Shown here in pieces: positions 1 through 64,000 of a stretch of 64,000 nucleotides of DNA (position 1 is its first letter; every line of letters begins with the position of its first letter). This stretch comes from a virus. Where the stretch lies: positions 32,001 to 96,000 of the IMG/VR virus record IMGVR_UViG_3300033418_000001. One strand, written 5' to 3'. The position numbers were made by a program, and so were the translations under genes. Below the pieces are notes generated by a model, which worked only from the letters and a program-made list of their open reading frames with translations, had not been told where the DNA came from and searched no databases.

Positions 1-923
1 ACCTCCACGATCACCGGGTTGCCGCCGTCCGCCGTGTTCAGACCTTCGAAGCGCATGTACTTCTCCGCAGCGAGTGCCGTCATGGCATCGACGCGGTTCT
101 GCGCGCTGTAGTTGTACACGAAGTCGAGAACGTCGCCGTCCACGCACAGCACCGGGGTGCCGATGGTGATGGTCTTGCCCGCCGTGTTGGTGGCGAGGGT
201 GACCGTCTTGGCCGTGGCGTCGATGGCGGTGACCCGGTGGGCCTTGCTGTTGAGCAGCGCCGCATCCGCACCCGCGAGACCGGTGATCGAGATGTAGCCG
301 CCGACACCGACAGCGAGGACCGACGCCGGGGGCGTGGCAAGCCACGTCAGGACCGTCGTGGCGCCCACCGTGACGCTTGTCGGCGCCGTGATGGTGTTGC
401 CCGTGGTCAGGGACGCGAGGGCGGTGACGCTGCCATCGTTGATCATCACCGAGCCTGCCGCCTCGTTCACCTTGTAGTCGTAGGGCGTGCTGTCGTTGGT
501 GTACGCGGTGAGCGTTTGCGGCGTGCCGCCGTTGCGCTTGACCACCAACGAGGACACGTTGATGTTCTTCAGCGGCGTGACCTTGCCATGGTAGAGCTTG
601 GCCGTTTCGTTGCCGGTGGTGACGTTGCCTGCGGCGACCTCGGTGACGCCACCCGTGAGGGCGTTGGCGAGACCGGTGGACGAGAAGTTCTCGATGGTCA
701 TCTGCAACGAGGACTTCAGTTCCGTGATCAGGCGCAGGTCGGTCGCGCGGTTGCCGGTTTGGGACTCCTTGTGTTCCAGAGTCGTCGCCGCGAGGCCGAG
801 CTTCAGCGCCGAGACGTTGCCCACGGGAATCAGACCCGCAGGCTTGCCCGAGGAATCCCGGGCGCCGATCAGAACGACACCCTGCCCCGAGAAGTAGAAG
901 TTGTTGCCGTCAAAGGTGGACAT
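1..923 (-). CDS. Major tail tube protein (3' end runs off window)
   Basis: My translation from ATG at 923: MSTFDGNNFYFSGQGVVLIGARDSSGKPAGLIPVGNVSALKLG...LEHKESQTGNRATD...YMRFEGLNTADG, a siphovirus tail-tube pattern; AGGAG RBS; open to window edge so absent from the ORF track. Confidence 0.8.
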   Translation of the reverse strand, partial: MSTFDGNNFYFSGQGVVLIGARDSSGKPAGLIPVGNVSALKLGLAATTLEHKESQTGNRATDLRLITELKSSLQMTIENFSSTGLANALTGGVTEVAAGNVTTGNETAKLYHGKVTPLKNINVSSLVVKRNGGTPQTLTAYTNDSTPYDYKVNEAAGSVMINDGSVTALASLTTGNTITAPTSVTVGATTVLTWLATPPASVLAVGVGGYISITGLAGADAALLNSKAHRVTAIDATAKTVTLATNTAGKTITIGTPVLCVDGDVLDFVYNYSAQNRVDAMTALAAEKYMRFEGLNTADGGNPVIVE

Positions 924-954
924 GAAAGCTCCTGTGCTTGGGTGGGGTCAGGGA

Positions 955-1929
955 TTACTGCTTGTTGAGCCAGTGCACGACGAGGGACTTCGACGCGAGG
1001 TTGGTCACCGACTTGATGCCGCCGGTCGCCGTGCCGCCCGCGAGCGTGGCACCCGAGACCGCCACGTTGGTCGAGGCTTCCACCAACGGGTAGATGTTGC
1101 CCTGCGCCGCGTCGAGCGGGTAGATGTGGCACACGTTGGTGATGGCCACGGCCCGCACCCCGAGGTTGCCGCGCTCGCGCTGCGCCTTGTTGATCGCGTT
1201 GGCCATGTACTGCGCCATCAGATCGTTGGTGCCGCCCACCGCCACGTCCGTGACGACGTTGACATCCGGCGTGGTCTTGACCGTGAACACGGTGCCGTTG
1301 ACGGTCAGCGTGTTGGTGTTGACCACCGAGACGGCGGTCGCCGACACGTCGGCGGTGTTGTTGTTCGTGACCGCCATGTTCGCGGAGTTGGTGACCGCCG
1401 GGGCGTTGCCCGCGCCGTCCATCACCGCCGTGATCGTGACCACGCCCGCATTCGCGGAAGCGACGACGAGCGGCGTGTTCTGGTACGAGCCGGTGTAGCG
1501 GTTCTCGTAGGCGTTGATCGCCGTGGCGAGCGCGAGGGCCATGGCGGTGTTGTCGCCCGCCGTGATCTTGACGTGGGTGAGGTCGGTCAGGTTGCCCGCC
1601 GCCTTCCACGTGTAGACCACGCCACCCACCGTCACGGTTTCGTCCGCGACCGGGTTGCCCGAGATGGTGATCGTGCCCGACGCCTTGGTGGACTGGATCG
1701 TGCAGTTGGCCACGTCGTTCGCCCACGCGCCGCCCGCATCCGTACCGACGATGACGGCGAGCAGCGTGTCTTCCGCCCGCATCGCCGCGATGTCCATCTT
1801 GGTACCCGCCGCCGCGCCTGCGACGTAGGAGATGGTGTAGCCCGAGAGTTCGCGGACGATCTTGGGGAGTTGGTCAACGGCGCCCGAACCACCCTTCATC
1901 AGTTGGGACGAAACGACTTCCTTGGTCAT
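955..1929 (-). CDS. Virion structural protein (Thr/Asn/Val-rich, beta-rich)
   Basis: 324 aa between tail terminator and tail tube; AGGAG RBS; internally repeated TxTVxGxVxTxK segments. Confidence 0.6.
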   Translation of the reverse strand: MTKEVVSSQLMKGGSGAVDQLPKIVRELSGYTISYVAGAAAGTKMDIAAMRAEDTLLAVIVGTDAGGAWANDVANCTIQSTKASGTITISGNPVADETVTVGGVVYTWKAAGNLTDLTHVKITAGDNTAMALALATAINAYENRYTGSYQNTPLVVASANAGVVTITAVMDGAGNAPAVTNSANMAVTNNNTADVSATAVSVVNTNTLTVNGTVFTVKTTPDVNVVTDVAVGGTNDLMAQYMANAINKAQRERGNLGVRAVAITNVCHIYPLDAAQGNIYPLVEASTNVAVSGATLAGGTATGGIKSVTNLASKSLVVHWLNKQ

Positions 1930-1981
1930 GGTGAAACTCCTGTGTGTTGGTCAGGTGGTCGGGTCAGGGGACCGCACGTGC

Positions 1982-2008
1982 ACTGTCGCACACGGGGGTG
2001 CCACCTAA
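1982..2008 (-). promoter_or_regulatory. Putative late promoter (TTAGGT-N15-GACAGT)
   Basis: Matches motif shared upstream of scaffold, portal, zeta polyprotein and spanin genes. Confidence 0.4.
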
Positions 2009-2031
2009 CAAAAACTTCCGAACGTCTTAGC

Positions 2032-2047
2032 GTGCAGATGTCTGCAA
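2032..2047. repeat. 16-bp palindrome copy 1 (intergenic)
   Basis: GTGCAGATGTCTGCAA. Confidence 0.95.
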
Positions 2048-2052
2048 ACGCT

Positions 2053-2388
2053 TCAGGCTTGCACCCACTTGCCTTCGCGGATGAAGCCATGGTCCCCCGT
2101 CTCGCGGCACAGGATCGACGGGGAGAGCGTCAACGGCTCCCACGACTCCACCTGCCACCGTGCCCCGGCGAGTGCCCCCGGGATGGCCCGGGTCTCGGGC
2201 AGATCGAACCACATGGCCCCGATGGTGCGCCACTCGCCGTCGATCTGCTTCCACAGGGTAGCCCCCGCGCGCAGCACATCAGGAACTCCGGCATAGCGTT
2301 CCGCGTTCGAAGGGATGTCGCGGTCGGGCGACCATTGGAACCACCGCAGTTGGTAGCCGCTGCCCAGATCGAGGTCGAAGGTGTCCAT
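2053..2388 (-). CDS. DUF6527-like hypothetical protein
   Basis: C-terminal PLTLSPSILC..GDHGFIREGKW motif; probable start MDTFDL. Confidence 0.55.
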   Translation of the reverse strand: MDTFDLDLGSGYQLRWFQWSPDRDIPSNAERYAGVPDVLRAGATLWKQIDGEWRTIGAMWFDLPETRAIPGALAGARWQVESWEPLTLSPSILCRETGDHGFIREGKWVQA

Positions 2389-2390
2389 GC

Positions 2391-2819
2391 TCAAGACGTG
2401 AGGATGATGGCCGTGGCCCACTGCTGCCGGTAGACGACAGCGTTGCCGATGGTCCCGGCGGGGCGCTCGCTGACGAAGCGCCACTTGTGGAACGAGGGGG
2501 AGGTCTGCAACCTGATCTGCTTGCGCGTCTCATCGAGGAGACGGGCCGCTTCGTTCTTTTGGTCGAGTCCACCAATGGCGTCGTTGGCGATGATGACCAA
2601 CACCGTGCAGGTCAGGTCCGCAGCCATGCCCTGACGCGAAGGGTCGAGCGAGTTGGCCGCGATACCACCGTAGACCACGCCCGCCATCGGGAACTTGGCA
2701 CCTTTCAGGGCAGCAATTAAGTCCTGCTCCGAGAGAACGCTGACGGTTTTCTCCGCGAACTCGGTTACTCGCATCACGCGAGTCATCAGGTCTTCCCAAC
2801 AGGCCACGGCGGTCGTCAT
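2391..2819 (-). CDS. Putative tail terminator/completion protein
   Basis: 142 aa; position between virion morphogenesis gene and tail tube. Confidence 0.55.
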   Translation of the reverse strand: MTTAVACWEDLMTRVMRVTEFAEKTVSVLSEQDLIAALKGAKFPMAGVVYGGIAANSLDPSRQGMAADLTCTVLVIIANDAIGGLDQKNEAARLLDETRKQIRLQTSPSFHKWRFVSERPAGTIGNAVVYRQQWATAIILTS

Positions 2820-2954
2820 AGTTGTCGATGCTCCTCAGACTGTTGACGATGGTAGGCCATGTCGTCGTACTGTGGTAGGCGTCACGGTTGCCGTACTCGT
2901 TCCACGTCCCCGAGGTGTCAGTCCACCCATGCAGGTGGAAGGTCGCCATGCCCA

Positions 2955-3410
2955 TCAGGCCAACCCCAGTGCCTCAGCCACGCGCTGCATCACGCGGGCT
3001 TCGAACAGTTCGATGTCGCTCTCCACCACGCCCAAGAACTCGCGCACCGGCAGGAACTTGGTGCCGTACTGGTGGAACTTGCCGTACTCCACGCCCTTCT
3101 CGTTCTCAGCCCCGGCCCTGATGGTGCGCTCGCCCGCCGGGTTGTCGTCGGTGAGTTGGATCGAGCGCCACAGCGTGCCGGTGTCGAAGAGGGTGCCCGT
3201 ACCGCCACCGCGTCGCCGCTTGATCGCTGCCTCGGAGGGAGGCCAGTGCTTGCCCTCGGGGTTCTTCTCCTCAAGGTAGCGCGCCCGGGTGTTGTTGAGG
3301 ATGATGCTCGCCGCCATGTCCAACACTTCTTCCACATCGAGAGCTTGATGCACGGTGTCCAACACCTGTTGGAGTTGGCCCGCGTCAATCTCGATGACAA
3401 GCGAAGTCAT
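2955..3410 (-). CDS. Phage virion morphogenesis / tail completion protein (Mu gpG-like)
   Basis: PEGKHWPPS...TLFDTGTLWRSI...YGKFHQYGT...PVREFLG motifs; start MTSLVIE. Confidence 0.8.
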   Translation of the reverse strand: MTSLVIEIDAGQLQQVLDTVHQALDVEEVLDMAASIILNNTRARYLEEKNPEGKHWPPSEAAIKRRRGGGTGTLFDTGTLWRSIQLTDDNPAGERTIRAGAENEKGVEYGKFHQYGTKFLPVREFLGVVESDIELFEARVMQRVAEALGLA

Positions 3411-4027
3411 GCGGCGTAGGGGGCGTAGCTGAAGGGCTGATTGCGAAGGTAGGGTTCCACGATCTTGGCGGTGACGTGCCACGCCATCTTCTGCGCTTCA
3501 TTGGCCGCGTTCATCACCGCCGAGTCCTGCGCGCCCGAGGGCTGCATCATCAGGTGCGGCAGGTAGGACAGCACGGCTTCCTGCAACCAGATCGGCGCCT
3601 TGTGCGTGCTGTCGAAGCCTGCGGTGTAGCCGACGTTGAGCCATGCCCCGAGGTGCGTCGATTCGATGTGCACGATGCCGCGCGTGGTGTCCACGAAGTA
3701 GTCGTCCGCCGACACCACCTCCGGCTCCGTTTGCAGCAGCGACCGGGAGATGGCGTTCTTGGTGACCACCAAGGGCACGTCGAGATGCACGAAGGCTTGG
3801 TTCAGGCGCAGCTTGAGCAGGCCATCCATGGGCTTCGGGAACAGCCCCTCCTGCGTGTAGAACAGGTCGGTGCGTGGCGTGGGTTCGAAGACCGTGTGCA
3901 GCATCCCCTGCAACACCACGTGCGCCGCGTTCAGCACCGAATCTACGGAGGCACGGACCTCAGCGATGTCTTGCAACGCCATGCGGGTAATCACGGCGTC
4001 GGTGTCGATGATCAGCTTGAGAGCCAT
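3407..4027 (-). CDS. Head-tail connector/adaptor protein
   Basis: DYFVDTTRGIV...VGYTAGF...PIWLQEAVL resembles gp6-like adaptors; position after capsid. Confidence 0.65.
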   Translation of the reverse strand: MALKLIIDTDAVITRMALQDIAEVRASVDSVLNAAHVVLQGMLHTVFEPTPRTDLFYTQEGLFPKPMDGLLKLRLNQAFVHLDVPLVVTKNAISRSLLQTEPEVVSADDYFVDTTRGIVHIESTHLGAWLNVGYTAGFDSTHKAPIWLQEAVLSYLPHLMMQPSGAQDSAVMNAANEAQKMAWHVTAKIVEPYLRNQPFSYAPYAA

Positions 4028-4041
4028 GCCCCCTCCTCAGT

Positions 4042-4057
4042 GTGCAGATGTCTGCAC
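4042..4057. repeat. 16-bp palindrome copy 2 (intergenic)
   Basis: GTGCAGATGTCTGCAC. Confidence 0.95.
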
Positions 4058-4059
4058 GT

Positions 4060-4485
4060 TCAGACCGTCACGCCCACGTCGTCGCCCTTGGCATCCTTGA
4101 GCCGCATGGCCCCGGTGTCGAGTTCGTCATCGTCGTTGGGATCGAGAGCGTCGTGCTGCTCTGCCGGGACACCACCACGGTCCTGCGTCGTCTTGGCGGT
4201 GTTGTCGGGCTTCTCGTCGGTGACCTCGGCATCGGTCTGCTTGAAGAAGCGGCGTCCCCAGTCGTCCGCGTAGGACAGGAAGCGACCGAGTTGGTCGCGG
4301 GGGATGGCGTACACCTTGGGGTTGCCTTCGCTGTCGCGCGAGTAGAAGACCTCCCGCTCCGGCGTCACGTAGGTGCTGCACCCGTTGACGAGACGGATGC
4401 GAACGTCGGGAGTCGGTTCCGGCTTGGCGGCGGCTTCCACCGGCTCCACCGTCACCTTGGGCGCTGTCGATTTGGTCACTGCCAT
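4060..4485 (-). CDS. Hypothetical protein in head module
   Basis: 141 aa with GAGGAG RBS, directly after capsid terminator. Confidence 0.6.
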   Translation of the reverse strand: MAVTKSTAPKVTVEPVEAAAKPEPTPDVRIRLVNGCSTYVTPEREVFYSRDSEGNPKVYAIPRDQLGRFLSYADDWGRRFFKQTDAEVTDEKPDNTAKTTQDRGGVPAEQHDALDPNDDDELDTGAMRLKDAKGDDVGVTV

Positions 4486-4515
4486 GTCGTGTTCTCCTCG
4501 TTTCCGGTCTGGGAA

Positions 4516-4548
4516 GAAAAAAAGCCCCCACCGCGAGGCAGGGGCTTC
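4516..4548 (-). terminator. Rho-independent terminator after major capsid gene
   Basis: GAAGCCCCTGCCTCGCGGTGGGGGCTTTTTTT on minus strand. Confidence 0.85.
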
Positions 4549-4591
4549 AGTTTCACACGGACCCAGACAGGGGTCAACTTCCGGCGGCGGC

Positions 4592-5527
4592 TTAACCGAT
4601 GTTGCTGTAGGTCACCACGGCATCGGTTTCCTCGATGGCGTTGGCGATCCGGCAGGTCAGCACGATGATGTAGACGCGCGAGCGGATGTCCTTGTCGAAC
4701 TCGATGGTGACCTTCCGTTGGATGCCGAAGATCAGGTTCATCGGGTCGCAGAACAGGCCGCGAGCGGCGGGCATCAGCGGCACGCCTTGGAGTTGCGAAC
4801 CCCATGCGTAGACCGGCCCGGTGCCTTGGAGCATCGAGTCGCCGAGCGCCGTCTGCCGGTTGGCATACGTGTCACGGTACTCGGTGTCGTTGTCCACCGA
4901 AACGAAGTGGGTCAGGCGACCACGGTTGCGGAGGTACTTGTCGGGCATCGCCTTCACGCCCGCCTTCAGCACGTCCTTGGAGATGGTCGCGCCACCCGCG
5001 TTGACGACGTGGGCCGTCGCCTGCTTCAGGTAGCCGTCCATCATGGCAAGGTACGCATCGCCGGAGGTGCTGTCGCCGAGCAGGAGCAGTTCTTCCAGAT
5101 CGAGCGCCGCACGTTCCGCGATGAGTTGCGTGATGGTCTCCATCAGGCCACCACCGGACTCGCCCATCGAGGCGTTGATGCTGCCGCGCTCGATGTTGTC
5201 TTCCATCACGTCGTAGGGAATCCAGACTTCCGCGATGGCTTCCTTGGTCGTCAGGGTGATCTGCGACAGGTCGGGCTTGCTGCGCTTGTTGGACGCGAGC
5301 GCCGTCGCCGAAGTGGCGGCGTTCATGATCCGCGAGCCGAAGCCGATCTTGTTGATCTTCCGCGTCGGCGCGTTCATCGTGACCACGCGGGCCGCGTTGA
5401 GGATCGTCGGGCTGTCGATCAGGGTACGGATGAAGGTGTCGGTCATCTCGGGGTTGAGAAGACCACCGTTGTTCGTCAGGTCGGACAGCGCGATGTCCGC
5501 CTTCTGAAGCAGTGCTTGATTGTCCAT
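4592..5527 (-). CDS. Major capsid protein (HK97 fold)
   Basis: 311 aa; GGLLNPE..DTFI, ERAALDLEELLLLGD, PMNLIFGIQRKVTIE; follows scaffold, followed by terminator. Confidence 0.9.
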   Translation of the reverse strand: MDNQALLQKADIALSDLTNNGGLLNPEMTDTFIRTLIDSPTILNAARVVTMNAPTRKINKIGFGSRIMNAATSATALASNKRSKPDLSQITLTTKEAIAEVWIPYDVMEDNIERGSINASMGESGGGLMETITQLIAERAALDLEELLLLGDSTSGDAYLAMMDGYLKQATAHVVNAGGATISKDVLKAGVKAMPDKYLRNRGRLTHFVSVDNDTEYRDTYANRQTALGDSMLQGTGPVYAWGSQLQGVPLMPAARGLFCDPMNLIFGIQRKVTIEFDKDIRSRVYIIVLTCRIANAIEETDAVVTYSNIG

Positions 5528-5564
5528 GGTGCTTTTGCTCCTGTCAGGGAAGTGGAGTGCGCTG

Positions 5565-7163
5565 TTACCGGCGCACAGCGGAAGCCGCAGCTTGCCGCTG
5601 CGCGTAAGACTTCTGTACCCGCACGTCCTTCTGGAAGGCCGTGTCGATGATGCCGAGGGATTCTTGCTTCTTCACCGGGGTGGCCGGTTGGCGGTCGTCG
5701 GCGGGGACGCCGCCGATCATGGTGCCGTTGGCCACGACGGCGGCAGTGGTCTCGGCCTTTTGGGCCGTCGCCTTGACGCTCGCCACTTCCGTGGCCAGAT
5801 CGCCAACGCTCTTCGTGATGAGCGCCATGTTCGCGGCCATCTCGGTGAGCATCTTCTGCACGTTCGCATCCATGGCCGGGATCGTAACAGCCGCGTCACC
5901 TTCCTGAGATGCGTCGTCCTTCTTCGCCGGGAAGGGCTTCTTCGGCGCAGCCGCCGGGGCCGCAGCCGCCGGAGCAGCGGCGGGCATCGCCTTGGCCGGT
6001 GCATTCGGGTCCGCCGGGACCGAGGGCGCCGCGTTGGCATCGGCGGCGGGCGCTGCCGCAGCCGGGGCCGAACCTTGGGCCGCAGCGTTCACCGTGGCCT
6101 TCTCGTCGGGCGTCATCTTGGTCCATGCGTCTTCGTCCACGCCCTCGGGCGCTTCGCTGCCATCGTCGCCTTCTTCCGCCGGGGGCATGGCGGCAGCGGC
6201 GGGCGCGGCGGGGGCCGCAGCGGCAGCAGGCGCAGCCGGAGCAGCAGCGGCAGGCGCCGGGGCGGCGGCAGCGGGCTTCTTCGGCGGGAACGCCTTCAGC
6301 AGCAGTTCCATGCGGCTCGCGTCGGCCTTCAGCACCTTGCCTTCACCACCGCACGCCTTGCACCCCTTGGTCTCGCACATCGGGCAGTCCACCGGGGCTT
6401 CGGCCTCGGCCTTGGCCACTGCCGCAGCGTCGAGCGCCGCCTGCGCGGCCATCTTGCGCTTCTTGCACGCCTTGGCCACGATGGCTTCGGCCTTGAACGC
6501 CACCTCGGGCAGAGCCTTGGTCAGGCGGTCCACGTAGCCGGTCAGGCGCGTGGCCTCCACCGCCGTCTGCATCGGGTCGGCGTCGGACTTGAGCGCCACT
6601 TCCGCGCCGTCGAGAGCTTCCGTGCGCGACGGCAGGAAGCCCATCTCCTCGTACAGCGATTCGAACGGCGTGCCCTTGACGATGGTCTCGGCGTCGAGGC
6701 CGGTCACCAGTGCGAGCATCCCGTCGTTCATCTTGACCACGACGGCATCCCCCGGCTCCGTGTCGCCTTGGGCGAACAGCACGGTCTCGTCATCGTTCTC
6801 GATGGCGTTGTCGGTGGTCACGCCGATGGCGGCAAGTTCCGCCTTGTCTTCGTCGGTGAGGTCGCCCTTCTCCACGACGATGCCCGCGAGCAGCACGGGC
6901 GCCGGGTCGGCGGGCTTCACTTCGGCGTCCTTGGCGACGATGACCTGACCACGCGATTGACGCGGCGTGTCGCCATCGGCCTTGAGGACGTTGCGGATGT
7001 CGCTCAGGTCGAGCTTGCCGCCGAGGTTGATCATGTCGGACTCCTGTTGGGGATGTTGCTTGACGATCTTGAAGGGGAGGCGATTGGCGCCGCGCGTCAC
7101 CAGACTGATGAACTCAGCGGTGCCGTTCTCCAACTTGTTCACTTCCAACTTGACGCGGGCCAT
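5565..7163 (-). CDS. Capsid scaffolding protein with N-terminal protease-like segment and Pro/Ala-rich linker
   Basis: Directly upstream of MCP; N-term EFISLVTRGANRLPFKIVK; CxxC-x3-CxxC; PAAA tracts; C-terminal coiled coil. Confidence 0.7.
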   Translation of the reverse strand: MARVKLEVNKLENGTAEFISLVTRGANRLPFKIVKQHPQQESDMINLGGKLDLSDIRNVLKADGDTPRQSRGQVIVAKDAEVKPADPAPVLLAGIVVEKGDLTDEDKAELAAIGVTTDNAIENDDETVLFAQGDTEPGDAVVVKMNDGMLALVTGLDAETIVKGTPFESLYEEMGFLPSRTEALDGAEVALKSDADPMQTAVEATRLTGYVDRLTKALPEVAFKAEAIVAKACKKRKMAAQAALDAAAVAKAEAEAPVDCPMCETKGCKACGGEGKVLKADASRMELLLKAFPPKKPAAAAPAPAAAAPAAPAAAAAPAAPAAAAMPPAEEGDDGSEAPEGVDEDAWTKMTPDEKATVNAAAQGSAPAAAAPAADANAAPSVPADPNAPAKAMPAAAPAAAAPAAAPKKPFPAKKDDASQEGDAAVTIPAMDANVQKMLTEMAANMALITKSVGDLATEVASVKATAQKAETTAAVVANGTMIGGVPADDRQPATPVKKQESLGIIDTAFQKDVRVQKSYAQRQAAASAVRR

Positions 7164-7185
7164 GGATTTCCTCAGCAGTGGGGCC

Positions 7186-7211
7186 ACTGTAGCAACGTGG
7201 CCCGCACCTGA
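7186..7211 (-). promoter_or_regulatory. Putative late promoter (TCAGGT-N14-TACAGT)
   Basis: Shared motif upstream of scaffold/capsid genes. Confidence 0.5.
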
Positions 7212-7215
7212 CAAC

Positions 7216-7231
7216 GTGCAGACATCTGCAA
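7216..7231. repeat. 16-bp palindrome copy 3 (intergenic)
   Basis: GTGCAGACATCTGCAA. Confidence 0.95.
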
Positions 7232-7233
7232 AA

Positions 7234-8709
7234 TCATCCGAACAAGTTGCGCTTCAGCACCATGAGCAGGTCGCCCTTGCGGGTGATCAGCTTGGCGATG
7301 AGGCGCACGCGCTTGGTTATCGGATCGAGGAACTTGGTGGTGCCGGTGTTGATCAGTTCGTCGGGCGTGGTGTGGTAGGTCTCGGTCAGCTTCTTGTACT
7401 GGCGCTGCCCCAGATCGAGAACCTTGGCCAAGCCCTCGTTGGCCTTGCCGCGCTCCATGGTCACTTCGACCGCGCCTTCCTTCTCGTTCCACGACACACC
7501 CTTGTACTGCGACCCCACCATGCCGAGCGTGAACTTGGGCAGCACGCCCGACACCTCGGACACCGCGCTGCTGTACGCGGCCTTCAGTTGCGGTGTGAGG
7601 TGGTCGGCCTTGTCGATGTTGGCCCGCATCAGTTCCTTGGCGCTGCCCACGTCGATCTTGCCCGCGCCGAGCTTGACCAACACCTCGATGTTGCCCGGGA
7701 CGTGGCGCAGCATGGGCGGCATCTTCTCCTTGTGGAACAGGGCGAAGTTGTCCGCCGTGCTGAAGGCGGAAATCTCGGGCCTGCGCTCCCAGTCCACAGC
7801 GGGCGAGTCGTGGGCGCCGATCATGTTCGATGCGAGCGTCACCCAGTCCTTGCCCATGCTCTTCTCCAACGTCGGGGCAAGGTGTTCGTTGAAGTATTGC
7901 TGCGACCACCGGGGGTGATCGTTGTCGAGGAAGTTGCGCGCCGGGGGCGTGAGGTAGCCCATGTCGTGCGTCGCCGCGACCACGCTCATCAGCAGGCGGT
8001 TGCCCGGGGTGTTCACGTTCATGGGCAGCACACCGAGGATTTCCTTGGCCATCAGGGCGTCCTGCCGCAGGTGGAAGCTGCCGTGGTCACCGAGCGTGCG
8101 CGATGCGGCCTCGTAGTCCTGCGCGATCACCATGCGGGCCAGTGCGTGTTGCAAGTGGCCTGCGTCCTCTGCCGACATGCCTGCGGCGAGCGCATCCACG
8201 TGCGCTGCGCCCACCAGTTCCTTGATCGCCTGTTGGTTGTCGGGCGGCAGGATGTGCGCGTAGCCCTTCACGTAGTCGTCCAACGTGGTGAAGGGCTTGT
8301 CGGGGCCGAGCAGTTCGTTCATGCGCGCGGGCACCGTGTTGCGCGGGTCAGCCAAGCCGTCCCGATGCTCGCGGGTCAGCTTGTTGAAGGCCGGGTTGCG
8401 CTCCATGATGTCCATCTTGCTGAAGTCGTCCATGGTGGCAGGGCCACCGGGCGCCGCAGTGAACTGCCCGCCGATCTGCGTGCCCTTCGGCTCCCTCGGG
8501 TGCGCTTGCTCGTTCCACCCTTCGGCCTTCTGCGTGCCCATGGGGATGCGCTGCGCCTCGGGCAGGTAGCCGTTGATCAGCCGCTTCATGGACTCGGGCA
8601 CCGCCTCCATGCTCTCGATGCCGCGACACTCGCCCACCAGTGGCCACGCCACCTCGGGTGGCATGTTGGGCGCCGCGACGCGCAGGTACGCACGCAGTTC
8701 AGGGTTCAT
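7234..8709 (-). CDS. Tagged putative virion cargo protein with HD phosphohydrolase domain
   Basis: Tag QKAEGWNEQAHPREPKGTQIGGQFT; DHGSFH...ATHDMGY...DHPRWS...AHD...AD HD-type motifs. Confidence 0.65.
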   Translation of the reverse strand: MNPELRAYLRVAAPNMPPEVAWPLVGECRGIESMEAVPESMKRLINGYLPEAQRIPMGTQKAEGWNEQAHPREPKGTQIGGQFTAAPGGPATMDDFSKMDIMERNPAFNKLTREHRDGLADPRNTVPARMNELLGPDKPFTTLDDYVKGYAHILPPDNQQAIKELVGAAHVDALAAGMSAEDAGHLQHALARMVIAQDYEAASRTLGDHGSFHLRQDALMAKEILGVLPMNVNTPGNRLLMSVVAATHDMGYLTPPARNFLDNDHPRWSQQYFNEHLAPTLEKSMGKDWVTLASNMIGAHDSPAVDWERRPEISAFSTADNFALFHKEKMPPMLRHVPGNIEVLVKLGAGKIDVGSAKELMRANIDKADHLTPQLKAAYSSAVSEVSGVLPKFTLGMVGSQYKGVSWNEKEGAVEVTMERGKANEGLAKVLDLGQRQYKKLTETYHTTPDELINTGTTKFLDPITKRVRLIAKLITRKGDLLMVLKRNLFG

Positions 8710-10547
8710 TGGTTCGCCTCCATGATCAGCCGCAGGTAGCGGTCGCGCCGCTTCTTGTCCTTCATGTGCATGATTGCCCCGATGACGCCCTCGCCCTTGG
8801 TCCTACCGAAGGAAGAGGCGGTCATCACGTCCATCATTACCCGCCGGGGCACCACCAAGCCCATGTACTGATGATTCCATGGGTCGGGCACCGTGTGGTC
8901 CACCATGCGCGAACCCTCACGGTTCCATGCGTGGGCAAGGGGGATGCCATGCTCCGTGACGATGCCCTCCACGTAGTCTACGCGAGGGCTGTCGGGCTTC
9001 AGCATCGACTCCACGATCACGTCCACGCTGTTGTTGTAGCAGCGGTGGGGCGTGCGGATGTCGTCGCTGCCGTTCACCTCCATGGGCTTGCCGTAGCGGT
9101 GCACGAAGTCGAGACGCGGGGCATTGCCGTCCACCGCCTCGATGATCTTGCCGAGCAGGCTCTTCACCGGCTCGTCTTCGCTCACGTTGCCAAGCCGCGA
9201 CACGATGGCCAACGTCGAGATGGCGTTCATGTGCGGCGACATGCCCTCGATGGGCGAACGGTTCTTGTCCTTCAGGTAGGCGAACTCATCGGGGGCGTCC
9301 GCCACAGCGTTTTCACTGGTGGTGAACCTGCCCCTCTCGTCGTGGTTGGGGTTGAACTTCTTCACCTTCACGCGCTTCACCGCCTTGCCCGTGTGCGTGC
9401 GCCACTCGGACAGTGCGCTCACCTGATAGCCCATGGCCTTCTTGCTGCGCGGAGCGAACTCCATCAACTGAATCTCTTCGCGCTTGGTCTGCCCCAGTGC
9501 AATGAGGTTGGAACTGAAGAACAGCGGGTCGAGTTGCTTGGTCACCGCTTCGCGCGCCGCGAGCCACTTCTTCAGGAACTCCTCACGCCGACGCTGTGCT
9601 TCCTCGGGCGTGGCATCCCGCTCCACCACCGCGAGGTTGCGATCCTTCAGCGTGTGCGTGACCTTCATGCCCTCAAGGTTCTTGCGCTCGCTCGCACTGG
9701 TGTTGTTGGTGCGCTTCCACTCCAACATCTCGTTGGTGAAGCCTGCGCCATACAACTCGATGACCTTGCTGTGCAGAGCTTCGTAAGCGCCGAAGGGCAC
9801 ATCCGTTCCCGGGTAGTTGCCCGCTCCGCTGCCGTAGTACAGCGCCATCTTCTCAAGGAAGCCGTCCTTGCGTGCCGTCTCCACCATCTGCTCTGTGGTG
9901 ATGTCCCCCGCCATGTAGTCGCGGGCGAGCAGCATCGCACTGTGGATGTCCTCGGCCACCTTCTTGTCCACGGCGAAGCTGATGGTGTCCGATGTGCCGC
10001 CGCCCAAGCCCACCCCAGAGGTCTGACTTAGCTCGTCGCGGGTCTTGAGGCCATGCTTGGCCACGTCGGTGGCCGCAGTGGTCACGTGGTACAGCTTGGG
10101 CGGCAACGGCTCATACGGACTCGATCCGTTGTTGCCATAGAAGCCGCGCGCCTTGGCCGTCTTCTCGTCAATGTCGCCCAAGGAGAGGGCTTCCGACGTT
10201 TGCCGCGTCCACTCGTTGTTGAGGGCACGCTTCTGCCGCATGGCGGCATCCACCCGATCCTGCAACTCAGGAGGTGCCTTGTCGTGGCTCAGGTACTCAT
10301 CGAGCAGGGCACGGTACTCGGCAGCGTTCTCCCCGGCGAAATCGGCCCGGGTCTGATCGTAGGCATGGGCGAACTGCCCGCCCTTGGGCGAGCCTGCGGG
10401 TTCGTGGTTGGGGTTGAACTTGAGGATTGCAGACATCTGCACACCCTCTTCGTCGTCCACGAAGGTCGCAGGCGTGTCCTGCCACGGCTGCGTCTTGTCG
10501 AAGGAGACCGAAGCGAAGAAGTCGTCCATCAGCGTGTCAGTCGTCAT
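8706..10547 (-). CDS. Two-module tagged polyprotein (ART-like domain + transglutaminase/papain-like domain)
   Basis: Tags ILKFNPNHEPAGSPKGGQFA and VKKFNPNHDERGRFT; LYHVT..GLK...ISFA...SEWR; RCYNNS...YVEG...AHAWN...VDHT; start MTTDTL. Confidence 0.6.
   Translation of the reverse strand: MTTDTLMDDFFASVSFDKTQPWQDTPATFVDDEEGVQMSAILKFNPNHEPAGSPKGGQFAHAYDQTRADFAGENAAEYRALLDEYLSHDKAPPELQDRVDAAMRQKRALNNEWTRQTSEALSLGDIDEKTAKARGFYGNNGSSPYEPLPPKLYHVTTAATDVAKHGLKTRDELSQTSGVGLGGGTSDTISFAVDKKVAEDIHSAMLLARDYMAGDITTEQMVETARKDGFLEKMALYYGSGAGNYPGTDVPFGAYEALHSKVIELYGAGFTNEMLEWKRTNNTSASERKNLEGMKVTHTLKDRNLAVVERDATPEEAQRRREEFLKKWLAAREAVTKQLDPLFFSSNLIALGQTKREEIQLMEFAPRSKKAMGYQVSALSEWRTHTGKAVKRVKVKKFNPNHDERGRFTTSENAVADAPDEFAYLKDKNRSPIEGMSPHMNAISTLAIVSRLGNVSEDEPVKSLLGKIIEAVDGNAPRLDFVHRYGKPMEVNGSDDIRTPHRCYNNSVDVIVESMLKPDSPRVDYVEGIVTEHGIPLAHAWNREGSRMVDHTVPDPWNHQYMGLVVPRRVMMDVMTASSFGRTKGEGVIGAIMHMKDKKRRDRYLRLIMEANQ
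10427..10442. repeat. 16-bp palindrome copy 4 (coding, VQMSA)
   Basis: TTGCAGACATCTGCAC. Confidence 0.95.
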
Positions 10548-13500
10548 GCTTCTTCCTCTTGGTCTTCTCCTTGCCCGCCCACCGCCCCCACACCGTGGGG
10601 TCGATGTAGCTGCCGAGAGCCACCATGCGCGTGTTGCCCAAGTGCTTGGACACCACGTCGCCCACGTGCACCCGGGCCTTGCGGTACTCGGCCTCGGTGG
10701 CAGGCTCGCCAATCTCCTTCAGCACCTTGAGCGCAGTGTACGTGCCATGCCACGTGCGAAAGTCCTTGGCCGAGAACGGTTGGCCCGTCACATCCTTCAG
10801 GTACTTGTTGACGCGCCCCTCGTTGGTGGCGAACAGCCGCTCGTCCTTGGTGGTGTGTCGCTTGCGGTTGCGAATGTACTGCGCGAGCAGCATGTCGTTC
10901 AACTCATGGCTCTGCATCACCGCGTGCTTGCCGGGGAAGTTGAAGGTGAGCTTAGTGCCCGACACCACCACGTGCCGATCCAACAGCGTGGACGCGCCGT
11001 AGGCTTTGCCCTTCTTCGTTTCGAACTCGTTCTCGCCGCCAACGCGGAAGCCCGTCTTCGACATCAGGCGCACTACTGCCGCCGTGTCCCGCTCCGCTTG
11101 CGTCTTCCCACTCAGCATGTCGTCGTGCGAGCGCCGCCGCAGCAACGGCATGGCCCCGTTGAAGTCCTTCAGGCGCGAGAACTTCTCCGCTGCGTTGCTG
11201 CCCATGGCCTCGGCGCTGTAGCGGTACTGCAACTTGCCATTGCGCGCAGTCCACGTGGCCTGCAACGGCTCCGTGGGGTCGGGGTTGAGGTGCACGTTGA
11301 TCGAGGCAGGCGGGATGGCCATGCCCTTGAGGCGTGCAGCTACCGGCTCCGGCACCTCGCTGTGATCGCCACCATAGCGCCACACCTTGTCATCGAAGTA
11401 CATGCCGGTGCCCTGCCGCCATTGAGCGAACTGGCCCCCCTTCGGCGTGCCCGCAGGCTCGCGTGGGTGCTTGCTCTCATCGAACTTGAAGGCACGGTAC
11501 GCATCGCCAATCTCGATGAAGTATTGCAGCGGCATGGTGAAGTCGCACTTCGTGACCTTGCCACGGTTCTCAGCAATGATGCGTCGAGCCACCCGTTCGA
11601 TTTCATAGGCTTGATCCGTTCCCTCTGCTCTGCGTCCGAGCGATTCCAGATGATCGAAGACGGCACGTTCGAACTGCTCCATGCCGACAAGCTGCATCGC
11701 CCGGTTCATCGCTTCCACGGTCGGCAGTTCGTCGTGCCCCTCTTGCTGCTTCGCGTTCTGGGCGGTCGTGAACCTGCCACGTGCGTCATGGAACGGGTTG
11801 AACTTGAGGATGGTCGAGAATTGATGCTTCTGGGTTCGCGCTTGGTCGGAAGTCGTTGCAGATGTCTGCAATCGAATGCGATCCAGATGCTCCTTGAACG
11901 CCCGCCGGATGGCCTCGGGGCTGAACCCGTGCCGGGGGAAGGTGGTCATCGGCACCGATGCCACGCGCTCTGACGTGTGGCTGTCGTCCCGCGCCGGGAA
12001 CGAGTACCACACCGAGGGGAAGTCCTTCTCGTCACCTGCACTGCGCCCCACCACGGGGGAGCCATAGGTGCTGCGGTCGCGGATGGTCTCGTACTCGCCG
12101 AAGTGCTTGCCCAAGGTCACCTTGTACAGCGACACGTGACTGCCGAGCGTGTAGCCGCGCTCCGGCTGTTCGAAGTCGTTCATGTCGTCATAGAAGCCCA
12201 CCACGCCATCGGCATTGCCTGCGTTCACGCCTTGGAGGCTGTTGTGCTTGCCGCTGTCGATGCGATAGACGAGGAACGATTCGCCGGGTTGGGGCACGTT
12301 CCATGAGCCGTCCGCGTTCTGCCGCTCCTCTTTGAAGCCGGGGCCGATGCCCGCCTTGTCCACGATGGGTGCAGGCGGGGGGAAGGCATCGCTGTACGCA
12401 GGGTGGTCCTTGGGCAGGTACCACCGGGGCACCTTCTCCCACTGCGGGTTGCGGTTGCGGTCGCCTTCCTTGGGCGGGCCTTGGAACTCGGCGTACTTGG
12501 GACTGGACCCCTTCATGTACATGAGGTCGTGGCGCGTGGGGTGCGACCACGGGTTGGCCGCGTTGGTGGTCCACCGGCCCCACTCGTCGCGCGGCTGCAT
12601 CTCGTCGTACTTCTTGGCCGTGGGGAAGCGCGTCAGGTACGACGGGTCGCCATAGCCCGGGGACTGCTTGAAGCCGTGCCGCTTGTACCACGCCACCAAC
12701 TGGGCCTTGGTGAGTCCCTTGCCCTTGGCCCCGGCGTCGGGGATGGGCTTGGCGTTCAAGTCGATGGCCACGCCATGCTCGTCCGCCATCTGGGTAATCT
12801 CGCGCATCAACTCGGAGGCTTCGCCCTTGCCCTTGCTGCCGTAGCTGATGATCGAGGACAGGTGCACCTGATCCATGCCCTGCCATGGCGACATGTCGAT
12901 GCCCACGTTGCGACGCAGGCGTTGCCGATCATCGAAGGGGTGCGCTTGCGAGCCTTCGATCCACTCCTGCATGAAGGCAGTGGCCTTCTCGGTGAAGCGC
13001 CCGGTCTTCGGGTCGTGGTTGGGGTTCATCTTGGTGATGGCCGTCACCAAGCCCTCCCCGTACTGGAACATGCGCTTGAAGCCATGGCGACGCTTGCGCT
13101 TCGGGCCTTGGGCAGCAGGCAGGCGTCCGCCACGGTCGAGGTCGGCCTGTGCGAGGTCTTCCTTCTTGGTGCGCGGTTGGCCGCGAGCGAAGGTGTCGTA
13201 CTCGTTGAAGTAGTGGTCGAAGATGCCCTTGATGGACTTGATCGAGGTGCGACCGCTCTCGCGGATTTCCTTCGGCTTGTCGTGGCTGTAGGTGGCCGCG
13301 AAGGCTTCGGCGAACCACTCCCGGTCGTTGACCGCCGCGTAGGTGGAGATAGCGGTCTCGCTGTCCACCTCCTGCCGCAGGCGTTGGGTGAGCAGCTTGC
13401 CATTGCGCTTGGTGCGCTTGCCGAGGTAGTCGAGTTCGCCCTGTTCGAACGCCTGCACGTGGTGGCCGAACTCATGCACGAAGATGCTGCCCACGGTGTC

Positions 13501-14106
13501 GTTGCCGAGGGGGTGGTAGCCCGCCTCCTCCGCTTCCCGCAACTCCATCAGCAGCGATCCGGCCCGGGTCACCGGGGTGGTCAGCAGGTCGTCACGATGG
13601 CGCCCATCGGTGATGAGGTTGCTGCCCATGTCGAAGTAGCGCGGGTTGAAGCGCATGTGCCCGTGTTCCATCGCCGCCCATGCCCCGGCGTGGTTGCCGG
13701 TGGCCGCGAACACACTGTCGGCAGTCTCCTGCATCCCGATGGTGTCGAGCGCCGCGAAGGCGTCGGGATGGCTGTTGGCCATGCGGTCGATCTGCGTGGC
13801 CACTTCGCGCAGGGCGAAGGGGTGCATCCACTCCATGTTGCGGAAGGTGAGATGCGGGTGAGCTTCCTGCAACGCCTTGACGATGGCGTAGGCCGACTTG
13901 CCTTGGTACTTGTCGGCGACGAGGCCGCGCAGGTCTTGCTCGCTCTCGTAGCGGTCCACTGCTTGGCGCAGTTCCGCTTCGGAGACACGCCGGAAGGCGC
14001 GTTCGAACGGGGAGTCTAGGGCAGCACCGCCATGGCCCGCGAAGGTGAAGCGCCCATCCTTCGGATCATGATTCGGGTTGTACTTGAGGACGGACTGCCA
14101 GTCCAT
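10537..14106 (-). CDS. Five-module tagged polyprotein: zincin metallopeptidase, GNAT acetyltransferase, unknown, short helical, DNA topoisomerase IB
   Basis: HEFGH...EWFAEAF; KGKGEASELM...LVAWYKRHGF; GFRVG...FPGK...KDFRTWHGT...LGNT...SYIDP; five tags; probable start MDWQSVLKYNPNH. Confidence 0.8.
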   Translation of the reverse strand: MDWQSVLKYNPNHDPKDGRFTFAGHGGAALDSPFERAFRRVSEAELRQAVDRYESEQDLRGLVADKYQGKSAYAIVKALQEAHPHLTFRNMEWMHPFALREVATQIDRMANSHPDAFAALDTIGMQETADSVFAATGNHAGAWAAMEHGHMRFNPRYFDMGSNLITDGRHRDDLLTTPVTRAGSLLMELREAEEAGYHPLGNDTVGSIFVHEFGHHVQAFEQGELDYLGKRTKRNGKLLTQRLRQEVDSETAISTYAAVNDREWFAEAFAATYSHDKPKEIRESGRTSIKSIKGIFDHYFNEYDTFARGQPRTKKEDLAQADLDRGGRLPAAQGPKRKRRHGFKRMFQYGEGLVTAITKMNPNHDPKTGRFTEKATAFMQEWIEGSQAHPFDDRQRLRRNVGIDMSPWQGMDQVHLSSIISYGSKGKGEASELMREITQMADEHGVAIDLNAKPIPDAGAKGKGLTKAQLVAWYKRHGFKQSPGYGDPSYLTRFPTAKKYDEMQPRDEWGRWTTNAANPWSHPTRHDLMYMKGSSPKYAEFQGPPKEGDRNRNPQWEKVPRWYLPKDHPAYSDAFPPPAPIVDKAGIGPGFKEERQNADGSWNVPQPGESFLVYRIDSGKHNSLQGVNAGNADGVVGFYDDMNDFEQPERGYTLGSHVSLYKVTLGKHFGEYETIRDRSTYGSPVVGRSAGDEKDFPSVWYSFPARDDSHTSERVASVPMTTFPRHGFSPEAIRRAFKEHLDRIRLQTSATTSDQARTQKHQFSTILKFNPFHDARGRFTTAQNAKQQEGHDELPTVEAMNRAMQLVGMEQFERAVFDHLESLGRRAEGTDQAYEIERVARRIIAENRGKVTKCDFTMPLQYFIEIGDAYRAFKFDESKHPREPAGTPKGGQFAQWRQGTGMYFDDKVWRYGGDHSEVPEPVAARLKGMAIPPASINVHLNPDPTEPLQATWTARNGKLQYRYSAEAMGSNAAEKFSRLKDFNGAMPLLRRRSHDDMLSGKTQAERDTAAVVRLMSKTGFRVGGENEFETKKGKAYGASTLLDRHVVVSGTKLTFNFPGKHAVMQSHELNDMLLAQYIRNRKRHTTKDERLFATNEGRVNKYLKDVTGQPFSAKDFRTWHGTYTALKVLKEIGEPATEAEYRKARVHVGDVVSKHLGNTRMVALGSYIDPTVWGRWAGKEKTKRKKHDD
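11856..11871. repeat. 16-bp palindrome copy 5 (coding, LQTSA)
   Basis: TTGCAGATGTCTGCAA. Confidence 0.95.
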
Positions 14107-14284
14107 AGGTCTTCCCACCGGGTTGGGGTTCGTAACGGACCCCATTATCGCCCGCAGCGGGGAACCTGTGATCGAACGAGTTCATCAGGATGGTGAGGGG
14201 GATGCCGTGAGGGAACGCCGCGCAGTTGAAGGTACCCCTTTGCAGATGTCTGCAACCCATGCACATGGGCACGCCACCGATCAT
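14066..14284 (-). CDS. Small Cys/His-rich protein
   Basis: CMGCRH...CAAFPHGIP..ILMNSFDHRFP..GDNGVRYEP, a pattern I associate with phage head-morphogenesis loci. Confidence 0.6.
   Translation of the reverse strand: MIGGVPMCMGCRHLQRGTFNCAAFPHGIPLTILMNSFDHRFPAAGDNGVRYEPQPGGKTYGLAVRPQVQPES
14240..14255. repeat. 16-bp palindrome copy 6 (coding, CRHLQ)
   Basis: TTGCAGATGTCTGCAA. Confidence 0.95.
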
Positions 14285-14871
14285 GACGTGGCCTCTTCCC
14301 ACAGCACCTTCTCCACGTAGCTGAAGCGATGGTTGTGGCCGAGGGAAGATTCGGTCACCGTGCCGCGCTTGATCACATGGCTGTGGCCATCGGCAGCGGA
14401 TGAGGTGCGCCCGCCGAGGAACTGGCCGTTGTCGTCGTAGGAGACGAAGAACTCATGGTCATGGCCATCGTCGGCCTTGGCCACAAGCCCGCTGATCACC
14501 GGGGGTAGTTCCACCGTCATGGTGGCCTTCTCCCGGGTGACGAGGGCTTCCATCGAGTAGCCGTTGATTTCGCCCTTCTTGATCATCGACCACACGCCCT
14601 TATCGGGGATGTGCATCCCCACCACCCATGACCCCTTGATGAAGTCGGGGTCGCCCTTGCGGGCGATGAAGGACTCGATGATGTAGGCGTTGACGAGCTT
14701 GTTGTTGTGCTGAAGGTCGATGCGATCCGTCTTGCGCTCGCGCATGAACTTGTAGGCCATCTGCTCGATGGCCGTCTCGGTCATGATGTCGCCGTCAGCA
14801 TCGGGGATGTTGGGCGCGTAGACCTCGGCCCACACCATCTGTTGGTCTTCCGACGCAAGCTTGAGGTCCAT
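14281..14871 (-). CDS. XkdF-like putative serine prohead protease
   Basis: VWAEVYAPNIPDADGD...IEQMAYKFM...IDLQH...IIESFIA...GSWVVG...WSMIKKGEINGYSME; His-rich C-terminus. Confidence 0.85.
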   Translation of the reverse strand: MDLKLASEDQQMVWAEVYAPNIPDADGDIMTETAIEQMAYKFMRERKTDRIDLQHNNKLVNAYIIESFIARKGDPDFIKGSWVVGMHIPDKGVWSMIKKGEINGYSMEALVTREKATMTVELPPVISGLVAKADDGHDHEFFVSYDDNGQFLGGRTSSAADGHSHVIKRGTVTESSLGHNHRFSYVEKVLWEEATS

Positions 14872-14873
14872 GG

Positions 14874-15578
14874 TCAGTCCCACCAGAGTCGCAGCACGGA
14901 ACCCTTCCACTGGCGCCCCGAGGGGACGAGAGCCTTCGGCCCGCCGCCATGGTACTTGTCCACGTCCTCTTGCGTGAGGAAGCGTTCCCCCGGCTTCACC
15001 ATGTCGATTTCATCGGCGCGCGTGCTGCGCTTGGCGAGCTTGGCGATTTCCTTCAGCGCCCGCTCCGGCCCATGCACGTAGACCACGGGCGACATCTCAC
15101 GCCCCGGGGACACCTTGATTTCGTCGTTCCACTTGGCGAGGAAGTTGGCGACGCGGTTGGTGTTGAAGGCGTTGTACCCGCCCGGGGTCGCCGTGCCCAT
15201 GGTGTTGCGGAAGGCATCGACCGACATCTCCTTCTCGGCCACGAAGCGCAGCTTGTGGGTACGGTACCCGTCGATGATGTCCCGCCGGTCCTTGAACTCG
15301 CGGTACATGCCACGCGGGTCAGTGGCGGGCTTGGGTTGCGCGGCGGCAAGCTGCCCTTCCGTGGACATGCCATTGCGCGGACCCATCTTCGGCGGGGCCG
15401 TGTTGAAGCCGAGGCCATCGTGGGTGTCCCCGGTAGATCGAGCGTGTTCCGCTGCCGGGTTGGCAGCGACCGGGCCTTCGAAGTCGGCAGCAGCGGCAGC
15501 GCCGCCGTTGCTCGTCGTGAAGCGACCATCCGGCCCGTGGTTGTGGTTGTACTTGCGGAGGCGGAAGAAGTAGTTCAT
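14874..15578 (-). CDS. Tagged hypothetical protein (putative internal virion protein)
   Basis: N-terminal LRKYNHNHGPDGRFTT. Confidence 0.7.
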   Translation of the reverse strand: MNYFFRLRKYNHNHGPDGRFTTSNGGAAAAADFEGPVAANPAAEHARSTGDTHDGLGFNTAPPKMGPRNGMSTEGQLAAAQPKPATDPRGMYREFKDRRDIIDGYRTHKLRFVAEKEMSVDAFRNTMGTATPGGYNAFNTNRVANFLAKWNDEIKVSPGREMSPVVYVHGPERALKEIAKLAKRSTRADEIDMVKPGERFLTQEDVDKYHGGGPKALVPSGRQWKGSVLRLWWD

Positions 15579-15590
15579 GGTCGCGCCCCC

Positions 15591-16424
15591 TTACCAACCC
15601 ATGGCGCGAAGCTTCTTCGCGTTCTTCTCCTGCGCGGGCGACATCTGCACCTTCTGCCACTTGTCGCCCATCTTGGCGTGCGTGATGTCGTGGGTGTAGA
15701 CCGAACCCATCTCGGTGTAGGTGCCGTAGACGGTGGCGAGGCGGATGTTGCCCTTCTTGTTGTCCTCCATGCGGGCTTCCCACCCGTTGCGGAGCTTGAT
15801 GCGCGTGCCGCGCTTGATGTCGTTGGCGTAGAGCGCCGCCGGGGCTTGGGTGCCCTGCGCGGTCTGCGTGGACGCGGAGTGGCCCTGCGTGCCCGACGTG
15901 AGGCCCGTGCTGCCCGAGGCGTTGTCGCCGTCCGTGGCCTTGTTCTCGCCCGAGCGCGGGCCACCGGCATCACCGATGGCGCCCACGTCGCCGCCCGAGG
16001 GCGTGCCCTTGTTCTCGCCCGAACGGGTGCCCCCGGCGTCCTGCCCCGTGATGGCGGCTGCGGAGGTCAGGGCGTCGTTCTGTTGGGAGACGGCGGGCGT
16101 GCCCGCGTTCTCGCCGCTGCGCGGGCCGGAGACCGAGCCACCGGGCTTCGGGCCACCTGCCGGGATGGCCTTGTTCTCACCGCTGCGCGTACCGCCTGCG
16201 TCCTGCCCGCTGACCGACGTGGCCGGGGCCGGAGCCATCTTCACCGGGTCGGTGCGCGGGTCGCCGCCACGATTGGCCGAGGTGCCTTGGCTCTCGCCGG
16301 AGCGCGGGCCTTGGACCGGGGGCTGCGCGTTCTTGCCCTCGGTGCCTGCGGGCATACCGGAAGCGAAGCGACCATCCTTGCCATGGTTGGGGTTGTACTT
16401 CAGGACTTGCGCGAACTTGGTCAT
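15591..16424 (-). CDS. Tagged low-complexity repeat protein with small C-terminal beta domain
   Basis: N-terminal VLKYNPNHGKDGRFAS; five G[PT]RSGE[NS] repeats. Confidence 0.7.
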   Translation of the reverse strand: MTKFAQVLKYNPNHGKDGRFASGMPAGTEGKNAQPPVQGPRSGESQGTSANRGGDPRTDPVKMAPAPATSVSGQDAGGTRSGENKAIPAGGPKPGGSVSGPRSGENAGTPAVSQQNDALTSAAAITGQDAGGTRSGENKGTPSGGDVGAIGDAGGPRSGENKATDGDNASGSTGLTSGTQGHSASTQTAQGTQAPAALYANDIKRGTRIKLRNGWEARMEDNKKGNIRLATVYGTYTEMGSVYTHDITHAKMGDKWQKVQMSPAQEKNAKKLRAMGW

Positions 16425-16453
16425 CTTCGTCTCCTCAACTTGGGAACCGCGAG

Positions 16454-16891
16454 TTACTTCAGGGGCTTACCGGCTCGATTCCACCGGTCGTTCAGGTCGT
16501 TCAATTCCTGCTTGTACTTGGCCCCGAGCGCGCGATCCGTCTGCGTCTTCGCCTTCTCGGGGGTCATGTCGATGCGGAACAACTGGTCTTCCAAGGTGCG
16601 CTTGCGATTCTGGTCCGCTTGGTACTCGATCTGAAGCAGCAACGCCTTCTGGGCGTCGTCCTGCTTCTTGGCCTGCGCCACCACCTCACCCTTCACCTGC
16701 TCCACCGCGTCGTTCTTCGCGTACTTGCGGTCGAAGGCTTCGACGGCGCCGAACGCCGAGGTCACCAAGCCCACCGCGATCCCGAAGAACCACACCAACC
16801 CCTTGACGTAGGGGTTGTCCCAGAGCCGTGCAGATGTCTGCAAATCGTCACCCATGGCGGTCATGGTAGCGTGGCCCTTGCCACCGATCAA
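16454..16891 (-). CDS. Membrane protein with coiled coil (holin/antiholin-like?)
   Basis: One hydrophobic helix GLVWFFGIAVGLVTSAFGAV then coiled coil; start uncertain. Confidence 0.45.
   Translation of the reverse strand: MIGGKGHATMTAMGDDLQTSARLWDNPYVKGLVWFFGIAVGLVTSAFGAVEAFDRKYAKNDAVEQVKGEVVAQAKKQDDAQKALLLQIEYQADQNRKRTLEDQLFRIDMTPEKAKTQTDRALGAKYKQELNDLNDRWNRAGKPLK
16828..16843. repeat. 16-bp palindrome copy 7 (coding, LQTSA)
   Basis: GTGCAGATGTCTGCAA. Confidence 0.95.
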
Positions 16892-18342
16892 TCAGGGTCC
16901 ACCAGTTCAGTCACGTCGTAGCCCTGCTCCCGCAGGAACGCCGCTATCTCGTCGTCAACGCCCGCTGCCACATCCACCTCGGTGATGCCCATCAGGGCCG
17001 CTGCCGCCAACCACTCCGTCAGCACATCCACCCATCGACCCCGACGTGCCCGCAGGGCGCGGATCAGCATCGACTTGCGGTAGTTGGTGAACACGAAGTC
17101 GAGGGCCGTTTGCAGGCGCCCCGCCTTCCTGCCGGTGTAATCGACACTGGCCCGCAGGCGTTCCGCCTCGGTGCGGTTGACGGCCAACGACATCTTCAGG
17201 CCATACGCATCGGAGGAGGCCGTGCCCGCCACCGGGTTGTACGCAACGTCCGCCATCTCCTGCGGCGGCAGGCCGGTGATCAGCGACAGCACCTCAGCCG
17301 GGTGCACCCCGGCCTCCTTGACCCACGTCCGCACCTCTTCCTCGGTGGCCTCGATGCCCAAGGTCTTGAAGGTCTCCACATCCACTTCGGACGGGGAGAA
17401 GTCGCCGGTCACATTCTCGGGGAAGGCGGCTTGGTAGCTTGGCGTGCGCCGGATGTCGGGCACCTCACCCACACGCACCAGTTGGCCACGGCAGTAGGGG
17501 TGGTAGGGCGGGATGTGCCACCCACGGTCCACGATGTCACGGGTGGACATCTCGCGCAGGGCTTCGACGCTCGCCTTGCTCTGCGACGGCCATGGTTGCA
17601 GCGTCTTCAGTTCCTCGGGGTTGTCGGTGCTGAGGGAGCGCAACAGCAAGCTGCGCGCATCGCTCACTTGGAACGTCTTGCCGTGCATCTCCTCGCACAC
17701 CGGACAGATGCGGTTGTCGAGTTGTTCGTTGATGGCGTACTCGGTCACGTCGAGCAGCGACGCCTCCTCGGTGAAGCCGAAGGCCGCGAGGCGCGTGGTG
17801 TGCAGGGCGCTGATCATCTGGATCATGCGCTGCGCCTCGTTGTTCACCGGGTTCTTGAACTCCACGTAGGGCTTGAGCAGCGTGGTGTCCTCGGCCTTGA
17901 ACAGCACGTTGCCTTCGGACTGCGCGAAGTTCGTACTCGGCTGCGACAGGTCGTACTCGCGGATCAGGGTGTACAGCTTGGCCCGCACCTGATCGCCCAC
18001 CGTGTTGACGATGGCGTTGGCGAAGCTTGCCGTGGTGCGCGCGGCGACGGACAGCAGTCGCTTGCTCTGCAATATCTTGGCGTCCTCGGCCTTGCCGCTC
18101 AGGCGCGACGCTCCGTACACCATCGAGGCGAGCGACACGTAGCGCACATAGTCCCGGGTGTGCCGGATGACGGGCGCCAAGTCGAGGTTGTCCACCATGC
18201 GCGTGGCCCCGAGGACATCGTTGCCCTTCAGGCGCAAATAGACAGAGGGCAAGATGTCTTCCGACACCTTGCCCCATGCCGCTGTGATGCGGGAAGAGAG
18301 CGAGGCTTCCAGTGACAGGAACGCCTCAAGTTTGACGCTCAT
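16888..18342 (-). CDS. MuF/SPP1 gp7-like head morphogenesis protein with C-terminal extension
   Basis: DNRICPVCEEMHGKTF...IPPYHPYCRG; directly after portal. Confidence 0.85.
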   Translation of the reverse strand: MSVKLEAFLSLEASLSSRITAAWGKVSEDILPSVYLRLKGNDVLGATRMVDNLDLAPVIRHTRDYVRYVSLASMVYGASRLSGKAEDAKILQSKRLLSVAARTTASFANAIVNTVGDQVRAKLYTLIREYDLSQPSTNFAQSEGNVLFKAEDTTLLKPYVEFKNPVNNEAQRMIQMISALHTTRLAAFGFTEEASLLDVTEYAINEQLDNRICPVCEEMHGKTFQVSDARSLLLRSLSTDNPEELKTLQPWPSQSKASVEALREMSTRDIVDRGWHIPPYHPYCRGQLVRVGEVPDIRRTPSYQAAFPENVTGDFSPSEVDVETFKTLGIEATEEEVRTWVKEAGVHPAEVLSLITGLPPQEMADVAYNPVAGTASSDAYGLKMSLAVNRTEAERLRASVDYTGRKAGRLQTALDFVFTNYRKSMLIRALRARRGRWVDVLTEWLAAAALMGITEVDVAAGVDDEIAAFLREQGYDVTELVDPD

Positions 18343-20633
18343 CAGTGCGAGTGATCCATCAGCCCAACGCAGCACCCCGCGAGTTCAGCGAGACCTTCAG
18401 CATCGAACGACGAACGCGCGAACGTGCTGTTGGCCAACACCGCATCGAACAGCTTGCGCTGCTCCTTGGGCAACGTCTCCACCTTCTGCACGATGGCACG
18501 CCGCAGTTCCTTGTCCATGCGCGGACCATCGCTCAGGCCAACCGCATTGGCCCATTGACCGGCGAGCAGCACGATGTCGTTGGACGTGAGGTCCGACTTC
18601 GTAACGGCTGACGACATCGCGCTGCTGCCCGTGCCCCCCGACGATGGAGTGCCTAGACCGGCAGAGAAGGGGTTCTTCGTCGGATCGCTTCCCTGCGCGT
18701 TGGGATCACCTCCTCCGAATGGCTTACCGGCTTGCGCCTCAGCCAAGGCTTGCTGTTGAGCTTGCGCCGCCGCCTCTGGATCGTAGGTAAGGCTGAGACC
18801 TGTGATCTGGTTGATCGTGTCGATGAGGTCTTCGGGCTTGATCTTGTCAGCCACCATCTCAAGCGACTTCAGTTGCAGGTCCACGTTCTTCAGAGTCGAA
18901 GGCAGTGACTTCAGGATGTACCGCTTTGCCCCGAGGGCACGGACGATGGTGTGGTTGATCTTTTCATCAAACTCCTTTCGTTCAGGGGCGAAGACTTGGG
19001 CCTCGGTCACCATCACCGCAGTGAGAGCCGTGGCGAAGTTGTAGTCGTCCGACTTGCCGAGGAAGATGGACGGGAGGCGGAAGGCGCCCCGCACATGGTT
19101 CTCGCACTTCTCATCGAACACTTGGAACATCGAGTCAGTGCCGTTGGCGCGGTTGTCGCCGAAGCGTTCCACGGTCACCTTCACCTGCCCTGCGCTGTCG
19201 AGCGAACCGGACGAGGACTGCGCCTCAACGACGGCTGCGCGATGCTTGTCCTTCAGATCGCCCCCCAGATACGCGAGGAGTTGATTCTTGACACTCTCGG
19301 CCAGTGCACCACCTTGAATGAAGATGATGGCCGGGGGCAGGCCACCGGCATCGAAGAAGTCCAGATTGAACTCCTCGGCCTTCCGTGACCCAAGGACAGC
19401 GGGGAGGTTGTTGATCCATCGCGGTATCCCGTAAGGTGTGGTGGCATCCTTGTCGCAGATGAAGTGCAACACCTCCGACGCGAGGTTCACCTTCTGCGTC
19501 CCATCGGCGTTGGTCAGGTTGGCGGGCCGCTCTGCGCCCGTGGCACTGGCAGGCCCGGGGGCCACGCCGTTGTCCATCTGCCGCTGCCGTTCCAGATCAC
19601 CCTTCAGCGTGAGCAGGGGCGTGCTGTCCTTGGCCTGCCCATGGGGAGCGCCCGGGTTGGGCAGAGGGAAGCCGGTCTGCCCCGGCGCATCGAGCCAACC
19701 GCCATCCTCGCGGCTCAGGCGACGCTCGCTGCCGAACTCCTTGTAGTAGATGTAGTTCGTGCCCACGCGCTGCACGTAGCGCCGCTCGCGCACCCAGATG
19801 TTGGCCTTGAAGGGCACGCCGTTGCGCTCGATGATCTTCTCCACCATCACCGGGTTGTCGAGCTTCACCAAGCGCATGGTGGAGGCATCGAGGTGGCGCA
19901 GGAAGACGATCTTGCCTTCTAGGTTGCGGATCACCTCAAGGTAGCCGTTGCCGGTCATCTCGATGTCCGCGCGCAGCTTGCGCCGCTGCGACACGAAGGA
20001 CTCGTTGGGGAACGGCTCCTTGAAGAACGCCTTGAGCATCGCCTTCTCGGCGAGGTCGGCAGGCGTCTCGGCGTTGGGGTCAGGCTCGCCCGTGGTAGGG
20101 TCCACTGCCATGGGTTCCTGCGGTTGCAGCGGGAACTCGGACGGCGGGTCCACGCCCAAGGTGGCATGGCGGGTCATGACCTTCGCTGCCGCTGCGGCTG
20201 CGGCCACCACGCCGGGGCCGACTTCCTTGGTCACCTTGACCTTGTTGGCTTGAACTAGGGCCGCTGCCGCCGCCGCACGTACCGTCGGGTCGGCAATGGT
20301 ATTGAAGTCCACCGGGGCGCCCTCCAAGGCCGGATGGGGCTGCGGTAGCTTGTCCTCCTTGTCCTGATCCTCGTCGGCAATCTCGTAGCCCGTGCCATCG
20401 ACGTTGGTCTCCATGGCATGGACGCACTGCATCAGGATGTTGTTGCGCGTGCACAGACGCTTCAGCACCAACGGGTTGAACGGCGGCATCAGCGCCGCGT
20501 TGGTCTTGGTGATTTCGTAGATCGAACTGAACTCGTCCTCCAACTCCAAGGTGTGTTGGATCACCACTTGGGTGTCGGACGCGATCTTGCGTCGGGCGAA
20601 GCTGATGCTTGAGCGGTTCTTGCGGACAGGCAT
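18342..20633 (-). CDS. Portal protein
   Basis: DIEMTGNGYLEVIRN...EVLHF...YGIPRW...NLDFFDAGGLP...VRGAFRLPSIFLGKSDDYNFATA; start MPVRKN. Confidence 0.9.
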   Translation of the reverse strand: MPVRKNRSSISFARRKIASDTQVVIQHTLELEDEFSSIYEITKTNAALMPPFNPLVLKRLCTRNNILMQCVHAMETNVDGTGYEIADEDQDKEDKLPQPHPALEGAPVDFNTIADPTVRAAAAAALVQANKVKVTKEVGPGVVAAAAAAAKVMTRHATLGVDPPSEFPLQPQEPMAVDPTTGEPDPNAETPADLAEKAMLKAFFKEPFPNESFVSQRRKLRADIEMTGNGYLEVIRNLEGKIVFLRHLDASTMRLVKLDNPVMVEKIIERNGVPFKANIWVRERRYVQRVGTNYIYYKEFGSERRLSREDGGWLDAPGQTGFPLPNPGAPHGQAKDSTPLLTLKGDLERQRQMDNGVAPGPASATGAERPANLTNADGTQKVNLASEVLHFICDKDATTPYGIPRWINNLPAVLGSRKAEEFNLDFFDAGGLPPAIIFIQGGALAESVKNQLLAYLGGDLKDKHRAAVVEAQSSSGSLDSAGQVKVTVERFGDNRANGTDSMFQVFDEKCENHVRGAFRLPSIFLGKSDDYNFATALTAVMVTEAQVFAPERKEFDEKINHTIVRALGAKRYILKSLPSTLKNVDLQLKSLEMVADKIKPEDLIDTINQITGLSLTYDPEAAAQAQQQALAEAQAGKPFGGGDPNAQGSDPTKNPFSAGLGTPSSGGTGSSAMSSAVTKSDLTSNDIVLLAGQWANAVGLSDGPRMDKELRRAIVQKVETLPKEQRKLFDAVLANSTFARSSFDAEGLAELAGCCVGLMDHSH

Positions 20634-20670
20634 GGATACTCCTCGATCAGCCTCGGTCACGGACGGGGTA

Positions 20671-20696
20671 AGGATAGCCTAGTGTGGCGCACCGGA
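20671..20696 (-). promoter_or_regulatory. Putative late promoter (TCCGGT-N14-TATCCT)
   Basis: Shared motif upstream of portal. Confidence 0.45.
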
Positions 20697-20701
20697 CTAC
20701 C

Positions 20702-20717
20702 GTGCAGACATCTGCAA
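20702..20717. repeat. 16-bp palindrome copy 8 (intergenic)
   Basis: GTGCAGACATCTGCAA. Confidence 0.95.
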
Positions 20718-20718
20718 A

Positions 20719-23073
20719 TCAGCCACACAAAGCCTTGTGCTTCTTCAGCGCCCCGAGGTTGGGGCCAATCTCGGTGTCCACGGTGAAGCGAAGCTGCGGC
20801 GCCCAACCCACCTCATGGAAGGGCAGGTTTTCCATCAATTCCTTGCGCTCCGTGGCGATCTGCTCCCAGTTGTCTTCGGGCACGTAGGACAGGAGTTGAT
20901 CATGCACCATGCCGAACACCGGGGCAATATCGAAGGTCTTCTGCTGCACCATCAGGCCCGTGGCCCACAGCGCCATGTCGGACAGGGTGGCCTGCACCGG
21001 GGAGTTGATCGACCGCCGCAGTTCCTTGGCCACCACCGCCTCTTCCCGGCTGCGGATCATGGGCAGGTGACGAATGCGCCCGAGCGGGGAGCGCACCATG
21101 CCGAACTTCCGCGCCCGGTACTTGTACTCCTTGTGCCACGGGATCAGGCCCGGGTACAGATCGAAGAAGGCATCACGGTTCTCCTCGGCCTCCTCCAAGG
21201 TCATGGCCACACCGTAGTTGCTGATGGCGTAGTTCATGAAGCCGTTGGCCCCCATGCCATAGATCAGGCCGAAGTTGCCCGCCTTGCCGAGGTAGCGAAT
21301 CTCTTCGAACAGGTGGGGGTCGGTCTCGGCCAGTGCGAGGAAGTCATCGAAGTCATACCCGGCGAGTCGTGCCGCCGTCACCGCGTGCAGGTCGATGCCG
21401 TGCATGTACGCAGCGATCATCGTCTCTTCGTTGGCGAGGCACGCCGCGATCTTCAGTTCGCCTTGCGAGTAGTCGTTGGAGAGGATGATGTAGCCGGGGG
21501 GCGCGATCACCGCGCGCCGCAACCGCTTGGCCCACTTGGTGTGCTTCGGGATGGTCTGGATTGCGGGGTCTTTGACCGACAGGCGACCGGTCACTGCGCC
21601 GCCTTCGGTCTCCACCTCGTCCATGCCCGAGAAGAGGAAGTAGTTGGGATGCCACCTGCCGTCCTCACGCAGGTGCGACAGGAAGCCCGTGACGTAGGTG
21701 CCGAGCGTCTTGGTAGCTGAGGTGTACTCGCTCAGGATCGACACCAGTGGCGCCGCCTTCGGGTGATCCTTGAACATCATGAGGTGTTCCATCGAGGTGG
21801 ACGGTGACTTGTCCTTCTCGGTGAACATCTTCGGCTTCAACCCGAGGTAGTTGGGGCTGAACATGAAGTCGATCAGCAGCGCCGCCTTGCCGAGGTTGAG
21901 CGTGCCGTCCTTCTTGGTGTGCTTGGCCACCAGTCTGCCGCCCAACACCTCCTTGGCTTCGCTCGTCAGGCGAGCGATGTCGGTCTCTATCTCGTCGCGC
22001 AACTCGCGGTAGTACGGCACGTCCACGCACCAACCCACGCGCTCCACGCGCTCGTAGGCCCGCGCTGCCGGGTGCAGGATGTTGGTGTAGAAGGTGGTGA
22101 GCTTCTTGTCCTTCAGTAGCTCGTCCTTCATCCGCTCCGAGGCTTGGTAGCAGGCGTCGGTGTCGCCGCCCGAATAGGTCAGGAAGTCGTCATCGGGCAC
22201 AAGGTCCATGCGCCCTTTGTCGTACTTCTGATTGAAGGCATCGTCGTACCCACCGATGTCGCTGAACAGCTTGGCGTGCACCGTGAGCGAGTTCGAACGG
22301 TTCTCATCGAGGATGCTGCCGACGATGGTGGTGTCGAAGTTGTAGTTGGTGCACTCGGTGATGCCCCAGTGCTTCGCAATCCAGTTGAGGTCGTACTTGA
22401 GGTTGGCCCCGCGCAGCTTGACCTTGGGGGAGGTGAGCAACCATTGAATCTGGTGCCACAGCCCCGCAAGACCGTCGCCTATGGTGTCGTTCACCTTCTC
22501 GCACGCACGGGTGCTGCGGAAGCGCACGACATCCGCCGCGCCCTTCTTGTACGTGATCTGAATGGACTCGATGTACGCCCCCAAGGCATAGGGGTCGAGG
22601 CCCAAGGTCTCGGTGTCGAGTGCCACCACGACAGGATGCTTCTGGGCGTTGATCCACGCGACGGCTTCGGTGAAGTCGTTGACGTAGCGGTACTTGCCCA
22701 CGGTGGGCAGGAAGTCGCCCGTGTTGACGAAGCGGCACGCGGCCACCACGTCCGTTTGCAGGTCCACGAACATCGCGTAGTCCACGTCGAGAATCGACGG
22801 TGAGTACGTGATCAATACGTGCCCACCCCCGGGCATGGGGAAGGGGCGATTGCGAAGGGACTTGATCGAGCGGTTCTTGGGGATCACCGCATGTGCAGCG
22901 AGGAGGGCAAGACCTTCGCCCCCCATGCACACCAGAACATCGCCCTCTTTGGTCTCGGGGAGCGTGTCCCCGATTTCGACTACCTCATGGTCCACCCCCG
23001 ACGCCGCTATGAGCGGGCCAAGCTTCTTCTTCAGGTACTCCCATGGTGGTCGGGTCCACAACTTCAACTTCAT
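20719..23073 (-). CDS. polA: DNA polymerase family A with 3'-5' exonuclease and degenerate N-terminal UDG-like domain
   Basis: ALDTETLG, NLKYD, YSGGD exonuclease motifs; VTGRLS, DYSQGEL, RYLGKAGNFGLIYG, NSPVQ, VHDQ. Confidence 0.95.
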   Translation of the reverse strand: MKLKLWTRPPWEYLKKKLGPLIAASGVDHEVVEIGDTLPETKEGDVLVCMGGEGLALLAAHAVIPKNRSIKSLRNRPFPMPGGGHVLITYSPSILDVDYAMFVDLQTDVVAACRFVNTGDFLPTVGKYRYVNDFTEAVAWINAQKHPVVVALDTETLGLDPYALGAYIESIQITYKKGAADVVRFRSTRACEKVNDTIGDGLAGLWHQIQWLLTSPKVKLRGANLKYDLNWIAKHWGITECTNYNFDTTIVGSILDENRSNSLTVHAKLFSDIGGYDDAFNQKYDKGRMDLVPDDDFLTYSGGDTDACYQASERMKDELLKDKKLTTFYTNILHPAARAYERVERVGWCVDVPYYRELRDEIETDIARLTSEAKEVLGGRLVAKHTKKDGTLNLGKAALLIDFMFSPNYLGLKPKMFTEKDKSPSTSMEHLMMFKDHPKAAPLVSILSEYTSATKTLGTYVTGFLSHLREDGRWHPNYFLFSGMDEVETEGGAVTGRLSVKDPAIQTIPKHTKWAKRLRRAVIAPPGYIILSNDYSQGELKIAACLANEETMIAAYMHGIDLHAVTAARLAGYDFDDFLALAETDPHLFEEIRYLGKAGNFGLIYGMGANGFMNYAISNYGVAMTLEEAEENRDAFFDLYPGLIPWHKEYKYRARKFGMVRSPLGRIRHLPMIRSREEAVVAKELRRSINSPVQATLSDMALWATGLMVQQKTFDIAPVFGMVHDQLLSYVPEDNWEQIATERKELMENLPFHEVGWAPQLRFTVDTEIGPNLGALKKHKALCG

Positions 23074-23503
23074 CGAGGCGGCTCCAATGCTTGTTCTTGA
23101 CCTCTCGCATCCACATGCCGCGAACCGAGGGGAGGATGGTGTCGTACAACGCCTTCTGCGACAAGTTGCTGAGGGTGGAGAGGGTGAGGCCGTTGGCCTT
23201 CGGGTCGATCAGGCTGAGGCTCAGTTCCTTCATGGCCTTGTCGTAGCTGACGACGACGCCGAGGTTCAGGCCGGTGATGGAGAACACGATGTAGGCATCG
23301 CCCGTGTGGATGGCCGAGGCTTCCACCTTGCACTTGAGGTCGAGTTCCGCCGAGGGGGCGAAGGGGTAGCCGAACTCGCCGTGGCCCTTGGCCGTGTAGG
23401 GGACATCCTTGCCGTTGCCGACGAGGAACAGCGAGAACTGCACCGCGTCCGCGAGCGGCATCAACATCTGCATCGCATCATACTGTTGCAGGGGCTTTGA
23501 CAT
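22985..23503 (-). CDS. Hypothetical protein
   Basis: 172 aa with host-like codon pattern; overlaps pol start. Confidence 0.5.
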   Translation of the reverse strand: MSKPLQQYDAMQMLMPLADAVQFSLFLVGNGKDVPYTAKGHGEFGYPFAPSAELDLKCKVEASAIHTGDAYIVFSITGLNLGVVVSYDKAMKELSLSLIDPKANGLTLSTLSNLSQKALYDTILPSVRGMWMREVKNKHWSRLDEVEVVDPTTMGVPEEEAWPAHSGVGGGP

Positions 23504-23732
23504 GCAGGCTCACTCCCTTGTTCATGAAGGACAGCACGAACTCGCCGAGGTCGATGCCGAGGTACCGGGCCGACAGCACCGCGCCGATGGCCTTCTTCTC
23601 CTTCTTGGTGCTGACGACGGTCCACTTCACCTTCTTGTCCGAGAGGCCGAGGAAGATGCCCTCCGTGCAGAAGGTGTCGCCGACTTGGAGAGCTTGCGCC
23701 TCCGCTTGCGTGAGGGGCAGGGCGATCTTCAT
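23478..23732 (-). CDS. Hypothetical protein
   Basis: Start MKIALP coupled to upstream stop. Confidence 0.55.
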   Translation of the reverse strand: MKIALPLTQAEAQALQVGDTFCTEGIFLGLSDKKVKWTVVSTKKEKKAIGAVLSARYLGIDLGEFVLSFMNKGVSLHVKAPATV

Positions 23733-24406
23733 GAGCAGAGTCCCTTCACCTTGTTGAACTTCGGCAGGGGCGTATCGAACTCGATGCCGCACCCGAGGAG
23801 GATGGCGCCCAACACCTTGTTGGCCGGGGCTTCGACGGTGCAGGGGTAGTGCCCCGACATGTACTTGAAATCGGGCTTGGCCTTGAGGGAGAGACCCTGA
23901 TCCGTGAGCTTGGCCACGGTGAGGGCGTCATCGAGAGCGGCCCCTTCCGCGCGCACCGAGAGTTGGACGCCTTCGACGCGCACCGCGATCTTGAGCTTGT
24001 CGGTCAGCGCCACGGCCACGTAGACCGAACCGGACGACGTGCCCTTGACCCTCTGGTACATGGCGCAGGCGTCGCGCAGGGGGATCACGTCGTTGGACGG
24101 TTCCGGTGCAGACATCTGCACGGGGTCCGAGGGCTTGACGTTGGCCGGGATGCCGCCCGCCTTCTTCTCGTTCTCGATTTCGGTCAGGACGAACAGCATG
24201 AACGAGTTCAGTTCCGCCTGCACCTGAGCCGGGGACGCGAGCCAGTTCATGACGAGCTTGTAGCCCTTGCTGCCGTGCCAGATGGTGAAGAAGTCGTCGC
24301 CCTCCTGCGTGGCGAGACCGAGAGCCTTACAGGTGGCGATACCGTGGGGGTCGCACCCGTAGTTGGTCAGGACGCTGAGGGACTTTTTCTTGAGGATCAG
24401 GGCCAT
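23729..24406 (-). CDS. Hypothetical protein
   Basis: Start MALILKK after CAAAGGAGTG RBS and sigma70 promoter. Confidence 0.7.
   Translation of the reverse strand: MALILKKKSLSVLTNYGCDPHGIATCKALGLATQEGDDFFTIWHGSKGYKLVMNWLASPAQVQAELNSFMLFVLTEIENEKKAGGIPANVKPSDPVQMSAPEPSNDVIPLRDACAMYQRVKGTSSGSVYVAVALTDKLKIAVRVEGVQLSVRAEGAALDDALTVAKLTDQGLSLKAKPDFKYMSGHYPCTVEAPANKVLGAILLGCGIEFDTPLPKFNKVKGLCS
24106..24121. repeat. 16-bp palindrome copy 9 (coding linker, VQMSA)
   Basis: GTGCAGACATCTGCAC. Confidence 0.95.
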
Positions 24407-24430
24407 GTGCACTCCTTTGCTGACAGCCTC

Positions 24431-24458
24431 ATTGTACCACAATCAGGGGGAGTGTCAA
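24431..24458 (-). promoter_or_regulatory. sigma70-type promoter
   Basis: TTGACA-N16-TACAAT with TG extension. Confidence 0.75.
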
Positions 24459-25246
24459 ACCGTCCCCCAGATGTTGCCGGTCATGGTGAAGGGCTTGATT
24501 TCCACCACCTCGCCGCTGTACTCCTTGGCGATCTTGTTCACGCGCAGGTCAGGGGCACGGCGCAACACCTCATCGAAGTCTCGCCCCGAGCCGGAGTAGG
24601 TCATCGCAGGCGCGCTGTGGTAGGACTTGGGCGCCTTCGCTCCGCGCACTGCGGTGATGTCGAAGTGCTTGGCCAACCAGTCGGCCTGCGCCGTGGTCTC
24701 CACCGCCTTCTCACAGTAGTGGCCACGCACGTAGGTGATCGCATCCTTGACACCGCCGAGCATCCTGACCAGTGCCGCGAGGACCATGCCGGTGCGCCCG
24801 TGGCCACCGATGCAGCCGACGTGCACCGACTTGCCCGCGACGATCTGATCGCAGAGCCATTCGATCATCAGCTTGAACTCGGTGACATCCTTGGGCACCG
24901 ACATGTCGCTGATCGGGAAGTAGATGAACTGGCGCGAGCCGTGCCACGGCCACGCTTGCGGGTCGTGTGCAGTGCCATGGTCGAGCGCCACGTAGATGTC
25001 GAGACCGGTGTGGATTGGATCACCGCACGCGCCACCGTACACGGTGTAGACCTGATCCTTGCCCGTGACCTCGATCAACAGGGGCGGGTGAGAGTGCGCG
25101 CACTTCTGGTAGCCCTTGTGCGCCTTGTGCACCTTGGGGGCCACGCTCGCATCGTATTCGAACCCGGTGTACACCGGGACACCATCCGCCGTCATGCTCG
25201 CATCGAACACGACGGGGAGAGTGTTGCTGCTGATCTTCTTGCCCAT
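24455..25246 (-). CDS. Protein tyrosine/dual-specificity-like phosphatase
   Basis: FPISDMSVP and HVGCIGGHGRTG (CX5R), AVET..Q; start MGKKISS. Confidence 0.85.
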   Translation of the reverse strand: MGKKISSNTLPVVFDASMTADGVPVYTGFEYDASVAPKVHKAHKGYQKCAHSHPPLLIEVTGKDQVYTVYGGACGDPIHTGLDIYVALDHGTAHDPQAWPWHGSRQFIYFPISDMSVPKDVTEFKLMIEWLCDQIVAGKSVHVGCIGGHGRTGMVLAALVRMLGGVKDAITYVRGHYCEKAVETTAQADWLAKHFDITAVRGAKAPKSYHSAPAMTYSGSGRDFDEVLRRAPDLRVNKIAKEYSGEVVEIKPFTMTGNIWGTV

Positions 25247-26259
25247 CACGCCGCCTTCCTTTCGATCACTTCCACCCACGTATCGGGCATCACGTAGAAC
25301 ACCTTCTTGCCCGCCGTCTTCGACTTGAGCATCTGAGCGGTCTTCAGGGTGCTGTAGCTTTGCACCGCGCCCGCCTTCTCCACCTTCACCCAATCCACCG
25401 TGGGGCCGAAGGCTTTCGGGAACAGACTGTCCGCGATGTTGACTATCGCCTTGGCTTGCGGCGTCACGTAGTGATCCTTGACCGGGTGGCAGTCCTTGAT
25501 CAGTTCCGGTATCTGGCCACTGCGCTGCACGTCGAGGATGGTCTTGATCTGGTGCGAATCGTAACCGTGGTAGGTCATCCCCTTGTTGAAGATGGGGCCG
25601 TTGTTGTGGCACAGCGCCCACGACACGTCGGTGGCCACCTCGGGGGTGATGTTGCCTTCGACCAGTTCAAGGAACACCTTGGCGATGTCGGCCCACGGGA
25701 TGCCACCGTACCCACCGGAGAAGCTTCCGTGGCGGAAGGTCCACTCGATGGCAGCAGCGTACTTGCCGAGCTTCATCGTCGGGGCGTTGTTGAGGAACAT
25801 CGACTTCGCCGCCATCGAAGACCCAGAGGAGTGCATCACGGCGTTGAAGTCCACGTAGTCGCTGCCCCACTTCGCCGCCGCCGACGCCTTGAAGGAAGAG
25901 TTGGCGTGCACGTGGCGCGACTCGCGCGAGATGATCAGGAGCAGGTAGTAGAAGAGGCGACGGGCCACATCGCTTGCCGCACCGAGGTAGAGCTTGCCGA
26001 GGGACAGCACGTCGGGCGGCAGCGGTTCATCCGGCCCGTACTGCCTGCACATCTCGGCCCACGCCGCGTTGCCCGCGTAGAACGTGAGGGCTTCGGACTC
26101 GGGGTGAACCAAAGAGCAGGAGGGCAGGTACGCTTGGCACGCCTTGACCGCATCCGAGAGGTCAACGTCCCGCATCGACTTGGCGAGGAAGAGGGGTTGC
26201 CCCTTCAGGTGCGCCAAGGTATTGGGCAGAACGTGGTAGGGGAGAATCAGCTTCGACAT
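25246..26259 (-). CDS. Conserved-looking hypothetical phage protein
   Basis: RESRH, GYGGIPWADIA, HNNGPIFNKG, ILDVQRSGQIP motifs; own promoter and RBS. Confidence 0.7.
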   Translation of the reverse strand: MSKLILPYHVLPNTLAHLKGQPLFLAKSMRDVDLSDAVKACQAYLPSCSLVHPESEALTFYAGNAAWAEMCRQYGPDEPLPPDVLSLGKLYLGAASDVARRLFYYLLLIISRESRHVHANSSFKASAAAKWGSDYVDFNAVMHSSGSSMAAKSMFLNNAPTMKLGKYAAAIEWTFRHGSFSGGYGGIPWADIAKVFLELVEGNITPEVATDVSWALCHNNGPIFNKGMTYHGYDSHQIKTILDVQRSGQIPELIKDCHPVKDHYVTPQAKAIVNIADSLFPKAFGPTVDWVKVEKAGAVQSYSTLKTAQMLKSKTAGKKVFYVMPDTWVEVIERKAA

Positions 26260-26288
26260 CTTTGGCACTCCTTTGCCGTCACAACCCC

Positions 26289-26317
26289 ACTATACGCTAG
26301 TGGCGGGAGACTGTCAA
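26289..26317 (-). promoter_or_regulatory. sigma70-type promoter
   Basis: TTGACA-N17-TATAGT. Confidence 0.75.
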
Positions 26318-26829
26318 CGGGGACTCAGGCCCAACCCGGTCGGCTGAAGACCCCGCCGCATCGCCCTGAGCTTGAGCCACGTCAAGTCCCACCGGGTGAA
26401 CGGGGGATCGTACTCGATCACGTACTGCTCCTGATCCTTGGTCTCGATGGCCTTGGCATGGTAGTTGGCCCGCACGTGCCCGATGGCGTTGGGGATGCCC
26501 ATGGCCTTGACGAGCAGCGCGAGGAACAGGCCCGTGCGCCCACGCCCGCCCATGCAACCGACGAACACCGCGTCCTTCGCCGCAAGGTGGTTCAGCACCA
26601 TCCACACCACCGCGTTGGTGCGGTGGAGGTCACGGGGCGTAGAGAAGTCGCCGATGGGCAACTCGATCATGGCGTCAGCCAACACCTCGGGGGCGAGCTT
26701 GACGCCCACGTAGCCGAAGGGCTTGTCGTAGTAGGGGCCACCGAAGACCACACGCCACGCGAACCCCATGGGGACGGGCATGGCCTTGGGCGGCATCTGG
26801 CTGCGTTGGAACTTGGGGTAGACCACCAC
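26314..26829 (-). CDS. Second PTP/DSP-like phosphatase
   Basis: PIGDFSTP, FVGCMGGRGRTG, AIETKDQ. Confidence 0.85.
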   Translation of the reverse strand: MVVYPKFQRSQMPPKAMPVPMGFAWRVVFGGPYYDKPFGYVGVKLAPEVLADAMIELPIGDFSTPRDLHRTNAVVWMVLNHLAAKDAVFVGCMGGRGRTGLFLALLVKAMGIPNAIGHVRANYHAKAIETKDQEQYVIEYDPPFTRWDLTWLKLRAMRRGLQPTGLGLSPR

Positions 26830-26843
26830 GGCACACTCCTTTG

Positions 26844-27245
26844 TCAGTACCGCGTTGACATCTTGCGGTTCTGTTCACACGTTGGGCACGGGATGCTCGA
26901 TGGGACCAGACCGGCGTCGCACTTCGTGCACCCCACACCATCACAATGCTCGCACTGATCGAAGACTCGCACTCGGTTGGTGTCCCGGCACGTCATGCAC
27001 CGGTAGTTCATCGCCTCTTCCAACGCGAGCAGTTCGCCCTCGATCACGATGCTGACTACTCTGTTGCCCTCCACCATGAAGATGAAGTCTTCGTACCTGC
27101 GGTTGCCATCAGGGTGCGTGCACCGTGCTGACAACCGAACCATGTCTTGTAGCTGTTCAAGTCCGACGCCCTTATCCTTTGCCCGCGAGACAAGGCTGAG
27201 TGGGATGAGGAAGCGTCGTTGACTTTGGGGGTCGGGGCTTGCCAT
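26844..27245 (-). CDS. Hypothetical protein with DnaJ-like Cys-rich zinc finger
   Basis: Four CxxC pairs in C-terminal half. Confidence 0.6.
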   Translation of the reverse strand: MASPDPQSQRRFLIPLSLVSRAKDKGVGLEQLQDMVRLSARCTHPDGNRRYEDFIFMVEGNRVVSIVIEGELLALEEAMNYRCMTCRDTNRVRVFDQCEHCDGVGCTKCDAGLVPSSIPCPTCEQNRKMSTRY

Positions 27246-27513
27246 ACAACTCCTCGCGCAAGATCACCAACGAGCGTGGTGCCTCGATGACGAGGCGGGG
27301 CAGAGCCGCCCCACCTTCTCGCGCTATTTTAGGCACACCACACGAAACATACACCCCCCGCATGATTTCGGTGGCCTTGAGGTCGGAGATGTCGAAGCTC
27401 TCGCCGTCGATCAACAGCCGCGCGTGCGAGTGCCCAGTCGAAGCGATCACCTTCACCGGGACGTGCCCGAAGTAGATCGTCTCTCCCACGTGGTAGCCGA
27501 GGATCAGTGCCAT
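27172..27513 (-). CDS. CsrA/RsmA-like protein
   Basis: MALILG..VGETIYFG N-terminus and RLVIEAPRSLVILREEL resemble CsrA (MLILTR..GE.I.IG...RIGI.AP..V.VHREE). Confidence 0.5.
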   Translation of the reverse strand: MALILGYHVGETIYFGHVPVKVIASTGHSHARLLIDGESFDISDLKATEIMRGVYVSCGVPKIAREGGAALPRLVIEAPRSLVILREELYGKPRPPKSTTLPHPTQPCLAGKG

Positions 27514-27514
27514 G

Positions 27515-27970
27515 TCATTTCACCTGTAGCAGTCGTTGTGCTGAAGCGGTGAGAACCCACGTGGACCCTCCCGGCAAACCCTTGCGGAACTCGGTGACCA
27601 CCACCAGTCCCTTGTAGCGCAGCACCGTGAGGTGCGAGGACACCTCGTTGGTATCGTACCCGGGCACCGGCTTCTTGTTGTGATTCACCTGTGCCGTGAT
27701 GTCGGCGGTACTCGCTGATCGTAACGCCGCGAGCGCCACCAAGCACTCCCACAATTTGGTGCCCTGCCGTGGCAGGGTCACGTCTTCCGGCTTCTCGCTG
27801 TGGTCGATGATCACGCTGCCAAGCTTGGTCTGTACCAATTTGTGCAGGCCACACAGGCATCGCAGGAACACGTCCTGATGCCCATATTCGAACCACGCCG
27901 ATTCCGAGCCGCACTTGGGACAAATCGCGCGCACCAAGACCCCTCCTTGGGGGTCCATGGTACCGCACAT
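27515..27970 (-). CDS. Zn-ribbon + winged-helix DNA-binding protein
   Basis: CPKC...CLCG; STADIT...EVSSHLTVLRYKGLV...GGSTW. Confidence 0.6.
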   Translation of the reverse strand: MCGTMDPQGGVLVRAICPKCGSESAWFEYGHQDVFLRCLCGLHKLVQTKLGSVIIDHSEKPEDVTLPRQGTKLWECLVALAALRSASTADITAQVNHNKKPVPGYDTNEVSSHLTVLRYKGLVVVTEFRKGLPGGSTWVLTASAQRLLQVK

Positions 27971-27986
27971 TTGCAGATGTCTGCAC
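27971..27986. repeat. 16-bp palindrome copy 10 (gene junction)
   Basis: TTGCAGATGTCTGCAC. Confidence 0.95.
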
Positions 27987-27988
27987 GG

Positions 27989-29977
27989 TCATGACAGGAG
28001 GGAGAGCGCCGCCGCGAGGGGCGAGAGGGCGTACTTGGCGCCGCCCTTCAGGGCGTCGGCACCCACCTCGGTCACGCAGTTGAGGGACACGATCTTCTTC
28101 TCGGCGACCACGGCCACCACCTCATCCTTGTTCTTCAGGAGAGCCGCGTGGTCCGCGACCACCATCGCGCCGTCATCGAGAGCCGCGAGGCCGGTCACCG
28201 AGTTGACGGTCGGCACCAGAGTGTAGCCCGCACCCTTGAGGGCCACGCCCGCTTCGAACCCGTTGCCGATCACCTTCACGCCCTTGAGCTTGAGGCTGAC
28301 GAGGGACATCACCTTGTCGGTCTTGTCGCTGTACGGGGCGCCCCAGAGCAGCGCGAGCGGTGCGCTCTCCGGTTCCACCGCCGCTTCGCGGAGGTCCACG
28401 ATCAGGTCGTCGGCCATCGCCGCGATCTTGGCCACCTCGGCTTCGAACTCAGCCACGCCGAGGGCGTAGGCCGGGATGACCACGCGCTTCGCGTTGGCCA
28501 CGTCGCTCGCCTTGGTCGCCACCTCGTAGTACCCGTAGTGGTCGCCGAGCAGCGAGAGGAAGTCCTTCACCGCGCCGCTCACGCCACCCACCATCTTCGG
28601 CTCCACGCCCACCCACACCGCGCCGCTTGCGCCGTCGAGGGCCACCGTGGTGCCCGCAGTGATCAGGCGGACCACACCGCTCGCATCCTTGAAGCTCCAC
28701 CCGTTGGAGGTCTTGTCCAACGCGCTGCAACCCACCACCGCCACCTTGTTGGCGCCGCGCGCCACCACCGCCGCGTGGGAGGTCATCCCGCCGCGAGCAG
28801 TGAAGATGCCGGAGGAGGCGAGCATCCCGCCGATGTCGTCGGGGTCGGTCTCTTGCGTGATCAGGATCACCGGGCCGTTGACCGCTTGGGTCATCGCATC
28901 CGCCGCACTGAACACCGCCTTGCCGATGGCCACGCCCGGGGAAGCCGCGATCCCGGTGGTCATCGGGGGGTTGGCCGCGAGCCACCCGGCATCGAGTGCC
29001 GGTTGCGCCGCCTTCATCAGGTCCGCCGCCGCGACACGCTTGATCGCATCCTCGGTGCTGATCAGCTTCTCGCTCACCAAGTCCACTGCGATCTTCACTG
29101 CCGCCTGCGCGGTGCGCTTGCCGTTGCGGGTCTGAAGGATGTAGAGCTTGCCGTCCTGCACGGTGAACTCGATGTCCTGCATGTCGCGGTTCATCGCCTC
29201 AAGCTTCTCCACGTACCCGCAGAGGTCGGCGTAGACACTCACGTTCCAATCGGCGAGAGAGGTGAGGGGCAGCGGGGTTCTGATCCCTGCCACCACGTCC
29301 TCACCTTGAGCGTTGACGAGGTATTCGCCGATCACCTCGTTCTCGCCGTTCGACGGGTTGCGCGAGAACAGCACACCAGTCGCCGACTTGTCGTTGAGGT
29401 TCCCGAACACCATGGCCTGCACAGTGACCGCAGTGCCGAGAGCATCCGAGATGCCGTACTCCTTGCGGTACGCCTTGGCGCGGTCGTTGTTCCACGACTT
29501 GAACACCGCGATGATCGCGCCGAAGAGTTGGTCATCGAGGTTGTCGGGGAGCGGAGCCTTCACCACGCTCGCGTACATCGAGCAGAGGCGGTCCCAACAG
29601 TTGGACGCGGCATCCTTGCCCAGTCGGTCCCACCACAGCGGGCCATTGGCCTCGGTCATGCCCACGTTCAGGATGGTGTCCATCATCCCCGGCATCGAGA
29701 ACTTCGAACCGGAGCGCACCGAGACGAGGGGCATCACGTTGTTGAAGTGAGAGGCGAGGTCCGACTTGATGGCCGGGATGGCGGTGTAGCGGACCCAGTT
29801 TTCGACCGGGGCCGGGTTCGCCATGTAGTCGCGGCACACGTCGGTGGTGATGATGCAGGCCGGGGGCACCGGGATGCCCGCCTGCGCCATCTTCCAGAGG
29901 TTGAAGCCCTTGCCGCCGAGGAGGTCCGAGGAGAACCCCGCATCGGGCGACTTCAGGGAAACGAGACGGTCAGCCAT
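27989..29977 (-). CDS. PPDK-like protein (ATP-grasp + phospho-His swivel domain, non-canonical C-terminus)
   Basis: LLGGKG, PLVSVRSG..SMPGMMDTILNVG, QAMVFGN, NAQGEDVVAGIRTP, DMQDIEFT, LQTRNGKRT, GGMTSHAAVVARG. Confidence 0.9.
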   Translation of the reverse strand: MADRLVSLKSPDAGFSSDLLGGKGFNLWKMAQAGIPVPPACIITTDVCRDYMANPAPVENWVRYTAIPAIKSDLASHFNNVMPLVSVRSGSKFSMPGMMDTILNVGMTEANGPLWWDRLGKDAASNCWDRLCSMYASVVKAPLPDNLDDQLFGAIIAVFKSWNNDRAKAYRKEYGISDALGTAVTVQAMVFGNLNDKSATGVLFSRNPSNGENEVIGEYLVNAQGEDVVAGIRTPLPLTSLADWNVSVYADLCGYVEKLEAMNRDMQDIEFTVQDGKLYILQTRNGKRTAQAAVKIAVDLVSEKLISTEDAIKRVAAADLMKAAQPALDAGWLAANPPMTTGIAASPGVAIGKAVFSAADAMTQAVNGPVILITQETDPDDIGGMLASSGIFTARGGMTSHAAVVARGANKVAVVGCSALDKTSNGWSFKDASGVVRLITAGTTVALDGASGAVWVGVEPKMVGGVSGAVKDFLSLLGDHYGYYEVATKASDVANAKRVVIPAYALGVAEFEAEVAKIAAMADDLIVDLREAAVEPESAPLALLWGAPYSDKTDKVMSLVSLKLKGVKVIGNGFEAGVALKGAGYTLVPTVNSVTGLAALDDGAMVVADHAALLKNKDEVVAVVAEKKIVSLNCVTEVGADALKGGAKYALSPLAAALSLLS

Positions 29978-30010
29978 TCAGCACTCCTTTGCGATTTGGC
30001 CTACAACGTC

Positions 30011-30039
30011 ATACTACCCCTTCGGGTACAGACTGTCAA
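30011..30039 (-). promoter_or_regulatory. sigma70-type promoter of PPDK-like gene
   Basis: TTGACA-N17-TAGTAT followed by CAAAGGAGTG. Confidence 0.75.
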
Positions 30040-30232
30040 GCATCTTGCGGCCCTTGTAGTACGAGGCGTACTGCGCCTTGTCCTCGGGCGTGCCGCCGAT
30101 GGTCTCGGGCGTCATGCCGTCGTTGTACAGGGCTTCCAAGGTCCAGTCCGACAGGGGCGCGTTGGCCGGGAACATGGCGTTGTCGCCAAGTCGGTCACGG
30201 GCCTCTGCGTAGGTCATCTTCGGGTCTGCCAT
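30014..30232 (-). CDS. Small hypothetical protein
   Basis: MADPKMTY..., GGAGG RBS, upstream TTGAGC-N17-TATGAT. Confidence 0.6.
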   Translation of the reverse strand: MADPKMTYAEARDRLGDNAMFPANAPLSDWTLEALYNDGMTPETIGGTPEDKAQYASYYKGRKMLDSLYPKG

Positions 30233-32544
30233 GCTACCTCCGTCCTCATCATACCACGGTAGGAAGGGATGCTCAATCCTTTGACGACAGGATGGGACTG
30301 CCGCCACCGAGAATGAAGCCGGTCCCAAGCTCCTCTTCGGTCTTGTCCGAGATGGGCATCAATGACGGCTTGGTAGGCGTCTCTTCCTTCTTGGCGGGTG
30401 TCCCAACTGCCAAGGAACTCGCCACGTCCGCGCCACTGGGAGATTTCGATTCCATGTCTCGCTCCTGCTTCCTGAACCTGCTTCTTGAGTTGAGTGCCCG
30501 GGTCGAACACGTACACGTCGGTGTGCCCTGAGTGCGGGACCATGGTGTGGAACTCCAACCCGGCCTCGCTGAACTTCGCGTGCACCGACTTCAGATCGGT
30601 GTCCGACACCTTCACCTTGTACATGGAGTCGGGTCCGTCCTTCTCCACCTTGAAGGGGATCACTGCCTTCTGATCGGCAAGCATACCCTTCATCGCTGCC
30701 GACAGCCTGATCTGATCGTAGGAGGCGTTACCATAGACGCGACCGAGCATCGTGTTCTCGGCCCCGTCACTCCACGCACCGACGCCACTCTCATGCTTCG
30801 AACGCAGATCAAGCAGCGCATCCACTTCCGTAGCAATCGCCACAACATCCTGATGGCGTGCCGCCCGTACCGCACCCTCCGCGCCTTTAACGTCCATGCC
30901 TTCATCGACGTTGGGGGAGACGAAGGAGACACCCTGACCATTGCCCGCGACAGTGAAGCGTCCCCGCTCATCGTGGTTGGGGTTGAACTTGCGAGCGCGC
31001 CCCTGATCGAGGTCCAACACCTGTGCGTCGATATGCACTGTGTTGTTCATCGCTTCGAACGCAACTCGATGGTGTCCGTCAAGGAGGTACATCTTGCCGC
31101 GATGCCGAGCAACCTGCACTGGCTTCGCGTTGACGTTCTTAAAGTTCTTCACAGCTTCGTGATGCACGACGTTCTGCGTGAAGATCAAGTCCCGTATCGC
31201 CACAACCTCAACGGGCTGTTGGGAGAAGAGAACGTCCCGGGAAGCCTTCTGCTCCTTTCCCGAGTCGGCGTTGATGTCGGTGCCCTGTAGCTGCATCAGG
31301 TCTTCGAAGAACGGCACCTTGGTGTACGGCACGTAGGTGGCGTCGGGGATGATGCTGCCGAGCGGCTTCACCTGCTTCGGGTCACTGAGCGGTCGCCTCT
31401 CCGGCTTGAGGTCGATGATCTTGCGGTCGAGGTCGGTGAACTCCGCGTTGCCCACGCCACCGGAGGCGAAGCGGCCCAACGCATCGTGGTGCGGGTTGAA
31501 CTTCAGCACCTCCATGTACTCGTCCGCCTTGCGCGACTTGCGGTAGTGCGGGTTCTCCTTGCGGTGGTCCACCACCAACACCGGAGGCTCAGGCCACTTC
31601 ACCATGTTGTGGTGGATGGTGTAGCCCTTGTTGAAGTAGCGCACCATCTTGTCGAAGTTGGCCTCGTTCTTGTAGTTGCCACCGTTCTGCCTGCCATCCG
31701 GCCCCGTGGTGCCCACGATCACGTCAGTGGGCACGTAGCGGCCCCCGGGCTGTAGCGCCCGCCGCGCCGAGCGCGTCGCCGCATCCTTCGGCGGCAGGAA
31801 CATGTAGGCGCCCTTCAGATCGAACCCGGCCTTCTTGAACGACAGGACGAGCGAGGTCTTGTCGCTCTTCAGCGTCATGTCCAACACCATGCTGATGCGG
31901 CTCACCCGGGCGTACTCGATCAACTGCTTGAAGATGTGGTCGCCCTCTTCGTGCCACAGCCCCGCGTCGGCGCCGTTCCACTCCCCATGGTTGACCTGCT
32001 TGGAGAGCATCGACTTGATTTCGTCGGGGTCAAGCACGAAGGACTTCTTAGAGCCTTCCTCGTTGTAGGCGAGACCCTTGAGTTGGCTCTTGCCTGAGCC
32101 GCCGCGACCACCGAGGACCGTGAGCATCGGAGTCTCGCCCTCCTTGGCCTTGAACTCGTCCATCCCCGGCACCCACTCACCCTTCTCGTTGGTGAAGCCG
32201 TTCTTCACCTTGTCCAACACCGCACGGTGCGCCTTCACCCTCTCGGGGAGGTAGTGCTTGCCGTCGTGGTTGCGGGTCCACACCAGATGGGTGGACATCC
32301 CCGCCTTCAGCTTCTCGGTGATGGCGCGGTCCAAGGCGTTGATCTTCGCCTGCTCCTCGGGCGTGAGGTCGTTGAACACCTCGGCCACCGACACGGGGCG
32401 GTTGAAGCTCTTGGCGAGAACCTGTGCCGACTGCGGCGACCACTGCTCCGTGGCCCCTGCCGTGCCCTTCGGGGCGAACTGTCCCCCCTTGGGGGAACCG
32501 GCGGGCTGATGGTTTGGGTTGTACTTGAGCAGGTGCAGGAACAT
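30214..32544 (-). CDS. Three-module tagged polyprotein: zeta-toxin-like P-loop kinase, ParB/Srx-like domain, unknown domain
   Basis: Tags LLKYNPNHQPAGSPKGGQFA, VLKFNPHHDALGRFA, ARKFNPNHDERGRFT; GGRGGSGKS..LDPDEIK..WHEEG..LDMT..GGRYVP; YLLDGHHRV. Confidence 0.8.
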   Translation of the reverse strand: MFLHLLKYNPNHQPAGSPKGGQFAPKGTAGATEQWSPQSAQVLAKSFNRPVSVAEVFNDLTPEEQAKINALDRAITEKLKAGMSTHLVWTRNHDGKHYLPERVKAHRAVLDKVKNGFTNEKGEWVPGMDEFKAKEGETPMLTVLGGRGGSGKSQLKGLAYNEEGSKKSFVLDPDEIKSMLSKQVNHGEWNGADAGLWHEEGDHIFKQLIEYARVSRISMVLDMTLKSDKTSLVLSFKKAGFDLKGAYMFLPPKDAATRSARRALQPGGRYVPTDVIVGTTGPDGRQNGGNYKNEANFDKMVRYFNKGYTIHHNMVKWPEPPVLVVDHRKENPHYRKSRKADEYMEVLKFNPHHDALGRFASGGVGNAEFTDLDRKIIDLKPERRPLSDPKQVKPLGSIIPDATYVPYTKVPFFEDLMQLQGTDINADSGKEQKASRDVLFSQQPVEVVAIRDLIFTQNVVHHEAVKNFKNVNAKPVQVARHRGKMYLLDGHHRVAFEAMNNTVHIDAQVLDLDQGRARKFNPNHDERGRFTVAGNGQGVSFVSPNVDEGMDVKGAEGAVRAARHQDVVAIATEVDALLDLRSKHESGVGAWSDGAENTMLGRVYGNASYDQIRLSAAMKGMLADQKAVIPFKVEKDGPDSMYKVKVSDTDLKSVHAKFSEAGLEFHTMVPHSGHTDVYVFDPGTQLKKQVQEAGARHGIEISQWRGRGEFLGSWDTRQEGRDAYQAVIDAHLGQDRRGAWDRLHSRWRQSHPVVKGLSIPSYRGMMRTEVAWQTRR

Positions 32545-32568
32545 GGAGACTCCCCCGTAGACCTGCCC

Positions 32569-32594
32569 ATTCTACGGGGGGATGGGGAACCTGA
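32569..32594 (-). promoter_or_regulatory. Putative late promoter (TCAGGT-N14-TAGAAT)
   Basis: Same motif as upstream of scaffold and portal. Confidence 0.5.
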
Positions 32595-32601
32595 CCAAGG
32601 C

Positions 32602-32617
32602 GTGCAGATGTCTGCAC
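32602..32617. repeat. 16-bp palindrome copy 11 (intergenic)
   Basis: GTGCAGATGTCTGCAC. Confidence 0.95.
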
Positions 32618-32618
32618 G

Positions 32619-32975
32619 CTAGGGTGCCTGTCCGGCGTCTCCGTTGGTGACGATGCGGGGGCGATCCACCGTGGGTGGGGTGGGGGCAGGCGCAGGCGCC
32701 GGGAAGGTCGGGGGGTTGGCCCGCACCCACGTCACCTTGCCACCCTCCGTGCCCTTGCTGCGCCAGATGCCCCACGCCGTGACGTACAGGCGGTCCTCGG
32801 GCGCCACCTCGTTCAGGAAGGCCGTCAGTTCGATCAGCTTGGCCGTGCGTCGCCGCAGCAGCGGCATGACGTTGGTGAGGAGTTCGATGGCCTCCGGCCC
32901 CTTCACCTTCTTCGCCTTCAGGCGAGCCTCCAAGTCCTTCATGGCCTTGTCGCCCGTCATCATCGTGATGCTCAT
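32619..32975 (-). CDS. Hypothetical protein
   Basis: Start MSITMM with AAGGAG RBS. Confidence 0.6.
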   Translation of the reverse strand: MSITMMTGDKAMKDLEARLKAKKVKGPEAIELLTNVMPLLRRRTAKLIELTAFLNEVAPEDRLYVTAWGIWRSKGTEGGKVTWVRANPPTFPAPAPAPTPPTVDRPRIVTNGDAGQAP

Positions 32976-32989
32976 GGTTCGCTCCTTGG

Positions 32990-33949
32990 TCAGAACAGCA
33001 CTTGGACTCGCGCCTTCATGCGGGCGTACTCTTCCGGCGACAGCACCGGGGACACCTTCTCGCCCGGGGCATCCTTGGCTTCTGCGGCGATCTGCTTCAG
33101 ATCGGCGTGCAGGGCGCCCTTGGGGGCCGAGAACGGTGACACCGGGGCGGGAGGCTGCGTGGGGTGGAGGTAGACGTGGGGGTTGTGCGTGGCTTGCCCC
33201 GAGGTCACCTTCTTCGCCAACGCCTTGAGCGCCGCCGCACCCGACGACACGTTGTCGCCCCACGGCAGACCGTAGTGGCCCGCGCAGATCGGGCCGTAGC
33301 CCACCGAGGTGGACTTCTCGTCGCTCAGACCCTTGTTGCAGAAGCAGCACTTGCCGTGCAGCTTGCCGTAGCTCGCCGCGACGCCTGCCGGGTCGGTGGC
33401 GAACGCCTTCAGGGCCGTCTTCACCTTGCCGAGGAACACGTCGTTCAGCGTCGGCTTCGGCTTGAAGGTGCCATCCGCGAAGATCGTGCCGTAGAACATG
33501 TTGGGGTAGCCCGTGTCGGACACCACCAAGATGTTCTCGGGGTTCTTCGCAGGCTTGAGGGCCATCTTCAGCCCGTCGTAGCTGATCTTGATCGACGGCT
33601 TCTTGAGGTGCACTGCCGCCGTGACGAAGAGAGCCTTGATCGCCGACATCTCGCCTTCCGAGGCGACCGGGGCAGGGCCGTTGTCGATGACCGGGGGCAG
33701 GCCCGCCACTGCCGCGAGAGCAGCGACCCCTGCGGCGGACAGCGGATTGGCGGCAGCGGCCTTCGCCTTGTCCACCATCTTCTGCGCCCAGAGGGCTTGC
33801 TTGTCGGACCACCCACCGTACTTGATGTGCCCGTCGCACAGCGAGAGGGCGAAGCCCTTGTCGCTCTCGGGCAGGTTGGGGAGCGCCGCCTGCAACTCAC
33901 ACAGCAGGGCGGGGTACGGGGTCTTGGGCTTGAACAGTTGGTAGGACAT
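32990..33949 (-). CDS. DUF6011-like zinc-binding domain protein
   Basis: CCFCNKGLSDEKSTSVGYGPICA. Confidence 0.7.
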   Translation of the reverse strand: MSYQLFKPKTPYPALLCELQAALPNLPESDKGFALSLCDGHIKYGGWSDKQALWAQKMVDKAKAAAANPLSAAGVAALAAVAGLPPVIDNGPAPVASEGEMSAIKALFVTAAVHLKKPSIKISYDGLKMALKPAKNPENILVVSDTGYPNMFYGTIFADGTFKPKPTLNDVFLGKVKTALKAFATDPAGVAASYGKLHGKCCFCNKGLSDEKSTSVGYGPICAGHYGLPWGDNVSSGAAALKALAKKVTSGQATHNPHVYLHPTQPPAPVSPFSAPKGALHADLKQIAAEAKDAPGEKVSPVLSPEEYARMKARVQVLF

Positions 33950-33979
33950 TTAGCACTCCTTTGCCATCACTACAACCCC

Positions 33980-34008
33980 ACTGTACTACAACGCCGGGAA
34001 ACTGTCAA
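33980..34008 (-). promoter_or_regulatory. sigma70-type promoter
   Basis: TTGACA-N17-TACAGT. Confidence 0.7.
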
Positions 34009-34156
34009 CCACCACTCTTGGGCAGGGGGCGGCAGATGGTGTTGCGGCAGGTCTCGCACACGAAGCGCAGCTTGCCCCCCATCTTCACGCTGTTGCCACT
34101 CCGCACCGGCATCATCTTCGAACACATGAAGCACTTGCTCTCCCTCTTGTCCAACG

Positions 34157-34525
34157 TCACGTCTTCTCTCCACTGGTCGCAATGGTCTCTGTGATCTTCG
34201 TCTTCGCCAAGCCGATCTGATGCAGTTCGTAGTGCACCGAGAGCTTGGCCCGCTGCTCTGGCGTCAGGAACGACGCGCAGTCCTTGATCATGGTCTCAGC
34301 TTGCTCCAAGGCTGACAAGATGCCCGCGAGGCATTCCGTCATCTCTTGGAGCCGCACCTTCATCGGGATGTAGACGACGCGCGACTTCGCGTCCTCCCAC
34401 GTGTGCCCCTGCACGCACACTCGGTAGATGGCAGGGAGCCGCCTCACCACCTGCCCCGCCTTGCCGCAGTAGGGGCAGTGGTCCGCGCCCTTCTGCGCGC
34501 CGGGTACTACTTCGATTTGCGCCAT
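34157..34525 (-). CDS. Hypothetical Zn-ribbon protein
   Basis: CPYC...CVQGHTW. Confidence 0.5.
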   Translation of the reverse strand: MAQIEVVPGAQKGADHCPYCGKAGQVVRRLPAIYRVCVQGHTWEDAKSRVVYIPMKVRLQEMTECLAGILSALEQAETMIKDCASFLTPEQRAKLSVHYELHQIGLAKTKITETIATSGEKT

Positions 34526-34791
34526 GGTCCCTTGGAGACGTTGGGTGCCGGGGGGACCACCTGCTCATCCGGCAGCGAGGCCACCGTGACCATGGGTTCC
34601 ACCGGGGGCCGATGCAGCACCGCCGTCTGCGCGGTCTTCTCCACCTTCTTGTCGAGGGCGTAGCCCACCTTCGACTTCTCGCGCAGCCAGATGGCGTTAC
34701 GCAGCCACGCCGAGCGCATCGACTCGTTGTTGGGGTAGACCTGCCACGACCGCTGCTCTAAATCCTTGTTCTTGCCGCGCTCCTTCGCCAT
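34507..34791 (-). CDS. Hypothetical protein
   Basis: Start MAKERG after AAGGAG. Confidence 0.5.
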   Translation of the reverse strand: MAKERGKNKDLEQRSWQVYPNNESMRSAWLRNAIWLREKSKVGYALDKKVEKTAQTAVLHRPPVEPMVTVASLPDEQVVPPAPNVSKGPWRKSK

Positions 34792-35173
34792 CACCACACT
34801 CCTTCGTTGACGAGCTTCTTGATGTACCACAGGTTGCCCAGTGCCACGCCGCCCCACAGGAGAGCGACGCCGGGTTGCTTGGCGACCGTCGCCCACAGGA
34901 TGGCATTGAGGAAGTACAGCAGTGCATTGAGTCCCAACGTGAGTCTCATGATCCCCTCCTTAGACCAACACCACTTCGATCACCCGAATCCCCACCGGAC
35001 CCTTCGCCTTCTGGATGCCGACAGTGATCGGGTACGCCTTCTTCGCTGCCTTGATGGCCTCCACCTCCGTGGGGAAGTCATCCTCCACCCGCTGCGCGGG
35101 GCGCCACACCCCGTTGATGCGAATCTCCACCACGAAGGCCGTCTTGCTCTCTTGGGCGCTCACTTGAGGCTCC

Positions 35174-35518
35174 TCACTCTTCCCATGGAGGCTTCGCCCC
35201 CGAGTCAACAACGGGTGCGACCGGGGTTGCAGATGTCTGCACAACCTTCGACCGCTTGTCCTTCTTGATCGGCTTGATCCTGACCATCAGACCGTAGGCC
35301 AACAGAGGCGACGACGGCCCGATGGAATCCGTGCGAAAGCGCAGGATCACCTCGGCCTTGCCCTCGATCACCATCATGTTGAGGGCATCGTAGCGACCCT
35401 TGCCCACACTCACCTTGCCGCCGCGAGGGCCGGTGCCGGTCACCCACATGGCCGAGAGCATCCGCTTGGTGTGCTTCGACTCGGCAATCAACTCCAACTC
35501 GGAGTGGGTGTACTTCAC
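35174..35518 (-). CDS. Hypothetical protein
   Basis: GTG start coupled to upstream stop. Confidence 0.5.
   Translation of the reverse strand: MKYTHSELELIAESKHTKRMLSAMWVTGTGPRGGKVSVGKGRYDALNMMVIEGKAEVILRFRTDSIGPSSPLLAYGLMVRIKPIKKDKRSKVVQTSATPVAPVVDSGAKPPWEE
35227..35242. repeat. 16-bp palindrome copy 12 (coding C-terminal tail, VQTSA)
   Basis: TTGCAGATGTCTGCAC. Confidence 0.95.
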
Positions 35519-35937
35519 GTCGGTTCCTTCGGCAGTTCCGGCTCCACCTTGTCGAAGCCGAACGCCTCGTAGAGGTCGGGTTCCAGAACACACTTGCCCG
35601 TCTTCATGATCTGCGACCGCAACGGCTCCATGATGCTCTCCCAGAAGTGCGCCTCACGCTTGGCCACGCACCACCGGCCCGTGGGGAACACACCCGGGGC
35701 CACCTCCGGTTGCCACCGCTCCTTCTGGTACTTGGTGGCCTCGATCACCGTGATGCCGAGCGCCATGTTGCGGCGGCACTGCGGGCACGGCTCCAAGCTG
35801 ATGATGGACTTCCGTTCCGCCTTGCGGCCCTTGTTGTACCCGAGGAGGCCGATGGTGCCGTCCTCGCTGCCGCACCAGAAGCACAGCCCGAGGGTGGGGT
35901 TGACCCCCTCCGTGGGGTGGAGAGTGATCCTGCTCAT
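35515..35937 (-). CDS. Hypothetical Cys-containing phage protein
   Basis: GVNPTLGLCFWCG...EPCPQC...PTGRW. Confidence 0.6.
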   Translation of the reverse strand: MSRITLHPTEGVNPTLGLCFWCGSEDGTIGLLGYNKGRKAERKSIISLEPCPQCRRNMALGITVIEATKYQKERWQPEVAPGVFPTGRWCVAKREAHFWESIMEPLRSQIMKTGKCVLEPDLYEAFGFDKVEPELPKEPT

Positions 35938-36299
35938 CCGAACATCCTTGGCATCGTGAGAACGAGTCCGGTGTTGCGCTCGATGCAGGCGCGCAAGTCG
36001 GAGTTGAAGATGTCCTTGTCCGAGGCGACGGTCTTGCACGTGAAGCCACCCTTGCCCCGGCGAATCGAGAGGAAGTCCACGTCGTACAAGTCGCTGCCGT
36101 TCAGGCGGATGACGATCTTGTTGATGCGAGGCCGCGACAGGTTGGAGGGGATGGAGAACTGCAACCCCCCGGGGGACGTGTCATTGGCGCTCAGGGCATA
36201 GACCTCCCGCGCCCCGAGCATCAGCCGCAACACCCTCATGCCGCCCAACTGCGCGAGGATGACGTTGCCGACGAAGTTCTTACTGGTCAGGTCGTTCAC
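35934..36299 (-). CDS. Hypothetical phage protein
   Basis: ILAQLGG..MLGA...DLYDVDF...IERNTGL. Confidence 0.6.
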   Translation of the reverse strand: MNDLTSKNFVGNVILAQLGGMRVLRLMLGAREVYALSANDTSPGGLQFSIPSNLSRPRINKIVIRLNGSDLYDVDFLSIRRGKGGFTCKTVASDKDIFNSDLRACIERNTGLVLTMPRMFG

Positions 36300-36478
36300 G
36301 CTGCCACCTTGCCGAGGAAGACGCGGACGTACCACTCGCCGAACCCGAGGGAGTAGACGCGCTCGCGGTTCGCGGCCCGCTTGAGGACGCTCGCCTTGTA
36401 GGCAGCGTAGTAGTCAACGAGCTTCGCGTCGGCGACCTCGTAGACCGGGAGGGGCGGGAACTTGAGGGCTTCGGCCAT
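36296..36478 (-). CDS. Hypothetical protein
   Basis: CAAAGGAGTG RBS and promoter upstream. Confidence 0.55.
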   Translation of the reverse strand: MAEALKFPPLPVYEVADAKLVDYYAAYKASVLKRAANRERVYSLGFGEWYVRVFLGKVAA

Positions 36479-36515
36479 GACGCACTCCTTTGCGGTGGGG
36501 AAGGACTACAGCCCC

Positions 36516-36544
36516 ATGATGCCCTACTCATGATGCAATGTCAA
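36516..36544 (-). promoter_or_regulatory. sigma70-type promoter
   Basis: TTGACA-N17-CATCAT. Confidence 0.55.
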
Positions 36545-36748
36545 TGGGGAACAAGCTGCCCGCCCTCGGCAGCGAAGTAGTCCAGTACCTCTGCCGCAAC
36601 ACAGGGCGGCATGTGCTGCTGCACCGGGGCACCATCCCACCACATGGTGTGCAGCCAGTCGCGGGCCTCTCGATCCAAGGGGACCAAGACCACCATGTGA
36701 TTGGACGGCTGATGCAGGGACATTCTCATGGGGGGATGATAGCCGAGC

Positions 36749-36764
36749 GTGCAGACATCTGCAC
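36749..36764. repeat. 16-bp palindrome copy 13 (intergenic)
   Basis: GTGCAGACATCTGCAC. Confidence 0.95.
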
Positions 36765-36779
36765 ACCCGGCTCAGGAGG

Positions 36780-37310
36780 TTAGCCCAACACCTTGAGGTA
36801 GTACCGGCGCTTCTTCTCAAGCTTGGCCAGTGCCGTCTTGGCGCGCTTGGCTTTGGTCTCCCACCGCTTGATCCCGGCCTCCACCAAGGCGAGCTTGCGT
36901 TGCCGTGGGTCCGCCACCGGGGCGGGCTTCTTCTCCGGTGCCTTCAGCTTGCCCGCGAGCCACCCCCGCTTCAGGGCTTCCTTGGTGAGCTTGATTTCCC
37001 ACCGGGCATGGTGCTTGGAGTGGGGCCGCTCGCCGGGGTTGGCGGCATACCAGAAGTAGTGGCTGAGTTCGTGGATCAGGTTCTTCCACCCGCGACTCGG
37101 GTTCACCGTCAGCACGCCGTTGCGGTACCAGTTGTAGCGGTTCCCCGTGCCGATGTGCACCTTGCCCGTGTAGGTCTCGCCCATGGCGTAGCGCCACAGG
37201 CGCCGTGCTGCCCGCTCCGCTTCGTGGGCCGTGAGGGGTGGCAGGGGATTGGGCCACAGAGGCGCGACCGGCTTGTGGATGTCGATGGGATCGTACTGTT
37301 TGACTGCCAT
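36780..37310 (-). CDS. Zincin-like (HExxH) protein
   Basis: LIHELSHY...PHSKHH. Confidence 0.6.
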   Translation of the reverse strand: MAVKQYDPIDIHKPVAPLWPNPLPPLTAHEAERAARRLWRYAMGETYTGKVHIGTGNRYNWYRNGVLTVNPSRGWKNLIHELSHYFWYAANPGERPHSKHHARWEIKLTKEALKRGWLAGKLKAPEKKPAPVADPRQRKLALVEAGIKRWETKAKRAKTALAKLEKKRRYYLKVLG

Positions 37311-37354
37311 GCTGCACTCCTTTGCTGTGTCACCGGGACCGCCCCGGCAGGGTC

Positions 37355-37383
37355 ATTATAACACAGCGTCAGGAGACTGTCAA
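37355..37383 (-). promoter_or_regulatory. Consensus sigma70 promoter
   Basis: TTGACA-N17-TATAAT. Confidence 0.85.
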
Positions 37384-39290
37384 GCGGCCTCTGATGCGTC
37401 CTCGGTCTCTCCGGTCTTCAACTTGTCCGGTTTCTTGATGGCTTCCTTGATCGAGTCGGGCACCATGATGAGCGGGATGTTGAAGCTGCCCCACACCTCG
37501 CGGCGCATGGTGAGACCGAACACCACCCCGGCCAGTGAGTCGGCGATGTCCTTGCTGCCCGTGGGCAAGTGGTCCACCTTGAACTTCTTGTTGAGAGTGT
37601 TCAGCACGAACTGCAACTCGCGCAGTTCCTTGAGCAGCTTCGGGTTCTGCGGTATGTCCACCCGCTTGTCGTAGATCGCCGCCTTCAGGAAGTCGTAGGG
37701 CGTGGTCTCCTTGTCCATGGAGGTCAGGCCCACCGAGTAGCCCTTCTGCCGCAGCAGTTGGATCGAGTCCACCGACTGGAAGGCGTCGAAGGTGACCCAC
37801 CGCAGGTTGAGGCCCAACGCCCGCACCATGTAGAGCAGGCGCCGCAGCTTGTAGAACAGAATCTCGCCGTTGCGCGGGGGCACCACCTCCAACGCCCCGT
37901 CGATGTAGATGTGGGGGAGCAGTTCCGAGATGCCGCCACCCCGGTCCATGGTCATGAAGCGGTCCACGTGCCCGATGGTGACCCCGGCGCTGTCTCCGCT
38001 CACCGCCAAGTCGATGTGGCAGAAGCGCGGCATCTCGGGGTTGATGAACGCATCGGGGATGATCTTCAATTCGCGCCGGTCGAAGTCGGTGTCGTCCCGG
38101 CTGAAGATCGACTTCCGCTTGATGAACACGCGGTTGATGGCCGCAGGGTCGGGGATGAAGGGCGACTTGGTGAGGTTGGACACGCCCGCGAGTTCGCGCA
38201 GCGCGTTGGTGGTGTCCTTCTCAAAGTCAACGCGGAAGTCCTCGGGGATGTGATCCACCAAGTGCTGATCTTCCGGCTCCACCTTCTCGCCCTCCTCAAG
38301 GATGCGCGGCTTGCGGAAGTCGTCGCCGATGAACACTCGGAACTTGCGCGTGCTGAACGCCTCGGGCTTGATGTCCCACACCCGCTTGTTGTAGACAAAG
38401 ATGGTCGGGTCTTTTTTCGCCTCTTCCTCTTTGATGTCGGTGAACTGCCCGGGGTACCGCTTAGACGAGACGAGGCACAGAATCCCCGGCATCTTGCCGC
38501 CGCTCAGGAAGCGAGACTTGCGGCGACGGGCGATGGAGTTGTAGACCTCGATGGCTTGGTTGTACGTGCCCGCGTCCACCGAGCGCGATGACTTCTCGAT
38601 CACCGCCATGTAGTTCAACTCGTCAATCAGCCCGCCGATCACGTTCTGCCCGATGGTGGCCATGGACGAACCGCTCACCGGCTTGACGATGATGCGGTTG
38701 GGGAAGTGCATCTCGCTGTCGAGTGAGTCATCGAAGGCGAAGTGCTGTTGGAAGTAGGGACTGCCCGCGATCATGGCCTTGAAGCGGGGGTAGTCCACCG
38801 TGCGCGCAAGCTTCTCGGTGATGTTCTGGAAGACGATGATCAACTCGTCGTTGACCGAGATGCCGTACAGCGCATGGGGGCTGCGCGTGATGGAGAGCAG
38901 GTACAACTGATACGCCGTGGTCCACAGCGCGACGGTGGTCTTCGCGGAGCCGATGCCCCCGGTGAACACCGCCTCAACGTACTTGCCACTGTTGCATTCG
39001 ACCACCTCGGGCAGCACCAAGTCGTACACCTGACCATGCAGGTTGAGGTAGTACGGGTCGAGCAGGAAGGTCTCCACGTCCACCGGGGGCACGCGGTAGG
39101 GCGACGCGGCGAACTGCAAATCACGCCCGGTGGCCTTGCCGATGTTGAGGAGCAAGCCTCGGAAGTATTCCTGCTGCTCGTCCTCTTCTTCCAACTCAAG
39201 GCCGATGGAGTACAACTCCTTGGCCGTGTCGTCGCCAAAGGCCACCCGCAGGAAGAGCAGGAAGTCCTCAGTGCTTACGGCTTGGCTCAT
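37380..39290 (-). CDS. terL: Terminase large subunit
   Basis: GGIGSAKT (Walker A), GLIDE (Walker B), LVSS, HIDLAVSGD, TFDAFQS, KVDH..TGSKDIADSLAG nuclease. Confidence 0.85.
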   Translation of the reverse strand: MSQAVSTEDFLLFLRVAFGDDTAKELYSIGLELEEEDEQQEYFRGLLLNIGKATGRDLQFAASPYRVPPVDVETFLLDPYYLNLHGQVYDLVLPEVVECNSGKYVEAVFTGGIGSAKTTVALWTTAYQLYLLSITRSPHALYGISVNDELIIVFQNITEKLARTVDYPRFKAMIAGSPYFQQHFAFDDSLDSEMHFPNRIIVKPVSGSSMATIGQNVIGGLIDELNYMAVIEKSSRSVDAGTYNQAIEVYNSIARRRKSRFLSGGKMPGILCLVSSKRYPGQFTDIKEEEAKKDPTIFVYNKRVWDIKPEAFSTRKFRVFIGDDFRKPRILEEGEKVEPEDQHLVDHIPEDFRVDFEKDTTNALRELAGVSNLTKSPFIPDPAAINRVFIKRKSIFSRDDTDFDRRELKIIPDAFINPEMPRFCHIDLAVSGDSAGVTIGHVDRFMTMDRGGGISELLPHIYIDGALEVVPPRNGEILFYKLRRLLYMVRALGLNLRWVTFDAFQSVDSIQLLRQKGYSVGLTSMDKETTPYDFLKAAIYDKRVDIPQNPKLLKELRELQFVLNTLNKKFKVDHLPTGSKDIADSLAGVVFGLTMRREVWGSFNIPLIMVPDSIKEAIKKPDKLKTGETEDASEAA

Positions 39291-39960
39291 CGCTCGCTTC
39301 GGCAGTGAACTTGCCCTCGATGATGGAGAACGCCCGGTTCAAGGCAGCGTCCACGCGGTTCGACTTGTTCATGGCCTCCTGCAAACGCTGCTGCGTGCGC
39401 GAGGCCAAGCCCTCGATCTGAAGCTTCTGCGGCACCTTGCGGAGCAGGCCGAGGTCCATCTGAAGGTCGGCGAGCTTGGTGTACAGGTTGCCGAGCAGTT
39501 CCACCTCGTAGCGCGTCTTGCGATCCAAGATGCCGGGGTGCAGGGTGTTCTCGGCGTGGATGGCCTTGGTCACCCGAGTCTGCTGCAACTCCACAAGCTT
39601 GGTCAGGTTCTCCAACACGTCCACCTTATCGGCGAACTCGGACAGGCGCGGCGCGGTGGGGTCCGCCATCAGGACCAGTTTGCCGATGAGGCAGTCCTTC
39701 TTGTAGCGCCCGAGCGTCTTGGCGATGGCGTTCATGGTGCTGCCGGTGAGCAGCTTCCAATCCAACTTGATCGTTCTGGCGATGGCTTCGCACGTCTCTC
39801 CGTTGAGGAGGCGGCTGTCCACCATGGCCATGCGCTCAGGGCCGAGCGTCTTCGTCAGGAGTGTGTGCGCGGGCTTCTTGGCCGTCCCACGGGTATGGGG
39901 AGGCTTCGTCTTCGCCTTTGCAGATGTCTGCACGGTCTTCGTGTGTACGCGCACCACCAT
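39268..39960 (-). CDS. Putative terminase small subunit
   Basis: Immediately upstream of terL; N-terminal HTH-like region plus helical oligomerisation region. Confidence 0.55.
   Translation of the reverse strand: MVVRVHTKTVQTSAKAKTKPPHTRGTAKKPAHTLLTKTLGPERMAMVDSRLLNGETCEAIARTIKLDWKLLTGSTMNAIAKTLGRYKKDCLIGKLVLMADPTAPRLSEFADKVDVLENLTKLVELQQTRVTKAIHAENTLHPGILDRKTRYEVELLGNLYTKLADLQMDLGLLRKVPQKLQIEGLASRTQQRLQEAMNKSNRVDAALNRAFSIIEGKFTAEASDEPSRKH
39918..39933. repeat. 16-bp palindrome copy 14 (coding N-terminal tail, VQTSA)
   Basis: TTGCAGATGTCTGCAC. Confidence 0.95.
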
Positions 39961-40036
39961 GTGCTGCTCCTGTCGGGCCAGTATAACAAGAGGGGGAGGC
40001 TGTCACACCTCCCCCTCGGGCCGCATGGTGGCCGGA

Positions 40037-40327
40037 TCAGATGCCGTTGCCGGGGAGCAGGCTTGCCTTCACTGCCCTCTTGACCCCCGCCACCTTCACC
40101 GTCTTGACGACCTTCTTGGGCGGTCCCGGCTTCACGGTCGGGGTCTCGTCCACGATCTTGAAGTCGCCTGCGTGCACGGCCTCCAACAGAGCCTTCAGCC
40201 CCTTGTCGCGCATCGCCACCGACGTGTAGCTCTCGGCGCCATCGGCGATGACCTTGCCGTTGCGCGACCGGATGCTCCACCGATGCCCCTTCTTCTTGTC
40301 CACGTACTTCACGATCTTCAGTGCCAT
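40037..40327 (-). CDS. YegP/DUF1508-like protein
   Basis: DKKKGHRWSIRSRNGKVIADGAESY. Confidence 0.7.
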   Translation of the reverse strand: MALKIVKYVDKKKGHRWSIRSRNGKVIADGAESYTSVAMRDKGLKALLEAVHAGDFKIVDETPTVKPGPPKKVVKTVKVAGVKRAVKASLLPGNGI

Positions 40328-40648
40328 GACTTCCACTCCTTTGAGGAACTACGAACGAGTGGGCCACACCATGTACGCTGCCGCCAACCACACTGCGGCA
40401 GTACCCGGCTTCTCCCACGCCACAAACAGCGCCGCCCCACCAAGCAACGACGCGACAAACACCTGAAGGAGGATGACCCTCTTCATCGGTAGTGCGTCAC
40501 CGTGACATCGCTCCACGGAACCATCTTCTTCTCCAAATGCCGCGCCTCGCGGTCGGAGTCCTTCGCCATCTTGCACATGGCAAAGATGAAAAGGTAGGCG
40601 AGGCCCACCCCGATGGCCACCAGTACCCACATGCCTGCGCTCATCCCG

Positions 40649-40831
40649 TCACTCCTCGTTGAAGACCTTCTCTTCGATTTGCTTGAGGATGGTCATCTGC
40701 TTGTCCGTGAGAACGGTACGCTCCTTCACCGACTCCAAGAACTCGCGCTCCCACGACGTGACGCCGTACTGGGAAGCCACCCCTTCGATTTCCGCCTCGA
40801 TCTTTTCCACCCGCTGCCTGACAGTCGCCAT
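40649..40831 (-). CDS. Hypothetical protein
   Basis: TSWEREFLESV...LTDKQ...IEEK. Confidence 0.55.
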   Translation of the reverse strand: MATVRQRVEKIEAEIEGVASQYGVTSWEREFLESVKERTVLTDKQMTILKQIEEKVFNEE

Positions 40832-40842
40832 CGTACCATCTC

Positions 40843-41262
40843 CTATGTCTGAAGTCCCATGGCCTGCTTGAGGGACTGTTGGAGAGCGAAGAAGGCTTGG
40901 CTGAACTTCTGATCGAACGCCATGGCGATGGCATCGGTGATGCCCCGGCCCATACGCTCCTTGATCACCGCCTCGATGACCGCTTGGTTCTGCGGCTCCT
41001 TGGCCCACTCGGTGACGACCTTGTGCGCCGTCTTCTCGATCAGCGGGGTGAGGATTTCCTGAATCAGCGGGGGCGCCTGCTTGGTGCCGCCCCCGTAGCG
41101 GTTGTCGTCGCGGACGGTGCGGACCTTGAACAGGATGTCGTTGACCGATGCCTCCACGATCTTCTTCAGATCGTCGTCGGACATCAGTTCGCCCATGGAG
41201 TCGCGGATGCGATCCTTGAGCTTCTGTTCGAACGTCTGGGGGATTGCAACTTCGTTGCTCAT
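40843..41262 (-). CDS. Hypothetical helical protein
   Basis: AAAGGAGTG RBS; start MSNEV. Confidence 0.6.
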   Translation of the reverse strand: MSNEVAIPQTFEQKLKDRIRDSMGELMSDDDLKKIVEASVNDILFKVRTVRDDNRYGGGTKQAPPLIQEILTPLIEKTAHKVVTEWAKEPQNQAVIEAVIKERMGRGITDAIAMAFDQKFSQAFFALQQSLKQAMGLQT

Positions 41263-41341
41263 GCTCACTCCTTTGAGGGGGAGGCGGCGGGACCGAAGCC
41301 CCGCCACCTGTACCACGGTACTGCGCGCAGCGAGTGCCCGG

Positions 41342-41818
41342 TTAGACCGGCTCGCCGAAGTTGATGACGCCGCCGACAGCGGTACCGGCGATGACTTCGA
41401 CCGTGCCGAGCAGCACGACCGGAACCACGCCCGCGCCCAGATCGGCGTCGGCAGTGCAGGTCACTTGGCCGGAGCCGAGCGGACCCACGGCGGCGACCGT
41501 GGCGCTGCCGTCACCGTTGTCGGTGACCGCGAGCAGGTCGGGACGGTCGGTGCCCCAAACCGGGACGCCTTCCACTTGGGCCGGATTTCCCTTCGCGTCA
41601 ACGAAGGAAGCGGTCGCGGCTACGCTCTTGTCGTCAGGCAGTTGCATGTTGAAGTCTCCTTGGAAGCGGACGCTAAACGTACCGAGGGAGAGCGTCCAAA
41701 CTCCCTTCGGCGGTACAGGCTTCGGAGGGGCATCGTCCTCCTCACAGCACCCACAGAAGACGAGGCAGAACAGCTTCCTCGCCCACCGGGCATACGACCC
41801 TGCTACTTTGATGGCCAT
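41342..41818 (-). CDS. Ig-like domain protein
   Basis: DAKGNPA...PVWGT...LAVTDNGDGSATVAAVGPLG...VTCTAD; start uncertain. Confidence 0.55.
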   Translation of the reverse strand: MAIKVAGSYARWARKLFCLVFCGCCEEDDAPPKPVPPKGVWTLSLGTFSVRFQGDFNMQLPDDKSVAATASFVDAKGNPAQVEGVPVWGTDRPDLLAVTDNGDGSATVAAVGPLGSGQVTCTADADLGAGVVPVVLLGTVEVIAGTAVGGVINFGEPV

Positions 41819-41968
41819 CAACCACCCTCCTTCACAAACTGGTGCCACTGCGCCACGTGGTGTTGGGCCTTCAGGTGATTCTGCTCCCCAAGCAGGCCCG
41901 CCCACGCCATCGCAAGCCATGACCGCTTGAGATGGAAGAAGACGGGAGCCTCCCGCCGGAAAGGTTGT

Positions 41969-42226
41969 CTACCTCGGGGCTTGGTTGGCATCGACCGGCA
42001 CCCCGTCAACGAACGTCTTGGTCTTGGGACCAACCATGGTGTGGCGGATGAAGCGCACGTGCCCGCAGTCCTTGGTGTCGATGATCTGCACCTTCTTCAG
42101 GGCTTCCGTGCACGTCAACACCGCCGCCTCCTCACTGTCCGCCACCACCCCGATCACCTCCGCGAAGGTGGCGTCGCCATCATTCACCTCATGCAGCAGG
42201 TGGACCTGCCAGTACCGCACACTCAT
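41969..42226 (-). CDS. Hypothetical protein
   Basis: GAGGA RBS; upstream TAAGGT-N14-TACACT. Confidence 0.5.
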   Translation of the reverse strand: MSVRYWQVHLLHEVNDGDATFAEVIGVVADSEEAAVLTCTEALKKVQIIDTKDCGHVRFIRHTMVGPKTKTFVDGVPVDANQAPR

Positions 42227-42270
42227 GGTCTATCCTCGATGGGTTGAAGTGTAATGCACAGGGTGCCACC

Positions 42271-42816
42271 TTACGTGACTTTTTCGTGATCCCGCTTCCA
42301 CCACTTCTCAGCGGCCTTCAGTTCCGCCGCCACGTGGAGCTTGATCTTCTCGGTGGCCGAGAGATGGCCCGCGCGACTGTTGCACACCTTGTGCGCGAGG
42401 AACAAGTTGGAGATGTGCGACGGCCCGCCATGGCCATGGGGCACCAGATGCTCCAACGACGCCGCCTCCTCGGTCACGTGCAAGCGGCAGAAGAAGCAGA
42501 GGTCACCATCCCGCTCGCGCACCGTGCGGATCACGGGCGATGCCTTCTTCGGTCGCGGTTGCTTGGTGCCGTTGACGGTGGGCAGCGCGGGCTTCCATGC
42601 GTGCTGATTGACGTAGGCACCCCACGCCTTCTCGGACTCCTGCGTGAAGGTCACGTGGCCCTTGGCGTTGCGATAGACGATGCTCGTCTTGCTGCCCGTG
42701 CGGAAGCGCAGCAGTTCCCACTCGTTGGTGGTCTGCAACACTTCGGCGCCCGCTGCCTTGAGGAAGGAGAGGAAACCGGGGAGCTTCTTGGAGAACGTGA
42801 CGACGTTGGTGAACAC
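42271..42816 (-). CDS. HNH endonuclease
   Basis: RDGDLCFFC...SLEHLVP..HGG..HISNLFLAH..CN. Confidence 0.85.
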   Translation of the reverse strand: MFTNVVTFSKKLPGFLSFLKAAGAEVLQTTNEWELLRFRTGSKTSIVYRNAKGHVTFTQESEKAWGAYVNQHAWKPALPTVNGTKQPRPKKASPVIRTVRERDGDLCFFCRLHVTEEAASLEHLVPHGHGGPSHISNLFLAHKVCNSRAGHLSATEKIKLHVAAELKAAEKWWKRDHEKVT

Positions 42817-42838
42817 AACCCACTCCTTTGTTGGTCGC

Positions 42839-42866
42839 ACTCTACCACGATGGGGGAGAACGTCAA
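42839..42866 (-). promoter_or_regulatory. sigma70-type promoter
   Basis: TTGACG-N16-TAGAGT followed by CAAAGGAGTG. Confidence 0.55.
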
Positions 42867-42874
42867 GAGGCGTA

Positions 42875-42905
42875 CAAAAAAAGGGGGAGTGATCAGCCCC
42901 CCTCC
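42875..42905 (-). terminator. Rho-independent terminator
   Basis: GGAGGGGGGCTGATCACTCCCCCTTTTTTT on minus strand. Confidence 0.75.
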
Positions 42906-42926
42906 CTGCTACGACCGCAAGAAGAC

Positions 42927-43382
42927 CTACGGCAGCGTCTTGGTGCCTGCCTTGAAGCGCGGGTTCATCGGCGTGACCGGCTTCGGCTGCGCTACGGATT
43001 CGAACACGAACGGGGGCGAGCTACGCACGCTGTCCACGTTGTTGAGGACGGACGACACCTCCACCCAGTAAGTGCCCACCGGGTAGGACGCCGTGAACTG
43101 GCAGGCCACCGTGCCCGGGGGGTTCGATGGGTCAGCAGTCGGGCCGGGGACCACCGCTACCCGCAGCAGGTACACCGCAGGGACAGTCGGCGGTCCCGAG
43201 GTGGCCCGGTACAGCGTGCAGTGCGTGGGCTGCGCCACCGGGGCGCCCATGCCGTCCACCAACGGGAAGGCGTCGGTGATGATCGTGCACACCGAGGGAG
43301 ATGCACAGATGTACTTGGTCTGCGCGTGCGCCATGGGCAGGGTGACCCACAGCATGACCATCAGGAGGAACAGTCGCTTCAT
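42927..43382 (-). CDS. Exported beta-sandwich protein (paralog of 49843..50277)
   Basis: Signal peptide ending AHA; CTII.D, PTHCTLYR, GTY. Confidence 0.65.
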   Translation of the reverse strand: MKRLFLLMVMLWVTLPMAHAQTKYICASPSVCTIITDAFPLVDGMGAPVAQPTHCTLYRATSGPPTVPAVYLLRVAVVPGPTADPSNPPGTVACQFTASYPVGTYWVEVSSVLNNVDSVRSSPPFVFESVAQPKPVTPMNPRFKAGTKTLP

Positions 43383-43560
43383 GGCTTCGTCTCTTCAGTG
43401 GTGGGAGCCTTGTCCTTCTTCAGGGACCGCAGCATCTTCTTGATCGACTCCCACAGGTTGCGGGCCTCTACCGGGTTGCGGCCTGCCCAGAAGCAGAACA
43501 ACCCGAAGAGGATGTGTGAAACCGTGATGGCGAGGATGCCGGTGAAGGTCATGGTGGCCC

Positions 43561-44319
43561 TCAGCAGTTGGCCGCGCCGCCTGCACCGCCGCTGCTCGAT
43601 CCGCCGCTGCCGCCCGTAGTGGTGCCTGCCCCACCGGACCCTGCGGAGACGTTGCCCGCGTTGCCGCCCGTGCACTCACGGCGCACGTTGTAGGAGTCGG
43701 TCACCGTCGTGGTGGTGAAGGAGCCGTTGCCGATCACGCCGTTGCCGCCGATGGTCATGTTGGGCTGCGGGGCTTGGATGTAGCTGCCAAGCTGCGCGTT
43801 GGAGTTGAAGCCCGCGATGCCAAGGTTGGACATGCCCGTGATGCCGCTCTGCGCGATGCCCGTGAAGGCGTTGTACGACGCGATGGTGGTGTCCGCGTTG
43901 TTGTTGCTCTGCGTGACGCCGAGGCGGTACCCGAAGTAGCCCGCTGCGATGTTGGTGATCGGCCCCGCGAACAGCGCCGCCCACTTGTAGGCGCGATCCG
44001 CATCGGACTCGGGCGGTACCGGCACCGGGGCTGCGGTGATGGGCATGGCGGGGATCGAGCGCCCACCCATGGCGAGCGCCATCACGGCGAGCGACCGGGT
44101 GTTGGGGTCTCCGGTCTCGGCGATCTTCTGCAACGCGAGGAAGCGCGACTCCTCGGCCCGGGCCTGCTCCTTGAAGGCTTCGACCTTGGCCCGCTCCACG
44201 GAGGCATACGCCTCGATCTGCGCCGCGTAGTTGGCGTTGACGGTGTTCGTCGCGCACCCCGTCATGGTGACGGAGAACGCCACCAACACGATGGCGCTGA
44301 TCAGCTTACTTGGTTGCAT
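43561..44319 (-). CDS. Lipoprotein with Gly-rich C-terminus
   Basis: Lipobox MTGC; coiled coil; GGS/GGA tail. Confidence 0.65.
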   Translation of the reverse strand: MQPSKLISAIVLVAFSVTMTGCATNTVNANYAAQIEAYASVERAKVEAFKEQARAEESRFLALQKIAETGDPNTRSLAVMALAMGGRSIPAMPITAAPVPVPPESDADRAYKWAALFAGPITNIAAGYFGYRLGVTQSNNNADTTIASYNAFTGIAQSGITGMSNLGIAGFNSNAQLGSYIQAPQPNMTIGGNGVIGNGSFTTTTVTDSYNVRRECTGGNAGNVSAGSGGAGTTTGGSGGSSSGGAGGAANC

Positions 44320-44587
44320 TCTTCTCTCCCAACAGACGTTGCCGCAACTTGATGGTCTCGATCAACTCGGCCTTGCCGTCCGCGCAGTCGCGGTACTTGA
44401 AGCCTTGGACCACCGCCCACCGCTCTACCTCATTGTGGCTTCCGCTCTTCAGTTGCTCCGGCTCCTCGCACGGGTACAACTTGGCTTGGCTGATCGGAGG
44501 CAGGTCCGACTCCCCAAGCTGCATTGATGACGCGCACCCGGCTAGGGTCAAGCCAACACTGAGCAGGGTCAGGAAGAGTTTGAGCAT
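44306..44587 (-). CDS. o-spanin (Rz1-like lipoprotein)
   Basis: Lipobox LAGC, Pro/Cys-containing, overlaps i-spanin out of frame. Confidence 0.7.
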   Translation of the reverse strand: MLKLFLTLLSVGLTLAGCASSMQLGESDLPPISQAKLYPCEEPEQLKSGSHNEVERWAVVQGFKYRDCADGKAELIETIKLRQRLLGEKNATK

Positions 44588-44849
44588 GTTGGGTCACCTC
44601 GGTCATGATGGCGGGCTTCTGCGCGTCGCGCTTGGTCTTGCGCTCCACGTACTTGATGACGACCTTTTCGACTTCGCGCTCGTAGACCTTGCGGAGTTCC
44701 GTTGCCGCCATCATGCGTTCCGCCTGTGCCGCGAGGTGCTTGTTGCCCTCGTAGGCCATGCCCTTCATGAAGGAGAGGCCACACGCCGCTGCGAAGGCGA
44801 GGGCCGCGATGATCCAAACGCCGAACGGGCCGAGAATGGGCGAGAACAT
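44430..44849 (-). CDS. i-spanin (Rz-like)
   Basis: N-terminal TM helix, coiled coil, C-terminal Cys; overlapped by lipoprotein gene. Confidence 0.7.
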   Translation of the reverse strand: MFSPILGPFGVWIIAALAFAAACGLSFMKGMAYEGNKHLAAQAERMMAATELRKVYEREVEKVVIKYVERKTKRDAQKPAIMTEVTQHAQTLPDPAQCWLDPSRVRVINAAWGVGPASDQPSQVVPVRGAGATEERKPQ

Positions 44850-44896
44850 GGAGCGAGCCTCCTGAGAAGCCCCATCTTAGCGGGAAGCGCCCCCTC

Positions 44897-45187
44897 CTAA
44901 CGCTTGGTGGACCGGTCCATCACGGCCCGGGCACGCCCATAGAGGGTGATGCCCTCGTAGCGGATGTAGTCGCGCAACTCGGGGCAGTGGGACGGCTCTT
45001 CGGTGCCGGTGGTGCATTGGCACTCATGGCGGTCCCGGTTGATGCAGTCCTCGCACTCCTTGCACCATGGACTGAAGAACTCCTCCACCCACCGCAGAAG
45101 GGAGCAGTCGCCGCCGAACTGGCGGTGGGGGAAGTCGTAGGCGGGGCAGGTGCAGACTACTTCGCCTGCTCTGGCCCGCCTGCTCAT
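44897..45187 (-). CDS. Cys-rich hypothetical protein
   Basis: CTCPAYDFPHR..GGDC...CKEC. Confidence 0.55.
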   Translation of the reverse strand: MSRRARAGEVVCTCPAYDFPHRQFGGDCSLLRWVEEFFSPWCKECEDCINRDRHECQCTTGTEEPSHCPELRDYIRYEGITLYGRARAVMDRSTKR

Positions 45188-45405
45188 ATCTTGTTCTCGT
45201 CCACCTTGTGGTCACCGCACCAGTCGGTGGAGAACACCGCCGGGTAGCCGTTCATGGTGGGCGCGTGCCTGCGGCAGCGACCGAACCCGGGCTTGGGCGT
45301 GGTAACGAGGTCACTCGTCTCTATCGCGGGTGCCTTCTCCACGTACCACATGCACGTCCTGCACTGCATCCCCTTGCTCCGGTGCTTCCACGGGTCTTCG
45401 CTCAT
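45184..45405 (-). CDS. Small Cys-rich protein
   Basis: CRTCMWY...GRCRRHAP...DWCGDH. Confidence 0.6.
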   Translation of the reverse strand: MSEDPWKHRSKGMQCRTCMWYVEKAPAIETSDLVTTPKPGFGRCRRHAPTMNGYPAVFSTDWCGDHKVDENKI

Positions 45406-45549
45406 CTCGATGCTCCTTTGTGGTCCGAGGGCGATCCACAGCGGCCACCCAACCGAACTGTTTTCGTCGCGCACGCCCGCCGATCTGAGCGGCCCGCCTA
45501 CGTCTACCTTCTGACGCGATGTCATTCTTGGTCTTCTCCGAAAGCATGG

Positions 45550-45882
45550 TCAGTTGGGCTTGATTTCCACCAACTTCCGGTTGTCGAAGGGGAACGCCTT
45601 CGCCAGTTGGATGGGGGACACCGCCTGCATGTAGCCCTCGGCGATCTTCAGCGGCGCCGGGAGGTGGCAGAGGATTTGCGACTTCGGCAGCATCAGGTCG
45701 GCGTCCTCGGCGGGGATCATGAAGTTGACGAAGCCGATGCGAATCTCCGGCCCCACCTGTTGGTACTGCAACACGCGCAGCTTGCTGAACACCACGCTGT
45801 CCTCGGTCTCAGCCACCATCTGGCCGATGCAGTCCGTCATGTTGTTCAGCTTGAACAGCAGCACTTCCTTCGTCCCACTCAT
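45550..45882 (-). CDS. Hypothetical Sm-like protein
   Basis: LLFKLNN..DCIG...; AAGGAGG RBS. Confidence 0.5.
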   Translation of the reverse strand: MSGTKEVLLFKLNNMTDCIGQMVAETEDSVVFSKLRVLQYQQVGPEIRIGFVNFMIPAEDADLMLPKSQILCHLPAPLKIAEGYMQAVSPIQLAKAFPFDNRKLVEIKPN

Positions 45883-46102
45883 CGTCGTCCTCCTTCGGTA
45901 ATCGCAACGCCTCTTCCCGGGAGATGCAGCCGCAGGAGAGAGACGCACCATGGCGCAGGATGTCTCCGCGCAGAGTTTCCACCGTGCCGCAGATGCAGCG
46001 ACAGACCCACAGCGCGTGCCCGTGGTATCGCTCTTCCGACAGCCAGATCACAAGCCACGCGCCAAACCTCTGGCGCGTCAGGTCTACCAACTTGCGGCTC
46101 AC
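45809..46102 (-). CDS. Homing-endonuclease-associated Zn-binding domain, apparently without nuclease
   Basis: DLTRQRFG...WVCRCICG...SCGC typical of HNH/AP2 homing endonuclease N-termini. Confidence 0.55.
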   Translation of the reverse strand: MSRKLVDLTRQRFGAWLVIWLSEERYHGHALWVCRCICGTVETLRGDILRHGASLSCGCISREEALRLPKEDDDEWDEGSAAVQAEQHDGLHRPDGG

Positions 46103-46671
46103 GGCGCGATGGTGAAGGACCACCCTGTAGGTGGCCTAGCGTTGTCCATCGGCCCGAGCAGCGCCCCCGACTTCGAATACACCTTGACGAGAACCTTGTG
46201 GGGCTTGTTGTCGTAGTAGGTATCGGGGATCACCCACTTCCACACGTTGACGTGCCCCGGGTAGGTCGGCGTGGGGACCACGGTGTAGACCGGCCCGACA
46301 CCATCCACCTGCAACGTGATCTTGTTCGACTTCTCCACCACACGACCGGAGATGTAGGAGCCGCCGATGGTGTTGGGGTTGGTCGGCGGACCCACGTCGA
46401 TCTTGCCGGTGAGGAAGTCCTGCGGCTTGGGCAGCTTGGACTTCAGCACGAACTCCAAGTACGGCACGTCCTGCGACCGCACGATGGAGTCCACCATGCC
46501 CTTGGTGTAGGTGACCGCCGTGCCCTGCTGCACGACATACCCATCAGGGAACGTCAGGGTCACATCACGCGGCTCCACCACCGTCAGGTTGGTGGGTGGC
46601 GGCAAGGTCTGCGGGTGCGCCTGTTGCGCGGCGAGGCCCAAGGCCAACACCGCGATCACTGATCCGATCAT
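46099..46671 (-). CDS. Exported protein
   Basis: Signal peptide, LPPPTNLTV, beta-rich. Confidence 0.55.
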   Translation of the reverse strand: MIGSVIAVLALGLAAQQAHPQTLPPPTNLTVVEPRDVTLTFPDGYVVQQGTAVTYTKGMVDSIVRSQDVPYLEFVLKSKLPKPQDFLTGKIDVGPPTNPNTIGGSYISGRVVEKSNKITLQVDGVGPVYTVVPTPTYPGHVNVWKWVIPDTYYDNKPHKVLVKVYSKSGALLGPMDNARPPTGWSFTIAP

Positions 46672-47096
46672 GGTTGCGTCTCCTTTGCAGATGTCTGCAA
46701 CACCGCGCCCTTGCGGTGAACGAGGTCAAGAAGCTCAGGGGTGGGTTCCTTCGTGCCCTCGGGCAACACCGCCATCAGGTAGTTGGCATCCACGGTGGTG
46801 TCCACGCGAGAGTCGAACTCGTACCCGGTCTGTGAAGTCAGCATCAGCCGCCGCGACTCCTCATCGAAGCCACGCACCCGATACCATACCCTAGCCTTGA
46901 TCAGGTGCAAGAGGAACTTGACCCTGCCCTGCTCGTCGGAGAAGTCCATCTTCCGCAACAGCACCGCACCATCGAACTCCCACCCTCTCGGATGTGGAGA
47001 AGCCCCCGGGGGGCCACCCTTCTCGGGCGGGGCGGGGGCTTCTGCCGGGGGCGTGACGGGCGGCTCGATCTTCTTACGGATGATCCGCACCGGCAT
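46668..47096 (-). CDS. Hypothetical protein
   Basis: GAGGAG RBS; coupled to neighbours. Confidence 0.55.
   Translation of the reverse strand: MPVRIIRKKIEPPVTPPAEAPAPPEKGGPPGASPHPRGWEFDGAVLLRKMDFSDEQGRVKFLLHLIKARVWYRVRGFDEESRRLMLTSQTGYEFDSRVDTTVDANYLMAVLPEGTKEPTPELLDLVHRKGAVLQTSAKETQP
46685..46700. repeat. 16-bp palindrome copy 15 (coding C-terminal tail, LQTSA)
   Basis: TTGCAGATGTCTGCAA. Confidence 0.95.
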
Positions 47097-47099
47097 GGC

Positions 47100-47960
47100 T
47101 CACTCCTCGGGGACGGTCACATCGAGCGTCACCTTGGGGAACGCCTGTTCCAGAGCCTTCAGGGTGTCGTCCAACTTCAGGTCCACCATCGCTTCGACCA
47201 TGGCCGCGATCTTCTCGGCCTTGGTGAGCTTCTTCGGCTTCGCCGCCGGTTCCGCCGGGGCATCCGCGCCGCCGATGGTCGGGATTTCGACCGAACCGCC
47301 GAGGTACCCGGTGGCGAGGTTGGTGATGGCCACCGAATCGTACTCGGTCTTGGTCTCGGCCTTGACCTTGGCGAGGGCTTCCTTGACGACTTCCTTCTGG
47401 TCCGACTTCAGCTTGAAGGTCATCGTGGTGAGCGTGCTGTCGCCCTCGGTCTCGGAGGCGTCCTTGCCGCCGGTCGCGGTCTTCTTCTTGACCGCATCGA
47501 GCAGTTGCACGTAGGTGAGCTTCTTCGCCTTGGCGACCCACGATTCGACGTTCTTCGCGGTGATGACCTTGGCGATGGCCGCGATCTTGGTCCAACCGAG
47601 ACCCTGCACCGCGCTGTACGGGATGCTCTTCTCGGTCAGGTTGCGGTAGATGTCGATCAGGTACATCGCCTTGCGGTAGTGCAGGGCGAACTTCTCGTTG
47701 CACAAGTCCTTGAAGGACTTGGCGTCGCCCAACCACTCCTCGGCGCCTTCCTCGCACTTGGCCTGAATCGTGGACAGTGCGCCCCCGAGCTTGAAGCTGT
47801 TCTGCTCGATGTCGTTGGACAGTTCTTCGACCAACGTGAACGCCTTCGCGGCGGTCAGGTTTTCGACCTCCTGCGCGGTAGCGAAGATCAGGTCGGCACT
47901 CGCCGCCTTCGCCTTCGTTCCCGCAGCGACCTTGCTTGCCACACCCTTTTTCGCTGCCAT
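47100..47960 (-). CDS. Lys/Ala-rich putative DNA-binding protein
   Basis: SFKDLCNEKFALHYRKAMYLI helical motif, GWTK; strong RBS and promoter. Confidence 0.6.
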   Translation of the reverse strand: MAAKKGVASKVAAGTKAKAASADLIFATAQEVENLTAAKAFTLVEELSNDIEQNSFKLGGALSTIQAKCEEGAEEWLGDAKSFKDLCNEKFALHYRKAMYLIDIYRNLTEKSIPYSAVQGLGWTKIAAIAKVITAKNVESWVAKAKKLTYVQLLDAVKKKTATGGKDASETEGDSTLTTMTFKLKSDQKEVVKEALAKVKAETKTEYDSVAITNLATGYLGGSVEIPTIGGADAPAEPAAKPKKLTKAEKIAAMVEAMVDLKLDDTLKALEQAFPKVTLDVTVPEE

Positions 47961-48003
47961 GTTCCACACTCCTTTGGTTGGACCCCTTACCGGGATCAAC
48001 TTC

Positions 48004-48031
48004 ATCTTACCACATTGACAACGGAGGTCAA
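48004..48031 (-). promoter_or_regulatory. sigma70-type promoter
   Basis: TTGACC-N16-TAAGAT. Confidence 0.55.
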
Positions 48032-48756
48032 GCGTTTTTTGCTTTGACCGCCGCCAGAACTTCCACCTGTGGCTTCGTCAGCGCCCCCGGGGGGAGCTTG
48101 TAGAGCGACGCCGCCATCTGGGCCAGAACGTAGGCGTCGGCCAGATTGTTGGTCGGCGCCTCGTACCCGTACTTCTTGAACACCTGCATCATCACCTGCT
48201 CCTTCTTCCCCACCCCCTTGCCGAGGATGAACTTCTTCAGGGCCGCAGGAGCTACCTCGTACAGCGCCACGTCACCGGAATTGAGGCACATCAGGACTGA
48301 CCGGACACTGGCCCCGAACTCCACCAAGGTGACGAGGGAGTGGGCGTTGGCGTACCCATACCCCTCGATGGCCACGGCCCTCGGATAATACTTGATCATG
48401 GCCTTGTTGACCGCCGCCCGCAGGTCCAAACAGCGTTGGGTCCGCTGCTTCATGGTGGCCGTCTTCGGCAGCGAGGGCAGGTTGATTTCGAAGTCCGCCA
48501 CCGTGCGCCACACCTTGTGGCTCTCGTCGTAGCTCAGGACCACCACCCCGGTGTCGGTGGACACGTCGAGGCCCATGACCGTGGTGAGGGTGGGAGTGAC
48601 GGGGTAGGAGTACGAGGATGCTTGGGGCGGCGATACCGTGGACCCTTGGGGGGTGAACCCGGGCATGTACGAAGTGAACGCCGTCATAGATGCCGGGGCA
48701 CCACCGCCCACCTGAAGAATCTGGGGCTTCATCTTCTTGATGATGTTGATCGGCAT
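48028..48756 (-). CDS. ruvC: RuvC-like Holliday junction resolvase
   Basis: MGLDVS..TG, VAIEGY, P.ALKKFILGKG..KKE, NLADAY. Confidence 0.85.
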   Translation of the reverse strand: MPINIIKKMKPQILQVGGGAPASMTAFTSYMPGFTPQGSTVSPPQASSYSYPVTPTLTTVMGLDVSTDTGVVVLSYDESHKVWRTVADFEINLPSLPKTATMKQRTQRCLDLRAAVNKAMIKYYPRAVAIEGYGYANAHSLVTLVEFGASVRSVLMCLNSGDVALYEVAPAALKKFILGKGVGKKEQVMMQVFKKYGYEAPTNNLADAYVLAQMAASLYKLPPGALTKPQVEVLAAVKAKNA

Positions 48757-49643
48757 CAGAGCTTCACCCCTGACGGGTACTTGCCGCTGAAGCACTGCTT
48801 CACCACCGGGCACGCCTGCGCTCGCTTGTCCATGTGGTTGGTGCAGATCACGTGCGGCAGCACGCCACCCTTGCGGAAGGTCTGCACCCGCTGCCCGAGT
48901 TCGAAGTATTGCTCCACCGCCTCGTCGTTGCGCTGCACCGAGAACTCCTTGAAGGGCAGCACCTTGCCATGGTCCGCGTTCATCTTGCCGAAGCCCTTGC
49001 TGATGTACAGGATGCGCGCATGGGTGAGGTCGATCTGCTCCTTCACCTCCTTGGAGGCAGCACGGTCGATCAACGCGAGGTAGACCTGAGAGCGAATGCG
49101 GTGCTTGGCCATGGGACCGGCGAGCTTGCCGAACTGGTCCTTGTCGATGCTCTTCGCTTCCACGATGGTGAGCTTCTTGTTGCCCATGTCCACGAAGAAG
49201 TCGATGCTGCCGCTGATCCCGGTGGCGGGGTCCACGAACTTCTCTTCGTGGTACTCCCAGTCGTGCTGACACAACTCGGACTTGGAGGTGTGCGGCAGCT
49301 TGGAGAAGTGCCGCTCCTCTTTGCACTTCTTGCACTTCCACATGCCGATCACGTCGTGGCGCAGCCACTTGTTGCGGCACAGGTCATGGAGGGCTTCCCC
49401 GTTGTCGAAGGCCACCTGCAACGCGGCGTTGATGTACTCGGGGGGAAGCTTCTGCTCAAGGACATCGAGCAGTGCGAACTGCCGAGGGCAGAAGCCCAAC
49501 TCGGAGTCCGTCACGGTGGAGACGTGCACCACCTTGTGCGACCGTGCTTCCCGCTTGCCCGCGAGCCGCACGTTGAGGAGTTCGACCAAGGACCGTTGGG
49601 ACAGGTGGTCGTCCTGTAGCCGCTTGAGGAACTTGAGCGCCAT
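48756..49643 (-). CDS. PD-(D/E)xK / Cas4-like exonuclease
   Basis: FCPR, G.ALH, ISGSIDF, IVEAKS, QVY, terminal CPV..QC. Confidence 0.75.
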   Translation of the reverse strand: MALKFLKRLQDDHLSQRSLVELLNVRLAGKREARSHKVVHVSTVTDSELGFCPRQFALLDVLEQKLPPEYINAALQVAFDNGEALHDLCRNKWLRHDVIGMWKCKKCKEERHFSKLPHTSKSELCQHDWEYHEEKFVDPATGISGSIDFFVDMGNKKLTIVEAKSIDKDQFGKLAGPMAKHRIRSQVYLALIDRAASKEVKEQIDLTHARILYISKGFGKMNADHGKVLPFKEFSVQRNDEAVEQYFELGQRVQTFRKGGVLPHVICTNHMDKRAQACPVVKQCFSGKYPSGVKL

Positions 49644-49846
49644 CAGTCCTCCGCGATGATGCGGCTCGCGCACACCACATCACCGTCCACGTTCTTGGTG
49701 GTGAGGGAGAAGAAGTCGTTCCACAGGTAGTGGCCCTCGTTCGAAATGTGGTACGCGATGGTGAGGCGGCGTTTGCAGATGTCTGCAAATGGGCACGCCT
49801 CACCGTCCCTGCACCGAGCGTAGTCGATGGGCAGGCGATGACTCAT
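49643..49846 (-). CDS. Small Cys-containing protein
   Basis: MSHRLPIDYARC..EACP...CKR; coupled start/stop. Confidence 0.5.
   Translation of the reverse strand: MSHRLPIDYARCRDGEACPFADICKRRLTIAYHISNEGHYLWNDFFSLTTKNVDGDVVCASRIIAED
49773..49788. repeat. 16-bp palindrome copy 16 (coding, ADICK)
   Basis: TTGCAGATGTCTGCAA. Confidence 0.95.
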
Positions 49847-50277
49847 TTCATCCTCAGCCCGGTCGGGGTCGGCGGCACGGTCGCCAGTGCCGTCACGATG
49901 TCCACGTTGAAGGGCAGGCTCACCGGACTGGTCCCCGCTAGGTTGGTGGCCGTCATGGTCATGGCGTAGGTGCCCGGGGAGAGGGTGGCCCGCACCGCGC
50001 ACGTCTTGGACCCTGCCGGGGCTGTGGGGTAGGGCGGCGGGGCCGGGAGGCAAGCGCCCTGCAACCCGACGATGGTCGAGGAGTCCACCGGGGGCGCCGT
50101 GGCCACCAAGGTGCCGTTGCGGTACAGCGTGCAGGACGTGGGCACCCCGGTGCTTGGGGTGTACGGGTCCGCCACGATGGTGCAGTCGGGGGTACACGTG
50201 CACTGCACGTTCTGCGCGAAGGCAGGCAGCGACACGACGATGGCAAACAGTCCGACGAGAAGCCAGAAGCGTTTCAT
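49843..50277 (-). CDS. Exported beta-sandwich (FN3-like) protein
   Basis: Signal peptide ending AFA; CTIVAD, PTSCTLYR, GTY..T.TATN.AG.S, PPTPTGL. Confidence 0.65.
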   Translation of the reverse strand: MKRFWLLVGLFAIVVSLPAFAQNVQCTCTPDCTIVADPYTPSTGVPTSCTLYRNGTLVATAPPVDSSTIVGLQGACLPAPPPYPTAPAGSKTCAVRATLSPGTYAMTMTATNLAGTSPVSLPFNVDIVTALATVPPTPTGLRMK

Positions 50278-50621
50278 GGTGAGTCTCCGTTGAGTTCATC
50301 GAACACGTACTTGGGCATCAGCACCCAATCGCCATTCACCTTCGGCTCTCCGCTGCCGTTGACGAAGGACAGGAACAGCAGGGGGTCGCATCCCAACTCG
50401 ATGGCCTCCTGCGTGATCTTGGTGAGCCACGCCAGTTGCAGGCTCGCCGAGGAGTGTAGCGTGGCCTTGGCCTCAGCGAGGTACTTCCCCTTCCGCATGT
50501 CCCCCTTGCGACCATCGAAGGCGCCGCTGCCGGGTTGCAGCTTGGCGCCATGGGCCTTGGCCACACGCTTCTCGCTGCGCTGCCCGTGCTTGCCGCCCCG
50601 ATTGAAGAGGGGGTTGGTCAC
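50274..50621 (-). CDS. PD-(D/E)xK resolvase-like nuclease
   Basis: SEKRVA...QPGSGA..KGD....LAEAK. Confidence 0.7.
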   Translation of the reverse strand: MTNPLFNRGGKHGQRSEKRVAKAHGAKLQPGSGAFDGRKGDMRKGKYLAEAKATLHSSASLQLAWLTKITQEAIELGCDPLLFLSFVNGSGEPKVNGDWVLMPKYVFDELNGDSP

Positions 50622-50811
50622 AGGTTGGGTTCCCGGTACGGCTCATAGCGGCGGTCGTGCAGCCACGTCACGCAGTCGGGGCACAACGCCTTGGCAGGAC
50701 CACCCACGGTGTCGAGAGCCTTGCGACAGCACAGGCACAGCACGAAGGCTTGGGTCACGATGGTGCCCGGGGCGCGCTCCTTCGCCATGGTGAGGCGGTA
50801 GTGCGGCGTCA

Positions 50812-51912
50812 TCATCCCAGTATCTCCCCCGTCTCCTTGTCGATCTTCGCCGTCACCGGAATCTTGTCGATCTTGGTGGCCATGGTGGTGACTGCCGCCT
50901 CGCACTTGCGCGCGAACTTCGCCTCGGCCCGGTACTCATCCTTGATCACGTCCAAGGTCTTGTACTCCTTGCCGAACAGTTCCCACGAAACCTTGCCCTT
51001 GATCAACTGCCCCTGCGCTTTGAGGAAGGACGCCACGGTGTTCCACGCTTCGACTTGACCCACGTCAAGATGCTCATGGGCGATCAGTGCTTGGTCGAAC
51101 TCAAAGCTGCGTCCGACGATAGGGCACTTGTACTTCTTCACGATCCCCGACACGTGGATGACGGCAGGCTTGTCCTTGCTCACCGACTCGATCATCACCT
51201 TCTTGCCATACAGGCGCAAGGTCAGCGACGACGCGAACTTGAGAGCGTTGCCGCCGCTGAACTTCTCGGGGTCGCCATGGGTCTTGCCAATCTCGTAGCG
51301 GGTCTGCGCGATGGCGACGAGCGCCGGGAGGTGGTCAAGCTTGCTCTCCCGGGACAGGGCCATGGTGGACTTGCGGACCATCTTGCTGACGATGGCCGCG
51401 CTGCCCGCCACGATCTGCTTCTCGGCCCCCGACACGATTTCGTTCTCGGTGACCATGGCCGACACGGAGTCCACCAACACCATGCCCACGTCCTTGGCGT
51501 AGAGGAAGGCTTCCACCGCATCGACCGCCTGCTCCGCGTTGTCGGGCTGCACGACAATGAGCCGCTTGGTGTCGAGGCCGAGGATGCTGCCCCAGTCGTT
51601 GTCCCATGCGTGTTCCGCGTCGATCAGCACGGCGGTCTCGCCCATGGTCTGCACCTGCCGCAGCGCAAGGTAGCCCTGCATCGACTTGGCCGATGACTCG
51701 GGGCCATAGACGACGCTCACCCGGCTGCGGGGGATACCACCCCCCGTGGCCAGATCGAGCGGGAAGATGCCGGTGGGGATGCGGGGAACCGGCTTGAACA
51801 CCCCACCCTTGGATGCGACCTGATCCCCGTGCTGCTTCTTCAGTTCCCCGAGAACCTTGTCCGACGCGAGCGAGCCTGCCTTAGTTGTCTTGAGACTGAC
51901 TGCCACCGTCAT
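50812..51912 (-). CDS. recA: RecA-like recombinase
   Basis: IPTGIFPLDLATGGGIP, YGPESSAKS, IDAEHA, LVDSV, GGNALKF. Confidence 0.95.
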   Translation of the reverse strand: MTVAVSLKTTKAGSLASDKVLGELKKQHGDQVASKGGVFKPVPRIPTGIFPLDLATGGGIPRSRVSVVYGPESSAKSMQGYLALRQVQTMGETAVLIDAEHAWDNDWGSILGLDTKRLIVVQPDNAEQAVDAVEAFLYAKDVGMVLVDSVSAMVTENEIVSGAEKQIVAGSAAIVSKMVRKSTMALSRESKLDHLPALVAIAQTRYEIGKTHGDPEKFSGGNALKFASSLTLRLYGKKVMIESVSKDKPAVIHVSGIVKKYKCPIVGRSFEFDQALIAHEHLDVGQVEAWNTVASFLKAQGQLIKGKVSWELFGKEYKTLDVIKDEYRAEAKFARKCEAAVTTMATKIDKIPVTAKIDKETGEILG

Positions 51913-52255
51913 GCTCCTCGGTCAGCGACGCCATGCGGGTGTCCACCCACGCCAAGCACTCCTCGTAGCAGGCGTCCACGCTCTCAGGGTCGCACGGCAT
52001 GTGGATGGAGACGCCCACCTTCACGCTGTTGAAGTCGCCGAGGTTGATGGTGCGCTGCGCCTGCACGCCGACGTTGGCGTAGACCTTGGGCACCTCGCGC
52101 AGGGGTTGCACGGTGGTCTTCACCACCTCGCTCCCTGTCTTGCTGTGCGCGACCGAAGTCTCCACGATCCCCGCCACCTGCGTCTTCTCGGAGATGACCT
52201 GCTTGGCCGTCTTCTTGTTGGGCACCGGCTTGGCCTTCTTGATGTTGATCGCCAT
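51881..52255 (-). CDS. Hypothetical phage protein
   Basis: TINLGDFNSVKVGV motif. Confidence 0.6.
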   Translation of the reverse strand: MAINIKKAKPVPNKKTAKQVISEKTQVAGIVETSVAHSKTGSEVVKTTVQPLREVPKVYANVGVQAQRTINLGDFNSVKVGVSIHMPCDPESVDACYEECLAWVDTRMASLTEEHDGGSQSQDN

Positions 52256-52689
52256 CACGCCGCCTTCTGCCACGTGGCCTTGATGCGGGACACGATTGCG
52301 GCCTGCTTGTCAGCGAACTTGGGGTCGGTGTAGTGCATCGCGCTGCGGTGGGTCACCAACCGCGAGACCTGATACACGTTCTTCGGGTGGTAGCGCCGAC
52401 GCTGCACGCCATCGGTGGTGCGCGGGATGAGCTTCTTGCGCTCCAAGTTGCGGATGGTCTCGGGGCTGCACCCCACTTCAGCAGCGAACTCGCTGATCAG
52501 CATGTAGTTCCTCACGACGCGCTCCCTGTTCTGCCACGGCTTGTTCTTCTTCCGCCACTCCCGGCACACCTTCAGATTCTTCTCCCGGTACTTGCGGTCC
52601 TCTTGGTACCGTTCCCTCCGGCGCTGCGCCACCTTTTCCTTGTTGGCTTGGTACCAGATTTGGAACTTGGTCAGTTGCTTCTTTGCCAT
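52255..52689 (-). CDS. MerR-type HTH protein
   Basis: ISEFAAEVGCSPETIRNLERKKLIP..RRRY. Confidence 0.75.
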   Translation of the reverse strand: MAKKQLTKFQIWYQANKEKVAQRRRERYQEDRKYREKNLKVCREWRKKNKPWQNRERVVRNYMLISEFAAEVGCSPETIRNLERKKLIPRTTDGVQRRRYHPKNVYQVSRLVTHRSAMHYTDPKFADKQAAIVSRIKATWQKAA

Positions 52690-52698
52690 CTTGGTCCT

Positions 52699-54072
52699 CT
52701 ACAGGTAGATCACCTCGCCCTTCAACTCAGAGGAGGTGTATTGCTTGAGACGGGCCTTGAAGTAGCCTTCCAGAATGGCGCTGTCAGTGTCCACGAAGTC
52801 CACGATCACCGGCTTGGGCTTGCCCGGGTACTCACGCAACACTCGCCCTGCGGCTTGGGTCACGTTAGCCCTCGGGGTCGCCAAGATCAGACAATCCCAC
52901 CATGGCACATCCGTTGCCTCACTGGTCATACCGTAGGTGCAGAAGACGAGGTGCTTGGTCTTCGCCACCTCAAGGTCGGCCTTCTTCATGCCACCCTTGT
53001 AGTATGCCATGTCACTGTCAGGCACTCCGGCCCGTTTGCACATCTCCCGCAGCATACCAAGGTGCTTGTCCTCTGCCAAGTCCGACATGACGATGGTCCA
53101 TCGTCCCTTCTTGTAGGCTTGCACAGCGGTGTTGACGATCATGGCATTGCGAATGCCGTCCTGCGCCATGGCCGTGATGATGTGCATCAGCTTGCCCGCC
53201 TCATGCGGCATCTGAATCCTGATCAGGTTGCCGTGCGAGTCCCGACGCATCACCCGGGGCAGCTTCCACCCGGTCATCTTGACCAACACCTTCGGCGGCA
53301 CCGGGATCAGCTTGGCCTTGACCCCCACCCTGCCGATGTGACCATGGAACACCCCGTCCTTGCCGTCGATGCGCTGCGGTGTGGCGCTGAAGCCGAGGCG
53401 TAGCTTGGTGGGGAACATGGCAGCGACCGTGCTGAAGGTCTCTGCGGCCATGTGGTGCACCTCATCGAAGATGACCAAGCCGAACTCGGACTTGTCGAAG
53501 TCGTACTCGCGCTGCGCGAGGGAGTGCACCATGGCCACCACGATGCCCCGGCCCTCCACCTCGCACTTGTTCTGTTGGATGATCCCCACCTTGGGCGCGG
53601 AGGGGAAGAACTTCGCCACCTCCTTGGGCCACGACGTGAGCAGGTCTTCCTTGGTGACGACGATCAGCGTCTTCACGCCTAGCTGCGCCGCGATGTTGAG
53701 AGCGCAGAAGGTCTTGCCGAAGCCCGTGGACGCTTCCACGATGTGCGAGTGGTCCGCCTTGAGCAGGGCCACCGACTCCTTGATGACGCGAGCTTGCTCC
53801 GTGTTGCGCGGGGAGAACGCAGGGGCACCCATGTCGATGGGCAGGCCCGCACTGCGCTTGTCCACCTCGGTGCCTCGCCAGTTCTGCACCATCTCGCGCG
53901 GCACGCCGATGAGCGGAGCCATGCCGAAGCCGAAGGCCACGGAAGCAGTGCCCGCCGTCGCCATGTTGTACGCCTCATCGAACCGGTTGATGCGGTTCAG
54001 CGAGTCGTGCATCTTCTGCGTGTGGTGGTACCACGCACAGGAGTCAACCAACAGGGGTTTGCCGTAGATCAT
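52699..54072 (-). CDS. Superfamily 2 (DExH) helicase
   Basis: STGFGKT, IFDEVHH, GFSATP.R.DG, QAAGRVLR. Confidence 0.9.
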   Translation of the reverse strand: MIYGKPLLVDSCAWYHHTQKMHDSLNRINRFDEAYNMATAGTASVAFGFGMAPLIGVPREMVQNWRGTEVDKRSAGLPIDMGAPAFSPRNTEQARVIKESVALLKADHSHIVEASTGFGKTFCALNIAAQLGVKTLIVVTKEDLLTSWPKEVAKFFPSAPKVGIIQQNKCEVEGRGIVVAMVHSLAQREYDFDKSEFGLVIFDEVHHMAAETFSTVAAMFPTKLRLGFSATPQRIDGKDGVFHGHIGRVGVKAKLIPVPPKVLVKMTGWKLPRVMRRDSHGNLIRIQMPHEAGKLMHIITAMAQDGIRNAMIVNTAVQAYKKGRWTIVMSDLAEDKHLGMLREMCKRAGVPDSDMAYYKGGMKKADLEVAKTKHLVFCTYGMTSEATDVPWWDCLILATPRANVTQAAGRVLREYPGKPKPVIVDFVDTDSAILEGYFKARLKQYTSSELKGEVIYL

Positions 54073-54428
54073 TCTCCCTTTCCCCAACGCTCGCTCACCA
54101 CTTCGTAGTAAAACTCTTCGGGGGTATCCCTCGGCGGATAACACCACACCGCAGAACGAGCAACCAACGCCCGGGCCTCTGCTTCGTCATGGTGGTTCTT
54201 CACCTTGGCCCGTACCAAAGTTTGCCGCACGATCTGGGACACCCTCTGCTGAGAGATGCCCCACTTGCGACCTAGCGCGGCGCAAGTCATGCCGCAGAGA
54301 TGGTCCAACGTGATCATCGCGTTGCGGCGCCGAACCGAAATACCGGTCTCCCATGGCTCCGCGTTGACGTTGATGACCTGCACGCTCACTCCTTTGAAGG
54401 TGGGGGGTTCCGGCCTGTATCGTTTCAT
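54069..54428 (-). CDS. sigma70 region-4-like HTH protein (candidate transcription factor)
   Basis: GMTCAALGRKWGISQQRVSQIV. Confidence 0.6.
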   Translation of the reverse strand: MKRYRPEPPTFKGVSVQVINVNAEPWETGISVRRRNAMITLDHLCGMTCAALGRKWGISQQRVSQIVRQTLVRAKVKNHHDEAEARALVARSAVWCYPPRDTPEEFYYEVVSERWGKGE

Positions 54429-54460
54429 CCGGCGTGGGCAAGTCCCAACCCCCCGTACTG

Positions 54461-55249
54461 CTACATGTGCTTCCCGGCCTCCGCATCCGCCGCTTCCGCG
54501 TCGGGTGCCGACTCGCTGCCGATGGGCTTGCCGCTACCGAAGCCCTTCGCGCGCAGTTCCTTGCCCGAGAGGAACACGATTTCCTTCTCGTAGTCGGCGG
54601 GGACGAAGACCGTGGTGGTCTTGCCGTCCTTGCCCTTGCGCGTGTACTGCTTTTGCAGCGCCGTGATGTTGCCCTTCTCTTCGAAGTCGAAGCTGCCCCC
54701 GACGTTGGGATCGCTGTCGTTGAGCCGCGAGATTTCGAAGGTGGCCCCGGCGAGGCCATCGCGCTTGGTCGCCATCTGTTGCAGCAGCTTGATGGTGTTC
54801 TTCTTCGCCACGTAGAGCTTCGGGGTGTCCTTGTAGACGCCCTTCTTCCCCTTGTAGGTGCGGTGGTCGATGATGGTCAGCACGCCGACGAGCGACGGGA
54901 AGTCACCACCTTCGCACAGCGGGCAGGGTTCCGACTCGGCGATGCAGACGAACTGCTCCCAGTCCCCGTTGACCTGCACGGAGTGTTCGCGGAACGTCAG
55001 GATGTCGAGCGTGCCATCGGGGAGCAGGTTGCCGTCCACGAAGGTCACACGGGCGGACTCGCCCTTGGGAATCCAGAACCGCCACATCCGGTTCTTCTCG
55101 GCGAAGTGCTTGTCGGCGTCCTTCTCGTACTGCTCCATCGCCGCCGTCGCTGCCTTGCCGCGCTTCGCCCAACTCGGGGTCTTGCTGCCGGTCGGGGACT
55201 TCTCTTGGGCCGCAGGCCCGGTCTTCTTTACGATTGCCATGATAGGCAT
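54461..55249 (-). CDS. Single-stranded DNA-binding protein
   Basis: RFWIPKGE..RVTFVD, EH...FVC...CPLC, acidic C-terminus; between primase and helicase. Confidence 0.7.
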   Translation of the reverse strand: MPIMAIVKKTGPAAQEKSPTGSKTPSWAKRGKAATAAMEQYEKDADKHFAEKNRMWRFWIPKGESARVTFVDGNLLPDGTLDILTFREHSVQVNGDWEQFVCIAESEPCPLCEGGDFPSLVGVLTIIDHRTYKGKKGVYKDTPKLYVAKKNTIKLLQQMATKRDGLAGATFEISRLNDSDPNVGGSFDFEEKGNITALQKQYTRKGKDGKTTTVFVPADYEKEIVFLSGKELRAKGFGSGKPIGSESAPDAEAADAEAGKHM

Positions 55250-55288
55250 CTCCTTCAGGTTTCAAAGTCGCCACGTAGGGCGCACGTC

Positions 55289-55317
55289 AATGTACAACGA
55301 TCAAACCACAGGGTCAA
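55289..55317 (-). promoter_or_regulatory. sigma70-type promoter
   Basis: TTGACC-N17-TACATT. Confidence 0.5.
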
Positions 55318-56257
55318 GCTTCACGAAAGGGTCCAATGCTTCTCGGATGCTCTCGGATGACATGTCGCCCGGGTCTTTGCTCCCCTCGGGCAACTGCACG
55401 CGCTGCGTGTCGGGCAGCATGTCGCGCAGGTGCCAGAAGACTTGCTCTCCCGCGAGGTCGCTGTCGGTCATCGCCAACACACCTGCGGCAAGCGAGATGG
55501 TCGCCATCTTGCGCTTGTTGATGGACGCCATGAAGATGGCGCACACGTTCTTGTAGTGCGGGTAGACCGCCGCCAGATCGAACGGGCCTTCCACCACGAC
55601 GAGAGGCTTCAGTGGGTTGATCCATGACTCGCCGTAGAGGACCACCGACGTGTTGTTGTTCCCGTTCCACACGAAGTCGTGGTACCGCTTGGCCGTCACG
55701 GAGCGCCCACGGAAGCCTGCCAGTTGCCCGCCGCGATGGCGGATCGGGAAGCAGACCATGCCACGCTTCTGGTCCCACCGCAGATCGAGCGCCCTGCACG
55801 TGGCCTCGGTGATGCGGCGCGTGATCAGGTAGGCCCGCGCCGGGGCCACGCTCCATGCGGGGGTGTAGTCGTCAAGGAACCACTCCGGCCATGGTTCGAA
55901 CACCTTGGTGTCACTGGTGTCCTTCCACTCATGGGGCATGTACCCAATCTCGTCTTCCTGCGCGACGATCTGCCGTGCCTTGGCGAAGTCGATGTCGGTC
56001 TTATCCCACCGCTTGGCATCGTGGTGCAACTCGATCAGAAGCTCGCTCAGGTCGCGCCCCTTGAGGCCGCAGGCGAAGCAGTTGTACCCGCTCTTGCCGT
56101 CCTCCACCACGTTGATGCCGAAGGACGGGTTGCTGTCGTGGCCGTGGGCATGGCGGGAGAAGGCGCCGGGGCAGCTTGCCTGCACCCACTCGCCTTCGTC
56201 CTTGGCGCCCTGTGACCCGAGCGCCGCCAGAAGCTCTACGATGCCCTGCCGATTCAC
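55301..56257 (-). CDS. DNA primase (Zn finger + TOPRIM)
   Basis: CP...H.DSNPSF...YNCFACG; VVEGPFD; DSDLAG; KDPGD; GTG start. Confidence 0.9.
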   Translation of the reverse strand: MNRQGIVELLAALGSQGAKDEGEWVQASCPGAFSRHAHGHDSNPSFGINVVEDGKSGYNCFACGLKGRDLSELLIELHHDAKRWDKTDIDFAKARQIVAQEDEIGYMPHEWKDTSDTKVFEPWPEWFLDDYTPAWSVAPARAYLITRRITEATCRALDLRWDQKRGMVCFPIRHRGGQLAGFRGRSVTAKRYHDFVWNGNNNTSVVLYGESWINPLKPLVVVEGPFDLAAVYPHYKNVCAIFMASINKRKMATISLAAGVLAMTDSDLAGEQVFWHLRDMLPDTQRVQLPEGSKDPGDMSSESIREALDPFVKLDPVV

Positions 56258-56646
56258 TGCTCGTCTTTTGCAGATGTCTGCACGGACCCGCCGATGGTCT
56301 TCACCGCGTCCAACTCGGTCTTGACGGGCGGGAACTCCACCTTCTCCACCCACAGCCACAACAGGTAGGCGCACGTCGCCGTCTTGTCCTCATGGCGAGG
56401 CTCCCACGACCGCAGGATCGACGCCACGTGCTTGTACGCCGCCTCGGCGCTGACGCCCTCCTTGGTGTAGAACAGCGTGCCCTGCGGCAGTCCTTCGAAG
56501 AACCACCGGTCCACGACCTTGCACCATGGGTCGGTGCCGTCGCAGAACCTTTCGGGGATGTCATCCGGCGGCAGCAGGGACCGCAACTCTTCCCCGTAGG
56601 CACCGAAGGCGCGAACCGCATCGGTGGTGACTCTTGGCATGAACAT
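56254..56646 (-). CDS. Hypothetical phage protein
   Basis: WFFEGL...SWEPRHEDK..TCAYL; CAAAGGAGTG RBS. Confidence 0.65.
   Translation of the reverse strand: MFMPRVTTDAVRAFGAYGEELRSLLPPDDIPERFCDGTDPWCKVVDRWFFEGLPQGTLFYTKEGVSAEAAYKHVASILRSWEPRHEDKTATCAYLLWLWVEKVEFPPVKTELDAVKTIGGSVQTSAKDEQ
56268..56283. repeat. 16-bp palindrome copy 17 (coding C-terminal tail, VQTSA)
   Basis: TTGCAGATGTCTGCAC. Confidence 0.95.
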
Positions 56647-56734
56647 CAGGCACTCCTTTGCTGACGATGGGATTGCCCCTTACGGGGGCAAGTCGCTTCT
56701 CCATGGCCACTTCACTGAAGACTCACTCTCCGAA

Positions 56735-57231
56735 GAGGGCTTGGTGGTATGCAGCGGTGGGGGAATCAGCAGTCCCGCATCCTCGGGTAGGCGGGGCATC
56801 AGCCCCTAACCACACTTCTAACCCTAAGACTCACCCTGTCTCGCGCTACCGGCATCCTTGTGGGACTCGATGTACCCACTAAGGAGGGCGTCTAGCTGCA
56901 CACTACCAAACCCACTTCGGAGAGCGGGGGGAGGCATCGTAGCTGATAGCCACCCCCACTCCGGTTTCCCCACGATCACTGAGCCTGAGACGAGAACGAT
57001 ATAAGACCGGTGTCCTGAGCCACTAGACGACCCCCCTGTGGTACGCGCTACGCCGCGCAGTGGCAGGAGGGGCGGGATTTGAACCCGCGTTTCCGATCAA
57101 GTTGTGGGCGAACTTGATCCTCAAAATCAGTGCCCACGTCCCAGTGTTCGTGCCTTACGATACCGATGTCTTGGCAATACGACAGTCAGTGACGACTACG
57201 CCAACGACAACGATAACGCTGCCAAGCCCTC
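56735..57231 (-). ncRNA. Putative ~500-nt structured RNA with circularly permuted tRNA-like domain (YrlA-like topology)
   Basis: Only long non-coding gap in the window; ends pair (GAGGGCTTGG/CCAAGCCCTC); internal T-arm+acceptor-CCA precedes acceptor 5' strand+D-arm. Confidence 0.7.
57005..57098 (-). ncRNA. Permuted tRNA-like module
   Basis: GATCGG-AAAC-GCGGG TTCAAAT CCCGC-CCCTCCT-G-CCA, 23-nt linker, AGGGGGG-TC-GTCTAGTGGCTCAGGAC-A-CCGGTC. Confidence 0.8.
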
Positions 57232-58002
57232 CTATGCCTTGAGCGGCGCGAGCAGGATCGCAACCACCTTGTCCGCGATCTTCTCGGTCACCGCTTCCGT
57301 TTCGTTCGCGCGCATCCGCGCCTGCTTGACCTCCACCATCAGGTCATCGACCACCTTGATGGCTTCGGCCTTTTGCAGCGCCGTGCACGCACCGCTTCGC
57401 TTGGTGATGGAGTTCTTCCCCACCACGATGTCCTTGTTCACCGCCGCCACCTGCGCCGGGTGCTTGTCCGTCGCCGGGGACATCTGCACCGGCACCGTGA
57501 CCTTCTCGGTCTTGGTGGTCTCGTCGGGGAACTTGGTCTCCCAGATGCCGACACCCAGATCGCCCGCCTTGACCCAGTGCTTGGTGGCATCGAGCGTCGG
57601 CATCTCGGCATACAGCGCCCGCAGACGCATCAGCCGCGCTTCCAGACCGAGCAGTTCATCCACCGGCAGGCCGGGGAGCAGCACGGTGCCGCGCCACATC
57701 ACGTCGCCCGTCGCCTTGCGATTGGTCGCGTTCTTCTGGTACTGAAGGTCTTCCGCCTTGGCGAAGATGTCGAGCGCGTAGGTGAGCGTGTCGAGGACCG
57801 TGGTGGTCACCGGCTTCTCTTCCCGCGCCGCCGCCTCGATGGCCGCGTTCTCGGGCGTGCCCTCGATCATGGTGAGGGACTTGCTGTGGCCTTCGAAGAA
57901 GTGACCGACGTTCTTGAACTTCTTCAGCGTGTCCTCGTACAGAGCATTCCACGCCCCGGTGGGCGTCTTCTCTGCGGCGAGCAGTTCGTGCAGCTTTGCC
58001 AT
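57232..58002 (-). CDS. Conserved coiled-coil protein adjacent to the ncRNA
   Basis: MAKLHELLAAEK...LPVDELLGLE...PTLD...ATDKHPAQV...QARMRAN; own promoter and RBS. Confidence 0.75.
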   Translation of the reverse strand: MAKLHELLAAEKTPTGAWNALYEDTLKKFKNVGHFFEGHSKSLTMIEGTPENAAIEAAAREEKPVTTTVLDTLTYALDIFAKAEDLQYQKNATNRKATGDVMWRGTVLLPGLPVDELLGLEARLMRLRALYAEMPTLDATKHWVKAGDLGVGIWETKFPDETTKTEKVTVPVQMSPATDKHPAQVAAVNKDIVVGKNSITKRSGACTALQKAEAIKVVDDLMVEVKQARMRANETEAVTEKIADKVVAILLAPLKA

Positions 58003-58042
58003 GGTTCTCACTCCTTTGGTTGGATGACGACAACGAGATGTG

Positions 58043-58070
58043 ATTCTACTACGTGTTTCCGAAGTGTCAA
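58043..58070 (-). promoter_or_regulatory. sigma70-type promoter of coiled-coil/ncRNA unit
   Basis: TTGACA-N16-TAGAAT. Confidence 0.75.
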
Positions 58071-58757
58071 CTACTCCTTCGGGGCAGGCAACTCGATGGG
58101 GGGCTTCTCCCCCTTCAGCACAGCAAGCCCAGTGCGAGACACGATGCTGCTGACGTAAGCCTCCACCTCGGTCTTGGCGTCCTCGGTGACCTTCTCCATG
58201 TGTTCTCCGAACTGCTCCGCGACGAACTTGACGGAGGAGGTTACACCATAGCCCGCCACCTCCAAGGCCATGAGGATTTCCTTCTTCGCCTTGGCCGACA
58301 GGCTAGTGCCCTCGATCATGGTCCGCACCTTGTCCAACCCCGCGTTGGTCTTGAGCAACGTCTTCTTCATCTCCACAGCGAACTGATCCTGCCGCCTCTC
58401 CGGTGGGGGCAAGCCCGGGATGTTGTAGTTGCCCTTCACGGCCAACAGAGTGCAGGGGGTGCCGCTGCCGACGTTGAGCGTGGAGATGAACGTGGCCCAC
58501 TGCGCCTCCGACATCTCCACCTCGGTGATGAGGCCGCGAGCGAAGTGCCAGTCCCGCGACAAGCTGCGATGCAACTCGCTGTGCTTGATTTCGATGCGGA
58601 TGGTGTTGTGGTGGGTGAAGTCGGAAGCGTACAACTGCGTTTGGCCACTCACCCGATGCGCGACGATCTGCGCGAAGGCCGGGTGCGTGGTCACCGTCTC
58701 CGACACCACGGAGGTGCCCTTCTCTGTGACGGGCTTCTCGATGGGCCGCATCGTCAC
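58071..58757 (-). CDS. Hypothetical phage protein
   Basis: HPAFAQI..HRVSG...LYASDF.H...EVEMSEAQWATFISTLNVGSGTPCTL. Confidence 0.7.
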   Translation of the reverse strand: MTMRPIEKPVTEKGTSVVSETVTTHPAFAQIVAHRVSGQTQLYASDFTHHNTIRIEIKHSELHRSLSRDWHFARGLITEVEMSEAQWATFISTLNVGSGTPCTLLAVKGNYNIPGLPPPERRQDQFAVEMKKTLLKTNAGLDKVRTMIEGTSLSAKAKKEILMALEVAGYGVTSSVKFVAEQFGEHMEKVTEDAKTEVEAYVSSIVSRTGLAVLKGEKPPIELPAPKE

Positions 58758-58947
58758 ACCACCCCTTCGTCAACCCACATCACGGTCTCCTCGGTCACCC
58801 GCTTGACGACGCGGACCTTCTTGAAGCCCTCCCGCACCTTCTTCTCCTTCGCGTAGCTGAGAGAGTCATCGAAGGTGGGGTACCACGGGCCGAGGTCGAA
58901 CCACACCCCGCTGCCGTTGGCTTGCGATTGGTACTTCGTCATCGTGG

Positions 58948-59262
58948 TCACAGCCGCATCTCCTTGAACACCAGAGTCCGCATGTCTTCCAAGTGGGCCT
59001 TGGTTGCCGCCAACTCGCCGCTGCTGCCGACACCAGAAGGCCGCACCCCCGAGTTCCACAACTCGGTGATCAGGGCTTCGGCCTCTTCGAAGGTCAGCGA
59101 CATCGAGGGGCGTGCGATGGTCTCGTTGGGTTCGATGGTTTCGAACACCAAGGTCTTGGCCACCGCCACCGTATCGGGGGAGGCGTGCGAGAACACCGTC
59201 AGTTCGAACGCCCGTCGCCGGATGTCCTTGTTGACCCAGAACTCCAAGCCTTGCCTGATCAT
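58948..59262 (-). CDS. Hypothetical protein
   Basis: LWNSGVRP...ATKAHLEDMRTLVF. Confidence 0.6.
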   Translation of the reverse strand: MIRQGLEFWVNKDIRRRAFELTVFSHASPDTVAVAKTLVFETIEPNETIARPSMSLTFEEAEALITELWNSGVRPSGVGSSGELAATKAHLEDMRTLVFKEMRL

Positions 59263-59444
59263 GTCTTCCTCTCACAGCGCCCCGCGAGGGGGCGCCACAG
59301 GTACCCAGTGACCCGCATCCATGCGGTCTGCGTCTCGCGGTGCTGCACCTTGCCGCAGTTCGCACAGCGCCGAACCGGCTCGCTCATGAACAACTGAGCG
59401 TTCGACCATCCCGGCGGGTGATACGGCTCCCACTTGTGCGCCAT

Positions 59445-59849
59445 CTACTTCTCGATGATGTCGATCTTGCGGGCGCCGTTCTCGATGGTGATGAACTCGG
59501 CGCTCTCGTTGGGGGTGAGGTACTTGTCCACGTCCGTGAGCGTGATCTTGGCCACCTCCCAGAAGACCTCGTTGCCGAGAGCCTTCTTCAGACCCATCAT
59601 GTTGTCGATCTTGCGGACCTTGGTGGCCTCGCTGAAGACCACGCTGTAGTCGGTGCCTTCGAACACGACCGGCTGCGACGGGTCTTGCTCCATGGCCTGC
59701 TCGCGCAGACCCTTGGTGAGCTTGTCGTACTCCTTGGTGATCGGCGCGAGCGCGTCGATCTGCTTCTTCAGTTCGATGATCCGGTCCACCGTCATCGCCG
59801 TGGCGGACTTGGGGGCGGCTTTGGTCTTGACCTTCAGGGAGACTGCCAT
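59445..59849 (-). CDS. Hypothetical coiled-coil protein
   Basis: CAAAGGAGTG RBS and promoter. Confidence 0.65.
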   Translation of the reverse strand: MAVSLKVKTKAAPKSATAMTVDRIIELKKQIDALAPITKEYDKLTKGLREQAMEQDPSQPVVFEGTDYSVVFSEATKVRKIDNMMGLKKALGNEVFWEVAKITLTDVDKYLTPNESAEFITIENGARKIDIIEK

Positions 59850-59886
59850 GGTTCACACTCCTTTGTCGTTGGGGTCCAACAGTTGC

Positions 59887-59914
59887 AATGTACCACGTTG
59901 TTTGGAAGTGTCAA
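59887..59914 (-). promoter_or_regulatory. sigma70-type promoter
   Basis: TTGACA-N16-TACATT. Confidence 0.65.
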
Positions 59915-60258
59915 GGGGCGTGAAGCCCTTGCACGTGGTGTTGCGGAACGGGAAGGACTTCAGGTTGGCCATGCCCTCCTTGTACGCGCACTCCCACCAC
60001 CAGATGTGGGGCATCTCCCATGACTCTTCTTCCCGGCGAAGATTGGCGCAGCGATGGCAAGCGTTCACTTGGCCTCCTTCAGGTGGTGCTTCCGCAACAT
60101 CCTGCCATTGGGGCAGATGCAGAAGTTGATGCGACCGACATGCCACCCGGCAGGCGACACTGCCCGCCCCGTAGTGTCGATCTTGCCCGTGTTGCCGCAC
60201 AAGGTACAGAGGCCCGTGCGCTCATCCGTGAACTCCTCTGCCCATTCCTTGGATGTGA

Positions 60259-60477
60259 TCATTTGGTCACCTCCGCTTCGATGCACTCGTCCGTGTCATC
60301 GAACGTCACGGTGTTGGGGTCGAAGCCCAGTTCCCGGCCCAGAACGTCCCACGCCTCCGACAATGGGTTGGGGTGGGGCACACTGCCATCACGCAGGTTG
60401 GTCATGGCCAAGGTGCGTTCCGCCGCCACATCAAGCTCCTTCTCTTGCTTCTCCGTCAGGTAGAACGTGCGCCTCAT
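60259..60477 (-). CDS. Hypothetical protein
   Basis: Coupled ORF; AWDVLGRELGFDP. Confidence 0.5.
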   Translation of the reverse strand: MRRTFYLTEKQEKELDVAAERTLAMTNLRDGSVPHPNPLSEAWDVLGRELGFDPNTVTFDDTDECIEAEVTK

Positions 60478-61529
60478 CGCGTCACCTCGTAGGTTGTCAC
60501 CACAACGCCCTTCTCACGGTGGCCACGACGATGCGCCTTGCGCCACCACTTGAGTCCGCCGCAGGTCATGCAGCGCCACTGATTCACGTCGTACTCGCGC
60601 CAGTCATGTTCATGGTTGTGTTCGCGCGTGGTCTTGTCGTGGCAGAAGTGGCCACGGCAGTCATGCTCGCGGCGCCACACCCCACCATGGCCGTACAGCT
60701 TCTTGAAGAGGGGCTTGGGGTCGAGCTTCAGGCGCACCACGCTGTGCCGCGTCAGGAGCGCCGTCTTGGCATGGATGAAGCCCTGCGCGGGGCCGATCTG
60801 ATCATCGAAGCGCACCTCGTTGGTCCGGTTGAGGAACAGCGTGAGGGCGATGATGTTGCGGAGGTCACCCGCCGCACTGGTGAACATCGGCGTGATGAGG
60901 TCATCCACGTCCTTGGCATACCAGTGTTCGAAGCCATGGTTGGCACGCAGCGCCACGCGCTCCGACTGAGGGAGCTTGTTGTAGCTGCTGCCCCAGAACA
61001 GCACGTCGATGCCGAGGCGGCTGACGCGCGCACGGTTGCACACGTCCAACTCCTGCTCGATGGTCATCGGTTGGTTGAGCGTGTAGGCCAACGGCATCAT
61101 CATGGCCTGACAGCCGAGCTTCTTCCGCATCTCGGCGTTCTCGGGGCCGTTCCACACCCGCGACAGCACGTAGGCCCGGGGGCCGTCGATGAAGTAGCCC
61201 ACCTCGGTGTCGCCCATGATGGGGTCGTGGGGGTTGTTGCCGCCGAGGGTTTCGAAGAAGCCGGGGTACGGCAGTTCGATGTACATCCTCGGGAAGCAGG
61301 GGATGGCGAACTCCTGATCGTGCGCGACGGCGATGGGATGGTCGCGGATCATCTCTGCCGCGTAGATCGCCGCCTTCTCATCGAGGACGAACTTCTTCGC
61401 CTCCCGCAGGTTGTTGCGGACGGCGAGGATCAGACGCTCCTCCTGCTTGTCGGGCCATGGGACCATCTTGGTCGCAAGGAACTCGTCAACGAGCAGGGGG
61501 CGGCGCTTGGGCTTCAGTCGGGTCTTCAT
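60474..61529 (-). CDS. Hypothetical protein with HxxRGH / WxxxHxRG motifs
   Basis: RREHDCRGHF...WWRKAHRRG C-terminal motif common in phage early proteins. Confidence 0.65.
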   Translation of the reverse strand: MKTRLKPKRRPLLVDEFLATKMVPWPDKQEERLILAVRNNLREAKKFVLDEKAAIYAAEMIRDHPIAVAHDQEFAIPCFPRMYIELPYPGFFETLGGNNPHDPIMGDTEVGYFIDGPRAYVLSRVWNGPENAEMRKKLGCQAMMMPLAYTLNQPMTIEQELDVCNRARVSRLGIDVLFWGSSYNKLPQSERVALRANHGFEHWYAKDVDDLITPMFTSAAGDLRNIIALTLFLNRTNEVRFDDQIGPAQGFIHAKTALLTRHSVVRLKLDPKPLFKKLYGHGGVWRREHDCRGHFCHDKTTREHNHEHDWREYDVNQWRCMTCGGLKWWRKAHRRGHREKGVVVTTYEVTR

Positions 61530-61532
61530 GCT

Positions 61533-61548
61533 TTGCAGATGTCTGCAC
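61533..61548. repeat. 16-bp palindrome copy 18 (coding C-terminus, ADICK)
   Basis: TTGCAGATGTCTGCAC. Confidence 0.95.
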
Positions 61549-61934
61549 GACGCCCCGCCAACGGGCGCTCAAGCACCACGATGAGCGGGTGGAAGCTGTC
61601 GTGATTGATCAGGCTGCGCCGCACCTCAGCGGCGTTCTTGTACCCGGTGTAGAACACCGTGTCGATCTTCTTGCCCCGCAGGTACACGTCGTAGGCTTTC
61701 ATCACTTCACCTCGCACACGTCGCCGAGCCTCACCATCTTCCACGGCGTCGGCTTGGCGTAGCCCTCGGGCAACGGCTCCAAGCATTCGTGGACCATGCC
61801 CATCATCATCGGGTTCTTCCACCCGCAGGCCGTGCACCGGGGGTAGCACTCGCCCCAGTGGTTCGTCCCGATCAGCGATTCGTGGCCGCACGTCGTGCAG
61901 CGGTATCGCTTCATGCTGTACTTGCCGGTGGTCT

Positions 61935-62132
61935 TCATGCTGCCTCCGTGCAGATGCCGTTGGCGATCAGGTCGCGGGCCGTGCGCCCGAACCACCCTTG
62001 GAGCCGCCAACACAGGCCGGTGTCGATCAGGTGTTGCCACGCTTCGATGACCTGCTCTTGGCTCTCGGCTTCGATGAAGCCCTCGGCAAGGCCGGTGGCA
62101 GTGAAGTCGTCCATCCGCGTCTTCGTCGTCAT
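61935..62132 (-). CDS. Small conserved phage protein
   Basis: AWQHLIDTGLCWRLQGWFGRTARDLI. Confidence 0.65.
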   Translation of the reverse strand: MTTKTRMDDFTATGLAEGFIEAESQEQVIEAWQHLIDTGLCWRLQGWFGRTARDLIANGICTEAA

Positions 62133-62374
62133 GTCAGTCTTCCTCCATGAACTCGGGGCTGCACTCGGGGGCCGGATTGAACGGGCCGATCAGTTCGCAC
62201 CCGCTCAGGTAGGGCCAGTCCTTGGCCATGGCATCGACCTCGGCCTTGCTGAAGAGCTTGCCGCACCGCGCGAAGGGCGACCACAGCGCGGGGTAGTCTG
62301 GGTTGACCAAGTATTGGTTGAACATGCCGCCGAGGCGGGGGTCTTTGATCAGGAACTTTTCCATGGTGCCCTCC

Positions 62375-62770
62375 TCAGTCCATCCGCGACATCGAGTAGG
62401 CGCGGAGGCCCGCGTCGCTCAGGACATCCGCGAACGCCGCTGCGTACTTCTCCTTGCGCTCCAAGGACTGATTGAAGTCCATCACCGAGATGATGTAGCC
62501 GCCCTCGTAGCTGTCGGCGCGACCGATCTTGTTGGCCTTGCACCAGTTCACGAAGTCGCCGCGAGCGGGGCGAATCTTGATCCACGCGAACCCGCACACC
62601 CCGTCCATGACCGGGGCGTACCGCTTGACCACCGGGGACGAGTCATTGAGGGGGTCGGCGTGCTGACAGACAACCATCGGGACCGGCTTCGCCGCACTGC
62701 CCGCCGCGAGACCGGCGTCACGCGCCTTGCGGTAGAGGTCGGCCATCGCTGCGTAGTTGGGTTTTCCCAT
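62375..62770 (-). CDS. Hypothetical phage protein
   Basis: GVCGFAWI...QSLERKEKYA.AFA.VL...SRMD. Confidence 0.65.
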   Translation of the reverse strand: MGKPNYAAMADLYRKARDAGLAAGSAAKPVPMVVCQHADPLNDSSPVVKRYAPVMDGVCGFAWIKIRPARGDFVNWCKANKIGRADSYEGGYIISVMDFNQSLERKEKYAAAFADVLSDAGLRAYSMSRMD

Positions 62771-62807
62771 GGTGCACTCCTTTGCGCGGGGGGAAGGGGA
62801 CAACCTC

Positions 62808-62835
62808 ATAGTACCACAGTGGGGGAGAATGTCAA
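62808..62835 (-). promoter_or_regulatory. sigma70-type promoter
   Basis: TTGACA-N16-TACTAT; near-duplicate of 63735..63762. Confidence 0.75.
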
Positions 62836-63212
62836 CTCTTTTTCTTGGGGCAGGCGCCGTCACTGAAGCGGTGGTCCTTCCAGTACGCCCCGCAGACGCA
62901 CTTCACCATGCTCTGCAACTTGGGGCCATCGGGCTTGTCGTCCCACTGGGGGAACCACACCCCGTCGAACTTGCTGCCCTCGATGAAGCGGTCAGCAGGG
63001 TCCATCAGTAGACCCCCTCGGCGTTGGAACCGTCCTCGTTGAGGCAGCGGACGATGGCCGCGTCGTTGAACCGGCGGCAGACGATGTAGAGCGCCGCCTT
63101 GTACTCGGCCCGCGCTTCCCTCACCCCGTAGCACTTCCGCTCCTTCTTGGAGCCATCGGGGAACTCCACCACGACGTTGAAGACCTTCAGCTTGCTCGCC
63201 ATGTCACCCTCC

Positions 63213-63698
63213 TCAGTCGCACATCCCGTAACCGTCGAGCCACGACACCATGCCGTCGCCGACTGCGATGTTGCTCGCGCCACGCGGCCAACGCAGGGCG
63301 CCGTAGGAAGAGCCGCCCGGGTACTTCGCGCGCACCGCCTTCTTGATCATGTCCGCGTCCCAGTCCGCCGGGAAGGCCGACAGGGGAGCGATGCAGTCCC
63401 AGTGCCCGCCGTAGGCTTCCATCACCTCGGGGCCGTTCCCAACGAGGGACCAGTCCACCAGATCGAGGGCGGGCTTGGCCGCAGGGGCGGGGGAGGGGGC
63501 GGGGTCGTCCATCACGGCCACGTTCCTGCCGTAGGCCCAGACCACGTTGCCCGCGTCGTCCTTGATGCCCACGCGGAGGTAGGACTTCTTGCCGTACCCG
63601 TCCGCCTTGGGGTAGTACCACTTCTCCCAGAAGCAGAGGCCGGAGAAGCCCACGTCGGACTTCCCGCGAACCACGGCGACCTTCGATCCCTTCAGCAT
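63213..63698 (-). CDS. Hypothetical protein
   Basis: Start MLKGSK after CAAAGGAGTG. Confidence 0.6.
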   Translation of the reverse strand: MLKGSKVAVVRGKSDVGFSGLCFWEKWYYPKADGYGKKSYLRVGIKDDAGNVVWAYGRNVAVMDDPAPSPAPAAKPALDLVDWSLVGNGPEVMEAYGGHWDCIAPLSAFPADWDADMIKKAVRAKYPGGSSYGALRWPRGASNIAVGDGMVSWLDGYGMCD

Positions 63699-63734
63699 TT
63701 CGCACTCCTTTGCGGTGGTGGGGGGGACAACCCC

Positions 63735-63762
63735 ATAGTACCACAACGGGGGAGAATGTCAA
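63735..63762 (-). promoter_or_regulatory. sigma70-type promoter
   Basis: TTGACA-N16-TACTAT. Confidence 0.75.
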
Positions 63763-63960
63763 CTACTTTGCAGATGTCTGCACGGGCATAACACGCAAGA
63801 AGCGGAGGTGGGCGTAGTCGTACCGGTCCACCGTGCCGTCATCCCACTTCACGTGGACACTGCTCTTGTCCACGGAGGAGACTTCCCCTCTGCGGTGGGG
63901 CCACCATGAGTCGTACACTCGCACCCCCTTCGTGAGGGGAATCAACCTTGGCCTCACCAC
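63763..63960 (-). CDS. Small SH3-like hypothetical protein
   Basis: GVRVYD....RGEV....VHVKWDDG. Confidence 0.5.
   Translation of the reverse strand: MVRPRLIPLTKGVRVYDSWWPHRRGEVSSVDKSSVHVKWDDGTVDRYDYAHLRFLRVMPVQTSAK
63768..63783. repeat. 16-bp palindrome copy 19 (coding C-terminus, VQTSAK)
   Basis: TTGCAGATGTCTGCAC. Confidence 0.95.
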
Positions 63961-64000
63961 GCCAACCCGGCGGGCTTGGTCTCCGCAGCGAGAGCCTTGA

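What the first reader, a model, noticed from the sequence alone, without database searches (positions are those of the whole stretch)
56735..58070. Coiled-coil protein + ~500-nt structured RNA operon: candidate ribonucleoprotein system
Seen: a promoter (58043..58070) precedes a 256-aa coiled-coil gene, and the non-coding region starts right at its stop codon. Its 5' end GAGGGCTTGG-CAGCG (57231 down) pairs with CGCTG-(7 nt)-CCAAGCCCTC (to 56735), closing a ~500-nt domain, followed by a GTAA-loop hairpin (~56673..56691). Flanking the tRNA-like core are tracts with ~6-nt periodicity: GCGTTA TCGTTG TCGTTG GCGTAG TCGTCA; TCGTTC TCGTCT CAGGCT CAGTGA TCGT; CAGGGT GAGTCT TAGGGT TAGAAG. Inference: each hexamer binds one subunit of an oligomer of the upstream protein, building an RNP that displays the tRNA mimic. 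This would be a Ro-independent analogue of Y-RNA RNPs, with a possible role in translation takeover or anti-defence.
Basis: partly seen in the sequence, partly recalled or inferred. Interest (0 to 1): 0.85.

Follow-up and report, generated by a model that had tools for sequence, protein, structure and literature searches.

The report
tRNA-mimic RNA beside phage DUF7873 gene

Summary
The locus is real and non-random. A near-consensus promoter (58070..58043, minus strand) drives a 256-aa DUF7873 gene. A structured non-coding RNA starts at its stop codon. Its conserved core is 57233..56919, not about 500 nt. A covariance model built from 18 relatives, without this window, hits exactly that stretch (167 bits, E 6e-54). 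The centre is a circularly permuted tRNA-like domain: T arm, 7-bp acceptor stem with encoded G-CCA, linker, D arm resembling tRNA-Glu, and a closing anticodon-type stem. It is flanked by UCGU-type hexamer tracts, and one tract also lies in the gene's 5' UTR. 74 of 80 related viral loci, 7 of 7 genome loci and cultured phages of six host genera carry such modules just downstream of DUF7873. The genome has no Ro60, tRNA, tmRNA, RtcB or RNA ligase. One metatranscriptome contig joins 56919 to 57037, the predicted RNase P site. I read it as a Ro-independent, YrlA-like tRNA-mimic RNA with a DUF7873 partner; binding is inferred, not shown. This scan has already found the same pair on many other genomes.

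The parts
58043..58070 (-). Sigma-70-type promoter TTGACA-16-TAGAAT
   Evidence: 11 of 12 matches. It is the only such site in 56300..58900; shuffles give a mean of 0.3.
58025..58036 (-). Tandem hexamer tract (TCGTTG TCGTCA) in the 5' UTR, a few bases upstream of the ribosome-binding site of the DUF7873 gene
   Evidence: It is one of only 5 such tandems in the 108-kb genome. A similar short tract lies at -45..-5 in 13 of 67 relatives, against 6.2% of control windows (p 2e-4).
57232..58002 (-). DUF7873 gene, 256 aa plus stop codon
   Evidence: PF25283, E 5e-62; 824 homologues, none named; AF2 pLDDT 92.7; homodimer model.
56919..57233 (-). Conserved core of the non-coding RNA (full-length match to model R1)
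   Evidence: the model was built from 18 relatives without this window; 167 bits, E 6e-54, the only hit in the window.
57219..57226 (-). Stem P1, 5' strand; pairs with 57177..57170
   Evidence: a 6-9 bp helix at the same place in 15 of 20 relatives, in at least 7 different sequence versions (compensatory changes).
57170..57177 (-). Stem P1, 3' strand
57190..57218 (-). 5' hexamer tract. Its first 8 nt (57218..57211) can pair with the linker 57165..57158.
   Evidence: for the tract. for the pairing: 7-8 of 8 pairs in most relatives, with A:U to G:C exchanges in 3 sequences.
57158..57165 (-). Conserved linker strand that pairs with the start of the 5' tract. This pairing crosses P1, so it is either a pseudoknot or an alternative fold.
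57093..57098 (-). Anticodon-type closing stem, 3' strand; pairs with 57010..57005. It is followed by a 4-nt variable loop.
   Evidence: all 6 pairs show changes on both sides; 96% of cells are paired.
57072..57088 (-). T arm: 5-bp stem and 7-nt T loop
   Evidence: 100% of cells paired.
57065..57071 (-). Acceptor stem, 3' strand
   Evidence: 7 of 7 pairs here; every pair covaries across 89 sequences.
57061..57064 (-). Discriminator G plus encoded CCA
   Evidence: CCA follows the discriminator in 63 of 98 modules.
57038..57060 (-). Linker that closes the acceptor stem (23 nt, with a small GC hairpin); predicted to be cut off
   Evidence: Length varies from 6 to 80 nt among relatives.
57031..57037 (-). 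Acceptor stem, 5' strand. 57037 is the predicted RNase P +1 position.
   Evidence: a metatranscriptome contig has a joint with one end at 57037, or 57038 because one letter is ambiguous.
57012..57028 (-). D arm with the GG of the D loop; resembles tRNA-Glu
   Evidence: the only E. coli match to 57037..57005 lies in a tRNA-Glu gene, 22 of 23 bases, E 0.6.
57005..57010 (-). Anticodon-type closing stem, 5' strand
56986..57004 (-). 3' hexamer tract, including the tandem at 56999..56988
   Evidence: conserved in relatives.
56927..56957 (-). Terminal hairpin of the core, with a conserved loop motif also seen in phiRSL1
   Evidence: helix 5: 83% of cells paired, all 6 pairs with compensatory change.
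56724..56926 (-). Lineage-specific long hairpin: a closing helix of about 30 bp and a branched tip.
   Evidence: z -6.8; pair probability about 1.0; only a short hairpin in L092/L093; no relative elsewhere; single copy in the genome.
56673..56691 (-). Hairpin with a 7-bp stem and a CGUAA loop, just before the ribosome-binding site of the next gene (ATG at 56646); no U tract

Best explanation
This is one copy, the single-headed form, of a widespread but undescribed phage module: the DUF7873 gene plus a co-transcribed, Y-RNA-like tRNA-mimic RNA.

Shown:
- The RNA core 57233..56919 is homologous to RNAs downstream of DUF7873 in many phages.
- Its centre is a circularly permuted tRNA-like fold with a 7-bp acceptor stem, an encoded G-CCA, a T arm and a tRNA-Glu-like D arm.
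- UCGU-type hexamer tracts flank that fold, and one tract lies in the gene's 5' UTR.

Inferred:
1. One transcript from the promoter at 58070 carries both the gene and the RNA.
2. Host RNase P cuts at 57038|57037, as it does in M. smegmatis YrlA. The linker is then trimmed back to CCA. This leaves two pieces held together by the acceptor stem and the closing stem.
3. The 3' end near 56919 is set by cleavage at the base of the long hairpin.
4. A DUF7873 homodimer binds the tracts on either side of the tRNA-like head. When in excess it also binds the tract in its own leader, which would balance protein against RNA.
5. The particle presents a tRNA acceptor/elbow without an anticodon to a host factor that binds tRNA. 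I cannot say whether it acts as a decoy or as a recruiter.
For: - Homology: a model built without the window hits it full length (167 bits, E 6e-54).
- Structure, on the model-fitted alignment: 28 of 28 pairs show compensatory change and 96.7% of cells are paired, against 60% in shuffles and 39-49% when partners are slid.
- Structure, on an unfitted MAFFT alignment: RNAalifold recovers the same stems on its own.
- Linkage: strict 7-of-7 acceptor modules occur in 74 of 80 viral loci, always on the gene's strand and downstream. There are 0 such hits upstream or on the other strand.
- Linkage elsewhere: 7 of 7 genome-contig loci; phiRSL1, a Klebsiella jumbo phage, and Rhizobium, Vibrio, Arthrobacter and Gordonia phages.
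- The neighbouring genes are not co-conserved with DUF7873.
- RNase P features: a 7-bp acceptor stem plus T arm, NCCA in 63 of 98 modules, and U8 in 95 of 98. The precedent is RNase P cleavage of M. smegmatis YrlA (PMC4201824).
- Ends: one metatranscriptome contig (run X19, depth 3.5) joins 56919 to 57037, which is exactly the predicted +1 position, and covers nothing else of the 1.8-kb stretch.
- Tracts: 3 of the 5 genomic tandem tracts lie in this locus, including the 5' UTR. The 5' UTR tract is enriched in relatives, 19% against 6%.
- Dimer: complex prediction score 0.71, best of 3 controls 0.00. That mark was reached by 20 of 30 proteins solved as pairs of one chain and by 1 of 23 solved as single chains. 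The runs share at least 97% of contacts and the partner's pLDDT is at least 89.
Against: - There are no binding, transcript-end or processing data for this phage.
- The joint rests on one low-depth contig from a run that the tool marks 'RNA? (probably DNA)'. It could be a reverse-transcription or assembly chimera, or a rare DNA duplication.
- DUF7873 is near neutral (pI 6.5 here, family median 6.2). It has no recognised RNA-binding fold; the best structural match is a protein of unknown function, 3kdq, Z 9.9.
- Only 19% of relatives show a tract in the leader.
- Part of the 5' tract is probably base-paired.
- CCA is not encoded in a third of the modules.
- No minus-strand terminator-like site was found in 56300..58900, so the RNA may simply remain part of a longer mRNA.
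- An earlier check within this scan priced the claim that the protein binds the RNA at 22 in 100.
Confidence: 0.45

Rival explanations
1. The RNA works on its own as a tRNA-mimic decoy or regulator, for example soaking up a host enzyme or toxin that recognises the tRNA acceptor end or elbow. On this view DUF7873 is linked by function, for instance by processing, modifying or using the RNA, or by acting in the same pathway, but does not form a stable particle with it.
For: The gene-RNA linkage is as strong as for the main explanation. The protein is near neutral and has no known RNA-binding fold. The module sits inside tRNA gene clusters in Rhizobium, Vibrio and Arthrobacter phages. The acceptor stem, CCA and tRNA-Glu-like D arm are kept, while the anticodon is absent.
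Against: It does not explain why the same tract occurs in the gene's leader and on both sides of the tRNA-like head. It does not explain why the gene and RNA stay in one transcription unit, in a fixed order, across very distant phages. No catalytic motif was recognised in DUF7873.
Confidence: 0.25
2. The structure is a cis-acting processing and stability element of the operon. The tRNA-like fold recruits RNase P, and the long hairpin recruits a double-strand RNase. Together they punctuate the polycistronic transcript and cap the 3' end of the DUF7873 mRNA. There is no function in trans.
For: No promoter-like site was found between the gene and the RNA, and no terminator-like site on the minus strand in 56300..58900. 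The RNA starts at the stop codon. A replication gene cluster follows on the same strand. The contig joint sits at the RNase P-type site and at the base of the long hairpin.
Against: A punctuation signal would not need about 315 nt of conserved sequence, conserved tracts, a conserved terminal-loop motif or one particular partner gene. The downstream genes differ from locus to locus while DUF7873 is constant. In L100/L104 an ORF lies between the gene and the RNA, yet the RNA is kept.
Confidence: 0.12
3. One reading: a domain of about 500 nt closed by pairing 57231.. with ..56735, on which each hexamer binds one subunit of a DUF7873 oligomer that displays the tRNA mimic.
For: The 12+5 nt complementarity exists and is at the upper end of what relatives show by chance. 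The hexamer tracts are real and specific to this locus.
Against: The helix has pair probability 0.000 and costs about 32 kcal/mol. Its 3' arm is used in a 30-bp local hairpin. Its 5' arm overlaps the covarying stem P1. The insertion that carries the 3' arm is missing in the nearest relatives. The third tract is not conserved. The protein model is a dimer. The first hexamers pair with the linker.
Confidence: 0.05
4. A tmRNA-like or chargeable two-piece RNA. After processing, the free CCA end is aminoacylated and the RNA enters the ribosome or delivers an amino acid.
For: The gene order is permuted as in two-piece tmRNA genes. It has an encoded NCCA, a 7-bp acceptor stem and a T arm. Short open frames run over the tracts.
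Against: ARAGORN and the Rfam tmRNA models find nothing. A G3:U70 pair occurs in none of 98 modules. No reading frame over the tracts is kept among relatives (read by eye). The full D arm is unlike tmRNA. Acceptor sequences vary freely.
Confidence: 0.05

Closest known systems
YrlA-class bacterial and phage Y RNAs with Ro60/Rsr (Chen et al. 2014, PMC4201824; Rfam RF02553)
   Same: The tRNA-like domain has the same permuted order: T arm, acceptor-type stem closed by a loop, D arm, and ends leaving through an anticodon-type stem. It is encoded next to its presumed protein partner. The M. smegmatis form has a 7-bp acceptor stem, is cut by RNase P and carries CCA.
   Different: There is no Ro60/TROVE gene in the genome. 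There is no match to any Rfam family, even at E up to 10. The GNCGAAN0-1G motif is absent. The partner is DUF7873, a protein of about 250 aa that shows no match to a known fold. The RNA also has hexamer tracts, stem P1 and a conserved terminal hairpin, and CCA is mostly encoded.
Two-piece (circularly permuted) tmRNA genes of alpha-proteobacteria and cyanobacteria (from general knowledge)
   Same: The acceptor 3' strand with CCA lies upstream of the acceptor 5' strand, joined by a linker that is removed to give two base-paired pieces.
   Different: It has no alanine identity pair, no conserved tag frame and no tmRNA model hit. It has a complete D arm. SmpB was not searched for.
Permuted tRNA genes of the red alga Cyanidioschyzon merolae (from general knowledge; cited in PMC4238349, listed)
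   Same: The 3' half of a tRNA is encoded upstream of the 5' half; a circular RNA intermediate is involved.
   Different: Here there is no anticodon loop to restore. The one joint seen links the two ends of the 3' piece only, which is not the joint that would rebuild a tRNA.
PDB 3kdq, conserved protein of unknown function from Corynebacterium diphtheriae
   Same: It is the best structural match to the DUF7873 model: Z 9.9, rmsd 7.0, 147 of 152 residues aligned, 18% identity.
   Different: It is shorter (152 aa) and its function is unknown, so it gives no lead to mechanism. Foldseek rates it at E 0.15.

Membership tests
DUF7873-linked tRNA-mimic RNA (unnamed; defined here by model R1) | Full-length match to a covariance model built from relatives without the query | tested here: met
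   167 bits, E 6e-54, model positions 1-290 of 290.
DUF7873-linked tRNA-mimic RNA (unnamed; defined here by model R1) | Lies downstream of a DUF7873 gene on the same strand | tested here: met
   the RNA starts at the stop codon. The same arrangement holds in 74 of 80 viral loci.
DUF7873-linked tRNA-mimic RNA (unnamed; defined here by model R1) | Permuted tRNA-like module with a 7-bp acceptor stem, T arm, D arm and closing stem | tested here: met
   The window has one module; 24 of 74 loci have two.
YrlA / bacterial Y RNA | Encoded near a Ro60 (TROVE) gene, whose protein binds it | tested here: not met
   no TROVE match in the 108-kb genome, which CheckV rates complete. The control genomes gave the expected matches.
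YrlA / bacterial Y RNA | Match to the Rfam model RF02553 | tested here: not met
   no Y RNA family appears, even at E up to 10.
YrlA / bacterial Y RNA | tRNA-like domain in the order T arm, loop-closed acceptor stem, D arm | tested here: met
   compared with the description in PMC4201824.
YrlA / bacterial Y RNA | Conserved GNCGAAN0-1G motif | tested here: not met
   no occurrence in 57233..56650.
YrlA / bacterial Y RNA | RNase P cleavage and CCA end (M. smegmatis type) | tested here: inconclusive
   The sequence features are present. One contig joint ends at the predicted site. There is no biochemical test.
tmRNA (one-piece or two-piece) | Detected by ARAGORN or by the Rfam tmRNA models | tested here: not met
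tmRNA (one-piece or two-piece) | G3:U70 alanine identity pair in the acceptor stem | tested here: not met
   G3:C70 here; no G:U at 3:70 in 98 modules.
tmRNA (one-piece or two-piece) | Conserved tag reading frame with a resume codon | tested here: not met
   The frames over the tracts are not kept among relatives (read by eye).
Canonical tRNA | Standard arm order with an anticodon loop | tested here: not met
   ARAGORN finds no tRNA in the window or in the whole genome. The module has no anticodon loop.
Pfam DUF7873 (PF25283) | Score above the curated cut-off over the full length | tested here: met
   210 bits against a cut-off of 27; residues 1-251 match profile positions 1-242 of 244.

The most novel reading that the evidence does not exclude
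DUF7873 and this RNA form a new, Ro-independent class of tRNA-mimic ribonucleoprotein. Host RNase P splits the RNA into two base-paired pieces with a free CCA end. The particle then acts on the host's tRNA-handling machinery, for example as a decoy for defence toxins that attack tRNA acceptor ends, or as an adaptor that redirects a tRNA-binding enzyme. The 119-nt 3' piece (57037..56919) may even exist as a circle.
Probability: 0.2. Interest if true: 0.85.

Novelty: new variant of a known kind. Interest (0 to 1): 0.62.

Why it matters
tRNA mimicry by non-coding RNAs is known in bacteria only for tmRNA and the Ro60-bound Y RNAs, and the role of the tRNA-like head of Y RNAs is still unclear. Here the same permuted tRNA-like design is tied to a different, uncharacterised protein. 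The pair occurs in phages of Proteobacteria and Actinobacteria, with a borderline module in a cyanophage, and often sits inside phage tRNA clusters. If the pair is a particle, it would be a second, independent protein partner for this RNA design. It would also give a tractable system for asking what an anticodon-less tRNA look-alike does during infection, because several carrier phages are in culture. In practical terms, the RNA is missing from Rfam, and small ORFs are annotated over it in some deposited genomes.

Tried and rejected
- ARAGORN and Rfam, at gathering scores and at E up to 10, gave nothing useful.
- blastn of the RNA against the phage and plasmid collections found no match.
- Foldseek against the PDB and BFVD found no match at E 0.001 or better. 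NCBIfam and PADLOC found nothing real. The ESM Atlas returned only DUF7873 clusters. A profile search of PDB sequences found nothing.
- Antisense-to-host-tmRNA idea for the tracts: dropped. The Klebsiella phage tracts do not match the enterobacterial tag region as I recall it. This rests on memory, not on a test.
- Small-peptide reading of the tracts: dropped. No frame is kept among relatives.
- The 3' extension 56940..56640 has no relative in any fetched locus and no second copy in the genome.
- RtcB, RNA ligase, CCA-adding enzyme, TROVE, tmRNA and tRNA genes were all sought in the 108-kb genome, and none was found.
- The look-up of sequencing runs listed no RNA holder of the whole stretch. 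Runs X18 and X20 held only diverged pieces of the coding region.
- Paper searches for 'DUF7873' and 'permuted tRNA-like' returned no papers.
- Column-wise counting of P1 on the MAFFT alignment failed because of register shifts. It was replaced by a per-sequence search.
Full report
**What is in the window.** All features lie on the minus strand. A near-consensus promoter, TTGACA-16-TAGAAT, sits at 58070..58043. It precedes a 256-aa gene, 58002..57235, which matches Pfam DUF7873 over its full length (E 5e-62). From the stop codon to the next start codon at 56646 there is no credible ORF. The stretch folds better than shuffles (z -4.5). ARAGORN finds no tRNA or tmRNA and Rfam finds no family. The window belongs to a 108,443-bp IMG/VR virus record that CheckV rates complete. 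Downstream on the same strand lie a primase, an SSB-like gene and a helicase.

**The tRNA-like core.** Read 5' to 3', the RNA has these elements:
- a closing-stem strand (57098..57093) and a 4-nt variable loop;
- a T arm (57088..57072);
- a 7-nt acceptor 3' strand (57071..57065), then discriminator G and CCA (57064..57061);
- a 23-nt linker;
- the matching acceptor 5' strand (57037..57031), then UC;
- a D arm with GG in its loop (57028..57012);
- the other closing-stem strand (57010..57005).

This is a tRNA opened at the anticodon and closed at the acceptor end, the same topology as YrlA Y RNAs (PMC4201824). The 5' half (57037..57005) has a single match in 5,426 E. coli genomes at E up to 10. 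That match lies in a tRNA-Glu gene, 22 of 23 bases, E 0.6. The head therefore looks Glu-like in its D arm, though the acceptor stem is different.

**Comparative evidence.**
- *Homologues.* DUF7873 has at least 824 homologues, none of them named.
- *Module scan.* I fetched 80 viral loci and scanned them with a strict pattern: T arm, 7 of 7 acceptor pairs, and a D arm with GG. 74 loci carry one module (50 loci) or two (24 loci). All modules are on the gene's strand and downstream. There were no such hits upstream or on the other strand.
- *Cultured phages.* The same is seen in phiRSL1, a Klebsiella jumbo phage, and Rhizobium, Vibrio, Arthrobacter and Gordonia phages. The Microcoleus cyanophage gave only a 6-of-7 candidate, a score that elsewhere was noise. 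In several of these phages the module sits inside the tRNA gene cluster.
- *Genome contigs.* All 7 loci found in genome contigs also have the RNA.
- *Homology of the window's RNA.* A covariance model built from 18 single-headed relatives, leaving out this window and its nearest relative, hits 57233..56919 full length. The score is 167 bits at E 6e-54, and it is the only hit in the window.
- *Covariation.* On 89 aligned matches, 96.7% of cells pair, against 60% in shuffles and 39-49% when partners are slid. All 28 pairs show compensatory change. That alignment is fitted to the model, but RNAalifold on a plain MAFFT alignment finds the same four stems.

**Other conserved parts.**
- *Stem P1.* P1 (57226..57219 with 57177..57170) recurs at the same place in 15 of 20 relatives, in at least seven sequence versions.
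- *Tract-linker pairing.* The start of the 5' hexamer tract (57218..57211) can pair with a conserved linker (57165..57158). This gives 7-8 of 8 pairs in most relatives, with A:U to G:C exchanges in three. The pairing crosses P1, so it is either a pseudoknot or an alternative fold.
- *Second tract and terminal hairpin.* A second tract follows the closing stem (57004..56986). The core ends in a hairpin (56957..56927) whose loop motif is shared with phiRSL1.
- *Tracts are specific to this locus.* UCGU occurs 9 times in the core against 1.2 expected. Tandem TCGTYN pairs occur five times in the whole genome, and three of them lie in this locus on the RNA strand: the gene's 5' UTR (58036..58025) and both sides of the tRNA-like head.
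- *5' UTR tract in relatives.* A short tract in the leader is present in 13 of 67 relatives, against 6.2% of control windows (p 2e-4). It is enriched, but present in a minority only.

The 12+5 nt complementarity is real, but the model fails on four counts:
- The 3' arm is part of a local hairpin, 56926..56724, with a closing helix of about 30 bp and z -6.8.
- In the ensemble of the whole region the local helix has pair probability about 1.0 and the long-range helix 0.000. Forcing the long-range helix costs about 32 kcal/mol.
- The nearest relatives, L092/L093 (76% protein identity), have only a short hairpin there. The roughly 190-nt insertion has no relative in any locus or collection searched.
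- The 5' arm overlaps P1.

The third 'tract' lies inside this insertion. The hairpin at 56691..56673 exists but has no U tract, and the scan over 56300..58900 found no terminator-like site on the minus strand.

**The protein.**
- The AF2 model is confident (pLDDT 92.7) and shows long helices plus a beta sheet.
- No known fold matches convincingly. The best match is 3kdq, a protein of unknown function, at Z 9.9.
- A homodimer is supported by the model: score 0.71, best of 3 controls 0.00. That mark was reached by 20 of 30 proteins solved as pairs of one chain and by 1 of 23 solved as single chains. The runs share at least 97% of contacts, and the partner's pLDDT is at least 89. This supports pairing in the model only; it does not show it.
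- The family is near neutral, with a median pI of 6.2. That is not what one expects of a strongly RNA-binding protein.

**A hint on processing.** Metatranscriptome run X19, from the same study as the likely source sample, holds one 167-nt contig at depth 3.5, flanked by adaptor remnants. In it, 57037 is joined to 56919 ('goes back 119'), and one letter is ambiguous. In RNA sense the 3' end at 56919 is joined to the 5' end at 57037, which is exactly the first base of the acceptor 5' strand, where RNase P should cut. The run covers nothing else of the 1.8-kb stretch. This fits a discrete 119-nt 3' piece whose ends were joined, either in the cell as a circle or during cDNA synthesis. It is a single observation from a run that the tool marks as possibly DNA, so I treat it as a lead. 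The phage has no RtcB, RNA ligase or CCA-adding enzyme, and no tRNA genes.

**Reading.** What is shown is a conserved gene-RNA pair and a YrlA-like tRNA mimic without Ro60. The mechanism is inferred by analogy with M. smegmatis YrlA and with autoregulated RNA-binding proteins:
- RNase P splits the RNA at the acceptor;
- the two pieces stay paired;
- a DUF7873 dimer binds the tracts and its own leader;
- the particle offers an anticodon-less tRNA shape to a host factor.

They are scored in their own sections.

**Novelty.** I found no paper or RNA family that describes the pair. This scan has already met it on many other genomes. An earlier internal check kept the observation but priced the claim of physical binding low. 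One possible prior mention (Burroughs and Aravind 2016) could not be read.

Noticed in passing
window 56724-56926 (minus strand): A lineage-specific hairpin of about 200 nt, with a closing helix of about 30 bp, is inserted into what is a short hairpin in the nearest relatives. It is a plausible double-strand-RNase processing stem.
   Followed up: partly
window 56919-57037 (minus strand): One metatranscriptome contig (run X19) joins 56919 to 57037. This is a unit of 119 nt read round by 131 nt, with adaptor remnants at both ends. It may be a circular RNA or an end-to-end cDNA chimera of the 3' piece.
   Followed up: partly
whole genome G000 (108,443 bp): The phage has no canonical tRNA gene at all (ARAGORN), so the tRNA mimic is the only tRNA-shaped RNA ARAGORN or my scans found. 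In Rhizobium, Vibrio and Arthrobacter phages the same module sits inside large tRNA clusters.
   Followed up: yes
L090 2797-3006 (Gordonia phage Ronaldo gene 125); L008 3431-3526 (Vibrio phage D517 VPHD517_0060): Small 'hypothetical protein' genes annotated in deposited phage genomes overlap the tRNA-like modules (L090 2962-3047; L008 3468-3544). They are probably mis-annotations over the RNA.
   Followed up: partly
L004 4343-4425: Right after a two-headed RNA, an AT-rich relative carries an 86-nt tRNA-Gly(TCC)-like gene with an unusually long insert between the anticodon arm and the T arm (ARAGORN listing).
   Followed up: no
L097 about 1600-1830: Downstream of the RNA, this relative has further T-arm, acceptor and CCA-like units in tandem. 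They may be extra degenerate modules.
   Followed up: no
L100 2250-2540 and L104: In these relatives an ORF of about 70 aa lies between the DUF7873 gene and the RNA, so direct abutment at the stop codon is not obligatory.
   Followed up: no
L002/L016 from 4146 (L002 coordinates): In this relative the gene after the RNA looks like a QueE-type radical SAM enzyme (7-deazaguanine pathway), judged by eye from its N-terminal motif. Downstream neighbours of the module differ from phage to phage.
   Followed up: no
window 57095-57124 (minus strand): A 9-bp hairpin with a 7-nt loop lies just 5' of the closing stem and shares four bases with it. It is kept in L092 and, with different sequence, in L010, L011 and L014, but is absent from shorter relatives. 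It may be a stacked extra arm or an alternative fold.
   Followed up: no
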